Positions 1 to 64,000 of a DNA stretch of 64,000 nt are shown one piece after another; position 1 is the first letter of the stretch; the number at the start of each line of letters is the position of its first letter. The notes under the pieces were generated by a model. The model worked only from the letters and a program-made list of their open reading frames with translations, did not search any database and was not told where the DNA came from. A program made the position numbers and the translations under genes. The stretch spans positions 2,048,001-2,112,000 of the forward strand of contig CBDFIJ010000004.1 in the NCBI GenBank assembly GCA_965248055.1, in the 5' to 3' direction. The stretch comes from Candidatus Multivoradales bacterium (GTDB lineage: Bacteria; Acidobacteriota; Thermoanaerobaculia; Multivoradales; JAHEKO01).

Positions 1-293
1 AGCAGAGCACGGCTTGAAGGACAAGCGCTGAGGACGCTGGTTTGCCAACGACACTCGACGTTGGAAGCCTCTAATTTGGTTAGCAATTTCTGCGCTTTGG
101 CTGGACCGGCGAGCTGGTAGTTTCTGAGCTGGGCATTGCGCCATATCTGCCCGCCGAAGCCGGTGCGCTCGTCAATCAGCAAGACCGACCGCCCCCAACG
201 AGAAGCTTCCAAAGCTGCTGCGACGCCACCCGGTCCGGCTCCGACCACCACCACGGAGTGGCGGCTGGCTGGAGAGAAATCAGCTTCGCTCAT
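1..293 (-). CDS. FAD/NAD(P)-dependent oxidoreductase, 5' part (HcnB/opine oxidase A/D-hydroxyproline dehydrogenase alpha-subunit-like); runs off window
   Basis: Not in ORF track; my translation from ATG at 293 is MSEADFSPASRHSVVVVGAGPGGVAAALEASRWGRSVLLIDERTGFGGQIWR, with a Rossmann GxGxxG and the GGQIWR motif; overlaps the upstream 2Fe-2S gene. Confidence 0.85.
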   Translation of the reverse strand, partial: MSEADFSPASRHSVVVVGAGPGGVAAALEASRWGRSVLLIDERTGFGGQIWRNAQLRNYQLAGPAKAQKLLTKLEASNVECRWQTSVLSACPSSRAL

Positions 294-570
294 TTTTCTC
301 GTCGTTCTCGGATGGCGATCGTGAAATTTTCATTCCGGGTTTGCATGGAGTGATGCAGGCGCGTCGCGGCTGGCCGTCGACCATAACCATGCACTCGTAG
401 CAAGAACCCATGGCGCATAGCCAACCGCGTGGTTGGCCCCCGACCGAGGTCTTGAGCCGGGACATACCGGCGTTCCACAGAGCAACCGCGACGGTGTCGT
501 TCTTGCGCGCCAAGGTCGACTGGCCGTCGACCACGATCTCGAATTCGGCGAATGCCGAGAGGACGCTCAC
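280..570 (-). CDS. (2Fe-2S)-binding small subunit (HcnA/D-hydroxyproline dehydrogenase gamma-like)
   Basis: CAMGSCYECMVMVDG..RRAC Cys motif; GTG start at 570 overlaps the TGA of the upstream gene. Confidence 0.85.
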   Translation of the reverse strand: MSVLSAFAEFEIVVDGQSTLARKNDTVAVALWNAGMSRLKTSVGGQPRGWLCAMGSCYECMVMVDGQPRRACITPCKPGMKISRSPSENDEKNERS

Positions 571-1676
571 GACAGGACTCTCTGCGGCAAAAAAGGAGCT
601 GGGTCGAGCGCCGGATCTTCGCCGGTGATCAACTGCGCCAACAACATCCCGGTGCCCATTGCGTTGGTATGGCCTAGCCCCTCGTGCCCGGAGGCGACCC
701 AGGAATTGGCGATCTGCGGCCACGGCCCAATCAGGGGTAAGTTGTCCGTGGTTGCCGGGCGGAATCCGAACCAGCCGCGAATCGCGGTCAACTGGCCCAA
801 CCGAGGCAAGAATTCGGTCGCCCTGGCAATCATCTTGGCAACCAAACGGTGATCGAAACTGCGGTCCCAGCCGACGTGCTGGCGAGAAGAACCGATCAAT
901 ACCTGACCGGTCTTGCGCGGTTGGACGTTAAAAGCGACCGACTCGTCGTTGGGTGTATGGGCACTCTTCAGGTAACCCAACTCCAGCATTTGGTGGCGGA
1001 TAAACCCGGGATGGCGATCGGTGATCACCAAGTGACCCTTGCGCGGTACCACCGGCAGTTCCGGCATCAACTCAGCACACCGGGGTCCAGCGGCGTTGAC
1101 CACCAACCCAGCGGTACGAAAACCGGTTTGGGTTTTGACTCCCTTTTCCTCGATCTCTACCACCTCACAGCCGGAGATCACTTGTCCGCCCATTGCACGC
1201 ACTTGCTGCAGAAACCAAGTGGTGACCACCGGTGGGTACAACACCCGATCTCCTGGCAAATACAAACCTCCAGCCAAGCCAGGCCGGAGTTGCGGCTCCA
1301 TGGTGGCGAGTTGTTGTGAGTTCAAGATCTCGACCTCGACCCCCCGCGTTTGATAGCGAGTAGCTTTGGCTGGAATGATCGCTGCTTCGTCATCGGTCTC
1401 AGCCACCCAGATCGCCCCGTCTCGGGTGTAGTCGGCGGTTGCCGGGAGCCGATCGGCGATCTGATCCCAAAGCCGACACGACAAAGAACTGAGAGCGAAC
1501 TGTGCTGGAGAGTCGTCCATCACCGCCAAATGACCCATCCCAGCCGCGGTGGTACCGCCGCCGATGATGCCACCTTCCAACACTTCGACCCTTAAGCCCC
1601 TCCGAGCGAGGAAGTATCCACAAGCAGCGCCGATAATCCCACCACCGACGATCAATGCGTCGGGTGCCGGCTTCAT
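567..1676 (-). CDS. FAD-dependent D-amino-acid oxidase family protein (D-hydroxyproline dehydrogenase beta/HcnC-like)
   Basis: VGGGIIG Rossmann motif, GTTAAGMG, GFRP and GHEGLG motifs; ATG at 1676 overlaps the racemase stop (ATGA). Confidence 0.88.
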   Translation of the reverse strand: MKPAPDALIVGGGIIGAACGYFLARRGLRVEVLEGGIIGGGTTAAGMGHLAVMDDSPAQFALSSLSCRLWDQIADRLPATADYTRDGAIWVAETDDEAAIIPAKATRYQTRGVEVEILNSQQLATMEPQLRPGLAGGLYLPGDRVLYPPVVTTWFLQQVRAMGGQVISGCEVVEIEEKGVKTQTGFRTAGLVVNAAGPRCAELMPELPVVPRKGHLVITDRHPGFIRHQMLELGYLKSAHTPNDESVAFNVQPRKTGQVLIGSSRQHVGWDRSFDHRLVAKMIARATEFLPRLGQLTAIRGWFGFRPATTDNLPLIGPWPQIANSWVASGHEGLGHTNAMGTGMLLAQLITGEDPALDPAPFLPQRVLS

Positions 1677-2689
1677 GAGCACTCGCGCAGAGTAAATCCG
1701 GTTACCAGGGGATCTCGGTCGGCGAACTGCAGGGTCGCGTGGGAAACCACCCAAGCCGAACCGCGGATGTAAGGCCAGAGCGTTCCGTCGTCATCAACTT
1801 CCAGCCAACCGGTAAACAGGCCACCGGTAATGCTTTGGTTGCGAAAGTGTTGCCCCAGTTCGAGGTCACCGCGATCGTTCAGCACCGCAAGCTTCGCTGA
1901 GGTTCCGGTTCCACAGGGAGATCGGTCCCATTCGCCACCGGGGCAGAGGACGAAATTGCGACCGTCGCAAGCGGTTCTCCGCTCGCTTGCCGACGCCAAA
2001 CCTGGGGCTGAAAATTCGACGTGGTCGATGGCACCGAGGTTGAAGTCAGAGATCCCGATTGAAGGTAGAAACTCTGGCCGGTCTACCACTTCCGCGATTG
2101 CCCGAGAACGCGCCAGTAACGCGTCGAGGTGGTCGCAAGTCAGAGGGATATCGCCTGAATCGGTGATGAAGAACCCATTGCCACCCCAGGCGACATCACC
2201 GATCACCGGGCCAACCCCGGGCACATCGATCTCTACTCTTTGTTTCAGACAAGAGCAGGGAACATTGCGGAAGGTAACCTGTCCGTCGGTGCTGAGATTT
2301 GCTCGCACACTGCCGACAGGAGTGTCGAAAAGATGCTCCCCAGGACCGATCTTGCCGAGAAATTCCAGCCCGCGGACCACACCGATCAACCCGTGTCCAC
2401 ACATACCCAGGTAGCCAGCGTTGTTGAAGAAGACGATCCCGGCGTGTGCATCGTCTGAAGTGGGAGGGGTCAGCAGTGCGCCGACGATCGCGTCATGACC
2501 CCGCGGTTCACAGACCACGGCTTGGCGTAGGTGATCTTGATGCAATTGCATCCAGCGCCGCCGTTGCTCCATCGATGAGCCGTCAGGTTGGGGCCACCCG
2601 GCGACCACGATACGCGTTGGCTCGCCCTCGGTATGGGCGTCATAAACCTCGATCTGAGGCGGGAAGGAATTGGCCGTGGGTTGGCTCAT
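1673..2689 (-). CDS. Proline racemase family protein, probably 4-hydroxyproline 2-epimerase
   Basis: HTEGEPTR, EPRGH, and catalytic MCGH and DRSPCGTG (two-Cys) motifs. Confidence 0.92.
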   Translation of the reverse strand: MSQPTANSFPPQIEVYDAHTEGEPTRIVVAGWPQPDGSSMEQRRRWMQLHQDHLRQAVVCEPRGHDAIVGALLTPPTSDDAHAGIVFFNNAGYLGMCGHGLIGVVRGLEFLGKIGPGEHLFDTPVGSVRANLSTDGQVTFRNVPCSCLKQRVEIDVPGVGPVIGDVAWGGNGFFITDSGDIPLTCDHLDALLARSRAIAEVVDRPEFLPSIGISDFNLGAIDHVEFSAPGLASASERRTACDGRNFVLCPGGEWDRSPCGTGTSAKLAVLNDRGDLELGQHFRNQSITGGLFTGWLEVDDDGTLWPYIRGSAWVVSHATLQFADRDPLVTGFTLRECS

Positions 2690-2707
2690 GGGTCTTGCGC
2701 CGAGAGA

Positions 2708-4312
2708 TCAGGAGTGCTTTTCAATGGCGTCGACAGTCCATGTTCCATCAACCAGTCGGGGGACTCCCTGTGGGTTGGCGTCTTGCAGTTCTGGTGGCAA
2801 GAACGAATCGGGTAGATCTTGAAAACAAACCGGGCGCAAAAATCGATCGATCGCGGCTGACCCTACCGAGGTCGATCGAGAGTCGGAAGTGGCAGGAAAT
2901 GGCCCACCGTGGTGCATTGCGTGGGCAACTTCAACCCCGGTAGGAAAGCCATTGATCACCACTCGACCGGAGATTGCGGCCAATTGACTCACCAACCCTG
3001 GATGGTCATTCAGATCGCGGTCAGTGGCGTGCAGGGTGGCGGTCAGAGCTCCAGGCATCGAGTGCAACACCTCGTTGAGTTCCTCGGTAGACTGCCAAGA
3101 AACGACCAAGGTCGCCGGACCGTAGATCTCCTCTTGCAGGTCGTCATTAGCGATAAATGTAGCTGCGCTACAACGAAAGACCTGGGGCGATACGGTGCTA
3201 CTGGAATCGTTCTGTGTGGCCTCGCCTGTGACAAGGCTCGCTTCGATTTCGCCCACAGCCAGAGTTCTCTCGGTCGCCTGCCGATAGCCAGTAGCGATCC
3301 CAGGATGCACCACGGTCATCTCCCCGCTAGCGCTGAGGCTGTCGGCGAGTTGTTCAGAAAAAGAATCGGTCTCGGCGCCAGTGGGAACCAGCACCACTCC
3401 GGGATTGGTGCAGAACTGGCCACTACCGAGGGCCACTGAACCGGCCAAGCCTTGGGCGATGTTTTGTCCGGATTCCCGCAGAGCTCCCTCAAGGATCACC
3501 ACCGGATTGATCGAACCCATTTCCGCGTAGACAGGGATCGGTTTAGTTCGTTGTTGACTCGCTGCGACTAGTGCTTGGCCACCGGCAAACGAACCGGTAA
3601 AGGCAACTGCGGCGATCCCAGGATGCAGCGTGAGACTTTGCCCGACTTGGTGCCCAACCCCGTGGATCAGCGAAAACAACCCGGTGGGAAGTTGGCAAGT
3701 TTCCAAAGCTCGCAAGATCGCGGTCGCCACCAATTCACTGGTCCCCGGATGAGCAGGATGAGCCTTGACCACCACTGGGCATCCGGCTGCCCAAGCCGAA
3801 GTGGTGTCTCCTCCGGCGACCGAGAAGGCCAAAGGAAAGTTGGACGCGCCGAAGACCGCCACCGGACCGAGTGGTAGCAGGGTTCGCCTCAAGTCGGGCT
3901 TGGGGATCGGTTTGCGCTCGGGGTCGGCAGTGTCGATGCGGATTGACCGCCACCACCCCGCGCGCAGCAGCTCTGCAAAAAAATGAAGTTGACCGGTGGT
4001 GCGACCTCGCTCGCCGGTGAGCCGTGGGACGCCCAATGCAGTTTCTTGATCCGCGCGCTCGATCAGTGGATCGCCGAGCGCTTCAATCTCTTGCGCCACG
4101 GTATCCAAGAATTGGGCCCGCAATTCTGGGGAGCTATTTGCCCATTCTGCCGCCGACCTGCTTGCGGCTGTGACCGCGTCGTCGATTTGCTCTCCATTGG
4201 CTTCGTGGAACGTCGGTTCCAGAGTGTCACCGGATCGAGGGTCAACGGCACGAAAGGCTTCGCTCTTACTTGTGACCGCCCGCCCTCGGATGAAGTGAGT
4301 ACCTGAAATCAT
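2708..4312 (-). CDS. NADP-dependent aldehyde dehydrogenase (alpha-ketoglutarate semialdehyde dehydrogenase type)
   Basis: FGASNFPLAFS, KAHPAHP, FTGS, EMGSINP, GQFCTNPG and NGFPTGVEV motifs; start placed at MISGTHF. Confidence 0.9.
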   Translation of the reverse strand: MISGTHFIRGRAVTSKSEAFRAVDPRSGDTLEPTFHEANGEQIDDAVTAASRSAAEWANSSPELRAQFLDTVAQEIEALGDPLIERADQETALGVPRLTGERGRTTGQLHFFAELLRAGWWRSIRIDTADPERKPIPKPDLRRTLLPLGPVAVFGASNFPLAFSVAGGDTTSAWAAGCPVVVKAHPAHPGTSELVATAILRALETCQLPTGLFSLIHGVGHQVGQSLTLHPGIAAVAFTGSFAGGQALVAASQQRTKPIPVYAEMGSINPVVILEGALRESGQNIAQGLAGSVALGSGQFCTNPGVVLVPTGAETDSFSEQLADSLSASGEMTVVHPGIATGYRQATERTLAVGEIEASLVTGEATQNDSSSTVSPQVFRCSAATFIANDDLQEEIYGPATLVVSWQSTEELNEVLHSMPGALTATLHATDRDLNDHPGLVSQLAAISGRVVINGFPTGVEVAHAMHHGGPFPATSDSRSTSVGSAAIDRFLRPVCFQDLPDSFLPPELQDANPQGVPRLVDGTWTVDAIEKHS

Positions 4313-4375
4313 AGGGCTGGATAATACAACCGGTGGGTCTCCCTGAGTGCAACGCCGATTGGATACACTGTCGTT

Positions 4376-5293
4376 TTGGAGGGTAAGAACTTGCACATTG
4401 ATTGGTTTGGTGTCTATCCCGCGATAACTACGCAATTCAGAGACGACGAAACTCTCGACTTGGTCGCCACGATTGACCACGCTACGGCGCTGCTGCACGC
4501 TGGTGTTCACGGGATCATCTTGGGCGGAACCTTGGGTGAGGGTCCATCGCTGACCGGCGAGGAAAAGGGTCGTTTGTTGGAAGCAATGGTCGGGGCAGTT
4601 GACGGCAGAGTGCCGGTAATGACCACGATCGCCGAGACCACGACGGCGTTGGCGTGCCAGAGAGCCGCAGAGGCGGCGGAACTGGGTGCCGACGGTTTGA
4701 TGGTGCTACCGGCCCTGGTCTACCACTCGGACGCTCGCGAGACCGTCACTCATTTTCGAACCATCGCGCGCGCTACCGAATTACCGATCATGGTCTACAA
4801 CAACCCGGTCAGCTATGGCGTTGATATCCGTCCAGAGATGTTTGTCGATCTGGCAGATCAAGCAACCTTGGTGGCGATCAAAGAGTCGTCCGACGATGTT
4901 CGCCGAATCACCGATCTGAAGAATCTCACCGGCAATCGCTATCGGTTGTTCTGCGGGGTTGATGACTTGGCTATGGAAGCTCTGGTCATGGGGGCGGACG
5001 GCTGGGTTGCCGGAATGGTGAATGCATATCCGCGGGAAACGATCGCCCTATGGGACGCGATTCGCGCGGGTCAATTCAACAAAGCGAAGAGGATCTACCG
5101 TTGGTTTGCGCCGCTGTTGCATTTGGACACCGAGGTTAAGTTGGTGCAATACATCAAGATGGCGGTCGAGAGAGAAGAGTTCGGCTCGAGTCTTTGCCGG
5201 GCACCTCGACTGCCGATCGAGGGTGATGAGCTACAACGGGTCGAAACCATTTTCCGGCAAGCCGAGGACACGCGTCCTAGCCTGGATGCTTGA
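4376..5293 (+). CDS. Dihydrodipicolinate synthase family protein (pyrroline-4-hydroxy-2-carboxylate deaminase-like)
   Basis: GTLGE, YNNP, IKESS, GVDDL and KLVQYIK; divergent from the epimerase/dehydrogenase genes. Confidence 0.88.
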   Translation: MEGKNLHIDWFGVYPAITTQFRDDETLDLVATIDHATALLHAGVHGIILGGTLGEGPSLTGEEKGRLLEAMVGAVDGRVPVMTTIAETTTALACQRAAEAAELGADGLMVLPALVYHSDARETVTHFRTIARATELPIMVYNNPVSYGVDIRPEMFVDLADQATLVAIKESSDDVRRITDLKNLTGNRYRLFCGVDDLAMEALVMGADGWVAGMVNAYPRETIALWDAIRAGQFNKAKRIYRWFAPLLHLDTEVKLVQYIKMAVEREEFGSSLCRAPRLPIEGDELQRVETIFRQAEDTRPSLDA

Positions 5294-5314
5294 ACCGAGA
5301 GCCGGAGCAGCAAA

Positions 5315-5995
5315 ATGGCTAAGAAACAGACCTACCCAGGCGAACACCTCACAGTTACCTACGACCCGGCGGCTTGCTCTCACGCCGGAGAGTGCGTGCG
5401 CGGACTTCCCGAAGTCTTCGACGCCAAGAAGCGACCCTGGATTAAGCCCGACGCTGCCGACGCCGCAGCGGTGGCCGAAGCGGTTTCCCGCTGTCCATCC
5501 GGCGCTTTGGCGATCGAAGACACGCCGCAAGATAGTGACTTGGCGGTTGGCGCTCAACCTGAGGAAGAGAGTTCGGCGATCGAACTCAATCAGTTACAGA
5601 TATGCGCCAATGGTCCGGCCATTGTTAGCGGTCAAGTTCGCATCATGACGCGCGAAGGCGCGGTGGTAGAAGAGACCGCCCGAGTCGCGCTCTGCCGCTG
5701 CGGGGCGTCCGCCAACAAGCCCTACTGCGACGGTAGCCACAAAGGCGTCGAGTTCACCGATGAAGGATTGTTGCCGGAAGTCGAAAGCCAGGAGATTGAA
5801 GCTGGCGACGAAGTCGTGGCCGTGCTGGCGGAAAATGGTCCGGTGATCTTCCGCGGCCCGATGCAGTGGTGCGCCACCGACGGCTCGGTCGCTAGCTTTG
5901 ATAGCAAGGCTCTGTGCCGTTGTGGCGAGTCCGCGAACAAGCCCTTTTGCGATGGTACCCACAAAGGGACAGATTTTCGTACCGAGGGTCGTTAG
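5315..5995 (+). CDS. Divergent 4Fe-4S mono-cluster domain plus two CDGSH iron-sulfur domains
   Basis: CSHAGECV...CPSGAL; LCRCGASANKPYCDGSH; LCRCGESANKPFCDGTH. Confidence 0.9.
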   Translation: MAKKQTYPGEHLTVTYDPAACSHAGECVRGLPEVFDAKKRPWIKPDAADAAAVAEAVSRCPSGALAIEDTPQDSDLAVGAQPEEESSAIELNQLQICANGPAIVSGQVRIMTREGAVVEETARVALCRCGASANKPYCDGSHKGVEFTDEGLLPEVESQEIEAGDEVVAVLAENGPVIFRGPMQWCATDGSVASFDSKALCRCGESANKPFCDGTHKGTDFRTEGR

Positions 5996-6041
5996 AGACG
6001 CTGCGATACGAAGAACCTGTAGAACGGAGTAGCCTTGGTAG

Positions 6042-6647
6042 ATGGAGATTTCAATTGAAATGGCTTTGGGTGCCTATGGAGCACTCCTCTCAACGGGGCT
6101 TGCTGTTCTGGCTATCTTTAGGTTCTGGAGGGAGAGACCGCGAATATCAGTGAACGCAAGAATAATCGTCAAGAGTGCTTCAAAAGAAGACGAGACGCAT
6201 GGTGTATTACGGCAGGCTCAACGAGGTGACGACCTCCTTTGGGAAGAAGTTGATGTTGAGATCAGTGTTCGAAATTCCGGCGCCGAACAGTGCCAAATCT
6301 CTGGCGTGTTCGTTGAAACTGGATCGGCGCTCTTCGAAGTAGCGCCGACCAATTTTCCGGTTATATTGACGCCAAATACTGGGTCCTCCGCATTAGTGCA
6401 GCCTGAGTACATTGTTCCCAAGAAGATAACGCTGAGCGGTCAACTGTTGGATGAGTCGGTAAGCGCGTTTGGTGTGTTTGATGCGCTGGGAAACAAGCAT
6501 GCCATCCCGGAGTCCGAATTGAATCAGATTGTGACTTCTTGTCGTGGCTTGCCACTTAGAACGTCTCGGTACAAACACCGTAAGACAGGCCGGATGGTTG
6601 TTGCATTTCAGGTGAAGGACAACGGAGCCTTAATAGAAAAAAAATAA
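6042..6647 (+). CDS. Hypothetical protein with N-terminal transmembrane anchor
   Basis: 201-aa ORF, AYGALLSTGLAVL hydrophobic segment followed by a beta-rich domain; more AT-rich than its neighbours. Confidence 0.65.
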   Translation: MEISIEMALGAYGALLSTGLAVLAIFRFWRERPRISVNARIIVKSASKEDETHGVLRQAQRGDDLLWEEVDVEISVRNSGAEQCQISGVFVETGSALFEVAPTNFPVILTPNTGSSALVQPEYIVPKKITLSGQLLDESVSAFGVFDALGNKHAIPESELNQIVTSCRGLPLRTSRYKHRKTGRMVVAFQVKDNGALIEKK

Positions 6648-6770
6648 TTGCCTTTGAGTGAGCATATCGATGTTACTGGGACAATGACTATCTCTGCGAA
6701 GCACAAAGGCAAGGTTAAGTCGTGTTATGAATCAAGGGAAATGCGGTACCTAACCCGATAAGTAACCTAG

Positions 6771-9215
6771 CTAGGGTTTTGAAGCTGCGAAATGTTTCTT
6801 CATAGCCTCTCTCGGGCGCAGGAAGACCAGAACCCCAGAAGGATCCGTTTCCGCAGTGTTAGCCAGCGCCGGAACCTCCCGCAACCATCGGTTGTAAATG
6901 AAACGACTGGCGATCGCGACGTCGACATCGATCGGCAGATCGCGCGACATGCGAACGTGCATGCCTCTTTGATCAAGGGTCAGGATCGCCAGCGAGGCCC
7001 GTGTTTGTGCCGACATCCGATAGCGTGCTTGCAGGTCGGTAGTGACCTGGACGGTCTTAGGTCGAGCAGATTTGAGTTGTTCCGCAAAGGTCTCCCAGGG
7101 ATAGCGCAGTAGGTCTCCGACCTGTGCAGACTGGTGCTTGGCCAAGACGTTGCGGTTGTATTCAAAGCCCAAACCGAAGAAAGCCAAGAACACAATCACG
7201 AGAGTTACCACTTTCGCCCGCTGGCCTACGACCACCAGGGCGAGGAGACAGGCCACTGTCAGTACCACGGCCGGCATTAGAGTTCCGGTTAGAAACAGGT
7301 CAGGAGACCACCCGAAGCGAGCTAGCGCTGCTACTGGAAGAAAGTCAGCAGCGTCCAGTTGCCCCAATCTGTAGGGCACGACAATCAAGAAAATCACGGC
7401 ACTGGCGAGTCCGGCAGGGATCAAGACGCGTGGAGTCAGCAACTTTCTCCAAGAAACCTCCTCCAGTCCAGCGTCGAATAGCAGCAGGCTGGACATCAGG
7501 CAGGCCACCGGAATGATCGGAATCAACATTCGCCCCGAGAAAGGGTGACGCATGCGGAAGTAGAGAACGATCAAAGCCAATAGGTATGCAATCGGTAAAA
7601 AATGCAGCAGCCGAATCTCGATTCGCCTACGACGCAGCCCTGCGGCAAAGGCGGCGGCCACCACCGCCACCCAGAGGTTGCGTAGGGCGAACAGCGCTGG
7701 ATGCCCTCCTGGTCGCCAGATGACGTTCAGCCAGCTCGACGAACCGCTGCGTGGTGGTAACTGATCGGGGAAGTTCATCGGTCCAGTTTCGACCAGCCGT
7801 CCGCCAGGAAATGAAAACAGGAAATCTCCCAAGATCCATCCGTCTAGCATCATCAGGACTGAAAAAGTTGCTGCGATGCCCCCAGTCCAGTAAAGACTCC
7901 TGCGGGAGAAGCGCCGAAAGTCCAGTCGCCCATCGGTAATAAGGAATAGCAGAGGCAAAGCCAGCAAGACAGCGCCCACCTCTTTGGAGCGAAACGCACC
8001 AATCGTGAGCACTCCGACCGCGAGGGCGTGCCATTCATGTCGGGAGGTATCCGTGTGCTCTCGGGAGAGCCCGTGCATGTAAATCGCGACCGCGGCGGTG
8101 ATAAACATCATTGCGCTGTAGTCAGCAAAGCCTGAGCCGATGGTGCCCAGAACCACGGTTTGCGACAACAGGATGAAGAGTGCAGCAGTGAGAGTGCGTA
8201 GCTGCAAACGGGGCCCGACAGAGCGCACTGCAACCGCTAGCGAGGTCACAGTAGTGGCAAAAATGAAAGACCACCAAAGGCGAACCCCGAGGAAGGGATT
8301 TCCTCCACTCAGAGTTACAAAGGCTTTGACTAGGTATACGTGAGCGTAGCGACTGTAGAACCAATTCTTGGTGCCGTACTTTGCAGCAATCAGATACGCG
8401 GTGTCATCCCCACCCCGCACGGTCCCGGTGAACGGCAAGATCGCCAGAAAAGTTAGTACAAAGAGCCCCAACAGGAGGAACACGCGGAAACCTCGGTTGT
8501 TTGCCCACCCGAGACGTGGAGCAAATCTTTGCTGGAGCGCATCGATCGGTGCGGCCAGAATGTAGATCGCCAATAGACCTGCCGCCAGGGTTAGAGCGGC
8601 TCCCAGAAGCTGGCGGTGGGATTGTGGCCACTGAGGTAGCGTGTCGCGCAAGGCTCTGCGCAAAGTGACCGGGCGACCCGCGTAGAGCTGTTCCGATGGC
8701 AAAGCGGTGGCTTCCGCTAGCGAATATCCAGGCGCGGTCCACTCGATTGCTAAATGGCTCTCCCCGTGCCTTTGAATCAGCGCGATCTCGACCCGGTGGA
8801 GCCCTGGCTCAAGAGTCTTTTGCCCTTTCTTGCGCTGCACTTTGGCGGTGCCGACGTTATCGACTACGGTATCGCCGTCGATCCGAAAGTAGCCGCTGTC
8901 ATTGGCGTCGACAATGAAACGATGGTCGCCTCCCTGCTCGACCCACCACCAGCCACTCCAGCGCACGCTGAACGCTACCTCGGTTATCAGCGCGTCGTGG
9001 ATCTGCGAGACCGAATCGAGCTTGGGCTGAGCGGTGGTGGCGTAAACCGGCCTCCCCTCCCACGGTGCGCCCAGATGGAAGTACTCGGCCTTGAGACCGG
9101 GGCGATCGAAGATCAGCATCATCCCAGCCATCAGCAAGGCAAGAATGAGCAACAAGCTCGTTCCAGTTGCTATCTGTCGAGGTGTAGGTGTGCGCGCCAA
9201 TGGTGGTATCCCCAA
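6771..9215 (-). CDS. PA14-domain multi-pass membrane protein, possible GT-C fold glycosyltransferase
   Basis: GLKAEYF...FSVRWSGW...DANDSG...GLHRVEI PA14 pattern, then many TM helices with an acidic GDD loop after the first. Confidence 0.7.
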   Translation of the reverse strand: MGIPPLARTPTPRQIATGTSLLLILALLMAGMMLIFDRPGLKAEYFHLGAPWEGRPVYATTAQPKLDSVSQIHDALITEVAFSVRWSGWWWVEQGGDHRFIVDANDSGYFRIDGDTVVDNVGTAKVQRKKGQKTLEPGLHRVEIALIQRHGESHLAIEWTAPGYSLAEATALPSEQLYAGRPVTLRRALRDTLPQWPQSHRQLLGAALTLAAGLLAIYILAAPIDALQQRFAPRLGWANNRGFRVFLLLGLFVLTFLAILPFTGTVRGGDDTAYLIAAKYGTKNWFYSRYAHVYLVKAFVTLSGGNPFLGVRLWWSFIFATTVTSLAVAVRSVGPRLQLRTLTAALFILLSQTVVLGTIGSGFADYSAMMFITAAVAIYMHGLSREHTDTSRHEWHALAVGVLTIGAFRSKEVGAVLLALPLLFLITDGRLDFRRFSRRSLYWTGGIAATFSVLMMLDGWILGDFLFSFPGGRLVETGPMNFPDQLPPRSGSSSWLNVIWRPGGHPALFALRNLWVAVVAAAFAAGLRRRRIEIRLLHFLPIAYLLALIVLYFRMRHPFSGRMLIPIIPVACLMSSLLLFDAGLEEVSWRKLLTPRVLIPAGLASAVIFLIVVPYRLGQLDAADFLPVAALARFGWSPDLFLTGTLMPAVVLTVACLLALVVVGQRAKVVTLVIVFLAFFGLGFEYNRNVLAKHQSAQVGDLLRYPWETFAEQLKSARPKTVQVTTDLQARYRMSAQTRASLAILTLDQRGMHVRMSRDLPIDVDVAIASRFIYNRWLREVPALANTAETDPSGVLVFLRPREAMKKHFAASKP

Positions 9216-9373
9216 ACGTTCCGAATCTACGGCCAGCAGTGTACTAATTGCGGCGGGGGTGTGCCTTGGAGCGGCGCCCCTTGGGAGGATCCGTGTGAAT
9301 CAACGTTTTGTGGGGCAGGGTGGAGGAGATTCATTGGATTTCGCCGCTCTCCTCGCGGCTAGCCGGTTCCAAT

Positions 9374-10543
9374 CTAGGGCTCGAGACCGCTCAGCCGATA
9401 GATTGCGTGAGCCCGGTCGTCGGAAATAAGGAGAGATCCATCGGGCATTTGAAAAACATCCGACGGGCGACCCCACGAGGTTCCATCGTCTAACAGCCAG
9501 CCATCAACCAAGGTCTGATAGCCGACGCCTTGATCCCCTTCCAAAGACACCGTAGTGACTCGGTAGCCGATCGGTTCAGAACGATTCCAAGATCCGTGCT
9601 CGGCGATCACCGCACGGTCTTGATACACCTGCGGAAAGGACTCTCCGGTGATGAAGGTCATGCCAATCGAGGCGACGTGGGGCCCAAGTTTTTGCGCCGG
9701 AGGTCGAAATTCGCTGCATTGGCGCTCCTTCCCGTGGCTGGGATCGGGGATATCTCCGCCGTGGCAATAAGGAAAACCGAAATGCTGGCCGGGATCGGTG
9801 GCGATGTTGAGTTCATCGGGGGGCAGGTCGTCGCCGAGCAAGTCGCGCCCGTTGTCGGTGAAGGTCAGATGCCCGGTTCCCGGCTGCCAGTCGAAGCCAA
9901 CGCTATTGCGAATGCCGAAGGCATAAGGCTGTAGTTCGCTGCCGTCGGGGCGCATGCGCGAGATGGTGGCAAACAGATTGGGGTCGGCGTCGCCCCAGCC
10001 GAGTCGACTCTTGAGCGGAACGGCGTCACAGGCGTTGCAAGGAGCGCCGACTGAGACATATAGCCAACCGTCCGGACCAAACTTGAGGTAGCGCCAACCG
10101 TGATGTGCTGCAGCTGGAAGAGCATCGCTGACCACGATCGGTTCCGGCGGACTGTCGAGATGGTCCTCGATGTTGTCATAGCGCAGGACGCGACCCACCG
10201 CGGCTACATAGAGAGCACCGTCGCGGTAAGCAATGCCACCGGGGTTGTCGAGGTTGTTGTCGATCAAGTAGACGATGTCCGCCCGTAGGTCGTTGTCCGC
10301 GTCGACTACCGCGTGGACCTTGCCCGCACCTCGGGATCCGACGAATACCGTTCCGCGGTCCCCGAGTGCTATCTGGCGCGCATTTTCAACCCCAGCCGCG
10401 TACAAACGAACTTCAAAACCTTCGGCGACCCTGAGCGAGGCGACCCGCGTCTCAAGACCCCCAGACACCGACCCCGACTGAGGCGCGGCGCAAGCCCCTT
10501 GGACCGTGACCGCAGCTACCAGTAGAAAAGCGAACTGTTTCAT
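9374..10543 (-). CDS. PQQ-dependent sugar/sorbosone dehydrogenase family, exported
   Basis: Signal peptide MKQFAFLL; HHGWRYLKFGPDG, GAPCNAC, GIRNSVG, DNGRD and HGSWNR. Confidence 0.9.
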   Translation of the reverse strand: MKQFAFLLVAAVTVQGACAAPQSGSVSGGLETRVASLRVAEGFEVRLYAAGVENARQIALGDRGTVFVGSRGAGKVHAVVDADNDLRADIVYLIDNNLDNPGGIAYRDGALYVAAVGRVLRYDNIEDHLDSPPEPIVVSDALPAAAHHGWRYLKFGPDGWLYVSVGAPCNACDAVPLKSRLGWGDADPNLFATISRMRPDGSELQPYAFGIRNSVGFDWQPGTGHLTFTDNGRDLLGDDLPPDELNIATDPGQHFGFPYCHGGDIPDPSHGKERQCSEFRPPAQKLGPHVASIGMTFITGESFPQVYQDRAVIAEHGSWNRSEPIGYRVTTVSLEGDQGVGYQTLVDGWLLDDGTSWGRPSDVFQMPDGSLLISDDRAHAIYRLSGLEP

Positions 10544-10611
10544 TGAGTGGTGCTTAGCCAGCACGGAGATCAGTAGGTGTTGTAAGGGTCTGAAAGCTAT
10601 CTTGAAAAAGC

Positions 10612-11385
10612 CTAGCCCCAAGTTCTCCACGGAGCATCGCCGGCCGCCCACAAGGATTCGAGCTTGTTCTTGTCCGCCAGATGATCCATGCAGTGCCAAA
10701 ACCCGGCGTGTTTGAACGCCATCAATTGGCCGTCTCTGGAGAGGTTGGCTAGCGGTTGGCGCTCCCACCAAATCTGGTCACCGTCGATGTAATCGAGGCA
10801 TCCGGGTTCCAAGACAAAGAACCCGCCGTTGACCCAACCGCCGTCGCCGTCCGGCTTTTCGATGAACTTGCTCACTTGGCTGTGGTCGTCACCGAGTTCA
10901 AAGTAACCGAAGCGACCCGGAGGGCGAACCGTGGTCATGGTCGCCAACTTGCCATGATCGCGGTGAAACTTCACCGTTTCTTTAATGTCGACGTCGCACA
11001 CTCCGTCGCCATAAGTAAAGCAGAAGGTGTCGTCGATATGTTGGGCCACTCGTTTCAAGCGGCCACCGGTGTAGGTGTCTGGACCGGTATCGACCAAAGT
11101 CACGCGCCACGGCTCAGCGTGGCTCTTATGCACTTCTAGTGAATTGCTGCTCAGGTCGATGGTGAAGTCAGCGTTGCGGGCGAAGTACTGGGCGAAGTAT
11201 TCCTTGATCATCCCGCCTTTGTAGCCCAGGCAGATGACGAAGTCGTTGATCCCGGCGGCCGAGTAGAGTTTCATGATGTGCCAGAGGATAGGTTTGCTAC
11301 CGATCTCGACCATCGGTTTGGGTTTAATCACCGTTTCTTCGGAGAGCCGGGAACCAAATCCGCCGGCGAGGATGACTGCTTTCAT
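10612..11385 (-). CDS. rfbF: Glucose-1-phosphate cytidylyltransferase
   Basis: MKAVILAGGFGSRLSEET..KPKPMVEIG, TGGRLKR, TYGDG and FWHCMD. Confidence 0.95.
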   Translation of the reverse strand: MKAVILAGGFGSRLSEETVIKPKPMVEIGSKPILWHIMKLYSAAGINDFVICLGYKGGMIKEYFAQYFARNADFTIDLSSNSLEVHKSHAEPWRVTLVDTGPDTYTGGRLKRVAQHIDDTFCFTYGDGVCDVDIKETVKFHRDHGKLATMTTVRPPGRFGYFELGDDHSQVSKFIEKPDGDGGWVNGGFFVLEPGCLDYIDGDQIWWERQPLANLSRDGQLMAFKHAGFWHCMDHLADKNKLESLWAAGDAPWRTWG

Positions 11386-11415
11386 GGGCGTACGGTATCA
11401 GTGAATTGAAGGGAA

Positions 11416-12321
11416 GTGGATGAGCTGGCATCGAGGGAGCCTGCTACTCTGTCAGTGCTTCCCGGGAACTGTCTTTCGCCGTCGCGGGTCGAATGTTTCA
11501 TGTACCGCTCAATCTGCTTGAATGTTCTTGTGGTTTGGTTAGCAGGTCCATGTCGAGTCTCCCTACCCGTTGACTTTGAAGCTGAATGGCAACAGACGGA
11601 GCTGTGGGCTATTGCTGGGTGTCCTGAACAGGACAGCATGCGTACACGAGTGCAAGGCCAAAAAGACTGGCAGCCCCCACATAGCCCACCTACCACCGGG
11701 CAGGAGGTTATTCGCAATCATTTTTCCTACTGGCGTAGATACCGGGGGGGACCAGAGGAACAATTGATTCGTAGGACCGCAGTGGGTGCGGTCTCTTTCC
11801 AGGTCAACACCATTGCTGAGTGGCGCCCCAACTATCGCTGCTTGTTTCCAGAGCAGGCCCATCACAACTACATTGAGGGCTATGAAGGCAATCAATTGGT
11901 GTTTAGGGGTGCTCAGGGTCCGTACGGTTGGCCTGAATGGTCGATCGAGCCATATCAGACAGACATGGGCCAATCGCGTTTGGCTACCTTCGATGCCGCT
12001 CGGGAGAGGTTGGAGGTATTTCTAGGGCGAAATTTGGAGCGACCAGAAACAGCTCAATATGTACGTTTGTCAGGATCTATACTTCATGGTTGTCAGTGTG
12101 TCGCAATCAAAGAAAAGTCTGTTGTATATCTAATTCGAGGTCAAGGAAGGCAATCTGAAATTTGGATGATCGATCTGTCGCAAGGGCCGGTTCCAGAATC
12201 AGAGGTGCGCAAACTCACCGACCCGCGCCTTGGGCGTCGACCAGAGGTGCTTCCGAATTGGCTCACCGCTGGCGGGCGCTGGTTCCCCGCTGAGAGGGTA
12301 TCGCCGTCGGGCTTAGTTTGA
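11416..12321 (+). CDS. Hypothetical protein (start uncertain)
   Basis: 301-aa ORF filling the gap between two minus-strand sugar genes; no motif recognised. Confidence 0.45.
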   Translation: MDELASREPATLSVLPGNCLSPSRVECFMYRSICLNVLVVWLAGPCRVSLPVDFEAEWQQTELWAIAGCPEQDSMRTRVQGQKDWQPPHSPPTTGQEVIRNHFSYWRRYRGGPEEQLIRRTAVGAVSFQVNTIAEWRPNYRCLFPEQAHHNYIEGYEGNQLVFRGAQGPYGWPEWSIEPYQTDMGQSRLATFDAARERLEVFLGRNLERPETAQYVRLSGSILHGCQCVAIKEKSVVYLIRGQGRQSEIWMIDLSQGPVPESEVRKLTDPRLGRRPEVLPNWLTAGGRWFPAERVSPSGLV

Positions 12322-12855
12322 AGACGAGACGCCCGCCTTGGTTGAGATCGTGGTGGCGTTGGGGACGGTCACCTTGCTATCTGCCGGGACATCCTGGGTG
12401 ACCACCGTCTGAATGCCGACAAAGACCCGATCTCCGATGCTGACGTCGCCGATCGCCGCGGAGTAAGCGGCCATATAGACACCGTCGCCCAACTGAGGCA
12501 TCTCAGTGATCCGGCGTCCCGAGGGCGCGCCCAAGGTAACCCCTTGCAGCAGGTGGCAGTTGGCGCCGATTTTGGTCCAGGCGCCGATCACCAATCCTTG
12601 TCCATGAGTGATGCGAAAACCCGGGCCGATCTCTGCCGCGGGGGCAATGTCACAGCCAGTACAAAATAAATTAACTCGAGCAAACAGCGGCCCACAGAAC
12701 GGGATGTTCTTGGACTTGAACCAGTGGGCGATCCGGTGCAAGAACACCGCTTGGTAACCATTTTCAAACAACAAGGACTCGATCACATACCAAGGGGCGG
12801 CCTTGGTTTTGATTTCTTTGAGGCGAAGGGTGTCGGCTCTTAGGTTGTCCCACAT
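12313..12855 (-). CDS. Serine O-acetyltransferase-like hexapeptide-repeat acyltransferase
   Basis: HRIAHW, DIAPAAEIGPGFRITHGQGLVIG, QGVTLG left-handed beta-helix repeats. Confidence 0.85.
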   Translation of the reverse strand: MWDNLRADTLRLKEIKTKAAPWYVIESLLFENGYQAVFLHRIAHWFKSKNIPFCGPLFARVNLFCTGCDIAPAAEIGPGFRITHGQGLVIGAWTKIGANCHLLQGVTLGAPSGRRITEMPQLGDGVYMAAYSAAIGDVSIGDRVFVGIQTVVTQDVPADSKVTVPNATTISTKAGVSSSN

Positions 12856-12893
12856 GATCCTACGACTCGCCACTCCTGCGGGTCCCACAATCT

Positions 12894-13000
12894 GTCATTC
12901 CCGCGGGTGGGTGTGTTGGGGGGCGGGAATCTCTTCCACTAGGGATGACTCCTACTTGATGAAGGTCCCGGCCCCACTCCCATCCCCCCGCCGGGATGAC
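12894..13000. repeat. GTCATTCCCGC...GCGGGAATC...GGGATGAC palindromic intergenic element (dRS3/RPE-like)
   Basis: Imperfect terminal inverted repeat GTCATTCCCG/CGGGATGAC with complementary internal G-rich and C-rich arms. Confidence 0.6.
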
Positions 13001-13022
13001 CAATGCGGTCTTCAGCACCGCC

Positions 13023-14312
13023 TTATTCTGGAAAGCGTTCATTTTGCTCCTGGCGCAGTCGATCGCCAATTCGCCCCTCTGGCACAGTCACGTCGTCGTA
13101 GGTCAGTACCGTGTCTTTGGTGACGGTGTGTTTGAGGCTGCAGTCTTCGGCCAATCCGATTGGCAGTAGATCTTCTGCTCGCGAGACCGGGTAGTTCTCT
13201 GCCACGCCATAGCTGTCGTAGCCGCCCAGGCCATCAAGGGTCTGTCCGACCGTTAGGTCACGCTTGGCAACCGCCACCACATCGACCTTAGGGCCGGCGA
13301 GCGGCTCCATGACCGGGTCTTTGAGCAGCACCGCTCGAGCGACGCTGGACGGTACTTCAAAGTGGCACAGATGGTAAGGAATATAGAACGAGTACAAGGG
13401 GCCTTCGCCAAGTTTGTAGAGGTTCAGGTAATGGCGCTGCTTGGGGTCGTCATGATCGGCGAGGATAAACACTCCCGGTCCCGGTTGGGAACCGACCACG
13501 TAGTCCACGATGCCGCCCCATTCGCGCAGTTGGTCATAGTCGTAGATATTGGCTAAGTCGTCGACGTGCTCGCGATGATCCAGGCCCAACATGCCGCGCT
13601 GGGCGACCTGGAAATCGACTGCGTTGGCGACGATCGCTTGCTCAAAGGAGATTTTGGTGCCGTCGGCGAAGCTGGTCACCATGTTGACGTTTTGCCCCCA
13701 CTGCTTGGCAAACCCTTCTTGGGTGGTGGGGTTACGGTATTCGTCCTGCAGCCCTTTGATGTTGCCAATCAGTAATGGCCGCAATCCGATGCCGGAGACA
13801 AATCGGTAGAGATTCATCTGCACGCCGGGCTGATCTCCTTCAGAGGCGGTCAGAATGACTCCGGCGCGATCGGCGTAGGTTTTCAACAGGGGGCCAACCG
13901 TGCCGTCGAGTTCGGCGTTCATCATCACAACGTGTTGCCCGTTGTGGATCGCATCCAGAATCAACTCCGCGGAGTAGTGAACTGCCCCGGTGACTTCGAC
14001 CAAACAGTCGATCAAACCGCAGCCGGTAACCACACTAGGATCATCGGTGTAGCCGCAGCCCCCGGCCTCGATCATCCGGGTTAGCTCGGGTGCGTTGCTG
14101 ACCGGTCGGGCGTTTTCGATCCCGGCTTCTCGGTAGATCTCCGCGGCGCGCTCTGGGTTGCGGTTGACCACCGCGCTGACTTCCATACCCGGCGTTGAGT
14201 TGGTGATCTGGTTGAGCACACCCTTGGCCATGAAACCGGCGCCAACTAATCCAACCCGCACCGGTTTTCCTTCTTGCTGGCGCTTTTGCAGCAAGCGATC
14301 GACAACAATCAT
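13023..14312 (-). CDS. NAD(P)-dependent oxidoreductase, homoserine-dehydrogenase-like with C-terminal SAF domain
   Basis: VGLVGAGFM, GDQPG, SFADGTK, PYHL; SAF-like VAKRDL..G..LDGLGG. Confidence 0.88.
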   Translation of the reverse strand: MIVVDRLLQKRQQEGKPVRVGLVGAGFMAKGVLNQITNSTPGMEVSAVVNRNPERAAEIYREAGIENARPVSNAPELTRMIEAGGCGYTDDPSVVTGCGLIDCLVEVTGAVHYSAELILDAIHNGQHVVMMNAELDGTVGPLLKTYADRAGVILTASEGDQPGVQMNLYRFVSGIGLRPLLIGNIKGLQDEYRNPTTQEGFAKQWGQNVNMVTSFADGTKISFEQAIVANAVDFQVAQRGMLGLDHREHVDDLANIYDYDQLREWGGIVDYVVGSQPGPGVFILADHDDPKQRHYLNLYKLGEGPLYSFYIPYHLCHFEVPSSVARAVLLKDPVMEPLAGPKVDVVAVAKRDLTVGQTLDGLGGYDSYGVAENYPVSRAEDLLPIGLAEDCSLKHTVTKDTVLTYDDVTVPEGRIGDRLRQEQNERFPE

Positions 14313-14887
14313 GCGTCGTCTCCACCACTGGAATTGGGGTCCAAATTCTGGTCACCGTCGGGCTGGAACAGGGGCCAAGAGCGGTCTTTGTCCGACAGCT
14401 CAGTCACTTCCATCGGCCACTTGATGCCGAATGCTGGGTCGTCGTAGCGCAAGCCGTTTTCGTGTCCAGGGGTGTAGAACTCTCCCACCATGTAGAAGAT
14501 CTCGGACACTTCGGTGAGTGCTTGGTAGCCGTGGGCGCAAAACCCTGGCACATAGAGAGCGGTTCGGTTTTCCTCGGTCAGTTCGACGCCAAAGTGCTTC
14601 AGATAGGTGGGTGACTCCGGGCGAATATCGATGATCGCGTCGTAGATCGCCCCCTTGGTGCAGCGCACTAATTTGGGCTCGATGGCGGGCTCGGTTTGGT
14701 AGTGCATGCCGCGCAGGGTTCCGGCTCTGGTGTTGGTAGAAATGTTGCACTGAGCGACGAACGGTTCCAGTCCGTGCTCCTCGAACTCTCGCCGACAAAA
14801 GGCGCGAGCAAAAAAGCCGCGATCGTCCCCGATCGGTTCCAAGTCAACTAAATAACTACCGTCAATCGATGTGGGGGTAAAACGCAA
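14309..14887 (-). CDS. rfbC: dTDP-4-dehydrorhamnose 3,5-epimerase family
   Basis: DDRGFFAR, GTLRGMHYQ, PGFCAHGYQ and LSDKD; TTG start at 14887 after AGGAG. Confidence 0.92.
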   Translation of the reverse strand: MRFTPTSIDGSYLVDLEPIGDDRGFFARAFCRREFEEHGLEPFVAQCNISTNTRAGTLRGMHYQTEPAIEPKLVRCTKGAIYDAIIDIRPESPTYLKHFGVELTEENRTALYVPGFCAHGYQALTEVSEIFYMVGEFYTPGHENGLRYDDPAFGIKWPMEVTELSDKDRSWPLFQPDGDQNLDPNSSGGDDA

Positions 14888-15033
14888 ACGGTTCTCCTGG
14901 GTCAACTGCGGGCATAACTGAGGCTGTCTGGCAGCTTCGAGCCTTAAGCGAAGTCTAGCGGAGTTCGTCAAGTTTCCGCCTCGAAAACGAACATGGGTAG
15001 CCCTAGGTTTGCTGGACGCCTAGAATCACCGGA

Positions 15034-16239
15034 ATGAGCACAACCACCACAGATGTCGTCGTTGTTGGAGGTGGGCTGGTTGGCTGTGCCACCGGACTCG
15101 CTCTTGCGCGTCGTGGGCTCAAAGTCGTGGTGCTAGAGGCGGAAGACGCTCTCGCTCGCCACCAGAGCGGGCGCAACAGCGGGGTGATTCACTCCGGTCT
15201 CTACTACAAGCCGGGGTCGTTTAAGGCCAAGTTCACGGTTGCCGGTCGCGACGCTCTGTACAAATATGTTGAGAAACACGACATACCGCATCAACGGTGC
15301 GGCAAGATTGTGGTGGCGACGCGAGATGATGAAGTGCCGCGTTTGGATGAACTGGAACGCCGGGGACATGCCAATGGTCTGAAAGGGTTACAGCGACTGG
15401 ATGGCCCGGGTATCCGCAAAATCGAGCCCGAGGTGGCCGGAATGGCTGGCCTCTGGGTTCCCGAAACCTGGATCGTTGACTATCAAGAGGTCAACCGGTC
15501 CTACGCTCGAGAGATCCAATCCCTGGGTGGGGAAATCCATCTCGGAAGTCGCTTCACCGGAGTTGAAGAGGGTGCTGACGAAGTTGCGATCACCACTTCT
15601 AATGGCGAGCTGCGCGCTCGACAATTGATCAACTGCGCGGGCTTGCAAGCGGATCGCGTTGCTCGCGTCTGTGGCTACTCACCCGATATCCGCATCGTCC
15701 CTTTTCGCGGCGAATACTTCATGCTCGGCGGTGCTGCAGCTGGAATCGTCGAGCGACCGGTATACCCAGTTCCAGATCCGGTGTTCCCTTTCTTGGAGGT
15801 TCATCTCACCAACAAGGTTGACGGGCGCATCGAAGCTGGCCCCAATGCGGTGTTGGCGCTGAAGCGTGAAGGGTACTCTAAGACCGCATTTCGACTTGCC
15901 GACGCCGCTTCTACCTTGACCTATGCTGGATTTTGGAGACTGGCAGCTAAGCACTGGCGTACCGGAGCGCTGGAGGTCTATCGGTCGATGTCCCAAGGGG
16001 CGTTCGCTCGGTCTTTGGCTCGGTTTGTCCCGGCGATCCGTAAACAAGACCTAGAACCCGGCGGCTGTGGCGTGCGCGCTCAGGCCATGACCCCAGACGG
16101 CAAGTTAGTCGATGACTTTGTCATCGCCAAGCAAGGTCATGTCCTACATGTCTTAAACGCAGTCTCTCCGGGTGCCACCTCTTCGCTAGCGATTGGCGAG
16201 CACGTAGCGACCCTCGCAACCAACTCGGCAAGAGGGTAG
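15034..16239 (+). CDS. lhgO: L-2-hydroxyglutarate oxidase
   Basis: HQSGRNSGVIHSGLYYKPGS, PFRGEY, YPVPDP and GVRAQA. Confidence 0.9.
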   Translation: MSTTTTDVVVVGGGLVGCATGLALARRGLKVVVLEAEDALARHQSGRNSGVIHSGLYYKPGSFKAKFTVAGRDALYKYVEKHDIPHQRCGKIVVATRDDEVPRLDELERRGHANGLKGLQRLDGPGIRKIEPEVAGMAGLWVPETWIVDYQEVNRSYAREIQSLGGEIHLGSRFTGVEEGADEVAITTSNGELRARQLINCAGLQADRVARVCGYSPDIRIVPFRGEYFMLGGAAAGIVERPVYPVPDPVFPFLEVHLTNKVDGRIEAGPNAVLALKREGYSKTAFRLADAASTLTYAGFWRLAAKHWRTGALEVYRSMSQGAFARSLARFVPAIRKQDLEPGGCGVRAQAMTPDGKLVDDFVIAKQGHVLHVLNAVSPGATSSLAIGEHVATLATNSARG

Positions 16240-16295
16240 AGCAAGAAAACCGAGCGGTTTCCCGCCCCGTTCAAAATCCACTTGGATTCAGCCGA

Positions 16296-19085
16296 TTAAG
16301 GCTGAGCTTCTTCCTCGTCGTCAAACGTTGGAGAAGTATTCGGCAGGCTCCCTTCGAGCAGGTTGCCATCGGGGTCGAGTACCGAGATTTCACCGTAGTT
16401 GAGAGCTTTGATCTCCTCTTCGACCTTGGCCCGATCACCGACCACCACCCAAATCAGCTTGTCGGGATGAATCACTTCTTGGGCCGCAGCGTTGATGTCC
16501 TCTGGGGTCAACGAGCGAATCGCCTCGGCGTAGGTGTCGTGGTAATCGGCTGGCAGATCGAACGCGTTGAGCTCATACAGAGCCCCGAGCACGTCGCCGT
16601 TGGTTTCCCACTGACCGGAAAGGGTCAAGGTTGCGGCGTCTTTAGCGAAGCCGATCTCATCTTCGGTGATTTCAATCTCACCCAAAATACCGTTGAGCTC
16701 CTTCTCGACCTCTGCCATCGAGGGGCCAGTTTTGTCGGTTTGCACCGGTGCATAGGCGATGAACGGACGCTGGCCTTTAGCGTCTGGCATGAAGGAGTAC
16801 GCGCCATAAGCCCAGCCTTTCTCTTCACGCAAATTCATGTTGATGCGGGCGGAGAAATTGCCGCCGAGGACATCATTCATGGTTTGGATCGCTAGGTCAT
16901 TGGTGGCCGAACGGGGTGGCGCGATGTGACCAGCAAAGATGATCGATTGCTCGGAATCGGGCCGATCGATCAGGTAGATGCCTTCGTCTGCGGGAAACTC
17001 CACCGGGGTTAGGTTTTTGGTCGGGATGGTGCCCTCTTTCCAGGAAGCGAAACGCTTGCCGACCAGGGACTCGACTTCTTCCAGCGAAGTATCGCCGACC
17101 ACCAAGAGCGTCGCGTTGTTGGGGCGGAACCAGTTCTCATGAAAGCTTACCAAGTCATCGCGAGTAATTGCCTTGACTGAAGCCTCATCGCCGGATCCAG
17201 TGAAGGGAAGCGAATACGCGTGGCCCTCTCCGTACAACAACTTGGGAAAAACTCTCAGAGCCATTTGAATCGGTGTCGATTTCTCGCTTTGAATCTGGGC
17301 CAATTGTTCTTGGCGCAGGCGGTCGATTTCCCTCTCAGGAAAGGATGGGTTCAAGACGATGTCGGCGAACAAATCGAGGCTGGGAGCTAGGTTGCTCTTG
17401 AGAGCAGAAACTTGCACCCAAGAGTTATCGAGACTGTTTCCGGTGGCCAGTTCGGCACCCAGGCTGTCCAGTTCCTCAGCCAGTTCCAAAGACGTGCGGT
17501 CACCAGACCCTTCATCGAGCAGGTCCAAGGCCAAGGTCGCGGTGCCCGGGTAGGCGTGGACATCGGAGGAGCTGCCGGCGTTGACCATCAAGCGCATTTC
17601 CACCAACGGTGCGTTGCTGCGCTCGATCAGCGCAATCTTGAGCCCGTTAGCTAGTACTGTGGTCTGGGTTTCAGGGAAGCTAGGGTCGGTGGGAGTTCCG
17701 GCGTCGGGTACCTGCGAACGATCCGCACCTTCGCCGGTCGCCGCGTACTCAGGATAGGGATAGATCTCACCCTGCAGGCGGCCCTGAGACAGCCATTTGC
17801 CACCTGAGGAGCGCAAGTCATCGGGGGTAGCGTCGTTCATCCTTTGCAGAGAAGTACGGTAAGCAGCGGGGTCGCCGCCGTAAACTGCATTGGATGCCAA
17901 CAGGTTCGACTTGCCACCAAAGCCACCGATGCCTTCCAGGCTGCGCACGAAACCGGCAAACTGGCTGGTCTTGGCTCGTTCTAGTTCTATCTCGGTAGGT
18001 CCTTCTTCGAGTAGTAGAGCGAGCTCTTTATTGATCGCGTCGACTACCTCAGTGAGGTCACCGCCGGGCTGGGCGGTCGCTGAGATCATGAAATTGCCCG
18101 AGATTTCAAAAGGCCACACCCAAGCGTTGACCTCGGTCGCCGTGCGATCTTGGTAGACCAAGCGTTTGTAGAGGCGTGAATTTTTGCCGGTGCCCAGGAC
18201 ATCCGAAAGCAAATTCAGGTAGTCCATCTCCGCGGTACCCCATTCCGGGACATTCCACTGCATGTAGACCCGCGCTGCGGGGACTCGGTCCTGAAACACT
18301 ACGGTTTGATCGCTGGTGCGCGGTGCAATCCAAGAATCCAGTCGGGCAACCGGAGGGCCAGGGGGAATATCACCGAAGTACTTCTGCATTTTCTCGCGGG
18401 CGGTTTCGACATCGATGTCTCCCGCCAAGACCACCACAGCGTTGGCTGCACCGTAGTAGCCGGCGAACCATTCCTTGACGTCTTCCAAAGCGGCGGCACT
18501 CAGATCTTCCATCGAACCGATGGTGTCCCAGGAGTAGGGGTGGCCTTGCGGATAAGCCAGAGCAGGCATTTGGTTCCACCATTCGGCGTAGGGTTGGTTG
18601 TCACCCTGACGCTTCTCGTTCTGTACTACGCCGCGCTGTTCGTCGAGACGTTCCTGAGAAATCGCGCCCTGGAAATGACCCATGCGGTCGGATTCCATCC
18701 ACAGAGCGGTATCCAAAGCATTGGTCGGTACGTTCTGGAAGTAATTGGTGCGATCCAGCCAAGTTGTTCCATTGAGCTCGGTGGCGCCAATGCGCTCCAA
18801 GATCTGAAAGTAATCTTCGTTGAAGTTCTCGCTACCGTTGAACATCAGGTGCTCGAAAAGATGTGCAAACCCGGTGCGCCCCAGTTTTTCGTTCTTGGAA
18901 CCGACGTGGTACCAGACATTGACTGCCACGATCGGCGCTTTGTGGTCTTCGTGGACAACCACGGTCAGTCCGTTGTCGAGCTTGAACTGCTCGAAAGGAA
19001 CTTCGGGAATCTCGAATTCAGCGGCAGCCAGCGTTCCACTCAACGCGAGCGAAGCTAGAGTGGTCGTAATTAATCGTCTGGTCAC
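16296..19085 (-). CDS. M16 family (pitrilysin-like) zinc protease, exported
   Basis: Signal peptide; inverted zinc motif HLFEH; two M16 halves. Confidence 0.93.
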   Translation of the reverse strand: MTRRLITTTLASLALSGTLAAAEFEIPEVPFEQFKLDNGLTVVVHEDHKAPIVAVNVWYHVGSKNEKLGRTGFAHLFEHLMFNGSENFNEDYFQILERIGATELNGTTWLDRTNYFQNVPTNALDTALWMESDRMGHFQGAISQERLDEQRGVVQNEKRQGDNQPYAEWWNQMPALAYPQGHPYSWDTIGSMEDLSAAALEDVKEWFAGYYGAANAVVVLAGDIDVETAREKMQKYFGDIPPGPPVARLDSWIAPRTSDQTVVFQDRVPAARVYMQWNVPEWGTAEMDYLNLLSDVLGTGKNSRLYKRLVYQDRTATEVNAWVWPFEISGNFMISATAQPGGDLTEVVDAINKELALLLEEGPTEIELERAKTSQFAGFVRSLEGIGGFGGKSNLLASNAVYGGDPAAYRTSLQRMNDATPDDLRSSGGKWLSQGRLQGEIYPYPEYAATGEGADRSQVPDAGTPTDPSFPETQTTVLANGLKIALIERSNAPLVEMRLMVNAGSSSDVHAYPGTATLALDLLDEGSGDRTSLELAEELDSLGAELATGNSLDNSWVQVSALKSNLAPSLDLFADIVLNPSFPEREIDRLRQEQLAQIQSEKSTPIQMALRVFPKLLYGEGHAYSLPFTGSGDEASVKAITRDDLVSFHENWFRPNNATLLVVGDTSLEEVESLVGKRFASWKEGTIPTKNLTPVEFPADEGIYLIDRPDSEQSIIFAGHIAPPRSATNDLAIQTMNDVLGGNFSARINMNLREEKGWAYGAYSFMPDAKGQRPFIAYAPVQTDKTGPSMAEVEKELNGILGEIEITEDEIGFAKDAATLTLSGQWETNGDVLGALYELNAFDLPADYHDTYAEAIRSLTPEDINAAAQEVIHPDKLIWVVVGDRAKVEEEIKALNYGEISVLDPDGNLLEGSLPNTSPTFDDEEEAQP

Positions 19086-19221
19086 AATCTCCTCCGGAGG
19101 GTTGCCAAAAAGGGTACGGAAGGGTTACAACGATCTGAAACCAATTCCCGATTTATTCTACGCTGTATTGCCTAGAAGGTTCTTGAGCGGCGCTCGAGCT
19201 TGAATCGAGTAGGATCGCGCG

Positions 19222-20697
19222 GTGTTTATTGAAGCCCGAGATCTCGAACGCAACACACAACTACAGACGGAGTTCTGCATCATCGGTGCTGGGGCAGCGG
19301 GAATTACGCTTGCGCTAGAACTGGAAGCCAAAGGACACGACGTCATCGTCTTGGAATCCGGTGGGTTTCAGTACGACGAAGATACCCAGAAGCTGTGCGC
19401 AGGTCGAGCTCACGGGACGTTTCTAGACCCCAAACAGCAATACCTGTCCCGATCTAGGGTGCGTAGATTTGGTGGCAGTACCAACCATTGGAACGGTTGG
19501 TGTGCTCCTTTGGAGCCAGCTGATCTTGAAGGGTCAGATTGGGCCGAACACGGTGGCTGGCCGATCTCACGCACCGATCTCGACCCTTACTACAGTCGGG
19601 CAGCTCCCTATCTGGATATCGAAGCAGGTTTCAACGATGTCCCTGGGTTTCTGTCTGATGATTCGGTCTTTGAGCCCTTCTACTTTTCCCTCAGTGCCCC
19701 GACTCGTTTTGGCCTGAAATACCGAAAGCTGTTGGAGCAGAGAACACGGGTTCGTGTTGTTCTGCACGCCAACCTAACCGAGGTCTTGGCTGACCCAAGC
19801 TCTGGGGCGGTGACCAGTGTTGTTGCATCAACCTTGGAACACCACCGGGTTACCGTGAGGGCCGGGCGGTTTGTGCTGGCCTGCGGAGGTGTGGAGAACG
19901 CTCGCGTCTTGATGGCGTCGGCAGAGAAAGAGGGCGGAGTACGGACCGAGTCGGAGGCGCTGGGTCGATTCTTCATGGACCACCCGATTACTCGAGTAGG
20001 GCACATCGTCCTGGCTCCCAATCGAAAGGCAGGAATGGCCACGTTCAAGGATCGAGACGTGGCCACTGGTGGGCGTCGTGGGCTGTTGCGGCCACTGCTC
20101 TCGGTGCGACGAGAGCGACAGTGGCAAAATGCGTTGGTGGTTTTGGATCAACAGCGACAATGGCACGCGGGGTCTTATGCGAAGTGGATTGCCAAAGCAG
20201 GGATCGCTGGAGCACGCCTGGCGGGAATTCCTGGCAAAGTTGGTGCGGCTCCGTACTTCGCCGCAGTGAAGATAGCGGTGGAGCAGACACCGAACCCTGA
20301 AAGCCGACTGGAGTTACTGCCGGAGCGGGATGCACTTGGCATGCAGCGAGTTCGATTGCGCTGGAAGATATTGGATCGCGACACCCGTGCCATGGAACAG
20401 ATGGTGGACCAATTTCGCAGGCGTATCGGAAGTAGGTTCGAGGGTCGGATGCGCAGTACCTTGGTGGATGGTGCGCCATGGGAAAAAGCAGGAGGATCGA
20501 ACCACCACATGGGGACCACCAGGATGGCCAGTTCTGCTGCTAAGGGAGTTGTTGACTCCAATAGTAGAGTCTTTGGCGCCGATAATCTCTACATAGCCGG
20601 GAGCTCAGTTTTTTCGACTTGCGGAGCGGTGAACCCTACCTTTACGATCGTTGCCCTGGCGATTCGGTTGGCGGACCACCTCGGAGCCCAAGCATGA
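19222..20697 (+). CDS. GMC family FAD-dependent oxidoreductase (copy 1)
   Basis: [28 protein letters not shown] and NPTFTI. Confidence 0.9.
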   Translation: MFIEARDLERNTQLQTEFCIIGAGAAGITLALELEAKGHDVIVLESGGFQYDEDTQKLCAGRAHGTFLDPKQQYLSRSRVRRFGGSTNHWNGWCAPLEPADLEGSDWAEHGGWPISRTDLDPYYSRAAPYLDIEAGFNDVPGFLSDDSVFEPFYFSLSAPTRFGLKYRKLLEQRTRVRVVLHANLTEVLADPSSGAVTSVVASTLEHHRVTVRAGRFVLACGGVENARVLMASAEKEGGVRTESEALGRFFMDHPITRVGHIVLAPNRKAGMATFKDRDVATGGRRGLLRPLLSVRRERQWQNALVVLDQQRQWHAGSYAKWIAKAGIAGARLAGIPGKVGAAPYFAAVKIAVEQTPNPESRLELLPERDALGMQRVRLRWKILDRDTRAMEQMVDQFRRRIGSRFEGRMRSTLVDGAPWEKAGGSNHHMGTTRMASSAAKGVVDSNSRVFGADNLYIAGSSVFSTCGAVNPTFTIVALAIRLADHLGAQA

Positions 20698-21089
20698 CTT
20701 CACTGGATCGTCGAGAATTCGTCATTGGATTGACCGCCGCTGTGGGGGTGTTGTCGTTGGCCAGTTGTGGTCGACGAAATCTTCAAGCTACTAGCTCAGG
20801 ACTGCTGGAATTATTCGGAGACGACGAGGCCTGGAGAGTGCTGGGCGATGACTATTTGTCCAGTTCGGGTACCACCTCAGAACAAGCCTTGGAAGTGCTT
20901 AACATCAGGCTGTCTTGGCGTTCCAAGCAAGGGGTCGACGCCCTGGTTCAACAGGTTGTAACCGCCATCCGGGAAGACTTCGACAGCGGTGCTTTGCAGG
21001 GGCCTGGTGGCTGGAGTTTGTCCGTTACCGAGCTGCAAATCTACGCGGTACTAGGAGCTGCGCAAGCCGAGACGGAAGCAGTTAGTTGA
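20694..21089 (+). CDS. Small twin-arginine lipoprotein, partner of GMC copy 1
   Basis: MTSLDRREF Tat motif, lipobox-like LASC; ATGA overlap with the GMC stop. Confidence 0.7.
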   Translation: MTSLDRREFVIGLTAAVGVLSLASCGRRNLQATSSGLLELFGDDEAWRVLGDDYLSSSGTTSEQALEVLNIRLSWRSKQGVDALVQQVVTAIREDFDSGALQGPGGWSLSVTELQIYAVLGAAQAETEAVS

Positions 21090-21189
21090 ACCCGAGATAC
21101 AGGTTGGGATACTGGTAAAGTTAGCGGATATTTGGCCGCTGGCTGCTTTCGCAGGAAGGCCACGGCGGTAGCGACCAAGACTCTCCATC

Positions 21190-21725
21190 GCTGGCCTCGA
21201 TAGCAACTGGTTCAAAGGCTGCGAGTTCGGCCCCCAGCCGGACGCAGTACCGACGATTGAGAAGGACTATCGTGATGTCACCGTAGCGGATCTTCGAGGG
21301 TTCGACGCGATCCTCCAGTTGGTCAACCTGTCCAACGATCCGCTCGGCGACCTCAACTCCGATTGACCTATGAGATCAATCACTGAGCGAGCGTGCAACT
21401 GGCTGAAGCTGCCCGCGAAGCCGGGGTACAACAGTTTGTTTTCTCTTCCAGTTGCTCGACCTACGGCGCGGCGGCGGACGACTTTTTGGACGAATCGGCG
21501 GAGTTCCATCCGCGGTGAATCCCTACGGTGAGTCGAAGGTCTGGGTTGAGCGCGACCTCAATGCCCTGGCCACCGATGAGTTCTCGCCGACTTCTTTACG
21601 CAACGCCACAGCCTACGGAGTTTCACCCCGCCTGCAGCTAGATATTGTGCTCAACAATTTGATGGGTTGGGCGGATACCACCGGCAAGGTGGTCTTGCTC
21701 TACGACGGCAGTTCTTGGCGACCGA
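21190..21725 (+). pseudogene. Truncated, frameshifted copy of the NAD-dependent epimerase at 23762-24784
   Basis: Near-identical to ~23844-24376 but lacks the RBS and N-terminus (~125 bp deletion); has a 1-bp deletion (gatttgacc to gattgacc) and a CGA to TGA change. Confidence 0.88.
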
Positions 21726-21746
21726 GTTTTCGAGTAGCATTCTACG

Positions 21747-23225
21747 GTGTTTATCGATGCTCAGAATCTGGATAACGGAACTCGGCTGGAAGCGGAAGTC
21801 TGCATTGTTGGCGCGGGAGCTGCGGGAATTACTCTTGCACTCCAACTGGCGGATGCTGGAAAAGACGTGCTACTGCTAGAGTCAGGAGGATTTCAATACG
21901 AGCAGCCAACGCAGAAGCTCTACGGGGGGAGATCTCACGGTGCGGTTCTAGATAGTAGTGAGAAGTACTTAACACGCTCGAGATTGCGTAGATTCGGTGG
22001 TAGCACGAACCACTGGAATGGGTGGTGCGCGCCCTTGGATTCAGACGATTTTGAAAAGCTAACCTGGAGCGAACACAAAGGCTGGCCAATCTCACGCGAA
22101 GATCTAGACCCGTACTACCGCCGGGCTGCCCCGTACCTTGACATCGTGCCTGGGTATAACGATATCCCAGGTTTTATGGCCGAGGATTCGGCCTTTGAGC
22201 CGTTCTATTTTTCCCTTAGTCGGCCAACGCGATTTGCGATCAAATATCGACAACCTCTGAACCAAAATCCACGGATTAGAGTTGTATTGCACGCCAACGT
22301 TATGAAGCTTGCGGCGAACGAGTCAGGGGCGGTAGATAGCGTCACTGCATCCACCTTGGAAGGGGTTCGGCTTTCGGTAACCGCGCGTCGCTATGTACTT
22401 GCGTGCGGTGGTATCGAAAACACCAGAATCTTGATGGCCGTTCGCGAGGCGGAAGACGGTATTCGAGTCCATTCAGACGCCTTGGGAAGATTTTTTATGG
22501 AACACCCGATTGCTCGTGTCGGGCACTTGGTACTAGCTCATGGCCGGAAAACTCGGATGGCCGATTTCGACAGGTACCTTGCCGCCGACGGCACACGGGT
22601 TCGGCGGGGAGTGTTTCGGCCTCGAGCAGAAATAAGGAAAGAGAAAGCTTGGCAAAATGCGGTGGTTGTACTTGAGCGTGAAGACTCGTGGGATGCCGGC
22701 GAATACGCTGAGGCTGTTGCCGCAGCGGGGATCGCCGGAGCTCGGTTGGGGAAGACCCCAGGCAAGGTTGAAAACGGGTCGTATTTTGCGAAAATCAGCT
22801 TTGCGACAGAACAAACCCCCGACCGAGAGAGTAGGCTTGAGTTATACCCTGCACGCGATGCGATGGGGATGCAGCGAGTACGTCTCCATTGGCGGATCTT
22901 GGATAGAGATGCTGTTGCCATGCGAGAAATGGTGGAGCACTTCCAGCGACGCATCGGTGTGGCCCTCGAAGGACGTATGCACAACTCAGTCGATGACCTC
23001 GCACCATGGGAGCGCGCAAGCGGGTCCAACCACCACATGGGGACGACCAGGATGGCTGAGTCTGCCGCTGACGGAGTTGTTGACTCCAATAGTAGAGTCT
23101 TTGGCGTCGATAACCTGTACATTGCGGGCAGTTCGGTGTTTTCGACTTCGGGAGCTGTCAACCCCACGTTTACCATCGTTGCTCTCGCTGTTCGATTGGC
23201 GGACCACCTAGGAACCCAAGTATGA
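21747..23225 (+). CDS. GMC family FAD-dependent oxidoreductase (copy 2)
   Basis: Same motifs as copy 1; clear paralogue. Confidence 0.9.
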
Positions 23226-23617
23226 TCTCGTTAGATCGCCGAGAGTTTGTTGTTGGGTTGACCGCCGCGGTTGGCGCATTGTCGTTGGGCGGTTGCGCTC
23301 GCCCAGATTTGGCTGGCACACGCTCTGGATTGGGCGAGCTATTCGGCGACAAGGAAGCCTGGGTGGTATTAGGAGAAGACTATTTGGCAAGTTCGGGGTT
23401 CACCTCGGAACATGCGTTGGAGGCGCTCGCTTCCAGGCTACGTTGGAGTTCCAAGCAAGGGGTCGACGCTCTTGGACAGCAAATCGTTGCAGCACTGCGA
23501 GAAGATTTCGCCGATGGGGTCATGATGGGGCCGAGTGGTTGGGGTTTGTCCGAGACCGAGTTGCAAATCTACGCGGTGCTAGGAGCTGCGCAAGCCGAGA
23601 CGGAAGCAGTTAGTTGA
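23222..23617 (+). CDS. Small twin-arginine lipoprotein, partner of GMC copy 2
   Basis: MISLDRREF...LGGC; C-terminus ELQIYAVLGAAQAETEAVS identical to copy 1. Confidence 0.7.
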   Translation: MISLDRREFVVGLTAAVGALSLGGCARPDLAGTRSGLGELFGDKEAWVVLGEDYLASSGFTSEHALEALASRLRWSSKQGVDALGQQIVAALREDFADGVMMGPSGWGLSETELQIYAVLGAAQAETEAVS

Positions 23618-23761
23618 ACCCGAGATACTGGTCGGGATACTGGTAAAGTTAGCGGGTACTTTGGTCGCTGGCGCTTTCGCAAGAAGGCCACGGCTGTAGC
23701 AACCAAGACTCTCCATCGAGCAGTTTCTCCAACCACCCAGAAGAATCACAAGGAAGGACTC

Positions 23762-24784
23762 ATGCGCGTACTCGTGACCGGCCACAATGGCTATATCGGC
23801 ACCGTCTTGACCCCGATGCTAAGCGACCAGGGATTTGATGTCTCTGGCCTCGATAGCAACTGGTTCAAAGGCTGCGAATTCGGCCCCCAGCCGGACGCAG
23901 TACCGACGATTGAGAAGGACTATCGTGATGTCACCGCAGCGGATCTTCGAGGGTTCGACGCGATCCTCCACTTGGCCAACCTGTCCAACGATCCACTCGG
24001 CGACCTCAACTCCGATTTGACCTATGAGATCAATCACCGAGCGAGCGTGCAACTGGCTGAAGCTGCCCGGGAAGCCGGGGTACAGCGGTTCGTTTTCTCT
24101 TCCAGTTGCTCAACCTACGGGGCTGCGGGGAATGATTTCTTGGACGAATCGGCGGAGTTCCATCCGGTGACTCCCTACGGCGAGTCGAAGGTCTGGGTCG
24201 AGCGCGATCTCAACGCCTTGGCCACCGATGAGTTCTCCCCGACTTCGTTGCGCAATGCCACCGCCTACGGGGCTTCGCCCCGTCTTCGGTTGGATATTGT
24301 GCTCAACAATTTGATGGGTTGGGCGGTCACCACCGGCAAGGTGGTCTTGCTCTCCGACGGCAGTCCTTGGCGACCGATGGTGCACGTGGAAGATATTTGC
24401 CGCGCCTTTATTGCCGCATTGCAGGCGCCCCGTGAAACCGTGCATACCCAGGCCTACAACGTCGGTCAAACCGAGCACAACTACCGGATTCGCGAGCTGG
24501 CCGAGGTGGTCGGAGAAGTCAGTGGCTGCGAGGTCTCGATTGCCGATGGCGCCAGCCCAGACAAGAGAACCTATCGGGTCGACTGCTCTAAGATTCAACG
24601 TGATCTGGACTTTCAACCCCAATGGGATGCTCGTAGCGGGGCGCAGCAACTGTTCGAGGCCTACAACCAGTACAACATGAATCAGGCAGCGTTTGACGGT
24701 CCGCTCTACGTGCGCCTGCGTCGCTTGGAAGAGTTGATCGCCGATGGCCAGATCGCCTCGGATCTGCGTTGGATCACAGCATAA
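23762..24784 (+). CDS. NAD-dependent epimerase/dehydratase (extended SDR)
   Basis: TGHNGYIG, SSCSTYG, YGESK (YxxxK) and DKRTYRV; RBS AAGGA. Confidence 0.93.
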   Translation: MRVLVTGHNGYIGTVLTPMLSDQGFDVSGLDSNWFKGCEFGPQPDAVPTIEKDYRDVTAADLRGFDAILHLANLSNDPLGDLNSDLTYEINHRASVQLAEAAREAGVQRFVFSSSCSTYGAAGNDFLDESAEFHPVTPYGESKVWVERDLNALATDEFSPTSLRNATAYGASPRLRLDIVLNNLMGWAVTTGKVVLLSDGSPWRPMVHVEDICRAFIAALQAPRETVHTQAYNVGQTEHNYRIRELAEVVGEVSGCEVSIADGASPDKRTYRVDCSKIQRDLDFQPQWDARSGAQQLFEAYNQYNMNQAAFDGPLYVRLRRLEELIADGQIASDLRWITA

Positions 24785-24787
24785 GAG

Positions 24788-24885
24788 GGGGACACAAACC
24801 CCGCTCAGCGTGGCGATTTGCCCAATAACCAAAGACTAGCTCTCATTGCGATTCGGCGAGAAACGGGGAAGGGTATTGTGTCCCC
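24788..24885. repeat. Inverted-repeat-bounded intergenic element (GGGGACAC core)
   Basis: GGGGACACAAACCC (24788-24801) and GGGTATTGTGTCCCC (24871-24885) between convergent genes. Confidence 0.6.
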
Positions 24886-25851
24886 TTAGAAAAGACGGCT
24901 GATATAAAAGCCGTAAGCGCCGAGTAGCAGCAACCCACCCACCTTACCGATCCGCAGTTTCCAGATCATCAACGGAATCATTGCGACCGCGAACCCGACT
25001 AGGCCATAGATCTCCAAGGCCGTTGGCCCAACTCCGAAGCGAAAAGGATGGACCACCGCGGTGGTGCCGAAGACCGCTAAGATATTGAAAATATTGGAGC
25101 CAACGACGTTACCTAGCACCAAGTCGTACTCGCGTTTGGCGGTGGCGGCGATCGCCGCGGCCAGCTCTGGAATACTGGTGCCGACCGCAACCAAGGTCAG
25201 GCCGATCACGCGCTCGGAGACTCCCAACGCTACGGCGACACCAGTCGCTCCTTGAATCAATATGTGAGCGCCGACCGTTAGCAGGACAATTCCAACTGCG
25301 GTGACTAACAGGGGGGTCATCAGTCTTTGGTGTGTTTCGCCTTCGCTGGTCTCCGAGGTCGGGTCAGCGAAAGAGCCTCGAAACAGGACTCCGACGTAGA
25401 CCGCCAAGAGCGCCACCAACAAGAACCCTTCGATGCGCGCCAAGCGACCATCCCACGCGAACCCCAGCCCGAGCACTGTCACCAAGATCATGAACGGAAC
25501 TTGCTTCAGCAGGAAACCAAAAGAAGTGGTCAGTGGAGCCAACAACGCGGCCACCCCCAAGATCAGCCCGATGTTCGCAATGTTTGAACCGACCACATTG
25601 CCGTAGGCGACCTCCGGTACACCGGATATGGTGGCAATCAGTGATGCCGCGAGTTCCGGAGCCGAGGTACCGAACGCCACCACGGTAAGGCCGATGACTA
25701 ACCGACCGACCGACATGGCGTTGGCCAGTTGCGTGGCGCCTCGAACCAGCCACTCTCCACCAAGATAGAGCAGGGCAACGCCGAGAGCGGTTTGGAGTAG
25801 ATCCCACAGCATGAGCCGGGATTCTGCCACAGGGGGAGAAACGGTTAGCAT
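24886..25851 (-). CDS. Calcium/sodium antiporter (CaCA, YrbG-like)
   Basis: Alpha repeats GTSAPE...GNVVGSN and GTSIPE...GNVVGSN. Confidence 0.93.
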   Translation of the reverse strand: MLTVSPPVAESRLMLWDLLQTALGVALLYLGGEWLVRGATQLANAMSVGRLVIGLTVVAFGTSAPELAASLIATISGVPEVAYGNVVGSNIANIGLILGVAALLAPLTTSFGFLLKQVPFMILVTVLGLGFAWDGRLARIEGFLLVALLAVYVGVLFRGSFADPTSETSEGETHQRLMTPLLVTAVGIVLLTVGAHILIQGATGVAVALGVSERVIGLTLVAVGTSIPELAAAIAATAKREYDLVLGNVVGSNIFNILAVFGTTAVVHPFRFGVGPTALEIYGLVGFAVAMIPLMIWKLRIGKVGGLLLLGAYGFYISRLF

Positions 25852-26183
25852 GGCCGGATGGGTTGGTTCTCGAAACTGTCAATGTTTTTTTGCGTCGTCT
25901 TTGGTGGCGCCTATCTGCTCTGGCTGACCTGGGCCGAGGGCTGGATTCTGGGCGTCCTGTTGGCGGTATTGACCCTGGTCGGTGTTCTCGGTTTGGCGGT
26001 ACACACGGTCCTCGCCGAGCGTGAGGAATAGCCGTAACACGGCGAGCGATGGGGGGCTTTGGTACCATCAGGGGTCCGGCAACCGCATAAAGCTGTCTAG
26101 CCGGAAGCATTTTCGGGTAGTTTGAGTTTGAGATCGAAGGGTTGAAAACTGGGTTGCCCGGTTTTAGGGAAAGTGAAGAAATT

Positions 26184-26441
26184 ATGGCTACCAATCGATC
26201 ATCCATGGCTAGACGCCAACGAGAACGTAAACGGCAACAAAAACGCCGTGAGAAACAAGCTGCGCGCGAAGAGCGCAGAATTGTAAAAAAGGAAGCGGAA
26301 CCGACCGAGATTCCTGACAATCCAATGGACGACCCGACCATTGACTGGGGTGCTGCGGTTCGCGAAGGGGACAACCTAGCGGTCAATCCGGTCGAGGAAG
26401 AAGAAGTCGAGGAAGAAGAGCTTGAGGAGGCTTCCGCTTAG
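26184..26441 (+). CDS. Small highly charged hypothetical protein
   Basis: Basic N-terminus (RRQRERKRQQKRREK), DPTIDW, acidic tail. Confidence 0.65.
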   Translation: MATNRSSMARRQRERKRQQKRREKQAAREERRIVKKEAEPTEIPDNPMDDPTIDWGAAVREGDNLAVNPVEEEEVEEEELEEASA

Positions 26442-27273
26442 CTTCTCAATCGCGGTCCTGATCGCTAGCTCGGTTTCTCCTTTGGCCGCTTGGGGCCCTG
26501 ATGGACATCGTCTAGCCGGAAGAATCGCATGGCTATCGCTGAGTACAGCGGCGCAGGAAGCGGTGGTGGAGATTCTGCCCAACGGTCGCTATGCGACCCT
26601 GGCGGAGGCTTCGTTTTGGGCTGACGCATATGCTCGCGAGTACGATCAATATCAGTGGGCCAACCAACTTCACTACGTCAATATAGACCCGAACAGTAGC
26701 CACTATGTTCGGCAGCGAGATTGCCGCAATGGCCAAGACTGTGTCGTCGAGGCGATTGGCCGGTTTGCTGAGGTGTTGTCCGATTTCTCCCGGCCGCTAG
26801 AGGAACGCCGAGAGGCGTTGTTTTTTCTCGCTCACTTCGTCCAAGACATTCATCAGCCGCTGCATGTCGCGCACCCGGATGGGCGCGGTGGCAATCGGAT
26901 CTTGGTCACTTGGTTTGGTCACGAACGAAATTTGCACCGAGTTTGGGATGAGGAAATTTCGGGTCGTTTCTTGCGCCGCCGACTCCCGATCACCTATTGG
27001 TTTTTCGGTCAGGCTTGGGTGCGCCAAGCCTCCGAAATGGCGAAACAACAAACGCCGCACGCTTGGCGGTCAGCAACTAATCCGGAACAGTGGGCCAACG
27101 AGTCCTTGGTCTTGTCCCAGCAGCATACCTATGGCGTGTTGTCGGGGATGAACCTGAGGAAAGATTACTACCAGCAGTCTGCCGAGGTGGCCATGACGCG
27201 TATCCATATGGCAGGGGTTCGTTTGGCACAGCTTTTGGAAACGTTATTACTGGGAGATCGTAACCAACAGTAG
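26422..27273 (+). CDS. S1/P1 nuclease, secreted
   Basis: Signal peptide then WGPDGH; WAD, HYVN, HFVQDIHQPLH and NLHRVWD. Confidence 0.92.
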   Translation: MRRLPLSFSIAVLIASSVSPLAAWGPDGHRLAGRIAWLSLSTAAQEAVVEILPNGRYATLAEASFWADAYAREYDQYQWANQLHYVNIDPNSSHYVRQRDCRNGQDCVVEAIGRFAEVLSDFSRPLEERREALFFLAHFVQDIHQPLHVAHPDGRGGNRILVTWFGHERNLHRVWDEEISGRFLRRRLPITYWFFGQAWVRQASEMAKQQTPHAWRSATNPEQWANESLVLSQQHTYGVLSGMNLRKDYYQQSAEVAMTRIHMAGVRLAQLLETLLLGDRNQQ

Positions 27274-27338
27274 AAGCTCGACGACGGGGTGTCGATAGTC
27301 ATTATTTTCTAAAGAAAAATTCAACGAAGGAGAGCAGT

Positions 27339-29384
27339 ATGAGAAGAGCGAAACTTGGAGCGATTCTAGGTTTGACCCTGTTGACTTGGGTTGGTTCGGC
27401 GCTGATGGCGACCGACCTGACCCCAGAGCAAATTTCTGCAGAAGTCACGGCAGCGATGGATAGCGAAGCTGACCCTTGTGCGGACTTTTATCAATACGCC
27501 TGTGGTGGTTGGTTGGAGACCACCGAACGACCGGCGGATCAAGCTCGCTGGGCGCGCAGTTTCTCCGTTATCCGTGAAGACAACCGCGCTTTTGTCCGCG
27601 ATGTCCTGGAGGATGCCGCACAAGATCCTGGTGAAGACCCCGACCGCGTCAAGATAGGTACTTTCTATGGAGCGTGCATGGACCAGGAAGCGATTGATGC
27701 TCGCGGTACTGAGCCGCTGCAGAAAGTCTTTGGCTTGATTGACGCTGCGGAGGGTCCAGCCGACTTTCTAAAACTCACAGCGATGGCTCAACGTCACGGA
27801 GTGGCGCCGTTTTTCGACGTCGCAGTATTCCCCGATTTTCAGAATCCAGACCTCAACATCTCTTGGATGTTCCAGGGTGGATTGGGCATGCCGGACCGCG
27901 ACTACTACGTTTCTGAAGACAGCAACAAGCAAGAACTGCTCGCTGAGTATCAGAAGCACGTAGCCCGGATGTTGGCGTTGGCGGGAATCGAAAATCAGAC
28001 GGCTGAGGAGAATGCGGCAACCGTCTTGGCGATCGAGACTCGTCTCGCACAAGCTTCACGTCCCGCCGAAGAGATGCGCATCATGGAGCGTCTTTACAAC
28101 AAGGTTGACCGGTCCGGGCTCGAAGATCTGACGCCGAGCTTGGCCTGGGGTGATTACTTTGAGACCACGGGATATGGAGACTTGGTCGACATCAGCGTCG
28201 CTACGCCCGAATTCTTCGAGGCGATTCAACAGTTGTTTGAGGACACCTCGGCAGCGGACATCAAGACCTACCTCAAGTGGCAAGCGGTCAACGGGTTGTC
28301 CACTCGGTTATCCACTGAGCTGGTCGAAGCCAGTTTCGATTTCTTTGGCAAGAAGCTTGCGGGGGTTGTGGAAATTCGTCCCCGTTGGAAGCGTTGCGTT
28401 GCCGCCACCGAGGCCGCACTCGGGGAGATTATCGGTCGGGTCTACATCAAAGAGCGTTTTGCTGGAAACTCCAAAGATGTCGCCTTGACGATGATTGCTG
28501 ATATCGAACAGGCGTTTGAAAACGGATTGCCGGGGTTGTCCTGGATGGATGACGAAACTCGGGAGCGGGCTATTGAGAAAGTCGCTACGTTGCAGGACAA
28601 GATTGGATTTCCCGACGAATGGCGTGACTACTCAGCGCTCACCGTGACTGCTGACGACTACTTCGCCAACGCCGGCAATGCGGCGGAGTTCGAATATGAC
28701 TACGAAGCGAAAAAGGTTGGCAATCCGGTCAATCGCAAAGAGTGGGGAATGACGCCACAGATGGTCAACGCTTACTACAACCCGTTGTGGAACGAGATTG
28801 CGTTTCCCGCTGGCATTTTGCAGCCTCCTTTCTTTCACAAAGACTTTCCCGCGGCGATGAATTACGGTGGCATCGGAAGCGTCATTGGCCACGAATTGAC
28901 CCACGGGTTTGACGACCAAGGCAGAAAATTTGGCCCCGATGGCAAATTTTCTGAGTGGTGGGCAGCAGAAGCGATCGAGGCCTTCCAAGAGCAAGCTCAG
29001 TGTGTGGCCGACCACTATTCAGAGTACGAAGTCGCTGAAGGTGCTTCGGTCAATGGCAACTTGACGTTGGGCGAGAACATCGCTGATATTGGCGGTGTCA
29101 AAGAGGGCTACGCCGCCTACAAGCTTTACGAAGCGCGCCAAGAGGGCTTGCAGCCGGCGGTTGAAGGGATGACCAACGATCAGTTGTTCTTCGTCTCTCA
29201 GGCTCAAGTTTGGTGTCAACTCGCCAGCGAAGAAATGGAGCGCATGCAGGTCACCACGGACCCTCATTCGCCGGCCAAGTTTCGCGTTCTGGGCCCGCTG
29301 ACCAACAACGCGGTCTTTGCTGAAGCGTTTCAGTGCGCTGAAGGTACGGCGATGAACCCAGAGCAGCGCTGCGAAGTTTGGTAG
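27339..29384 (+). CDS. M13 family metallopeptidase (neprilysin/ECE-like)
   Basis: DPCADFYQYACGGW, VNAYY, HELTH and GENIADIGG; RBS AAGGAG. Confidence 0.95.
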   Translation: MRRAKLGAILGLTLLTWVGSALMATDLTPEQISAEVTAAMDSEADPCADFYQYACGGWLETTERPADQARWARSFSVIREDNRAFVRDVLEDAAQDPGEDPDRVKIGTFYGACMDQEAIDARGTEPLQKVFGLIDAAEGPADFLKLTAMAQRHGVAPFFDVAVFPDFQNPDLNISWMFQGGLGMPDRDYYVSEDSNKQELLAEYQKHVARMLALAGIENQTAEENAATVLAIETRLAQASRPAEEMRIMERLYNKVDRSGLEDLTPSLAWGDYFETTGYGDLVDISVATPEFFEAIQQLFEDTSAADIKTYLKWQAVNGLSTRLSTELVEASFDFFGKKLAGVVEIRPRWKRCVAATEAALGEIIGRVYIKERFAGNSKDVALTMIADIEQAFENGLPGLSWMDDETRERAIEKVATLQDKIGFPDEWRDYSALTVTADDYFANAGNAAEFEYDYEAKKVGNPVNRKEWGMTPQMVNAYYNPLWNEIAFPAGILQPPFFHKDFPAAMNYGGIGSVIGHELTHGFDDQGRKFGPDGKFSEWWAAEAIEAFQEQAQCVADHYSEYEVAEGASVNGNLTLGENIADIGGVKEGYAAYKLYEARQEGLQPAVEGMTNDQLFFVSQAQVWCQLASEEMERMQVTTDPHSPAKFRVLGPLTNNAVFAEAFQCAEGTAMNPEQRCEVW

Positions 29385-29388
29385 CCAC

Positions 29389-29443
29389 GAGAATAGGGGA
29401 CACCATTCCATGAGAATAGGGGACACCATTCTATGGTGTCCCC
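29389..29443. repeat. Tandem 20-bp direct repeat plus inverted copy (GGGGACAC core); may act as a bidirectional terminator
   Basis: GAGAATAGGGGACACCATTC at 29389-29408 and 29412-29431, then ATGGTGTCCCC. Confidence 0.7.
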
Positions 29444-29444
29444 C

Positions 29445-30482
29445 TCAGTCCGCTTCGGTCTCGTTGATTCGATTCACGTTGACCCGCAGCGGTCGGTCCT
29501 TGGTTGGCAGTTCTAGAATGCTGCGGAAACGCGTGCCCCAAAGCACCTCGTCCGCACAGTAGGAGGTCCGAGCGTTGACGGTTTGTGCGTAGGTGTCATC
29601 GAGCCCGGTGAGCAGAACCAGAACTTCGAGCTCTTTCTCCATTGCTTGTTCTGCGGTCCAACCGTACAACGGGCTGTCCTCGGTGATTGGATGCACGATG
29701 GTCCAAGTCAGTGGAAAGAATGCTACTCGTTGTCGCTCTAACTCAAGTTGGGCAAAATCGCGGCGGGTTGCGGTGCACTGGTGGGACTTCCAGGAGGCGA
29801 TTACCCGAGCTTGGAGGTTGATGATTTGGCTACTGCGCTTGTTTGCGGTGCGAAACATCAGTGCTTGGATGTCGCGATAAGGGGCGACCACCGCGTGGCC
29901 ACTAAATACCAGCCTTGCGTGGGGTCTGGCGAAGCGCGCAAAAACCAATCCGGTGATCAAGGCGCCGAAGAAAAAACCCAGCACGGACTGTACGGTCACC
30001 AGGGCATCAGCCAGCCAGGTTTGCGGGTAAATGTGGCCGAAGCCAATGGTTGACTGGGTTTGAATGCCGAAAAAGAAAGCTGCTGCGACTCGACTGCGTC
30101 CTTCGGGGATCGCCAGTGCGTCCGGCCCGGCAGCCAAGTAAGCAACAGCAAACACTAGGTTAATCAACAACCAGATCGCAGTGGCCGCAGCCAAGAAGCG
30201 CGGCCAAGTCGCCTCGATGGCACTGTGGTAGATCGACAGACTGTGACGCCAACTCAGGCCATAGCGTTCGACGTTGAAACTGCCGTCTTGATTCAACAGC
30301 CGTTGTTGGGTGGTGTTGGAAACCACTTCGCCAAAGCCCAAGTCCGGACTCTGATCGTTCGTATTCTCGATGTCCGTTTCGATCTGGACTGCGTCGATCT
30401 TGGAATCCGCGACGGCAGCTTCTTCAAAGCTGGGGCTCGGCCCCCCCGCCCCTTTGACCGCGGGTGTGGTTGGTTCAGTCAT
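29445..30482 (-). CDS. Inward-rectifier potassium channel (KirBac-like)
   Basis: TQSTIGFG filter, ARFARP, LTWTIVHPITEDSPL and ARTSY. Confidence 0.92.
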   Translation of the reverse strand: MTEPTTPAVKGAGGPSPSFEEAAVADSKIDAVQIETDIENTNDQSPDLGFGEVVSNTTQQRLLNQDGSFNVERYGLSWRHSLSIYHSAIEATWPRFLAAATAIWLLINLVFAVAYLAAGPDALAIPEGRSRVAAAFFFGIQTQSTIGFGHIYPQTWLADALVTVQSVLGFFFGALITGLVFARFARPHARLVFSGHAVVAPYRDIQALMFRTANKRSSQIINLQARVIASWKSHQCTATRRDFAQLELERQRVAFFPLTWTIVHPITEDSPLYGWTAEQAMEKELEVLVLLTGLDDTYAQTVNARTSYCADEVLWGTRFRSILELPTKDRPLRVNVNRINETEAD

Positions 30483-33111
30483 CGTCGAGCGATCCTACCC
30501 GGCTTGGCGCAAAGCGAGACTCAGTTCTGGACCGAGTGAACAACAAGTGCAGGGTCCGGGTGCAAAACCCCACCAACGACATCATTGGCTGCCCTGCGTC
30601 ATGTCGGTGTGCGCCGACAGCGAAGGCTTTTCGCCACTGAACCGCTAGAGTACGGATCGCCTGGAATAGCGAAGCGCTCGGGTCGTAGATGTGGGCTGCT
30701 TCGCCGGACACTCCGTTGACCTCCAAGATCGACAAGCCGACGCCTTGCTCCAAGGCTTCTGGGTTGGGCACGCGTAAATCGTAGCGGCCAACTCCCCAAC
30801 CTGCCGCTCGACTGATCTCCCCAATTTTTGCTCGCAACGCAGTCGAAGTGAGCTCCCGCGCATCAATAAAAGTCGCGCCGCGGCAGTGGGTTCCCAGATC
30901 TCCGAGCGAAATGGACTCACCGTCGCCAGGGACTTCTTGGATGTCTTCGCGTTCGGTCCAATAGCGATCTACGTGGTGGCGAGCTCGGGGGTCATGCAAG
31001 ATCAAGTCGCCGAGAGTTCTTTTGCCGTCTCCAATGACGGTGGGGAGCCGCTTTTCTGCGATCGAAAATACTTCGCCCAGTTCTTCACCGGGTCGGTCGA
31101 TCCAGAACACGCCAAATTCGTCACCCGAGACATGGGCCTGGCAGATGGTTGCCTCGCCGGTGCTGTCGAGGTAACGCTCGATATCGGAGTGGGTGCGAGC
31201 GACTACCACCTTGCGTCCTCGCTCTCCGACGTCCGGTTTGAGTACAATCTGCGGCCCGTGTTCGGCGAAAAAAGTCTGTGCAAGGCGTTCGGCTTGTTCC
31301 CGATCCCTGTGCGGTTCAACCACGATAAACGGTGGCGTTGAGTCGGCCGGCAGGCGGTGCAAGATCGCACTCTTGGATTCCCCGAGTACGCCGCCATCGA
31401 CCATCCCCTGGTTGGCGGCAGTAAAAGTCAGCCCACGGTGGCGGATCGCCAGCCAGGCACAATAGGGAATCAGCGGAGCGTAGATCAGCCAAAAGGGCCA
31501 ATACTCCCAACGCAGCCGCCTCTCCCAGCGAGCACGGAACCGTAACCGGCCGTGCCGCGTCGCTAGCAACGGTAGATTGTGAGCAAGCCACCACAGGACT
31601 CCCACAACAGCTAAGGCGATCAACCAACCGCCAGCCCGAAACCGTTCCACGAAGCCGAAAATGGGCTCTCCTACGGCGGCGGAAACGGCGACCAAAACGG
31701 GTACCCACAAGGCGGCGGCAAGCAGTAAATAGAATCCAAAGCGCCAAGCGCTAGTGCGCACCAATCCTGCGGCGAAGTAGGTGGCAACCCGTGTTCCGGG
31801 GGTGAAACGACTGGCGAAGATCAACCAGGGTCCTTGTTTTTCAAACAGTACCTTCGCTCGTTGTACTCGAGAAGGTGGCAGCCACCACTTGAGCGGTGCT
31901 CGACGCAGCGCTCGAGGACCGAGCCAACGACCGCTGGCGTAGATCATCAGATCACCGCTGACGATCCCGACAATCGAAGCAATCGACGCGTAGGCGAAAC
32001 CCAAGCGTTGATCGCTGACCAACAATCCGGCGCCAATGGTCGCCAAGTCTTCGCTGACCAAGGTGCCGACCGCGATCAGCGCCATGAGTGCAACCAGTGC
32101 CAGACCTTCAATCGGCGCTGACCGTTGGTCGGGGGCTGTGGATGCTTGGCGCAGGCGTTCTGCGGAAGCATCATCGCGGCCCTTGGCGGTGCCGGCCTCG
32201 ACATCGCTGAGAAATTCGCTGATCACCTTGGCGACGCGATCGGGTTGGCGGAAAATCATCAGGTGACCACTTTCAGTGAGCTCCAAGGAACTCTGCGGCA
32301 CGATTCGATGGTGTTCCAGGGCGGCCTCGACTGGAACTAAGTCGTCGTCTTTGCCGTGAAATACAAAGGTTGGAATTTTTAGCTTGCACAGAATCGAGCG
32401 CATCGGACGCTGGTCGGTGTCGAAGAAGTTGCGCGCGTAGTTCAACCCCAACATCGAGTCGTCGAGAAATCCGAAATGGGGAATGCCGTTGTGGATCAAC
32501 TGCAACCCGACGAGTTGCAGTCCGTGCATTGCGTGATTGACCGCATAGTTGCCGAACAGCTCGTGCTCTTGCACACCGGTTGCGGCTAGCAAGGTCAAAG
32601 ACTCGACTACCGTGTGCTCGGTGGGTTGTTCAGGGTCGAGCAGGTCGATCGCTACCGCCCCGCCGAGTGAGAAACCGACCACATGCGCTTGATCGATATT
32701 GAGTCGGGTCAATAATTGATCGACATAGTCAGCGTGTGCTGCGATCGAAAAAGACGGAACTTTGGCCCTGAGTGGGCCGAAGCCGGGTAAATCAGGGGCC
32801 AAGACGTGCCATTGCTCGGCCAGGAGCGAACCGACTTGGTTGAAATTGGCGGCTGCACCAGGGCTGCCATGAATCAACACCACGGTAGGGCGTTGGCGCA
32901 GGTGCTCCCGCCCCCACTCCAGATAACTAGCAGGGATGTGTTCGCCAGTTCGCGACCCCTCGCTGTCAACCACCTCAAGGGGGATCCGCTGATGCTCCCC
33001 CAGGTCAACGGGGCGAGGTATTTGGCGAACTAAATGGGACGCTGCCAAGAGCACCAGATAGGAGATGAGAAACAGTCGGCCGATCGGGCGTCGCCTGTTT
33101 TCCGTGGTCAT
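30475..33111 (-). CDS. Fusion of alpha/beta hydrolase, DedA/VTT domain and ATP-grasp domain
   Basis: HGSPG, GFSLGG, HGKDD, GHL (hydrolase triad); EDLA..GAG, SRFTPGTR (DedA); WEYWP, VLKPDVGERG, GRYDLR, ILEVNG (ATP-grasp); ATG at 33111 overlaps the NRDE stop. Confidence 0.85.
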   Translation of the reverse strand: MTTENRRRPIGRLFLISYLVLLAASHLVRQIPRPVDLGEHQRIPLEVVDSEGSRTGEHIPASYLEWGREHLRQRPTVVLIHGSPGAAANFNQVGSLLAEQWHVLAPDLPGFGPLRAKVPSFSIAAHADYVDQLLTRLNIDQAHVVGFSLGGAVAIDLLDPEQPTEHTVVESLTLLAATGVQEHELFGNYAVNHAMHGLQLVGLQLIHNGIPHFGFLDDSMLGLNYARNFFDTDQRPMRSILCKLKIPTFVFHGKDDDLVPVEAALEHHRIVPQSSLELTESGHLMIFRQPDRVAKVISEFLSDVEAGTAKGRDDASAERLRQASTAPDQRSAPIEGLALVALMALIAVGTLVSEDLATIGAGLLVSDQRLGFAYASIASIVGIVSGDLMIYASGRWLGPRALRRAPLKWWLPPSRVQRAKVLFEKQGPWLIFASRFTPGTRVATYFAAGLVRTSAWRFGFYLLLAAALWVPVLVAVSAAVGEPIFGFVERFRAGGWLIALAVVGVLWWLAHNLPLLATRHGRLRFRARWERRLRWEYWPFWLIYAPLIPYCAWLAIRHRGLTFTAANQGMVDGGVLGESKSAILHRLPADSTPPFIVVEPHRDREQAERLAQTFFAEHGPQIVLKPDVGERGRKVVVARTHSDIERYLDSTGEATICQAHVSGDEFGVFWIDRPGEELGEVFSIAEKRLPTVIGDGKRTLGDLILHDPRARHHVDRYWTEREDIQEVPGDGESISLGDLGTHCRGATFIDARELTSTALRAKIGEISRAAGWGVGRYDLRVPNPEALEQGVGLSILEVNGVSGEAAHIYDPSASLFQAIRTLAVQWRKAFAVGAHRHDAGQPMMSLVGFCTRTLHLLFTRSRTESRFAPSRVGSLDDD

Positions 33112-33911
33112 GCCGGCGATAGATCGGCGGCGTGGTCGGCCGTCACCGGTGAGTCGAGAACCGGAAGATCCAGCACCAGAGGTGCCCCTAGGGCCGTGCG
33201 GCAAGGAGGTCCAGCGGCGTATTCCATGGTCACGTGGTGCTGTGAGACCCGCACCCGGGTCAGACTTACGGTATGCGCGTGTTCGCGGTGCATGCAAGGA
33301 GTCCGTGCACTGGGTTGGCCGCCGCCATGACTGCGTTGGAACGCCAGGAGCTGTTCTGGGTCCGAAGAAGTCACCATAAGCTCATACAAACTGCGTCGGG
33401 TCGCCTCGGCCCCGACTTGGTCTCTGGAAGAAGAAACTACCGGTTGGGAGACCGGACGGCTAGCCAGCTTTTCACCATCCCAACTCCAGCCTAAGGGCGA
33501 TTGGTCGGGGCTAAGAGCGACCAAGTGAAACGATGAGTATCCGGACTTAGAGAGCAGCTCAACCAGCCGTGTCTCGATCTGGTCGACTCGTCGAAATCCC
33601 GCCAAGTTGCGCACTAGAAGCCCCCGACTTCTCGGCAAAGAGGTTGGTTCCGACTCGGGCTTTTCCAGGTAGCCGTTGAGTAGGCAAAGGGTGAGGCCGA
33701 ATTGATTGGCTGCGATCCAGGTGCCGCCACCGGCGGGGTCGGTAGGAGCTAGGAACCGAGCCGCAGTTTGCTGAGGGGCGTTCATAGAACGACTCTGAGT
33801 TTCGCTGGTTTGCAGAGAGGGGGCGATCGCTAGAGGGCGCAAACGCAACTCATCGCGATTGAAGTAGACCTCGTATCCCCACTTCTCTTGCCGCCAAGTA
33901 AGAGTGCACAC
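33108..33911 (-). CDS. NRDE/TANGO2 family protein (Ntn-hydrolase fold)
   Basis: MCT start with Cys2, FNRDE, DPAGGGTW, LLNG and SRGLLV. Confidence 0.92.
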   Translation of the reverse strand: MCTLTWRQEKWGYEVYFNRDELRLRPLAIAPSLQTSETQSRSMNAPQQTAARFLAPTDPAGGGTWIAANQFGLTLCLLNGYLEKPESEPTSLPRSRGLLVRNLAGFRRVDQIETRLVELLSKSGYSSFHLVALSPDQSPLGWSWDGEKLASRPVSQPVVSSSRDQVGAEATRRSLYELMVTSSDPEQLLAFQRSHGGGQPSARTPCMHREHAHTVSLTRVRVSQHHVTMEYAAGPPCRTALGAPLVLDLPVLDSPVTADHAADLSPA

Positions 33912-34442
33912 TCAGGTCGACTCGTGCCAGTGACGAAGAGTGGACGGCGCGACGCCGAACTGTGGGCCCGGATCGAATCCGGATCGTCGAAGAATCATTG
34001 CGATCAGCGCATAGTGATGCACCGTGTGACTGACCAAGAACTGATATTCACGTCCCAGGGTCGAATGGGCACTGGGTTCATCGTCCGCTTCCTCGGGGAT
34101 ATCGACACGAACGCGCAACTTTCTCCCAGGATCGTATTCGATCGACTTCATTTGCGCATGCAATTCGTGCAGAGAGGACAAGGCGACGCTACGAGAAGAT
34201 TCCAGATCAGCAGATCGAGTACGGGCGTCATAGTCCACTGAGCCGCTCTGCAACCCTCGCAACAGACAGTTGCAGGCATCAACGCAATGGCGCAAATGGG
34301 GGCCAGGAGTCTCCTTGAAGCCCGGTTGCGGGTCGACGCTGGCGTAGAGTTCGTCACTGATCGATTCCAGCAACTCGATCCCTTGCTTCAGGAGTTGTAA
34401 AGTCTGTACCTGCGCGGCGCACAAGGAGGCTTTGGTCGTCAT
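33912..34442 (-). CDS. DinB family protein
   Basis: GPHLRH, VDYDARTR, RE..FLVSHTVHHYA and FGVAPST. Confidence 0.85.
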   Translation of the reverse strand: MTTKASLCAAQVQTLQLLKQGIELLESISDELYASVDPQPGFKETPGPHLRHCVDACNCLLRGLQSGSVDYDARTRSADLESSRSVALSSLHELHAQMKSIEYDPGRKLRVRVDIPEEADDEPSAHSTLGREYQFLVSHTVHHYALIAMILRRSGFDPGPQFGVAPSTLRHWHEST

Positions 34443-34470
34443 CAGGTCACCAAGATCTTGCTGTTACGGT

Positions 34471-35241
34471 TTATCTCTTCAAGCTGCGAAAAGCTGTGCC
34501 GACGGCTTCTTCAAGTCTACTCGCAAGGCGCTTACGGTGCTGGTCGAGGATGGGTTCTACGCCGAACTCGATATCGGCCTTGAAACCACGCAAACTCATC
34601 AATCTCCAAATATGCCGCCCGAACTCCATCCCACCCCACCAGCAAACCACCTCCTTGGCAGGCGGGTCACCGTTCAAGGTTCGGTAGTGGATGGCCGCCC
34701 AGTAGACAGGAATCCCCCCTTCTGCAGCCGGTGCTAACAGCGATGGGCGGAAAGTGGCGACATCATCTCCGCCGGTACTAGTTCCCTCAGGAAACACCAA
34801 GATAGTGCTAGAAGTTTCCAGGCGGCGCCGGATCTCGGCGATGACTCTTGGAATATCGCGCTTCACGTGGCGGCGGACGAAGATGACCTCGCCTACCCGA
34901 CAGAGTTGGCCGAAAATCGGCCAACTTTCGATCTCACTCTTGGCGACAAAGCTGCCGCCGCCCGCGGCACCCAACAACAGAATGTCGATATAGCTGAGGT
35001 GATTAGAGATCAAAAAACCTCCGCCCGGCGGAGGTTGTCCGGTTTGGGTCACCTGAACCCGCAAGATGCGCAACAGCATGCGCCCCCAACTACGCAGAAT
35101 GAAGTCTCTCCAAAGCAAGCGATCGGCCCAGCGCCGGTGCAGCAACGGATAGCGCAACATCCACACGAAAACGATGCCAAAGGTCGCTAGCGCGGCAATG
35201 ACCATGGTCACGCCGGATCGCAGCCAAGCGATCGGCTTCAT
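34471..35241 (-). CDS. Lysophospholipid acyltransferase (PlsC/OlsA-like)
   Basis: NHLSYID (HxxxxD), FVAKSE and FPEGT. Confidence 0.92.
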   Translation of the reverse strand: MKPIAWLRSGVTMVIAALATFGIVFVWMLRYPLLHRRWADRLLWRDFILRSWGRMLLRILRVQVTQTGQPPPGGGFLISNHLSYIDILLLGAAGGGSFVAKSEIESWPIFGQLCRVGEVIFVRRHVKRDIPRVIAEIRRRLETSSTILVFPEGTSTGGDDVATFRPSLLAPAAEGGIPVYWAAIHYRTLNGDPPAKEVVCWWGGMEFGRHIWRLMSLRGFKADIEFGVEPILDQHRKRLASRLEEAVGTAFRSLKR

Positions 35242-36011
35242 CGAAAGAACATCTTGTAGGTCCGCTTGTCCATCGCTTCGATGTCAAACAGCATCAGATA
35301 GTCGATGGTCCGAAAGTGTCGGTCGATCGCCGGGCCGCCACAAACCTTGGCTCCGTAGCGCAAATAGACACGAAACAGAGAGGGCAGTGAGACCACCGCT
35401 GAGTCGTCCAGGTCGCCCGGTGGACAGCGAAAGTCGGCGAGCGGTTGGATGAATAACTCAAGGTGAATATGCCCTGCTTGCTCGAGTTGGCGCCACAGAT
35501 CGTGGCCCTCTGAGGGTTCCTGACTGGTTAAAGAACTACAGCCGAACAAAAAGCGTTTGCGGTTATGGGCGACATAGAGCGCCAGACCGCGCCACAGAGA
35601 AAAAAGGGTGTGGGTGTTGCGGTGACTCTCGGCGACGCAGGCACGGCCAATTTCGATCGCGTCCTCCAGTACCTCGGCTGGCATGGCGTCGAAGTCGAAT
35701 TCGGTTGCCGAGTAGTAGCCAAGGTGCGCCTTCGCCATCTCGCCAGTTTGCATGCGGTAACTACCGGCGAGAACCCCGCTGCGTCGATCGACCACCATCA
35801 GGTGGTGGCAACCAAGGTCGAATTCATCTTGGTCACGCTGGGTCTGGTACGACGATTCCAGCCCCTCGCCCAACTCCAAGTTGAAAATCTCGAACCGTAG
35901 ACGCAGAACCTGATCGAGGTCTTGTTCATCACGAGCGAACCGGATTTCATACGGCCCGGTAACGAGCGATTCTGGAGGAAGCTGGTCTAAGAAAGGTGGG
36001 TACGAGGTCAC
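35238..36011 (-). CDS. GNAT N-acyl amino acid synthase (OlsB-like)
   Basis: LRFEIF, DQDEFD..CHHL, EIGRACV, LWRGL, LFGCSS and YLRYGAKVCGGPAID. Confidence 0.88.
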   Translation of the reverse strand: MTSYPPFLDQLPPESLVTGPYEIRFARDEQDLDQVLRLRFEIFNLELGEGLESSYQTQRDQDEFDLGCHHLMVVDRRSGVLAGSYRMQTGEMAKAHLGYYSATEFDFDAMPAEVLEDAIEIGRACVAESHRNTHTLFSLWRGLALYVAHNRKRFLFGCSSLTSQEPSEGHDLWRQLEQAGHIHLELFIQPLADFRCPPGDLDDSAVVSLPSLFRVYLRYGAKVCGGPAIDRHFRTIDYLMLFDIEAMDKRTYKMFFR

Positions 36012-37861
36012 GGCTTTTCAAAGGCCGAGTGCAGCCGACGAATAGCCATGGTATCCAAGCGCAGAAATTGAAGGTCCCCTCGCTGCTGCACAATTCCCTC
36101 GACCTGGACAGGTTCAGCGATCCGGCTGAGAAGCTCAGATCCTATGGGTTCCTCGCCATTTGGCACAAGTATCACCGCTCGGCGACTATTGCGTTGTTGG
36201 CTAAGCAGTACCGCGGGGATACCACCGCGGATACACAAGGAGGCACAGGCTCGATGGGGCTTTTTGCGGCCGGGTTTCATCACCCCGTAGTAGCACTTGG
36301 CGTCGACGATTTCTCCCCGGAGGGTCTGTGATCCGAGGTCTTGCAAGGAGGGAACAGAGGGTGCAGCTGTGGGCTGTAGTGCAATAGATAGAGTTTCGCT
36401 CGGTATCGGCTCGATTGAATGCACTTCAATCATCTTTCCAGCTTCGCTTCGGATCAAAGACCCAATCACCCGAACTCTCCCAGGGGAGGTCCGTTGAGAG
36501 GAAAATCCATATTTTCCCAGCTCGACCAACAAATACCCGCCTGGGGCGACCGGGGCACCCTTTCCTGAGTCAACGCCAGGTTCAACCCACAGGTGGGGAA
36601 TCGGATCGGAGAGCAGGGTGCCAACCACGGTGGTTTCAACGCCAAATTCAAACACCCCTCGATCAAAAGGCTCCTGCCAAGTTGCCAAGCCAGCGGCCAA
36701 CAGCGCGCTTATCGCGAACAACCCGATGCTGGCCAGGCTCAAAGATCTGGCGATCACCTGTGGTGCCTTGGCTTGATATCCCACATAGAACGGACTCTGA
36801 TCCGGATCGGTCGCTTTCGCCTCTAAACAGGTTGGGCGGGTGCCGGCCGGTTGCGGTCGGGGGTCGATCTGGAGACGACCCTGACTGAGGCGCAATCGAT
36901 AGACCGGGACACTCTCTGTAAACGGCGGGGGTGAGGTTCCTGTTTCAAGTTGGTACTCGTATCCGTGCCAGGGGCATACCGCGCAGTTATTAACCACTCG
37001 ACCCTCGCCCAGAGGGCCGCCCTGATGGGCGCAGACATTGCCCAGGGCGACCAATTGATTGCCGTTGCGAAAAATCGCTACCCGTTCATTACCAGCCAAC
37101 ACCACCTTGGCGCGGCCATCGGCGATTTCTGAGGCCACCCCTGCATCCACCCAGGGCACCTGCTCGGTGGTGTCTGGAGGTACCGAGGCGCCAGCTCGAT
37201 CGTGCACTTGCTCGCGCCAGCCAGCGATCAGGTGCAGACCGCTGATCCACACCACGCTGGCACCCAACACTACAGTCAAAATTGGGTTGCTCTCAGCTTG
37301 AAGAACGCCGAGCGCGATGTGGCCGACCAACAACACATAGGCGACATAGACTGCCATGTGCAGGCTTTTCCAGATCCTGGGATTCAACACGTTGAGCCAA
37401 AAGTCGTGGCTGGTAGCCGCCATCAAGAAAAGCACTGCCAAAGCCGCCAGCCCAAGGAGTTGAAAAGGGAAGAACGCCAAGTCGGAATAACTGCCATTGC
37501 TCACCAAAAGGCTGACCCACGGGGACAGCACTCCCCAGCCGTGAAACTGAATCAAAGAAATCAGCGCGTGAGCCAAGCCAACAATGAAAGTAGCAACCCC
37601 AAGATGGCGGCGGTTGTATAGCAATGGCAACAGTCGTGGACTAAGCCGAGCGAGTGGTCCAATGGAAAGCACTACATTGAGCAGTAAGAAAGCCAGCGTG
37701 CCGAGACCACGAATCAGAAGTGTTTCCAACGTGATCTGGGGATGGGTGATCAGGGCAACGGTTGCGAAGACCGCTAGGTAGACCAGGATCCCAGCCAGCA
37801 GAGTGAGGTCATAGATGCGCTTCTGGCGATTCCAACCGACCAAGCGATAAGTGTGGGCCAT
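36008..37861 (-). CDS. Fusion of ferric reductase-like (MsrQ-like) TM domain, Rieske 2Fe-2S domain and Cys-containing C-terminal domain
   Basis: RRHLG and WKSLH heme-b His motifs; CAHQGGPL...CPWHG; GEIVDAKC...HRACASLCIRGG. Confidence 0.85.
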   Translation of the reverse strand: MAHTYRLVGWNRQKRIYDLTLLAGILVYLAVFATVALITHPQITLETLLIRGLGTLAFLLLNVVLSIGPLARLSPRLLPLLYNRRHLGVATFIVGLAHALISLIQFHGWGVLSPWVSLLVSNGSYSDLAFFPFQLLGLAALAVLFLMAATSHDFWLNVLNPRIWKSLHMAVYVAYVLLVGHIALGVLQAESNPILTVVLGASVVWISGLHLIAGWREQVHDRAGASVPPDTTEQVPWVDAGVASEIADGRAKVVLAGNERVAIFRNGNQLVALGNVCAHQGGPLGEGRVVNNCAVCPWHGYEYQLETGTSPPPFTESVPVYRLRLSQGRLQIDPRPQPAGTRPTCLEAKATDPDQSPFYVGYQAKAPQVIARSLSLASIGLFAISALLAAGLATWQEPFDRGVFEFGVETTVVGTLLSDPIPHLWVEPGVDSGKGAPVAPGGYLLVELGKYGFSSQRTSPGRVRVIGSLIRSEAGKMIEVHSIEPIPSETLSIALQPTAAPSVPSLQDLGSQTLRGEIVDAKCYYGVMKPGRKKPHRACASLCIRGGIPAVLLSQQRNSRRAVILVPNGEEPIGSELLSRIAEPVQVEGIVQQRGDLQFLRLDTMAIRRLHSAFEKP

Positions 37862-37864
37862 AAT

Positions 37865-38023
37865 TTATGAATCGACCCTGGAGTCGAGATCTGTCTCTGC
37901 AGCAAGGCCACTGGACGGTTGGTAATCGGGTCGATGTTGCACTGAGAGCACAAGGATGCCGAGGGCGGCGATTGCCAGAATCCACCATAGCCAGCGATGC
38001 AGAGTGCGCAGTGAGTGAGTCAT
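37865..38023 (-). CDS. Small single-TM hypothetical protein (52 aa), not in ORF track
   Basis: MTHSLRTLHRWLWWILAIAALGILVLSVQHRP...; stop lies 3 bp upstream of the next ATG. Confidence 0.6.
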   Translation of the reverse strand: MTHSLRTLHRWLWWILAIAALGILVLSVQHRPDYQPSSGLAAETDLDSRVDS

Positions 38024-38080
38024 AGATTGATACCTGTGGATGCGACCGAATAGGTCCAGTAAGTGATGGTTTCCAGGGTC

Positions 38081-38317
38081 CTATCCACGCTTTCTTGCCG
38101 CCACCCACCGTTTGAGCAGGTATGGCCAAATTGCCGCACTGGCCGGAACAATGGCGAGCCGAAAGCCCCAGGTTGCGGACTCCGCACGGGAATCCAAAAC
38201 GGCTGCGCCGCGCCAAGAGAAGAAAATGGCGATTACCAAGCCGGTGGCCAGGTAGAGGCCGACCAGTAATCCCAAGAATTGAGTGAGTTCCGTAGCCACA
38301 AAGACCATTGTATCCAT
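38081..38317 (-). CDS. Small two-TM hypothetical protein
   Basis: YLATGLVIAIFF...GFRLAIVPASAAIWPYLL; heads the operon. Confidence 0.65.
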   Translation of the reverse strand: MDTMVFVATELTQFLGLLVGLYLATGLVIAIFFSWRGAAVLDSRAESATWGFRLAIVPASAAIWPYLLKRWVAARKRG

Positions 38318-38440
38318 TTATAGATGCTCTCTGATAGCTTCGCGATCTGAGAATCGAATCTCAAGAAGCCTCATTTCTAACAACGCAAATTCAAGAACCA
38401 AAGCCAAGACATCCAAAATCCGGAGCTAGCACAACATGAG

Positions 38441-40075
38441 GTGCCAAACATGAACCCAACCCGCATTGCTGAATTGGCGGAACTCGAAGATCGCAGCCCA
38501 GCTCATGCGTTGGTCGAAAACGTCGACTTGGTGATTGTCCGGGCGGACGACCAAGTATCGGTGCTCTATGGACGCTGTCTCCATCGGGGCGCGTTGTTGG
38601 CTGATGGCTCGGTTCACGGTGAGGATTTGATTTGCGGAGTTCACGGTTGGGACTTTCGTTGGGACACAGGGGTTTCCGCATACAACCCGAAAGAGGTTTT
38701 GACCAAGTTTCGCTCTTGGGTCGAAGAAGGTGGGGTTTGGGTCGATGCCGAGGAAATTGCCGACTGGGCGAGTGACCACCCACAGCCGTACAACCGGTCC
38801 AGCTATCAAGGTAATTACCAAGAGCATCGGACCGGTACCCCTGCTGAACCGCACGTCAAGGTGATCAGAGAATTGGCGGCCGACGGGCTCTCCAAGGTTG
38901 GTCATCACGGCCCGGTCAAAGCCATGGGTGTGTCGCGAACCGAGTTGCCGACCTGGGATGATTTGCAGTTCGTCACCGCACAGTTGGCCAAACTGCCCTT
39001 GCTCGATGAGGAACCGGTAGAGACAGAGCTGGTGATCGGGCCCCAAGCGAAGAAACCTCTGCGCCTGTCGATTCCGTTGTTTGTCTCGGACATGAGTTTT
39101 GGTGCCTTGTCTTTTGAGGCCAAGGTTGCTCTCGCCAAAGGAGCTGAGAAGGCGGGAACTGGGATTTGCTCCGGCGAGGGCGGCATGCTTCCTGAGGAGC
39201 AGCAGGCTTGCTCTCGTTACTTCTATGAATTGGCATCGGCCCGGTTCGGTTTTTCCTGGGAGCAGTTGGACCGCGTCCAGGCGTTCCACTTCAAAGGTGG
39301 GCAAGGCGCCAAGACCGGTACCGGCGGCCACCTACCCGGTGAAAAGGTGATGGGCAAAATTGCTGAAGTTCGACAGCTTGAGGAAGGGCAACCGGCGATT
39401 TCTCCATCACGGTTTCCAGACTGGGAGAGCTTGGACGATTTCCGTGATTTTGCCGCTGAGGTTCGGCAACGCACTGGAGGCATTCCGATCGGTCACAAGT
39501 TGTCGGCCCAGCACATCGAGAAAGACATCGACGCGGCCCTGGAAATCGGCGTTGACTACATCATCTTGGATGGTCGCGGTGGAGGCACCGGGGCAGCCCC
39601 GACTTTGTTTCGCGACAACATCTCAGTGCCCACTATTCCTGCCTTGGCGCGAGCTCGAAGGCACCTCGACCAATGCCAGAAGAGTGGTGAGGTAACGTTG
39701 ATTACCACCGGTGGTTTGCGCACCCCCGCCGATTTTGCCAAGGCCATGGCGCTCGGCGCCGATGGCGTTACGGTCTCGAATGCTGCACTGCAAGCAATCG
39801 GTTGTTTGGGTATGCGCGCTTGCCACACCAACAACTGCCCGGTCGGCATCGCGACACAGAAGCCCCATCTGCGGGAGCGACTGCCGGTCGACGAGGCCGC
39901 CGATCGCTTGGCTCGCTTCTTCGGCGCTTCGGCAGAGTTGATGAAGGTACTGGCGCGGGCCTGTGGTCATCGCCACCTGAATCAGTTCACTCTTTCCGAC
40001 CTGACCACCTTCCATCGAGACATGGCTGACTTGACCGGTGTCGAGTACGGTGGCTTCCGGCCAATTTCCCGGTGA
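38441..40075 (+). CDS. Rieske 2Fe-2S domain fused to FMN-binding glutamate-synthase-family domain
   Basis: CLHRG...CGVHG; DMSFGALS, SGEGG, KGGQGAK, DGRGGGTG and CLGMRACHTNNCPVG. Confidence 0.9.
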   Translation: MPNMNPTRIAELAELEDRSPAHALVENVDLVIVRADDQVSVLYGRCLHRGALLADGSVHGEDLICGVHGWDFRWDTGVSAYNPKEVLTKFRSWVEEGGVWVDAEEIADWASDHPQPYNRSSYQGNYQEHRTGTPAEPHVKVIRELAADGLSKVGHHGPVKAMGVSRTELPTWDDLQFVTAQLAKLPLLDEEPVETELVIGPQAKKPLRLSIPLFVSDMSFGALSFEAKVALAKGAEKAGTGICSGEGGMLPEEQQACSRYFYELASARFGFSWEQLDRVQAFHFKGGQGAKTGTGGHLPGEKVMGKIAEVRQLEEGQPAISPSRFPDWESLDDFRDFAAEVRQRTGGIPIGHKLSAQHIEKDIDAALEIGVDYIILDGRGGGTGAAPTLFRDNISVPTIPALARARRHLDQCQKSGEVTLITTGGLRTPADFAKAMALGADGVTVSNAALQAIGCLGMRACHTNNCPVGIATQKPHLRERLPVDEAADRLARFFGASAELMKVLARACGHRHLNQFTLSDLTTFHRDMADLTGVEYGGFRPISR

Positions 40076-40593
40076 CAGAAATTGCTTCATTCCAGTTTCG
40101 CTCTTGGGTTCGCCGCTCTTGCCGAAAGGCGGGTTGGTGGACCGCGGTGACAGTGGCACTGCTGGGCGCAGTAGTGGTGTGGCAGGGAGGGCTCAGTGGC
40201 GCCCCTTTGGCTCGGGCGCTCGGGGTCTTGGCAGCCTACGGGGTGTTGTTCCTGGCCTCCTTGATCAAGATCTGGTGGACCGCTGGAGGTCCTAGTGCTG
40301 GCTGGAATGAGGAAGGTCTGTGGTTTCAAGCGCTGCACAAATTCCGTCCTACGCGAGTGTTTTGGGAATCAATCCTGGCGGGCGGCAAGAAACAGGGCAC
40401 TAACTCCTATCGTTTGGTCGAGCAGCGCCGGGGTGAAGCGCGCGAACGGTTCCTGAATCTGGCGGTAATTCAGAGCCACCATCGGTTCGTCGACGGCTTG
40501 GAATCTCGCTTTGCTGATCTTGGGTTTGAGCCCAGCGCTGTTGGATGGGCACGCCCCGGATGGGATCTCGAAGACGACCACATCCCCACTTAA
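40072..40593 (+). CDS. Hypothetical membrane protein
   Basis: Two TM helices then a soluble domain; GTGA overlap with the upstream gene. Confidence 0.65.
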   Translation: MTEIASFQFRSWVRRSCRKAGWWTAVTVALLGAVVVWQGGLSGAPLARALGVLAAYGVLFLASLIKIWWTAGGPSAGWNEEGLWFQALHKFRPTRVFWESILAGGKKQGTNSYRLVEQRRGEARERFLNLAVIQSHHRFVDGLESRFADLGFEPSAVGWARPGWDLEDDHIPT

Positions 40594-40626
40594 ATTGCAG
40601 AACTTGGATCGACTCGGACTACCGAA

Positions 40627-41340
40627 TCACCTTTCGACTTGATCCGACCCGAGGCTGCTGCGCATTGCACCGGGGTCGTCGGTAAAGACACCGGAGAAGC
40701 CGTCGGCTTTGAGTTGCTGGACGGTGTCGAGCGCCGTTGACGGTATGGAGAAACTTGGGCAGCGAAACTTCCGCCAAATGGGAATCCTGGGCCAGTCGAT
40801 GATGGCTGTGGACACTGACTGCGTCGAGTTCACGAGACAAATCGCCGAGACCGGCAGTGTGGTGCCGTACCAAAGGAGTCTCAGATACTCCAGCTGCGCG
40901 TTTGCCCGTCGAGCGCAAGACCTGCCAATCGGAACTAGAGGCAACAACATGACTTAGATTGAAGATCAGCGGAACCAGAGCTGCTGCTGCTCTGCCTTGA
41001 CCCGCTAGCCGGTGTTTGATCTCCAGGTTGAGTGGCTGGGTGGCCGGAATGAGCTCCAATATTCGACTCAAGGTGGGAAGACTGGCCTCGCCCTCTCGTA
41101 GTCAGAGACAGTGGGTTTTCCCACCACCATACCCTCGGGCGTCCACCAATCGTGGCACGCAACCCACTGATCATCGGCGGTCAACTGCAAACCCAACTCG
41201 ATCATGTCTACCCAGCGCCGCGGCACCGCGATGGCCAATGATCCAGAAATTAGCACCCGGGTTAACGTGCATCGTCGGCTGCGAACCCTATCGAATTGCG
41301 AATCGTCCGTCTCGACGACAAGCCTCTTTGGGCCAATCAG
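40627..41340 (-). pseudogene. Glycerophosphodiester phosphodiesterase, fragmented
   Basis: GDPD motifs in different frames: LAQRG (HRG-like), DMIELGLQLTADDQWVACHD, LNLEIK and GFSGVFTDDP. Confidence 0.72.
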
Positions 41341-41380
41341 AGCGATCGAGGTTTAGAATCACTAGGCGGCGGATTCCAAC

Positions 41381-42448
41381 TTGACCAACGTGCCTGACTC
41401 ATCGTCCACCTTGCTACCGATCCACGATCGTTTGCAAATTCCGGGGTTTTCGATCGGCCATGAGCAGGACACGGTTGGCAAGACCGGGGTTTCAGTGATT
41501 TTGTCTCCACAGGGAGCGGTGGGCGCGGCTGAGGTACAGGGAACTGCGACCGGCACCCGGCAGTTCGATTCGCTGGTCGACCCGGGACACATCGCCAGTC
41601 GGGTCCACGGCTTGGTGTTCGCGGGTGGCAGCGGCTTCGGATTGGGCGCCGCAGATGGCGTGGTTTCTTTCTTGGAGTCGCGATCAGCAGGGTTTGATAC
41701 CGGCGTCCGCAGGGTCCCCCTGGTACCGACGGCAATTTTGTTTGACTTGGCTTTCGGCGACGCTCAGGTAGCGCCTACCGCTGGAATGGCTCAGCAAGCT
41801 GCGGAAAACGCCAGCGACGGACAGCAGGCGATGGGATCGATCGGGGCGGGTACCGGAGCCACGGTGGGCAAAGCCAACGGACCGGCCTGTGCGATGAAGG
41901 GTGGTATCGGTTTCGCGGCTTGCGAAATCCCCGGGGGTGCCCAGGTTGCAGTTCTGGTCGTGGTCAATTCCTTGGGAGATGTCGTGGATCCGTCCAACGG
42001 AGAGCCGGTCGCTGGCTGCCGTATCTCACCGGACAGCCGACAGCGAGATAGCGCCCGTCGGCTATTGCTCAATCCGCCTCCAGAACACGCCTGGGATGGC
42101 AATACCACCCTAGTGGCGGTGCTCACCGATGCGGGGTTGTCGCGGGTGGCTTTGCAGAAGGTCTGCACCATGGCCTTTGGCGGCGTGTCCCGAGCCATTG
42201 ACCCAGCCTTGACCCAGTACGATGGTGACTTGGTGGTGGCACTGTCGATGGGAGAACGCTCTGCTCACCCGCATCAAGTGGGCGTCGCGGCGCAGATTCT
42301 GGTCGCAGAGGCAATTGTCAGGGCGGTGGTTGAGGCCGACGGCTTTGGCTTGCTGCCCAACACTAGGGCCAGCATCAAGTCGGCTGCCATGCCCGGTGCG
42401 ACGACCGGCAGGACGACCAGCACGGCGGCGAGCAAAGACCGACCATGA
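41381..42448 (+). CDS. P1/S58 family peptidase (DmpA-like)
   Basis: GGSGFGL, GSIGAGTGATVGK, KGGIG, GNTT autoprocessing site and DGD. Confidence 0.9.
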   Translation: MTNVPDSSSTLLPIHDRLQIPGFSIGHEQDTVGKTGVSVILSPQGAVGAAEVQGTATGTRQFDSLVDPGHIASRVHGLVFAGGSGFGLGAADGVVSFLESRSAGFDTGVRRVPLVPTAILFDLAFGDAQVAPTAGMAQQAAENASDGQQAMGSIGAGTGATVGKANGPACAMKGGIGFAACEIPGGAQVAVLVVVNSLGDVVDPSNGEPVAGCRISPDSRQRDSARRLLLNPPPEHAWDGNTTLVAVLTDAGLSRVALQKVCTMAFGGVSRAIDPALTQYDGDLVVALSMGERSAHPHQVGVAAQILVAEAIVRAVVEADGFGLLPNTRASIKSAAMPGATTGRTTSTAASKDRP

Positions 42449-44055
42449 ATTGGCAATGGACAAAACCTCCGGTGCTCGCGGCCCTGACTGCCGGCGCGTT
42501 GGTCGTATTGGTCGGGGTCTGCTTGTGGAATTGGCGAGAGAGCTTCGCTTGGTGGACGATCGTTTGGTGGCTATTCGCCTTGGTCATGATTCAAAGATCT
42601 CGTGTGGAGCTGGGAGCGGTGGCGATCAGCCCGGCGATCTTGCTGCAACCGACCGTCGGTTTACCCCTGGTGGTTTTGGCCAGTGCGACTTCGATGGCTC
42701 TGGCTCGCCGACCTGCTTGGGTAACTCCCCCTGAATCCACGAAGAACCCGAACCGGCTCGAAATGGTAATCCCCAGATTACTTGCCGCATTGCCCGTGAT
42801 GCTGGCGATGCTTGTCGGCGGAATGGCCTGGGCTCGGCTGGCGAGAGAAGGCAAGTGGTTGCTTGCGATCACGGTCGCGACAGTGCTTTCGTGGGCGGTG
42901 GGCCGAGGCGCCGAGATTCTTGTTGGGCGAAGCCACGTGCTGCACTCGGGAGAGTGGGTGCGGCTCCTTTGGTGGCTGGCCGCTTGGGCCACGGGAGCTG
43001 TATTGGTGCAGGCGGCCACCGTGAACAGGGTCTGGCTTGCGGTCGGGTTGGTGGCAATCGTGGCTGTTCACCGCGAGGCTACCTGGAGTGAGAATCTTTC
43101 CCCCGACACCATCCGGCGTACCGCCGAGGTTCCGATCTGGGTGGAAGAGGTCTACGGGCTGGTCTTGGAAGCTACCGGATGCTCTTGGTTCGAATTGCGC
43201 ATGGTGGTCAACGGAGCGGCCGAGAGATGGTCTGCGGGGCCCAAGAAAGAACTGATCCCTGGCCCAGCCCAACCTCCTGCTCGGCCGCCGGTTCGATTCG
43301 GCATCCACCGGCGTCCGCGTTGGCTGGCCGAGAGAAAAGGATTCGACAGTGGAGCTAGCGAGGCGGAAGTGTTGCTTTGGCTCGACCCGCGGCAGTTTCG
43401 TCCGGGCGCTCTCGACAGCCGACTGATGGACGAGATCGAGCGGGCGGTGGCTGCCGGGCGGTTCCGCAGCGCAGCCGACCGCTTGCCTGGGGGGCGATTG
43501 GTCGATCGCCAGCAGGTCTTGGAGCTATTGAACGGAGCCTTTGCCAGCGCTCGCGACCAAGGCAGCTCGGTGGCGGTGGCATTGGTCGGTCTAGATCACG
43601 CCAAGGAGATTCAAGAGATTCACGGCACCGAAGCAGGGGAGCAGGCGGTGGCAAAGATCGGCGACGTGTTCACCGAGTTGCTTGGCAACCAAGATGCGGT
43701 TTGTCGCTACGGCGGCGAAGAGTTCTTGCTGTTATTGCTGGGACGGGACGGGGGCTCGGCAGTGGTGCTGAGTGATCAGATTCGGAGCGGAGTTCAAGAA
43801 TGCCAATTGCAGGTCGATGGCGAGCCGATTCCTCTCACCGCCAGCGTCGGCATTGCTGCCTACCCTGAGGTCTACGTAGCCAAAGCCTCGGAGCTCATAC
43901 CGATGGCGGACTCGGCGCTTTATGAAGCCCGTCGTGGTGGCAAGAGTGGATCGCTGCTGGCCACCGGACGTGGCCAGTTTCGAGATCTCGAAGGCGACAT
44001 CGTCGAAGGCAGTGCAGAGAGCGATGAAGTTGCCGCGCCACGCTTGTTTGTTTGA
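42445..44055 (+). CDS. Membrane-bound GGDEF-domain protein
   Basis: N-terminal TM helices; RYGGEEF, TASVG and ADSALYEAR. Confidence 0.85.
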   Translation: MNWQWTKPPVLAALTAGALVVLVGVCLWNWRESFAWWTIVWWLFALVMIQRSRVELGAVAISPAILLQPTVGLPLVVLASATSMALARRPAWVTPPESTKNPNRLEMVIPRLLAALPVMLAMLVGGMAWARLAREGKWLLAITVATVLSWAVGRGAEILVGRSHVLHSGEWVRLLWWLAAWATGAVLVQAATVNRVWLAVGLVAIVAVHREATWSENLSPDTIRRTAEVPIWVEEVYGLVLEATGCSWFELRMVVNGAAERWSAGPKKELIPGPAQPPARPPVRFGIHRRPRWLAERKGFDSGASEAEVLLWLDPRQFRPGALDSRLMDEIERAVAAGRFRSAADRLPGGRLVDRQQVLELLNGAFASARDQGSSVAVALVGLDHAKEIQEIHGTEAGEQAVAKIGDVFTELLGNQDAVCRYGGEEFLLLLLGRDGGSAVVLSDQIRSGVQECQLQVDGEPIPLTASVGIAAYPEVYVAKASELIPMADSALYEARRGGKSGSLLATGRGQFRDLEGDIVEGSAESDEVAAPRLFV

Positions 44056-44060
44056 ATCGC

Positions 44061-45077
44061 TTAGCAGTCCAACAGAGCCTCAGGCAGGTCACGTAGGTTT
44101 AGTTTTTCGACGGGCATAAGCCCTTTGGTCTTCACTAATTTGGCGCGGTGAAGAAAATTACCTAGAGACGCAACGGGTTCGAGCTGTCGAAGGTTCAATG
44201 TAACCAGCGTAGCTCGCGGGATCGCTACCGAGAGGACGCATATGTTCGCGAGGTGTCCTGTCTGAGGGTCTAAGCGTCTGTCTTCTACATGTACAAGGGC
44301 GATCTCGATGGGAAGAAGGGCGAAGAGATCTTGTGCGACACGAAGGACGGCGCTGCAGATATGATTTTGATAGAGACGATAGAAGCTGCCTTTTGGCATA
44401 GCTTTGACGGAGAGTTTCCCACTTTTTAGTAGTGTTTTTTGGCTTGCAGGAAGTTCGGATTCACTTCTGCCCAGAATCGTAGCCTCCACGACGTCAGGCA
44501 CTTCTACCCGGAAATCGAAATGGGAAGCGACTGAGGGAAGCTTTGTAAAAGAACCTAAGTCGCGAATCACGTCCAAATAGGCCTGTAGGTTCTCTCTTGC
44601 ACATACCTCTGCAGCCAACTTTGTAGTTCTTTCCCACTCCAGGTGCGCCTTATCGTAGGAACCGATTGCCGCTAGGTTCTCTTTCTCGTCCTCCAGTCTG
44701 CAGTGTTCCCAGTGTTCCTCCAGTCTTTTCCTCGCTGTTTCCTCCCGGCGGAAGAGTCTGTCTATAGGTGACGATGAATAGGAGTCGATTTTTGACTGAG
44801 CTTCTATTTGTCGAGATGTCGTTTTGGTTGGTGGTTGGGGCGCGGGCTTGCTCTTGAGTATTTCCCAGTCGATAGATCTCACGCATTGAGTATGTAGCGT
44901 TCTTAGGCCGACAATTTCTTCTTCGAAGGCTTCAACCTCTGCTTCGGCTTGTAGATATTCAGCATTTTTTTGTCTCGTCGCTTCTTTTTTGTCTCGTGCC
45001 CTGCTTGCTTGATCAGATGCGCGCTGAGCCGCACGGTACGCAGATCGCACTTTGCGAACGTCACCTTTCCACCCCAT
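44061..45077 (-). CDS. Hypothetical protein with N-terminal coiled coil
   Basis: 338-aa AT-richer ORF; C-terminal LYQNHICSAVLR...DPQTG...LSV pattern. Confidence 0.7.
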   Translation of the reverse strand: MGWKGDVRKVRSAYRAAQRASDQASRARDKKEATRQKNAEYLQAEAEVEAFEEEIVGLRTLHTQCVRSIDWEILKSKPAPQPPTKTTSRQIEAQSKIDSYSSSPIDRLFRREETARKRLEEHWEHCRLEDEKENLAAIGSYDKAHLEWERTTKLAAEVCARENLQAYLDVIRDLGSFTKLPSVASHFDFRVEVPDVVEATILGRSESELPASQKTLLKSGKLSVKAMPKGSFYRLYQNHICSAVLRVAQDLFALLPIEIALVHVEDRRLDPQTGHLANICVLSVAIPRATLVTLNLRQLEPVASLGNFLHRAKLVKTKGLMPVEKLNLRDLPEALLDC

Positions 45078-45164
45078 TGGATCCTCCCTTTTCTGTCAAG
45101 CGTACTTTATGACAAAGAACTGCTGGGTGTTACCAGTAGTTCAGGGTAGAAGTGGACGGGAGAC

Positions 45165-45686
45165 TTAGTGCAGTTGGGGGAATTTGGCTGGCCAAAGAGC
45201 GCCGTCCAAGATCACCGTGTGAAAGGCGAACAGCCCCATGCCGATAACCGCCAGTAAGTAACTCAAGCTTGACCCAGACTGGCTGTACCAGATCGTCAAG
45301 AGTAGCCACAGACTGCCCAAGGCCACCAAGCCCAACACCACCCGAATCAACCACCAACCCCCAAAACTGGGGTCGCTGGCGTAGAGTAAGGTGGCGGGCA
45401 GCCAGATTGCCGAGGGAATCAAGATCAACAGTAGGCTGAGGTGAATCGCCTGCCAAGTGCCGGTGGAAAATGAACTCTCGGTCCGCTGCACGTAGGCCAC
45501 CATAGCCAGGTAGCCAAGAGCGGCGGCAAGCATCGAGACACCGTACACCGGCCGCCAAGACGTCGGCACACCGCTCCACATCTGTGGCATCTCCGCTCAG
45601 TGGGTGAGAAATCCCCAGAAATAACTGCCAAGTACCGCAACTCCACCGGCCACATTGAGCATCCAGAAGATCGTACGCTGGCTCAC
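45165..45686 (-). pseudogene. Membrane protein gene with an in-frame TGA at 45597-45599
   Basis: GTG at 45686 reads MSQRTIFWMLNVAGGVAVLGSYFWGFLTH*AEMPQMWSGVP..., in frame with ORF 45165-45590. Confidence 0.6.
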
Positions 45687-45745
45687 TGTCGCGCAGTGTA
45701 GTCGCAGTACCGTATGGTCGTCACTGTGCGGTCGTCGAAACTGTT

Positions 45746-46654
45746 CTAGACCAAAGGCGACAAGGCGCATGGGGCCAGCTCCGCCTGCGGTCGTCCCAAT
45801 CGCAGTCCCACGGTGCTGTTCTCTAGCATCTCCGCCGGAGCCTCAGAGTCGGCCAGCCCCAGCCATTCGGCTCGATTCTTTGCCGTTGCTTCGCCGATCC
45901 AGGACACAGCCTGATCGGCGACCAGCAGATCCAAGTGATCGAAGGGCAGAAACCAGACCGACGACGGATCGTCCAAGTGGCAGCGATCGCTGGCCTGCTG
46001 ACCCAACTCGGCGACCTGTTGGTGGAGAATCGGTGTCGCCGACAGCCAAGCGTCGCGGAAAGCGCCGCGCGGAGGGTCGATCTTGATCTGCGCCTCCATG
46101 GACGAAGACCAAAAGCAGGGTTCGGCACCCACGTCAGAAGACGGCAGAAGCGAACTTTCTACCCAATGTTGGGTTTCCGGACTGGAACAGGCCTCGATGG
46201 GCTGCCCATCGGCCCTTGCCATTCGGCGTCTATGCACGGCGCCTAGATCTTGAATTAAGGCGTCGCCGAAAACTGGAACCCAAGAGGTCAGGTTTGCGCG
46301 CAGTTGTTGCCACGAATCAGAGGATTCGTTAGCAGCGATTAACGCCGGTGGCTCGGAGCTACGCAAGTGCATCCGCTGGCGATGGAACCACAGCGCAGAA
46401 ACGGTTCTGCGATTCAAAGATGTTCGATCATCGGATCCAGGACGCAAGACCAAGTCGTCCAGTGGGTCGTGGAGATTGCCCTGAAAATAGGGTCGCAGGT
46501 GGACGAAACGGATCGGATCTGAGTCCGGAACGGGGCACCCCAGGTGATAGCGCGCGTAGCGCCAGGCCGAATGAAAGCCGTGACGAAATATGGTGCACCC
46601 GAGATGGGTGAAGGGTGGCAGCGCTCCGGGGAAGAAGAACGCGCGGCTGAGCAA
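45746..46654 (-). CDS. Hypothetical protein
   Basis: 302-aa ORF directly downstream of trkH on the same strand. Confidence 0.55.
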   Translation of the reverse strand: MLSRAFFFPGALPPFTHLGCTIFRHGFHSAWRYARYHLGCPVPDSDPIRFVHLRPYFQGNLHDPLDDLVLRPGSDDRTSLNRRTVSALWFHRQRMHLRSSEPPALIAANESSDSWQQLRANLTSWVPVFGDALIQDLGAVHRRRMARADGQPIEACSSPETQHWVESSLLPSSDVGAEPCFWSSSMEAQIKIDPPRGAFRDAWLSATPILHQQVAELGQQASDRCHLDDPSSVWFLPFDHLDLLVADQAVSWIGEATAKNRAEWLGLADSEAPAEMLENSTVGLRLGRPQAELAPCALSPLV

Positions 46655-46683
46655 GAGAGATCCCTATCCAGGTAGCCCAGCGT

Positions 46684-48138
46684 CTAACGACGCCAGAACA
46701 TCGGCGTAACCAGCGCCGCGAACGAGTAGAGTTCCAAGCGACCCATCCACATCAAGACCACCATCAGCAACTTGTGAGCGTCGCTAAAGAAAGCGAAATT
46801 GTCGGTGGGTCCGACTTGCCCCAACCCCGGGCCAATATTGCCTAAGGTTGCCGCCGCAGCAGTTGCCGCTGTGACGATGTCGGGACTGCCGATCGAGAGC
46901 AATACCGAGCCGATGCCCCAACTGGACAAGTAGAGAATAAAGAAACCGACCACCGCCTTGGCCACCGAGTCCGGCACCGCCTTGCCACCGACAAAGACGC
47001 TAAAGATGGTGCTGGGAGAGAAGATCTGTTTGACCTCGCGGAAGGCGGTCTTGACACCGATCACCATGCGCATGATCTTCATCGACCCCGAGGTCGACCC
47101 GGCGCAGCCACCGACGAACATCAGAACCACTAGCAGCAAGGTCGAGAAGGTTGGCCAAGCCTCGAAATCGGCGGTGCCGAATCCGGTAGTAGTAGTGATC
47201 GAGACCAACTGGAACACCGAATCAAGAATTGCTCGTAATGGCGAACTATAGGTTCCATGAAATAGAAGATCGGTTGTCACTGCGATTACGCCACCAGCCA
47301 GGATGCCCAAATAGACGCGAAATTCCGTGTCGCGAAAAAAGACCTTCAACCGCTCGCGGGGAACTGCAAGAAACAAAGAAAAATTGGTTCCGGCGACGAT
47401 CATGAAAAGGATGATGATCAACTCCACGGCCACCGAATCAAAGGCTGCCACCGATTCAGCCCGCGGAGAAAAACCCCCGGTGGACAAGGTTGAGAAGGTG
47501 TGAGTCAGGGCGTCATAGAGATTCATCCCTGCCAGCATCAGCAACACCGTTTCGAGTGCGGTGAATCCCAGGTAAACTTTCCACAGCACGGCGGCGGTTT
47601 CGCTGATCCGAGGACCGACAGTCTCTGCCTTGGGTCCGGGTACTTCCAGGCGATACAAGAAGCGCGCGCCGGGGCCCAACTGCGGTAGCAGCGCGACGAA
47701 AAGAACCACAATCCCCATGCCTCCCAGCCATTGAGTGAAACTGCGCCAAAAAAGAATTGCCCGATCGGCGGCTTCAATGTCGATCAAGATGGTGGCCCCG
47801 GTGGTGGAAAAACCGGAAGCAGATTCAAACACCGCGTCGGCGACCGAGTGAACGGTTCCAGCGATCAGAAAGGGTAGGGCGCCAAACAAAGAAGCGAGTA
47901 CCCAGCCACCGACCACGATCAGGATTCCCTCGCGTCGAAAAAGCTCGGCGTCGCGCTGGGGGCGAATCGCGAAAGCGAGCAAGGCGCCGACTACTCCGGT
48001 GACGATTGCGGAAATGGAAAAAGCGTTGATCGATTGAGGTTCACCGTAGATCGCGGCTACCGCCAACGGCGCCAACTGTGCGACCGCTAGCAGCAGTACC
48101 AAGCGACCGAGAATACGAAGCGCTGAGCGATAACTCAC
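46684..48138 (-). CDS. trkH: Trk potassium uptake membrane protein
   Basis: FESASGFSTTG, QWLGGMG, STGGFS, TTTGF, GGCAGST, GNIGPG and GRLE. Confidence 0.96.
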   Translation of the reverse strand: MSYRSALRILGRLVLLLAVAQLAPLAVAAIYGEPQSINAFSISAIVTGVVGALLAFAIRPQRDAELFRREGILIVVGGWVLASLFGALPFLIAGTVHSVADAVFESASGFSTTGATILIDIEAADRAILFWRSFTQWLGGMGIVVLFVALLPQLGPGARFLYRLEVPGPKAETVGPRISETAAVLWKVYLGFTALETVLLMLAGMNLYDALTHTFSTLSTGGFSPRAESVAAFDSVAVELIIILFMIVAGTNFSLFLAVPRERLKVFFRDTEFRVYLGILAGGVIAVTTDLLFHGTYSSPLRAILDSVFQLVSITTTTGFGTADFEAWPTFSTLLLVVLMFVGGCAGSTSGSMKIMRMVIGVKTAFREVKQIFSPSTIFSVFVGGKAVPDSVAKAVVGFFILYLSSWGIGSVLLSIGSPDIVTAATAAAATLGNIGPGLGQVGPTDNFAFFSDAHKLLMVVLMWMGRLELYSFAALVTPMFWRR

Positions 48139-49502
48139 GAAGCTAGTTCCGGCTCCTTGCCGGGAAACAGCAGGCGGGCGGTGTCTACTTCACTCTTGTG
48201 CACGAACAAGATCACCGTGTCGTCGACCTCAAGCCGATCTTTGCCACGCGGGACAAATACCCGTTCGCCGCGCACCACAGCTCCGACGATCAAGCCACGC
48301 GGAGGACTAATTTCAGCCAAGCTGCAGCCAGCGACCGGAGAGGCCGCTGCCAGCTTTCGCTCGGTGACAAAGGCGTCGCCTTGTTTGAGAGAGACGATCT
48401 CAGCGGTGTAGCCGCTGTCGATATAACGATGGATATGTTGGTAGGCGAGGGCGCGAGGCGAGATCACCTGGGCCAAACCGACTCGTTTCCACAGCCTAGA
48501 AGTATCCGACCGTTGCACCAGCGCCATCACCTGGGGAACCCCCAGGTCTTGAGCCTGCAAGCTCGCCATCAAGTTTCCTTCGTCATTGCCCGAAAGAGCG
48601 ACGAAGGTCCGCGCATCAGCCACTCCCTCGGCCCGCAACAGCGGCATGTCGGTGGCGTCACCATTGAGAATTTCGACCCCAGGGAACATTTGCGACAACT
48701 GCGTTGCCCGTTCTCTTTTGATTTCAATCACTTTGACCTGGGCGCCGATGCCAACCAGAGAGCGAACGATGGTTTCTCCGGTGTTTCCAGCGCCGGCAAT
48801 GACCACCGTGCCGAGGTCTGCGGGAGCCGAAGTGGCGGTGCGCTCCGCGGTGCGAATTACTTCGGTGGTCCCCAAGATCAGCGCGTCGTCCCCGGGTTCA
48901 GCTCGATCTTCTCCAGAGGGGACGATCAATTTGTTGCCGCGAAACAACCCCACCACCAGACTGTCCTGGGGCAGGTTGACCTTGGAAAGTGGTTGCCGCG
49001 TCAGAGGCGAGTTGGCGTCCAGGTGGATCTTGCGCAGTTGGACTTTTCCTTCAGCCAAGTACTCCACAGCCATGGTGTTGTGACCGCGAATGTAATTGAG
49101 GACTCGAGTTGTGGTGAGCAGTTGGGTGCTGAGCAACAGGTCGACCCGAAACAGGTCTTCAAGCACCGCGCGGTCGCGCACCACTTCTTCTGCTACTCCC
49201 ATTCGCACTACGGTTCTCTTGGCTCCCATCTCTTTGGCCAACAGAGCTGCGGCCAAGTTGGCTTCATCCGAAGAGGAAACAGCCATAAACAGATCTGCCG
49301 AAGCGACGCCAGCGGCTAACAGGGTCGGTGGATGGGCCCCATTGCCGTGGACTACCGGTACATCCAAGAGATCTTCGGTGCGTGCTTTCTTGGCCGAAGA
49401 AAGTTCGATCACCACCACATCGTTACCTTCTTCGCTGAGTGATCGAGCAAGATGGAAACCGACCTCGCCGGCGCCCATGACCACAAATCGCTGCCTTTCC
49501 AT
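48135..49502 (-). CDS. trkA: Trk potassium uptake NAD-binding protein
   Basis: Two RCK units (GAGEVG; GAGNTG); overlaps the trkH start. Confidence 0.95.
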   Translation of the reverse strand: MERQRFVVMGAGEVGFHLARSLSEEGNDVVVIELSSAKKARTEDLLDVPVVHGNGAHPPTLLAAGVASADLFMAVSSSDEANLAAALLAKEMGAKRTVVRMGVAEEVVRDRAVLEDLFRVDLLLSTQLLTTTRVLNYIRGHNTMAVEYLAEGKVQLRKIHLDANSPLTRQPLSKVNLPQDSLVVGLFRGNKLIVPSGEDRAEPGDDALILGTTEVIRTAERTATSAPADLGTVVIAGAGNTGETIVRSLVGIGAQVKVIEIKRERATQLSQMFPGVEILNGDATDMPLLRAEGVADARTFVALSGNDEGNLMASLQAQDLGVPQVMALVQRSDTSRLWKRVGLAQVISPRALAYQHIHRYIDSGYTAEIVSLKQGDAFVTERKLAAASPVAGCSLAEISPPRGLIVGAVVRGERVFVPRGKDRLEVDDTVILFVHKSEVDTARLLFPGKEPELAS

Positions 49503-49718
49503 AGTTCCTTCCTAGCGAGCTGATGTTGAATCGACGATCGATATCATCAATTTTCCAGGGTTGTCTTGGGCTCGCATCGAGTTGATTCTGCGAGGTATCA
49601 AGAGCGGTGTCCAGGGCGACATTGGGAAATATCTCGATTTCAGTCGCAAAAATGTTTGACAGTCAACTGCGCTAAGCGTCAAAGTCAGCGCGTTGCGGTT
49701 CTCTTAAGGAGGTTTCCA

Positions 49719-52148
49719 ATGCCCTCAATCAAGAAATGGACTCTGATCTCGATGGTCGCTTTTTCGATCATGACCACCGCCTTGGTTGCCCAAGGAGCGG
49801 GTGATGTCGAAGGTGCCGTCACCGGCGGCGACGGAGTTGGAATTCCCGGAGTGACGGTGGTGGTCAATGAGGCGGGAATGGCCGGAATCACCGGTAGCAA
49901 CGGCGCCTACAGCGTCAAGCGAGTTCCCGAAGGAACCTACTCTATGACCTTCTCTCTCGGCACTCGGGTCTTGCTCAGCGAAGGGGTCGAGGTCAGCGCC
50001 GGGCAAACCACGGTGGCCGACATGGAGACCGACTGGGAAGTGTCTTTCGCTGACACCATCACGGTGTTTTCAGCGTCGAGACGCCCCGAGAGAATCGTCG
50101 AAGCTCCGGCCGCGGTCACGGTGATCCCTGCCGAGGAGATTGAACGCGAAGCTTCGCACGGACAGCTTCCTAAACTGTTGGAGTTCACTCCCGGGGCTGA
50201 GGTCACCCAAAGCGGCCTGTACGACTACAACTTCAATACTCGCGGATTTAATAGCTCGCTCAACCGTCGGGTCGCCACGCTGGTGGATGGGAGGGATCCT
50301 TCGGTGCCCTTCTTGGGTGCTCAGGAGTGGTCCTCGGTTTCTTTTCCGTTGGACGACCTGGAGAATATCGAGTTTGTGCGCGGCCCGGCCGCAGCCTTGT
50401 ACGGTGCCAATGCTTCCAGTGGTGTCCTCAACATGACCACCAAACGCCCCAAAAATAGCCAGGGCGGAACCCTGCGCATCGCGGCGGGTGAACTGGAGAC
50501 TTTGAACGCTGATCTTCGTTGGGCCACCGACTTGGGTCGCGAGTGGTACGTCAAATTCAACGGCGGTTTGAGACAGAGTGGAGATTTCTCGGTCTCTCGC
50601 AACGGGAGTGTCGAATACGCAGTTCCTTGTCCTGCGGCGGTTGACTGTCTGCCTCTGGAGACACCTCTGACGCACGAAAACGAAGTCGACATTTCGTTTT
50701 TCGGCCTGCGTTTTGACAAGCACTTTGGCGATACGCGGTTGTTGTCGTTGGAGGGCGGTAACGCGGCGGTGGAGGGGCCGTTGTTTCAGACTGGAATTGG
50801 CCGGGTGCAGTTGATCGATGTGGAGCGACCGTGGCTGCGCGCTAACTTCTCCACACCTCGCTGGAACTTGCTGGCTTTTCGTTCCGAGCGCGACGCTCCC
50901 AAGCAAACGGCTCTTTCCAGCGGTAACAACATTTCTCTGATTACCGACAACACTCAGATCGAAGCCCAAGGAAACTGGGAGTTCGCAGACGGTGACGTGC
51001 GGTTGGTGCTGGGAGGCGCTGCGGGTAGCACAGACGTCAGCACCGAAGACCCTGCAACCGGCCGCCAAACGCTGACCTTTGCTCCGGTTTCGACAGATCG
51101 ATCCGCCCTGTTCGGTCAACTCGATTGGTCGATCAACGACAAGGTCAAGCTGGTATTCGCCAGCCGCTACGACGACAGTGACTTGCACGATGGTCAATTT
51201 TCTCCCAAAGCGTCTTTGGTCTATGCGGTCAACGACAATCATTCCCTGCGCTTTACCTTCAACCAAGCCTTCCAGGTACCCAACTATTCGGAGTTCTTTC
51301 TCTATACCGATGTCGCGGCTCCAATTACCGCTCTTGGTGGCCTGGAGGCGGCTCTTTGCACTCCTTTTGGCGTCAACTGTGGCCTTGGCTTGATTCGGGT
51401 GTTGGCGGTCGGCAATGAGACCTTGGACCTGGAAGAGATCGAGACCATGGAGCTTGGCTACACCGGAATACTCGGCAACAACGCTTTCATGACCGTCGAC
51501 TACTACACCAGCGACAACACCAACTTCATTACTGATCTACTGCCGCAGTTTGGAACCTCTCTGGGAAAAATCAACCCTAACCTTGGGCCTTATCAGCCAC
51601 CCGCTGGATTGCCAGCACCGATAGCAGCCGGACTCGCAGATCTGTTGCGAGCGGTACTTGGCTCTAGCTTGTCCAATGGGCCGGATGGTGCCCCGATCTT
51701 TGTTGCTGTCTCCTACACCACCTTTGGTCAGGTGGACACGCAAGGCATCGATCTAGGGCTAACCATGCACCCCGCACTCGGCTGGAGGGTCGACTTCAAC
51801 TACTCGTGGTTTGACTTCGACATTGGCAGTGGCGCCGCGGGCCTCGCCGACATTCTCACCCCCAACTCCCCGGAGACCAAGTTCTCGGCAGGGGTCGCCT
51901 GGGTAGGCGATAAGTTTGATGTTGCGGTGAGCGCTCGCTGGGTGGATGACTTCGAGTGGTTTGTCGGTCCGTTCCAGGGCACGGTGGAGTCCTACACCAC
52001 CGCAGATATCAACGCCAACTACCGAATCGACGAGAGCTGGTCGGTAGGCGTAAATGTCGCCAATGTTCTGGACGATGAACATTGGGAGTCCTTTGGCGGA
52101 GATATCCTGGCCCGTCGAGCTTTGGCTCACATCGCGTTGACTTGGTAA
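49719..52148 (+). CDS. TonB-dependent receptor with N-terminal carboxypeptidase-regulatory-like domain
   Basis: RBS AAGGAGG, signal peptide, ITVFSASRRPE, NTRGF, IEFVRGPAAALYGANA and C-terminal Trp. Confidence 0.93.
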   Translation: MPSIKKWTLISMVAFSIMTTALVAQGAGDVEGAVTGGDGVGIPGVTVVVNEAGMAGITGSNGAYSVKRVPEGTYSMTFSLGTRVLLSEGVEVSAGQTTVADMETDWEVSFADTITVFSASRRPERIVEAPAAVTVIPAEEIEREASHGQLPKLLEFTPGAEVTQSGLYDYNFNTRGFNSSLNRRVATLVDGRDPSVPFLGAQEWSSVSFPLDDLENIEFVRGPAAALYGANASSGVLNMTTKRPKNSQGGTLRIAAGELETLNADLRWATDLGREWYVKFNGGLRQSGDFSVSRNGSVEYAVPCPAAVDCLPLETPLTHENEVDISFFGLRFDKHFGDTRLLSLEGGNAAVEGPLFQTGIGRVQLIDVERPWLRANFSTPRWNLLAFRSERDAPKQTALSSGNNISLITDNTQIEAQGNWEFADGDVRLVLGGAAGSTDVSTEDPATGRQTLTFAPVSTDRSALFGQLDWSINDKVKLVFASRYDDSDLHDGQFSPKASLVYAVNDNHSLRFTFNQAFQVPNYSEFFLYTDVAAPITALGGLEAALCTPFGVNCGLGLIRVLAVGNETLDLEEIETMELGYTGILGNNAFMTVDYYTSDNTNFITDLLPQFGTSLGKINPNLGPYQPPAGLPAPIAAGLADLLRAVLGSSLSNGPDGAPIFVAVSYTTFGQVDTQGIDLGLTMHPALGWRVDFNYSWFDFDIGSGAAGLADILTPNSPETKFSAGVAWVGDKFDVAVSARWVDDFEWFVGPFQGTVESYTTADINANYRIDESWSVGVNVANVLDDEHWESFGGDILARRALAHIALTW

Positions 52149-52190
52149 CGCAGCGATCGCCAGTTCGAGCGATCACCAGTTCGACTGGAT

Positions 52191-52227
52191 AGTAAAAGGC
52201 GCCTCGGATTCCGAGGCGCCTTTTACT
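52191..52227. terminator. Bidirectional rho-independent terminator
   Basis: Perfect inverted repeat AGTAAAAGGCGCCTCGGA-T-TCCGAGGCGCCTTTTACT between convergent genes. Confidence 0.9.
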
Positions 52228-52269
52228 TGTTTTCTGACGGCGCGGTCGACCGCACCCGCTGTAGAGGAA

Positions 52270-53025
52270 TTAATCCTCTTCGACTGTGCCCAGCGCGAAC
52301 GCGACGCTCACCTGCGCCTGAACGTTGACTTTGCCTTGGGAGACAGGCGTTGAAGAATCAGCTGCCGCGCTGCGCATCATCATCGCCTCTTGATACACCG
52401 GCTGCTCGATCCGTGCTCCGCCCTCGTTGACCATCAACACCGGCCCCAAAGGCAACCCCAGGGCGCTGGCCATCGCTTCGGCCTTGCTGCGAGCTTCCTG
52501 AACCGCGAGCTGTAGTGCTTCCAACCGGGCGTCTTGATCGTCGTCAAGCTGGAAATTCACCCCTTGGATTTCGTTAGCCCCGGAAGAAATGGCGGCGTCC
52601 ACCACCGGACCGACCAAATCGAGGTCCAAGACCCGGATGGTCACCGTGTTGGAAGCGCGAAATCCGATCACTAAGGGCTTTCGCCGGTTCTCGCCGCGGT
52701 CATAAATCGGGTGCAAATTCAGCCGAGAAGTCTGGACATCGGACGGCTCAATCCCGAGCTCCGTGATCGCCGCCAAGATAGATCTAGCAACCCGATTCAC
52801 CGCCGCTTGGGCCAGCCCGGCCTCTTTGTCTTCCTCAACCACGCCCAAAGTCACCACTGCCAGATCCGGATCAGTGCGTACTTCGCCACGCCCGGAAACG
52901 TGCAATTCCGAAACCTTCTTGGAACGAGAGTGGTCAGCTTTGGTTGGTGTAGTCATCATCACTAGCCCCAAAGCCGCGATTGAGACGATCGCAAGCCAAC
53001 TAGGGGTCTGGGTCAATGTTCTCAT
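52270..53025 (-). CDS. SIMPL (DUF541/YggE/BP26) domain protein
   Basis: Signal peptide, VSGRGEV..DPDLA, GANEIQGVNF and AVQEARSKAEAMA. Confidence 0.9.
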   Translation of the reverse strand: MRTLTQTPSWLAIVSIAALGLVMMTTPTKADHSRSKKVSELHVSGRGEVRTDPDLAVVTLGVVEEDKEAGLAQAAVNRVARSILAAITELGIEPSDVQTSRLNLHPIYDRGENRRKPLVIGFRASNTVTIRVLDLDLVGPVVDAAISSGANEIQGVNFQLDDDQDARLEALQLAVQEARSKAEAMASALGLPLGPVLMVNEGGARIEQPVYQEAMMMRSAAADSSTPVSQGKVNVQAQVSVAFALGTVEED

Positions 53026-53186
53026 GGGTTCTCCTCTGCTGGTACCGATAGCCACTTCAACGCTCGCCAATGCGGCCATCCTTTCATGACTGTTGTGAGC
53101 ACAGCCAAGACCGCCGTCACCTTGCAACCAAGCAATGTTTGTACCTGATCGAGATCTTGTCAGAGCCCCAAAACAGAACCTCTTGA

Positions 53187-53216
53187 TTGACACTTCACGA
53201 GGGGCGCCCGTAGACT
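53187..53216 (+). promoter_or_regulatory. Sigma70-type promoter of the tRNA operon
   Basis: TTGACA-18 bp-TAGACT followed by a GC-rich discriminator, 45 bp upstream of tRNA-Pro. Confidence 0.7.
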
Positions 53217-53261
53217 CCCGATCCGCGTTTCGGCGCCTTCCAGGGGGCGCGCGTTTGGTGG

Positions 53262-53338
53262 CGGGGCGTAGCGCAGCCTGGTAGCGCACCTGCTTTGGGA
53301 GCAGGGGGTCCCCAGTTCGAATCTGGGCGCCCCGACCA
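53262..53338 (+). tRNA. tRNA-Pro(TGG)
   Basis: Acceptor CGGGGCG/CGCCCCG, anticodon arm CCTGC-TT TGG GA-GCAGG, TTCGA, CCA. Confidence 0.96.
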
Positions 53339-53358
53339 GCGCGGAACGAGCTTCACGG

Positions 53359-53435
53359 CTGCCTGTAGCTCAGCTGGATAGAGCGGCGGCCTTCTAAGCC
53401 GCGGGTCGGGGGTTCGAGTCCCTCCAGGCAGGCCA
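53359..53435 (+). tRNA. tRNA-Arg(TCT)
   Basis: Acceptor CTGCCTG/CAGGCAG, anticodon arm GCGGC-CT TCT AA-GCCGC, CCA. Confidence 0.96.
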
Positions 53436-53462
53436 CCCGCTCAAGGCGTTCTTTTACTACGT

Positions 53463-53539
53463 GGTGAGCGTAGCTCAATCGGTAGAGCCCCTGGTTGTGG
53501 TCCAGGTGGTTGCGGGTTCAAGTCCCGTCGCTCACCCCA
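53463..53539 (+). tRNA. tRNA-His(GTG)
   Basis: G-1 plus GTGAGCG/CGCTCAC-C, anticodon arm CCTGG-TT GTG GT-CCAGG, CCA. Confidence 0.96.
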
Positions 53540-53540
53540 C

Positions 53541-53617
53541 GCACCCGTAGCTCAGCTGGATAGAGCGACGGCCTCCGGAGCCGTAGGTCAGGGGTTCGAA
53601 TCCCTTCGGGTGCACCA
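53541..53617 (+). tRNA. tRNA-Arg(CCG)
   Basis: Acceptor GCACCCG/CGGGTGC, anticodon arm ACGGC-CT CCG GA-GCCGT, CCA. Confidence 0.96.
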
Positions 53618-53662
53618 CTTCGCTTCGCTCAGTTTGTACAACCCGAAGGGATATCGGTCGAT

Positions 53663-53789
53663 GCGAGTGCGAACTTGTTCGCACTCGCGTTGGAACGAAT
53701 CCCTAGCCTGCTGTATCGCATCCGTTTCACTCCACTTGTGCTCCCGAAGGAATTCTGTTCGTTGCAAGTGTGAACGGGTTCACACTTGC
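53663..53789. repeat. Two related perfect hairpins
   Basis: GCGAGTGCGAAC-TT-GTTCGCACTCGC (53663-53688) and GCAAGTGTGAAC-GG-GTTCACACTTGC (53764-53789). Confidence 0.75.
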
Positions 53790-54181
53790 CTTCGAGCGAA
53801 TCCTCGTTTTCAAAATATATTCAGCTGACACCTTTTCCACAGCTCGGGATCGACCAGATCGAATCGATATCGAGGCAGTCGTTACGGATGTTGATCGGTG
53901 TGGGTTGGAGCTTATTGCTCAGGCTGTGGCGGAGACTGTGATGCGGAGCCAAGTGTGACCATCGCGGAACTTGCCGACCGTTGACAGAGACCGGACTGTC
54001 CACACGAAACCAAGTTTCAGGTGATCTCCGTATTCGGTTTGTAGTGCGCGACTTTGGGGTGATCTGGCGAATTGGGGGCTCATGCAGTGTAAGATTGGCC
54101 TTGACACTAGGCTGTCAATTTGATTCGCTTGGTGTTAAGTAAGGCTGTAGATTTGATTAATCACTTCATCCGAGGGGACAA

Positions 54182-54871
54182 ATGAAGGTGCGATACGGGT
54201 ATTATCCGCCGGTTTCAATGGCGATGGATGCAATTGCCAAGCTCTCGGATCAAGACTTTGAAGTGATCAGCCGAGGGGTAGAAAGTGCGGATGCGTTCGA
54301 CACGGACAGCGCACGGCTGAAGAGTCTTAGAAAGCAACTTAGTTCAGATATTGAGGCGAGTTCACTCTTACAGATGATGAACGGGCTGGAGTACCTCTAC
54401 GGGGCGAGCCGAGAGTGGGCAAGTGAGGGACAGAGCCATCAAGAGGTTGTTGGCGAATTTTTGGACTTTACGGGCTTTAAAGATGAACTCGGTGACCGAT
54501 ATGAACTGATCGTGGACCGCCTTTATGAGCTCTTGCGAGAACATCCACATCTCGACCGAGCGCGGAAGCTCCGTTGGCTTCGAACTGGTATTCTCGATAC
54601 TGCTATTAAATTCACGTCTTTCGTGGACCTAAGGCCGCGCTTTGACCAAGAGCGCCTAGAGATCCGGGAATTTGTGCCGACGGTGATTTTCCAGATCGTT
54701 ACAGATTCCGAGAATGGCTCACAACAATCCAATGTTGTTCAATTAAACATGTCAGGTTTTGCCGAATTGAAAAGCGCTATACAAGATGTTGAAAAAAAAC
54801 TGGCGGCGCTCGCTGCGGATAAGCGCATTTGCGAGATGATCGACGATCTGCCAGAAACTGAGAAAGAGTAG
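54182..54871 (+). CDS. Putative prokaryotic COMMD-like protein
   Basis: RBS GAGGGG; helical N-terminal ~135 aa, then beta-beta-beta-alpha (FTSFVDLRPRF / FVPTVIFQIVT / VVQLN / FAELKSAIQDVEKKL); fold call is by pattern only. Confidence 0.6.
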   Translation: MKVRYGYYPPVSMAMDAIAKLSDQDFEVISRGVESADAFDTDSARLKSLRKQLSSDIEASSLLQMMNGLEYLYGASREWASEGQSHQEVVGEFLDFTGFKDELGDRYELIVDRLYELLREHPHLDRARKLRWLRTGILDTAIKFTSFVDLRPRFDQERLEIREFVPTVIFQIVTDSENGSQQSNVVQLNMSGFAELKSAIQDVEKKLAALAADKRICEMIDDLPETEKE

Positions 54872-54876
54872 AGAGA

Positions 54877-55512
54877 ATGACCTCGAAAATAACTGAGGCG
54901 AGAATTCCACCTCCCGCAGATTGGCCAGTTCATAGCGCACGATATGTGTCGATGCAACACCTTGCCTCTACCGTGGCGTTAACGCGTGTCATGTCAAGCC
55001 AAGGGATAGCGCCATTCTACGGAGCACCCGATCCACCAATTCGACACCTTGAAGCCTCAGCGGCAATCTTCGGGAGTCTAGTGAGTGGCCTGGTCAGTAC
55101 TGGCGCGACAGACCGATTGTTAGTTGATGTTTTCAGCAAGGAGCAAAAACCACGCGGGTCGTCTGTCGTTGTTGCGCTGTACGGAGAAAAGCAAAAAGAG
55201 AAACTACGAGTACGAATTCGCGAGCTTGAAGCCAGCGAAGAACTAGCTAAGGCATTCGAGGAACGTGAACTAGTGCGAAGCTTGATGGAGGACGATTGGT
55301 TGGGCGCACGGATCTTGGCTAGTGTGGTGCAACATCAAGAAAGGACAGGCTCAGAGATCTGTGTTGACTTGAAGGCGAAGATGGATACAGTTGCCGTCGG
55401 TCTCGCACGTCTCACGCGGTTCAAGGCGTTGCATGCCAGGGGTAGCCTGTTCACGAGTACACGACTTGGTGAAACCGTCTACGAAAGATTCGACAGTATT
55501 GCTACCAATTAG
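54877..55512 (+). CDS. Hypothetical protein with C-terminal winged helix-turn-helix
   Basis: ARILASVVQHQERTGSEICVDLKAKMDTVAVGLARLTRFKALHARGSLFTSTRLG follows the wHTH pattern; starts 5 bp after the upstream stop. Confidence 0.6.
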   Translation: MTSKITEARIPPPADWPVHSARYVSMQHLASTVALTRVMSSQGIAPFYGAPDPPIRHLEASAAIFGSLVSGLVSTGATDRLLVDVFSKEQKPRGSSVVVALYGEKQKEKLRVRIRELEASEELAKAFEERELVRSLMEDDWLGARILASVVQHQERTGSEICVDLKAKMDTVAVGLARLTRFKALHARGSLFTSTRLGETVYERFDSIATN

Positions 55513-55535
55513 CCGTTCCTTTTAGGGTTCCGATC

Positions 55536-56063
55536 TTGGGCTTCGATCGAAATATAAGGCAGGTAGAGCAACGAGCCTCTGAAGCTTCGTTAGCTATTCT
55601 TGTTTGGGGCCCCGGCAGAGACGATGCTGCACTCTACGTGAAGCGAGAGAAAATCAAGGATAGGTTAGCGACTGAGTTTCCTAACGTAGAAATTCGTTTT
55701 AGCGAAGACCAGGAACTCGACAAGATGATTCAGGGGTCAGCACATTTGAGCGTTCCAGAGAAGGAGATCTACCATCTTGCAGCATGCGATGTCTGTGTTG
55801 TCTTGGATGCATCGAAGGGGGCCGGTGAGGAGATCGCCTTATTTTCACTCTCTCGTCTCTCAGAGAAGTTCTTCATACTTACGCATGAGCAGTACAGGGA
55901 TGTCGACAGCTTCCCTGCTCAGCTGCGGAAATACCATAACCAAGTGTTCTACACTGACGAAGAGTTCGTGTCTTGCAACATGGTAGAGAGGGTGGTCACG
56001 CATGTCCGAATTGAGGCAACGCGAAGGCTGTTCTTTGCTCCGGCTAAATCTAACCCAGCGTAG
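55536..56063 (+). CDS. Nucleoside 2-deoxyribosyltransferase/N-glycosidase-like protein (retron-effector-like)
   Basis: ILVWGPG...KREKI...FSED...E..HLAACDVCVVL.ASKGAGEEIALFS...KFFIL...SF, with SxGxxxE carrying the putative catalytic Glu. Confidence 0.65.
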   Translation: MGFDRNIRQVEQRASEASLAILVWGPGRDDAALYVKREKIKDRLATEFPNVEIRFSEDQELDKMIQGSAHLSVPEKEIYHLAACDVCVVLDASKGAGEEIALFSLSRLSEKFFILTHEQYRDVDSFPAQLRKYHNQVFYTDEEFVSCNMVERVVTHVRIEATRRLFFAPAKSNPA

Positions 56064-56092
56064 CCCTTCATATAACGAGCTGGCTTCAGACA

Positions 56093-56123
56093 TAGGTACC
56101 ACCCTTGTTTCGAGGGGACGGTG
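56093..56123. repeat. 31-bp repeat, copy 1 (REP-like family)
   Basis: TAGGTACCACCCTTGTTTCGAGGGGACGGTG, identical at 58358-58388. Confidence 0.85.
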
Positions 56124-56374
56124 TGCCTCTCGTTGTGCCTGGGCCCAGACTGTGGAGCCAGTCATCGCGATGCAAGGCAACTGAGGGCTGGAGTTCTTGT
56201 TTCTGGATTTCATGGCCTACCTCGTTTCGTTCTCTACGAGGGGTCCCAGGAGTAGAGATAGGTGCGTAGAGATAGGTGCCAGATGAGATGAGTCGGTCGG
56301 TCTCCAAGCTGGGACAATGTGCCAGTTTGGATCAACCAAAGAAATCGGCATCTAGCCGAGAAAGGAGACCGACC

Positions 56375-57388
56375 ATGGAGTATCTTGGCATTGACGTTCA
56401 CTCAAAGTACAGCGAGGTATGTGGGATATCTCAGGAGGGTGAGGTGACGGTTCGTCGTCGGATTTCGACGACGGAGACGTCGATCCGTGGGTTCTTCGGT
56501 TCTCGTGAGCGTGCACAAGTGACGCTGGAGAGCGGTCCGGTGACGCCGTGGGTATATCGGTTGCTGTGTGATCTAGGTCATGCGGTAACGGTAGTCAATC
56601 CCCGGCGAGTGCGTTTGATTGCCGAATCGACACTAAAGACCGACGGCATTGATGCCGAGGTTTTAGCTCGGCTGAGCCGATTAGACCTGGGGTTTCTGCG
56701 TCCGGTGTATCAGCGAAGCCCTGAGGCCCAGGAGCTTCGCACTCGTTTACGGGTGCGATCGGCTCTGGTTAAGTCTCGGACTTCGTTGATCAACGCGGTA
56801 CGTGGGACTCTGCGTGCTCAGGGCTACCGGATGCCTTCGTGTGCGGCCAAGATTTTCATGGTGCGTTACGAATCGATGGGATTCGATTCGGGAGTATCAG
56901 AGGCCCTGGCTCCCTTGGTATCGACGATCGGTGAGCTGTCGGATCGGATCTGTGAGCTAGAGAATGACCTGAAAGCTCAAGCAAGTACCGATGAGCTTCT
57001 CGTTCGTCTGCAGACAGTGCCCGGGGTAGGGCCTCTGGTGAGCTTGGCTTTTGCCGGCTGGGTAGACAATCCAGATCGGTTTCAAAAGAGTCGAGATGTT
57101 GGAGCATGCCTGGGCTTGAGGCCCTCGCTTCGCAGCTCAGGAGGGCATGAGATCCGTGGCCGGATCACTCGGGAGGGGGATAGCGAGATGCGCCGACTCC
57201 TGGTCCAGGCTGCGCATGCATCTTTACAGTGTCACAAGGACTCAGCGCTCAAGCGCTGGGGTGAGGGTTTGGTGGCAAGGCTAGGTAAGAGCAAAGCAGT
57301 GGTAGCGCTGGCTAGAAAGATCGGAGTCCTACTGCATAGGTTGTGGGTCACAAACGAGAATTTCCAGCCGTTTCCACAAGCCACATAA
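56375..57388 (+). CDS. IS110 family transposase/recombinase
   Basis: RBS AAAGGAG; DEDD motifs GIDVHS, LESG, KTDGIDA; TVPGVG, GLRP...SSGG (catalytic Ser) and AVVALARK. Confidence 0.95.
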   Translation: MEYLGIDVHSKYSEVCGISQEGEVTVRRRISTTETSIRGFFGSRERAQVTLESGPVTPWVYRLLCDLGHAVTVVNPRRVRLIAESTLKTDGIDAEVLARLSRLDLGFLRPVYQRSPEAQELRTRLRVRSALVKSRTSLINAVRGTLRAQGYRMPSCAAKIFMVRYESMGFDSGVSEALAPLVSTIGELSDRICELENDLKAQASTDELLVRLQTVPGVGPLVSLAFAGWVDNPDRFQKSRDVGACLGLRPSLRSSGGHEIRGRITREGDSEMRRLLVQAAHASLQCHKDSALKRWGEGLVARLGKSKAVVALARKIGVLLHRLWVTNENFQPFPQAT

Positions 57389-57452
57389 GCGAGGATTCGA
57401 AGTAAGAAAGCAAGAGAAATCAGTCATGAGTTTCAAAGGACGGATGAAAAGT

Positions 57453-57595
57453 TTCGATGACTCCGATAAATGGGTTGGAGGCTGGGACTCCGCGTGCCAG
57501 ATGGGAGCATCGAATTTCCTCAACAGACGGAAAACTCACCATGCACCGGTCCAAAGACGGACCCAAGAGAGTGCGAATAGAAGCTCGTCCTGAGG
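57453..57595 (+). ncRNA. Predicted bridge RNA/seekRNA core (target- and donor-binding loops)
   Basis: Two stem-internal-loop-stem units whose loops carry GGGTT plus GTGCCAGA (flank matches) and CTCA plus ATAGA (IS-end matches); transcript ends unknown. Confidence 0.75.
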
Positions 57596-57749
57596 TTAGA
57601 TCCGAATCTAAAGAACGCATGATCGATGGAAAGAAAACCCTTGACTGGACCGCCCGACTCATAGAACCCTCTTTTTCGAGGAGAGATGTTCGCTGGCGTG
57701 GTCAGTCAGGCCTTTATCAAGGAGAAAGGAGATTCGTAGTGGGTAACGT

Positions 57750-58045
57750 ATGAACGGGGTGTTCCGTAGCAGTAAGTTCCTGGACTTCAACTCCGGGGAT
57801 GTGTTCTTGCCACCAATGCAGTTCATTCAACAAAAGCAGAAGCCGTGGACTCTCACGGACAAGATCGAAATCTTCGAATGTAGAGTGGAAGTCTGGCAGC
57901 TTGGTGTTGCCGTGCAGGTGCTAAAGGAGATGGAGGATGATCGGGAGGGGAAGCAAGACATTTGGTGTCATGCTGCCTATGGGCTCATCGCGATTGTCTT
58001 CTCGTACTTCGAAATGATCGGTAAGATCGTAAATCCAACCTCTAA
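57750..58045 (+). pseudogene. Hypothetical gene truncated by an IS5-like insertion
   Basis: ORF 57750-58073 runs into the IS end; its last residues (SLLKNPTT) are IS-derived. Confidence 0.55.
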
Positions 58046-58220
58046 GAGCTTGCTGAAAAACCCCACCACCTGACCATAACGATTCTATAATTGGGAATAG
58101 GAGGTTTTGATGCGTGGATCGGATCAAGGTGAGGGATCAATGTTCAGCTACGTTGACCTGGAACGGCGAATTCCTCGGTCTCATCCGTTGCGGCGGATCC
58201 GAAGTTTGATGGACGAGGAC
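58046..58220 (+). mobile_element. IS5-family remnant (left end plus transposase N-terminus)
   Basis: CTAA then GAGCTTGCTGAAAAA end, RBS AGGAGG, MRGSDQGEGSMFSYVDLERRIPRSHPLRRI; breaks off at a repeat at 58221. Confidence 0.75.
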
Positions 58221-58357
58221 ATAGGTACCACCCTCTTTTTTCTTTTTTTTGAACTTCAGATCATGAAACCTGATTTATCTCTTGACCCAACCCAAGTACG
58301 AGTCCTCGGTGCGCGGACTCATGTGGCGTAACCGGGCTATACGGGCACGGGCGCCGC

Positions 58358-58388
58358 TAGGTACCACCCTTGTTTCGAGGGGACGGTG
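58358..58388. repeat. 31-bp repeat, copy 2 (REP-like family)
   Basis: Identical to 56093-56123; partial copy ATAGGTACCACCCT at 58221. Confidence 0.85.
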
Positions 58389-58586
58389 CATGACGTCGTT
58401 TGATGTGTGTCAACACTTTCGTTTGGTGTTTTTGAGCGAGATCGCGTCGTTCTCTAGGTTGAATCGCAGGCCAAGTGGGGTAGGTCGCGTTCTTTCTGCT
58501 GGATTTTTCTTGTTTTTCGATGTTGGGGCGCGGCTATGTTTCACTTCCGGGATGGAAGTGGAAAGCCAATCTGGACGGAGCCGTTG

Positions 58587-59474
58587 CTATACGGGCACAA
58601 ATGGCCTGGGTGGTGGGAAGGACCCAGGAGGGAAGGCGGCGGTGAGGTTGCCAGCTTTCAACCGAGCGCAGGCTTCACGATATGCCAGGACGAACCACGA
58701 GTAGGCTTCATAGAGGATCCTGCGCATCGCCTTGCTGGCGCAGTGAAACATGGGTGCTGGTCGGCGCTTGAGCTTGCTCGGTCGGTATGTAGGGTCCAGG
58801 TCGGGAATCTCTGAACGCTCTATGAACGGATTGTCCTGTTGCACAATCTGGATCAGCTCCTGTATTCGTTGAGCAATCCACTTTGGATTGCGATCGGCCC
58901 AGCAGGGAAGGGGAGTTAGGAAGACTCGTTCCCTGGTACGAAAGACCAAGCCACTGTCCAACCCGCGAGCATGAAACTCTCGGGTCCTGTCTCTCCAGTG
59001 GCCTTCGACGGTCGACTTGCGGCGCAGCAACGTCTCTACGCTCTGAACTCCAGGCCAATCAACTGGATGGGCAACCAGCCTTTCTTTGACGCCCTGGCTG
59101 AGTATGTATTTCATTCGCTCTTCTTGCGCTGCTTGTTCTTCACTGATGACGATGGCTTGGTATCTCCTAGACCAAAATTTGTCCGTCCAATTGTGCAGTC
59201 TGCCGAGTTCGCGGGCCAAGTTTCCGTTGAGATGGTTCATGAACTTGGCCATTTGCTCGGAGTCAGCCACCGAGATCAACAGGTGGTAGTGATTGGACAT
59301 GAAGGCAAACGCGTGGATTTCCACCGGATACTTCCTTTGTGCTCGCCCTAGGACACCTCGAATGATGTCGTTGGCCAGGGGCGAAGGCTTGAGGAGAAAG
59401 CGACCTTGGATGGTACGGCATGTGACCTCCACCAAGGCGCCTCCGGGCGGGATGAATCGAAGTCGTCTGCTCAT
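58587..59474 (-). CDS. Y1 HUH transposase, REP-associated tyrosine transposase (RAYT)-like
   Basis: VTCRT..GRFLL, HAFAFMSNHYHLL (HUH), FWSRRY, YILSQGVKERLV..P.DWPG and FPPGSFPP. Confidence 0.88.
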   Translation of the reverse strand: MSRRLRFIPPGGALVEVTCRTIQGRFLLKPSPLANDIIRGVLGRAQRKYPVEIHAFAFMSNHYHLLISVADSEQMAKFMNHLNGNLARELGRLHNWTDKFWSRRYQAIVISEEQAAQEERMKYILSQGVKERLVAHPVDWPGVQSVETLLRRKSTVEGHWRDRTREFHARGLDSGLVFRTRERVFLTPLPCWADRNPKWIAQRIQELIQIVQQDNPFIERSEIPDLDPTYRPSKLKRRPAPMFHCASKAMRRILYEAYSWFVLAYREACARLKAGNLTAAFPPGSFPPPRPFVPV

Positions 59475-59597
59475 GGTGAGAGGGACGAGAATCGTTGCTG
59501 TGTCCTTGCAAATATTTGGCTGGCACTTTCAGGGTTGGGTCCCTCTATTTACGTAGCCGTTCACAAGAATTTGTAGGCTGGGGACAAATACTAGACA

Positions 59598-60023
59598 ATG
59601 GGTACGAGGATGACGTTTTGTATTCCTACTGAATTACAAGAATCAGGTGGCGAAGTAGTCGCGTTGCTGGTTGAGAGTAAGGCCACCTTACGCATCACCA
59701 TGCATCCGGTGCCTGAATCGAGCCAGGCAAACATGCAGATTGGGGTTGCCCTGACGAAGGGAGCTTCAATGGAGATCTGGATCTCGAAAGGGGGCGATCT
59801 CAGTTTTGTCTCAACGGTAGATCCGGGGACCTTTGTCATTCGGCAATCGGCGAACATGACGAGAACTCAGCGAATTCATGAAATCCGGCAACGAGTCGAA
59901 ATGTTTCTCATGAAGCGAACGATCTATTTGAAGAGGGAGAGGGGATTGTTTTGGCGGCTACTTCGTTCATTGGGGCTGTCCGTTTACAGTGATCTCCGGC
60001 AGGTGAGACAAGTCGGTATTTGA
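59598..60023 (+). CDS. Hypothetical protein
   Basis: 141-aa ORF divergent from the RAYT; no motif recognised. Confidence 0.45.
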   Translation: MGTRMTFCIPTELQESGGEVVALLVESKATLRITMHPVPESSQANMQIGVALTKGASMEIWISKGGDLSFVSTVDPGTFVIRQSANMTRTQRIHEIRQRVEMFLMKRTIYLKRERGLFWRLLRSLGLSVYSDLRQVRQVGI

Positions 60024-60038
60024 AGTGATCCAAATTCA

Positions 60039-60059
60039 CAAATAATCGGCACCTACCCT
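60039..60059. repeat. 21-bp repeat, copy 1
   Basis: CAAATAATCGGCACCTACCCT, identical at 61113-61133; reverse strand contains TAGGTGCC. Confidence 0.8.
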
Positions 60060-60278
60060 GTACGACATCTCCAAGACCAACTTCCTTGGAAGAGGCCCGA
60101 AAATAGTTGGCTTCTACCCATTCCGGCGCATCCGGATCTGGGAAGATTGAAGATCAGTAACTGGCGAGTCCACTTCTGCTGCTGCCCATGCTGTGGGTAC
60201 TGGATGGCCTGCTGCTTGGTTGGGCTGGTAGTGATAGCGATGCTGCTGTTCTAATTCTTGATCTGCTAGATTCCACCG

Positions 60279-60473
60279 ATGACGCCATTATGGAGTCCGG
60301 TTCTCTTGTTGACTGTTGGCCTTCTTAACCTTGCTTTGGCGCTCAGGCTCAAGCATATGGGTGGCAAGGCTAGGAAGTTTCTCTTGTATTCTTCCATTCT
60401 CGTTGTGGCTATTGCTCTGGTTGCGCTCGGTGCGACCATCGAGGAACATTTTGGCTCGCATCTCAACCATTAG
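60279..60473 (+). CDS. Small two-TM hypothetical protein (possibly a fragment)
   Basis: 64-aa hydrophobic ORF. Confidence 0.35.
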   Translation: MTPLWSPVLLLTVGLLNLALALRLKHMGGKARKFLLYSSILVVAIALVALGATIEEHFGSHLNH

Positions 60474-60777
60474 TGATCGCTTCGTCCTACCTCACCGCAG
60501 CATCCAACGCGGTAGCAGCCAACATCTTCCCGGTCCACGCCACCACCGAGCCAGATCGCCCTGGTTGTCAAGGCACACTCTCTGACATCAAGCGCCAGGA
60601 AGCCTACGAACTCGCCAAGCTGCTGTAACAGCGCTGGCTAGATCACGGTCGCCCAGATCGAATTGATATTGAAGCGGTGGTTACTGACGTTGATCGGTAC
60701 GGGTTGGAGTTGGCGGCTCAGGCTGTTTCAGAATCGAACAAGAATGTCTTGACAACGACAACGAACTACGGACTGCA

Positions 60778-61071
60778 ATGACGAAACCGAACGACACCAG
60801 GGATCTTGCGATCCTCGGCGACGGATTAGTACTAGCAACCGCGCCCTCCGGTATCTTCATGATGTTTGTTGGCCCGATTGTATTTTCGCCTACGTATTGG
60901 ACGGTTGTTCTCAGCGTTCTTATCCCACTGGCTGTACTTTGGCTGACAGGAACCTCTTGCTTGGGCAAAGCAGGGTTGATGGACACCTTCTCCCAAAAAC
61001 TCATTGCCATGGCCACATTCTTGTTCGGTGCGGTTTTCGCCGCGGTTGTGGTTGCTTGGATGAAGTCGTAG
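60778..61071 (+). CDS. Small multi-TM hypothetical protein
   Basis: 97-aa ORF with three hydrophobic segments. Confidence 0.45.
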   Translation: MTKPNDTRDLAILGDGLVLATAPSGIFMMFVGPIVFSPTYWTVVLSVLIPLAVLWLTGTSCLGKAGLMDTFSQKLIAMATFLFGAVFAAVVVAWMKS

Positions 61072-61112
61072 CAAAGACGCAGGCCGAAACGATCGCGCTA
61101 TTCTTTTTGAGC

Positions 61113-61133
61113 CAAATAATCGGCACCTACCCT
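61113..61133. repeat. 21-bp repeat, copy 2
   Basis: Identical to 60039-60059, followed by a duplicated CCTACCCT. Confidence 0.8.
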
Positions 61134-61431
61134 CCTACCCTGTAATGCATCGCCGGTCCAGCCTGGGAGAGCGACCGCAACACTGTTAATAACAAGGACG
61201 TTTAGCTATGCGGGATTAATGTTCTCTGCTGGGGCGGGACTGTATATCAGGCCCACAACCGGAGAATTGGCGACCTACGCGAGCGAAAAATATCCTGAAG
61301 ACAGCTCTGCTCCTTGGGCCAACAACCACGACCTGGATTGCGACGAGTGGTGATAGACAGAAGTCATCAAGTTGCAACGGACCTGCTAAAGTGGTGTGGT
61401 ATTGAAACTGATCGGTAACAGGAGGTTGTCC

Positions 61432-61602
61432 ATGACTATTAGCGCCCCAAAACAAATCACTTGGATCATTTCAGTGGTGTTGGGTGTCCTTGCCTTGTTG
61501 GGTAAGTACGGCATCATCGTTGCCCTGGCCCCGTATGCGTTCACCCTGGCGATTGTCGGGTTGGTGCTGCTGGCGCTTGGCTGCTTGTTGGCCGGTCTCT
61601 AG
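61432..61602 (+). CDS. Small two-TM membrane protein (56 aa)
   Basis: Strong RBS AGGAGG; MTISAPKQITWIISVVLGVLALLG... Confidence 0.7.
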   Translation: MTISAPKQITWIISVVLGVLALLGKYGIIVALAPYAFTLAIVGLVLLALGCLLAGL

Positions 61603-61820
61603 TTCGGAGGGGTTTTAGTTCAGCGCGTCGCTCGGCGGAACAAGGCCGGGGAGTTGGAGTGGTTCGTAAAGATACGGTGCTTCTCCACGGTGTTGTTGCG
61701 TTCTCCATAAGCGAGAGAACCGTCTGGATGGTGTCGATCGTAGGTGAGTAGGGGAATGGAACAACATGAGAACTTGTCCCGTAGGTTAGGGGTATGGGCG
61801 TCCGTCCAAATAACAGCAAC

Positions 61821-64000
61821 ATGGTAGTCAGCCGACGCATTTTTTCGTTGGTGGGTTGGCTGGCGCTGGCGTTGGCGCTGGTTTCGATCGTTGATCTCTT
61901 GCGCCCACGGCCATTTGATGGGGTTGTGTTGGACGAGAGGTTGGCTGCGATCTTGTTGGTGCGCGAGGTGTTGCCTGGATCCGGAGCTTACGAAGCCGGG
62001 ATCCGTCCCGGAGACACAATTGTCGGTATTGACCGATCGATCCTGAAATCGACCTCACATGCCGCCCAGATCCTGGGCCAAAGAGCGGTTGGGGATGTGG
62101 TGCCGTATCTGGTAGAGGATGCAGCCGGGGTGCGTGAGGTCGAGGTGGAGCTAGGACCCCGCCGTCTGATCACGGCACCCTATTTCTACGCTTGCCTGCT
62201 CGGTTTCGCGTTCTTCTTTGTCGGTTGGTTTGTTTTCCGAAAGCAACCGCGCCAACGGGCTGCGCAATTGTTTTTCCTGCTCGGCGGGCTGTTCATGCTG
62301 TTTTTGGTATTTCGCCTGCGTCCGCTGTCGTACTCGGCGTTTGACGCGGCGGTGTTGCGAGTGGGCACGCTCGCGTTGCTGTGGCTGCCGGCCTGTTTTC
62401 TCCATTTCTTTTTGGTCTTTCCGCGTCGCATTTTTCCGGCCAGTGAGATCAGAGAATCGGACATTCCAGGTTACGACAAGCGCCTGCGCCATCGATGGAT
62501 TGCTTTGCTGGTCACGATCTACCTGATTCCTTTTCTGACGATGGCGGCGGTCCTGACGTGGGCTCAAACGGAGGGTCGAGCGGTGGAGCTGGTGAGTGGT
62601 GCTCCACTGGCCAACTGGTGGGTGCTCGCGATCTACATGGTGCTCGGTTTGGGTGCACTGCTGTGGAACATTGCGCGCTTACGTAGCGCCCGGGAAAAAC
62701 GTGGTGGCTACCTAGTGCTATTTGGTTCGTTGTTTGGCTTGCTGCCGTTTTTGATTACGGCGGTTGCGTTCCCGGCGATCTTGCACACCGACAAGTTTCT
62801 CTACTTGGGCGTGTTTCCGTTAACCCTGGTGCCGCTGACGTTTGCCTACGCGATTGTGGTTTTTCGCATGCTGGACGTGCAGGTGATTCTGAGAAAAAGC
62901 GTTCTCTACACCGTGACCACGGTGGCGATTACCGCAATTTATGCGCTGGTGATCGCCGGGTTTGGCGTGTTGTCGACGGCGACCGATTTGGCGGGATCGG
63001 TTTGGTTCCCCGTCTTATTGGCACTGGCCATCGTGCTTCTGTTTGAGCCGTTGCGTCGCCGGGTGCAGGGATTTGTCAATCGATTCATCTATGCCGAACG
63101 CAGTCATCTGGAGCGGGCACTGCAGGAGATCGAAGTTGCTTTTTCGCAGCAGGACGACCTTCGGGAAGTGGTACGGGGATTGGTTGAAACTCTTCCCGAG
63201 CGGCTGGAGCTGAAATTCGCTGGTCTTTATCTGGCGGAGGCAGACCTAACTTCACCGGAGGTCATGGTTCTGAATCGGGTGGCTGGACCAGACTTCTTGC
63301 CTGAGGTATTGCCGTCCATCCCTGGGATCGAACACAGCTTGGCTGCCAAGCGTGGAGTTGTGGCCCTTGGGGAACTCGAGAGTTTGGTGAATCGGCACCG
63401 CGACTTGTCTACTTGGGTTGAGGGACTCACCTCAAGCGGGGTCAAGGTGGTGTGCGTCCTTTCTTCGCCTCGCCGCACCGCTGGGTTGATGGTGTTGTCC
63501 GACAAGACATCACAGATGGTGTTTGAGGAAGATGAGCTGGGGTTATTGCGGCGCTTGAGTTCCCAGGCGGCGTTGGCCCTGGAGACCAATACTCTTCTGC
63601 TTGAGCGTACGGCACAGGCGGAGATAGAGAAAGAGTTGGCGATCGCCGCTTCGGTCCAGGAAGATCTGTTGCCGGAGACCATCAATTTCGGTCCGGGATG
63701 GGAAGTCGAAGCACATTGCACTCCAGCGAAGAAAATTGGCGGCGACTTTTTCACCGAACTGCCCGGTCCCACGGAAGGATCAAGTGCGTTGGTCTATGGA
63801 GATGTCGCTGGCAAGTCGATCTCGGGCGCCTTGATGATGATGGCTGCGCACGAAGCCCTGCATTCATTGGCGCTCACCGAGCGTTCGCCGCAGAGGCTGT
63901 TCTGGTTGGCCAATCAGCGGCTGTATGTGTTGGGAAAGCGGCGAAGTTTTGTTGCGCTGGCGTATCTGACCTCTCCGGATGGTACCAACTTGGACTATGT
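61821..64000 (+). CDS. Membrane sensor with PDZ, multi-TM, GAF-like and SpoIIE/PP2C phosphatase domains; runs off window
   Basis: Not in ORF track; from ATG 61821: EVLPGSGAYEAGIRPGDTIVGID (PDZ), TM block, ELAIAASVQEDLLP, GGDFF and GDVAGKS. Confidence 0.88.
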   Translation, partial: MVVSRRIFSLVGWLALALALVSIVDLLRPRPFDGVVLDERLAAILLVREVLPGSGAYEAGIRPGDTIVGIDRSILKSTSHAAQILGQRAVGDVVPYLVEDAAGVREVEVELGPRRLITAPYFYACLLGFAFFFVGWFVFRKQPRQRAAQLFFLLGGLFMLFLVFRLRPLSYSAFDAAVLRVGTLALLWLPACFLHFFLVFPRRIFPASEIRESDIPGYDKRLRHRWIALLVTIYLIPFLTMAAVLTWAQTEGRAVELVSGAPLANWWVLAIYMVLGLGALLWNIARLRSAREKRGGYLVLFGSLFGLLPFLITAVAFPAILHTDKFLYLGVFPLTLVPLTFAYAIVVFRMLDVQVILRKSVLYTVTTVAITAIYALVIAGFGVLSTATDLAGSVWFPVLLALAIVLLFEPLRRRVQGFVNRFIYAERSHLERALQEIEVAFSQQDDLREVVRGLVETLPERLELKFAGLYLAEADLTSPEVMVLNRVAGPDFLPEVLPSIPGIEHSLAAKRGVVALGELESLVNRHRDLSTWVEGLTSSGVKVVCVLSSPRRTAGLMVLSDKTSQMVFEEDELGLLRRLSSQAALALETNTLLLERTAQAEIEKELAIAASVQEDLLPETINFGPGWEVEAHCTPAKKIGGDFFTELPGPTEGSSALVYGDVAGKSISGALMMMAAHEALHSLALTERSPQRLFWLANQRLYVLGKRRSFVALAYLTSPDGTNLDY

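Follow-up and report, generated by a model that had tools for sequence, protein, structure and literature searches.

The window analysed here, a stretch of 64,000 nucleotides from Candidatus Multivoradales bacterium (Acidobacteriota), was found to contain an insertion sequence of 1385 bp. The 277-nt non-coding region at its 3′ end very probably encodes a bispecific guide RNA of ∼164 nt, which would read the target DNA with one loop and the ends of the element with the other, within the mechanism set out below. This reading is based on the anatomy of the element, on compensatory changes in the RNA stems, and on guide sequences that vary together with flanking DNA and element ends among relatives.

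Bridge or seek RNAs have already been established for the IS1111 group (Durrant 2024, PMC11208160; Siddiquee 2024, PMC11187229), and bridge RNAs were predicted in 93.0% of the catalogued IS1111 elements (PMC11208160). The element in the window is an ordinary, well-supported member of this family, which leaves the established picture of IS1111 bridge RNAs unchanged and would not surprise a specialist. It provides an IS1111-type case that can be read clearly, in a lineage that has received little study, and RNA-guided IS110/IS1111 recombinases are under development as programmable DNA-insertion tools.

Anatomy and copies of the insertion sequence

The following features were assigned to the element and its flanks.

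56281..57665, + strand: insertion sequence, AGATGAG...CATAGA, 1385 bp, its extent set by copy boundaries and by relatives with empty sites
56276..56280, + strand: left target half-site GTGCC in the flanking DNA, identical to the 5′ part of the 3′ guide in loop 1
56288..56302, + strand: left subterminal inverted repeat ATGAGTCGGTCGGTC, agreeing at 14 of 15 positions with the reverse complement of 57648–57662
56375..57388, + strand: transposase/recombinase gene, 337 aa, with AAGGAG in front, identified by Pfam, NCBIfam, alignment to IS621 and motifs
57648..57662, + strand: right subterminal inverted repeat GACCGCCCGACTCAT, pairing with the left repeat
57666..57669, + strand: right target half-site ACCC, its A being the shared nucleotide, assigned from the right flanks of this IS type

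The transposase matched the two IS110-family domains of Pfam, PF01548 (79.2 bits) and PF02371 (71.1 bits), as well as NCBIfam NF033542, 'IS110 family RNA-guided transposase' (236.9 bits, cut-off 140), and could be aligned to the solved IS621 recombinase chain 8wt6_A (E 2.4e-10). Its motifs were GID (D7), E52, KTDGIDA (D90, D93) and GLRPSLRSSG (247–256, with S255-G256). The protein thus has the N-terminal DEDD/RuvC-like domain (PF01548) and the C-terminal PF02371 with a catalytic serine by which the IS110 family was defined here. As given in section 6 of PMC11187229 and in PMC11208160, the IS1111 group is distinguished by transposases of 330–350 aa with a GL-P----S(t)G motif (PMC11187229, section 6), by subterminal inverted repeats of ∼7–17 bp with short terminal extensions, and by a longer non-coding region downstream of tnp. 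The present transposase has 337 aa and carries GLRPSLRSSG at 247–256; 9 of the 14 matching repeat positions are contiguous, AGATGAG and AGA form the left and right terminal extensions, and 94 nt of non-coding DNA upstream of tnp (56281–56374) stand against 277 nt downstream (57389–57665). Judged by these features, 56281–57665 is a member of the IS1111 group of the IS110 family.

The junctions read GTGCC/AGATGAG on the left (56276–56287) and CATAGA/ACCC on the right (57660–57669), and the first A of the element (56281) is interchangeable with the A at 57666, which makes it the shared nucleotide. The genome itself (3.4 Mb, 4 contigs) has three full copies with 99.9–100% identity, namely the window copy, L002 and L003. 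As the window copy shares 1.87 kb of right flank with L002, these two do not represent independent insertions. A truncated copy (L004) ends at the equivalent of 57535, where it abuts a different multi-copy repeat. Right-end fragments of the same sequence type start at the equivalents of 57538 (L005) and 57560 (L006), and two more right-end fragments (L007 and L008) are ∼83% identical. The left junction of this IS type was GTGCC in 4/4 cases in the genome, and the right flank was ACCC (L001/L002, L006) or AGCC (L003, L005). In Logan contigs from four runs of one sample, the unitig covering 56276–57666 had a depth of ∼4x that of the flanks, and neither joints nor the circle junction nor the empty site were found among these contigs. 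A search of genome contigs for relatives yielded only copies in G024, a genome in the same family as that of the window, and remote matches at ≤35% identity.

Structure of the predicted RNA

Three structural features were placed in the region downstream of tnp.

57441..57604, + strand: predicted long bridge/seek RNA, ∼164 nt, closing stem CGGAU 57441–57445/AUCCG 57600–57604, from the RNAalifold consensus
57453..57514, + strand: target-binding stem-loop (loop 1), outer stem 57453–57464/57504–57514, apical hairpin 57477–57491, from folding and covariation
57518..57595, + strand: donor-binding stem-loop (loop 2), outer stem 57518–57529/57586–57595, inner stem 57542–57546/57571–57575, apical hairpin 57547–57564, from folding and covariation

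The preliminary description of this DNA had proposed two stem-loop units, and all of their stems were found where it had placed them. In the first unit, TTCGATG(A)CTCC (57453–57464) pairs with GGAGCATCGAA (57504–57514) and GGAG (57477–57480) with CTCC (57488–57491); in the second, CCTCA (57518–57522) pairs with TGAGG (57591–57595), GACG (57526–57529) with CGTC (57586–57589), and GCAC (57543–57546) with GTGC (57571–57574). Both stem-loops were recovered by the MFE fold of 57389–57669 and by the centroid of 57440–57600. The MFE energies were no better than those of shuffled sequences (z = 0.06 and −1.41), single-sequence folding being uninformative here.

The alignment of close relatives comprised seven sequences with 75–100% protein identity: the window, two G024 types and the metagenome contigs L084–L087. 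L092, whose RNA is the same as that of L084, and L083, which is without most of the region, were left out. RNAalifold predicted 40 pairs from these seven sequences, 6 of them with compensatory changes, and in the consensus a closing stem encloses two stem-loops of similar design, in both of which a large internal loop is topped by an apical hairpin. A covariance model was built from this alignment after dropping 3 predicted pairs inside the loops. When 25 sources were searched, it detected the RNA at 18 places, including L011, L130, L012, L095, L096 and L131 with only 36–49% protein identity; at E ≤ 0.01 there was no match in 7 of the 25 (L093, L015, L094, L120, L071, L117 and L125), and the loops of L093 were read by eye.

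The model-based alignment had 17 distinct rows, 4 of which were fragments. As it was fitted to the model, it favours the structure, and the relatives are not phylogenetically independent; with this bias, 93.4% of the pair cells held standard pairs, compared with 30–45% when the partners were slid by 1–3 columns. Compensatory changes were observed in 26 of the 37 pairs (helix 1, 6/6; helix 2, 8/10; helix 3, 2/5; helix 4, 4/5; helix 5, 2/6; helix 6, 4/5), and 0 of 500 shuffles matched any of the observed structure measures. The structural margin is large despite the model-fitted alignment and the related sequences. A covariance model of homologous right ends, which had been suggested earlier as a check, gave the structure strong covariation support. 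All four proposed guide segments lie in internal loops of this structure. The architecture of loop 2 is of the same internal-loop type as that of loop 1, and is kept down to 36% protein identity. An Rfam scan of 55800–58300 matched no family; a sub-threshold match to Acido-Lenti-1 (17.6 bits vs 37, E 0.64) lay within the tnp gene.

Variation of the target loop with the flanking DNA

Loop 1 holds two guide segments.

57466..57476, + strand: top-strand (right-target) guide, core GGGUU 57472–57476 pairing A/ACCC 57665–57669, defined from right flanks of relatives
57494..57503, + strand: bottom-strand (left-target) guide GUGCCAGAUG, identical to the left junction 56276–56285, from identity and covariation

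It had been noted that GTGCCAGA at 57494–57501 equals the left junction. The match was confirmed, but it had been given too short: it extends over 10 nt (GTGCCAGATG, 57494–57503). A match of at least 10 nt to the 30-nt left junction was present in 82 of 20000 random 247-nt genome windows, some of these being other IS copies, which corresponds to a chance probability of ∼0.004. GGGTT (5 nt), CTCA (4 nt) and ATAGAAG (7 nt) were each at chance level when taken alone, since the commonest longest chance match was 6 nt, and GGGTT was tied by an unrelated 5-mer in the single-copy comparison. The significance of these three segments therefore comes from the relatives only.

GGGTT was found at 57472–57476 as described, and in close relatives the homologous segment pairs with 8–10 nt of the right flanks. 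The loop-1 sequences change along with the flanks, the left flank being GTGCC, GTGAC or GTTCC, in agreement with the earlier proposal. In G024 there are 2 type A copies (81% aa identity) and 15 type B copies (79%, one right-truncated). The type A guides equal those of the window; the flanks are GTGCC...AGCCTTTCC at L010 and GTTCC...ACCCTTTTC at L017, where the right flank is perfectly complementary to its loop over 10 nt. Type B has the guides GUAUCCUU and GUGACAGAUG at the same loop positions, and its left flanks were GGTGAC in 15/15 and its right flanks AGGATAC in 13/14 and AGGATGC in 1/14. L087 carries GAAGUGGGUU and GUUCCAGAUG with the flanks GGTTCC and ACCCACTTC, and L084 carries GAAGCCUCUU with the flank AGAGGCTTC. 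The guide of L084 recurs in L092 and L085 with the flank AGAGGTTTC, giving a G-T wobble. L083 has the guides GUAACCUU and GUGACAGAU and the left flank GGTGAC, its right flank being missing; the flank AGGTTAC of L008, in the genome of the window, fits the L083 guide.

In a pairing matrix of 17 sites and 7 guides, into which 6 of the 14 type B right flanks were entered, chosen as distinct, the mean contiguous guide–flank pairing was 6.9 for cognate combinations (n = 20) and 1.9 for non-cognate ones (n = 99). The guide of the window was weakest at the right flank, with 4–5 contiguous pairs at ACCC and 1 at AGCC; with wobble and interruptions allowed, 8–9 of 11 positions paired. Among distant relatives, the left match was 12 nt in L131 and L012, 9 nt in L093 and 7 nt in L130, and imperfect in L011, L095 and L096. 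On the right, L130, L093 and L096 match over 6 nt, and L131, L095, L011 and L012 have a weak match or none. Read from the 5′ end, the top-strand match precedes the bottom-strand match, as reported for IS1111 seekRNAs; in the IS110 type the order is the reverse (PMC11187229).

Natural retargeting can thus be seen among the sequences of the relatives: six guide variants at 75–83% protein identity form a series, each with a matching site. The series includes 17 unoccupied 13-nt targets in G024, and its occupied/empty pairs fix the crossover to 1–2 nt. With three near-identical copies and the catalytic motifs in place, it is plausible that the element is intact and programmable, as had been proposed, the programmability of the RNA in the window being putative.

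Crossover and shared nucleotides

The 13-mer GGTGACAGGATAC joins the left and right flanks of type B through a single A. It had 17 occurrences in G024 and 2 in G013, against 0 for its reversed control. Empty sites in G024 share an extended flank consensus with occupied sites. Comparison of the occupied L023 with the empty L049 showed 94% identity for the left flank and 100% for the right, the two flanks being adjacent at 1506/1507 of L049; the left flank of the occupied L035 matched the empty locus L046. From the empty sites of this relative and the occupied/empty pairs it follows that the element is AGATGAG...CATAGA, with one A shared with the target. Where the right half-site starts with G, as in most site types, target and element share AG, judging from these sequences.

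The preliminary description had left the core undecided between A and AGA. The former was retained, with AG at most sites. AGA as a 3-nt duplicated core was rejected on the empty sites of the relative, as GGTGACAGAAGGATAC had 0 sites in G024 and G013, compared with 17 in G024 for GGTGACAGGATAC.

For the type in the window, the crossover was assigned by homology and by the enriched motif GTGCCA(C/G)CCGAA, which is indirect evidence (14 occurrences in the genome vs 1 in the reversed control). The shorter GTGCCA(C/G)CC was not enriched there (113 vs 98), and the empty-site pattern GTGCCAGAA[CG]CC had only two occurrences. The same-genus genome G001 offered no orthologous empty site for the window copy, because its flanks aligned at 66–74% and not up to the junctions.

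Several properties of the guides follow from the shared A. AUAGAAG of loop 2 equals the predicted circle junction ATAGA-A-G, and it continues into the G of AG-type targets. GUGCCAGAUG fits the recombined left junction over 10 nt, and the naive target over only 6–7 nt. The last U of GGGUU pairs with the terminal A of the element.

Variation of the donor loop with the element ends

The two guide segments of loop 2 were both defined by covariation.

57535..57540, + strand: donor 5′ guide CUCACC, pairing with left-end GATGAG 56282–56287 with one mismatch
57577..57583, + strand: donor 3′ guide AUAGAAG, composed of ATAGA, the shared A and G, as in the predicted circle junction

CTCA at 57535–57538 had been taken as the reverse complement of the left-end TGAG. 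Its place was correct, and the segment is better extended to CUCACC, which has one conserved mismatch. ATAGAAG was found at 57577–57583 as noted, and it follows the right ends in relatives. The ends are identical among close relatives, so the donor loop could be tested informatively in distant relatives only.

After the shared A, the left end is GATGAG in the window, its six close types and L093, GATGGG in L011, L130, L095/L096 and L012, and GATGGA in L131. The 5′ segment of loop 2 is CUCA.. in the GATGAG set and CCCA.. in the others, with 13/13 element types concordant; thus U or C at position 2 of the guide tracks A or G of the left end. The right end is CATAGA in the window, in the five close types having a right end, and in L011, L131 and L093; it is CATGGA in L130 and L012, and CACAGA in L095/L096. 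The 3′ segment, being AUAGA, AUGGA or ACAGA, matches these right ends in 12/12 element types. L129 (G189) was also concordant at the donor loop, and was left out of the counts.

L012 served as a prediction test in which the RNA was read first. The prediction held for its left flank and for both of its ends. It failed for the right flank, where, at a contig end, the element borders on part of a second copy of its own non-coding region. The donor 5′ segment forms only 4–5 pairs and has a C-A mismatch in most members, with a perfect complement in L093 and L012. The second loop thus matches and covaries with the element ends, the matches being short and one mismatch conserved. For IS1111 elements, this gives sequence-level support to a second RNA loop that reads the element's own ends, a point left open in the experimental IS1111 study (PMC11187229).

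Predicted promoter and proposed mechanism

57641..57646, + strand: TTGACT, −35-like hexamer of the predicted junction promoter, followed by a 17-nt spacer and then GA + AGAT across the circle junction

The TTGACT hexamer was confirmed inside the right end, 19 nt from the end, and TTGAC is conserved 19–20 nt from the right end in the relatives compared. A consensus scan of the linear element revealed no sigma-70-like promoter, and no terminator-like site was found on the + strand. For ISEc11, the junction promoter was proposed to drive tnp and the co-transcribed long RNA (PMC11187229, sections 8 and 14). Transcription of the present element would probably start at the circle-junction promoter (TTGACT, 17 nt, GAAGAT) and run through tnp into the RNA. 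The predicted length of ∼164 nt is inside the 145–170 nt reported for long seekRNAs (PMC11187229).

We infer that the RNA is produced from a working junction promoter and bound by the recombinase, and that the strands are cut at the shared positions. In loop 1, GUGCCA(G) repeats the top strand of the left half-site and would thus pair with its bottom strand; at the right half-site, GGGU(U) would pair with the top strand. In loop 2, which would read the joined ends, CUCACC would pair with the left end GATGAG, and AUAGAAG reproduces the right end together with the shared nucleotide(s). The RNA-loaded DEDD/serine recombinase would then synapse the circle (CATAGA-A-GATGAG) with a GTGCC-A-(C/G)CC site, and strand exchange would take place at the shared A or AG.

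Alternative explanations

Stem-loop 1 could be the sole guide, as in a short seekRNA, with stem-loop 2 acting in scaffolding or processing and the protein reading the ends through the subterminal inverted repeats. For ISEc11, transposition was obtained with the 82-nt short seekRNA on its own, and no definite role was assigned to the long form (PMC11187229, sections 10 and 14). Moreover, the donor matches are short (4–7 nt), the 5′ one with its conserved mismatch, and the 14/15 inverted repeat at the ends is readable by a protein. However, the two loop-2 positions agree with the ends in all types compared (13/13 and 12/12), the right end occurring in three states, and loop 2 shares the internal-loop architecture of loop 1 even at 36% protein identity. 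Donor loops were also predicted in IS1111 elements by Durrant et al. (PMC11208160). We consider a single-guide RNA improbable, and prefer the bispecific RNA.

It is slightly less probable still that the element and its RNA gene are relics, which would be recognisable and no longer mobile in this genome. The absence of a circle junction and of an empty-site joint from the assembled contigs of the four runs, the promoterless linear copy, and the truncated or fragmentary state of L004–L008 would fit a relic. Yet rare circles are not visible in contigs, and a missing internal promoter is normal for IS1111 elements (PMC11187229, section 8); three full copies, 99.9–100% identical, are present at different sites, with an open reading frame and its catalytic motifs. 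Coincidental stems and matches, or another role of the hairpins as a transcription terminator or an mRNA-stability hairpin after tnp, would agree with the unremarkable folding energy and with the chance-level of 3/4 matches in the single copy. This is very hard to maintain against the low chance probability of the 10-mer (∼0.004), the loops that follow flanks and ends in relatives, and the stems that keep pairing via compensatory changes; a terminator is further disfavoured by the lack of a + strand terminator-like site.

Comparison with known systems

The seekRNA elements ISEc11, ISPa11, ISKpn4 and ISPst6 (PMC11187229) resemble the element in the window in their DEDD transposase of ∼340 aa with GL-P----SG, their subterminal inverted repeats and the long non-coding DNA that follows tnp. 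Their long RNA has 145–170 nt, and its top- and bottom-strand matches have the same order and overlap at the insertion point, as here. Close relatives of these elements were retargeted naturally by loop changes, like those in the group of the window, and they have no internal promoter, one being formed at the circle junction, where it is predicted here (PMC11187229). The differences are the host (an uncultured member of Ca. Multivoradales, Acidobacteriota) and the targets. Furthermore, the donor-reading loop in the window is backed by covariation, whereas the role of the long form was left open in PMC11187229; conversely, the IS1111 seekRNAs were demonstrated experimentally (PMC11187229), and the RNA in the window is known from sequence alone.

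The IS621 bridge RNA is likewise bispecific, and its target loop and donor loop both read the two strands flanking a short shared core (PMC11208160); its recombinase is homologous to the present one (8wt6_A, E 2.4e-10), with low protein similarity. In contrast to IS621, in which the RNA lies 5′ of the gene, the RNA in the window lies 3′, the order of the guide segments is reversed, and the element has long subterminal inverted repeats. Target and element share A or AG here, compared with a CT core in IS621. The left-target guide in the window runs 4 nt into the left end (GAUG), which is not described for IS621 in the available parts of PMC11208160 and PMC11208158. The junction-fitting extensions in the window, namely the extra U of GGGUU and AUAGAAG, resemble the handshake guides of IS621 (Hiraizumi et al. 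2024, PMC11208158); by analogy, these product-fitting extensions may act as handshake guides.

ISPpu9 with its small RNA Ssr9 (Pares-Guillen et al. 2025, PMC12288879) resembles the genome of the window in that the RNA-containing right part also occurs alone, without tnp (here L005–L008). Circles with the small-RNA gene alone were reported for ISPpu9, and Ssr9 was reported not to be required for transposition (PMC12288879). Circles of the solo pieces were not observed in the data of the present genome. Unlike the ISPpu9 modules, these solo pieces are without the 5′ half of the target loop or more, and they may be in-situ deletions between two copies of the 10-mer.

Right-end fragments and tandem duplications

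The DNA encoding the left guide duplicates the left junction within the element over 10 nt: the left half-site is followed by the shared A and by 4 nt from the start of the left end. L007 (GTGCCAGATG) and L008 (GTGACAGATG) begin exactly at this guide 10-mer, right after target-like left flanks, and continue through the 3′ portion of the RNA region into the right end. They could have originated either by deletion between the left junction and the internal 10-mer, or from a right-hand module mobilised from the internal site.

Perfect tandem duplications of 9–16 nt were observed to abut the junction in 6 of the 23 distinct flanks examined: the left flank of the window, both flanks of L084, the right flank of L092, the left flank of L086 and the right flank of L131. 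A tandem repeat of this size was present in 28 of 20000 random 60-nt windows of the genome. These repeats may belong to repeat-rich targets and not be made by the element, because similar repeats are found near some empty sites in G024. A tentative and rather unlikely explanation is that the internal 10-mer is an alternative recombination site yielding right-end modules with the donor loop only, and that the half-site duplications are footprints of strand exchange. In that case, both the internal-site modules and the half-site duplications would be natural side reactions of bridge recombination.

Sequence surroundings of the insertion sequence

Inspection of the DNA immediately to the right of the IS1111-type insertion sequence (IS, window 56281-57665) revealed a duplication: 1.87 kb, from window 57666 to ~59530, recurred together with the IS at another locus, L002, with 99.9% identity. 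The duplicated segment contained a transposase ORF:

58587-59474, minus strand, IS200-like Y1 transposase ORF (PF01797, E 1e-11), within the duplicated 1.87 kb

The IS may border a further unit that is itself mobile or repeated. Two short stretches, at window 56089-56123 and 58040-58200, showed a contig depth 4-16x that of their surroundings in the Logan contigs, with several loose ends there. A string translating as GTTLVSRGRC was found on both sides of the IS, at ~56096 on the left and at ~58310 on the right. These flanking sequences look like small high-copy repeats.

Within the transposase coding region, an Rfam match to Acido-Lenti-1 was observed at window 57241-57262. It scored 17.6 bits versus the gathering score of 37 (E 0.64), and this sub-threshold match was most likely due to chance.

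Partial copies and end remnants

Two right-part remnants of the element, with ~83% identity to its right part, were found in the window's own genome (G000):

L007:1501-1668 (G000:C4:2189021-2189188), remnant without transposase
G000:C4:2181140-2181311, reverse strand, L008 remnant without transposase

Both remnants started exactly with the 10-mer of the left-target guide (the loop-1 3' segment that is identical to the left junction), being GTGCCAGATG in L007 and GTGACAGATG in L008, and in both cases a target-like left flank immediately preceded the 10-mer. The right flank of L008 was AGGTTAC, in agreement with the guide of L083, a relative from a metagenome. The right end of L007 looks like an inverted left end.

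A solitary left junction was observed on the minus strand at G000:C4:3186114, where GTGCC plus AGATGAGATGAGTCG was followed by unrelated sequence; this is a left-end remnant without the rest of the element. The fourth IS copy, L004 (L004:2761-3113; G000:C4:806097 onward), was truncated at the position corresponding to 57535, which lies in the donor loop. The break point adjoined a different repeat with at least 12 copies, of which a 57-nt terminal piece showed 100% identity and a 296-nt piece 93-97%. Judged by its translation, the ORF next to the break resembles the C-terminal part of an rve-type transposase. In L012 (reverse strand), a 36%-identical relative whose right end lies at the contig start of G030:C38, the right end ran straight into part of the element's 3' non-coding region, present here for a second time. 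This doubling may reflect tandem or nested elements, or it may have arisen in the assembly, since the contig terminates here.

Repeats at junctions and target sites

Of 23 distinct flanks, 6 carried perfect tandem duplications of half-site DNA, with units of 9-16 nt, that abutted the junction with the IS; the background was 28 in 20000 random 60-nt windows. The duplications were located as follows:

window 56253-56280, junction-abutting tandem duplication
flanks of L084, L086, L092 and L131 (metagenome or distant relatives), junction-abutting tandem duplications

Comparable tandem repeats were also present beside some empty (unoccupied) sites in G024, a genome of the same family with type A and type B relatives of the element. 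The 13-nt type B target, GGTGACAGGATAC, occurred 17 times in G024 (loci L036-L054), often as inverted pairs with 45-80 bp spacing and inside a GAATTC...ATATTTC consensus. The type B target thus looks like a family of REP-like repeats used as the landing site.
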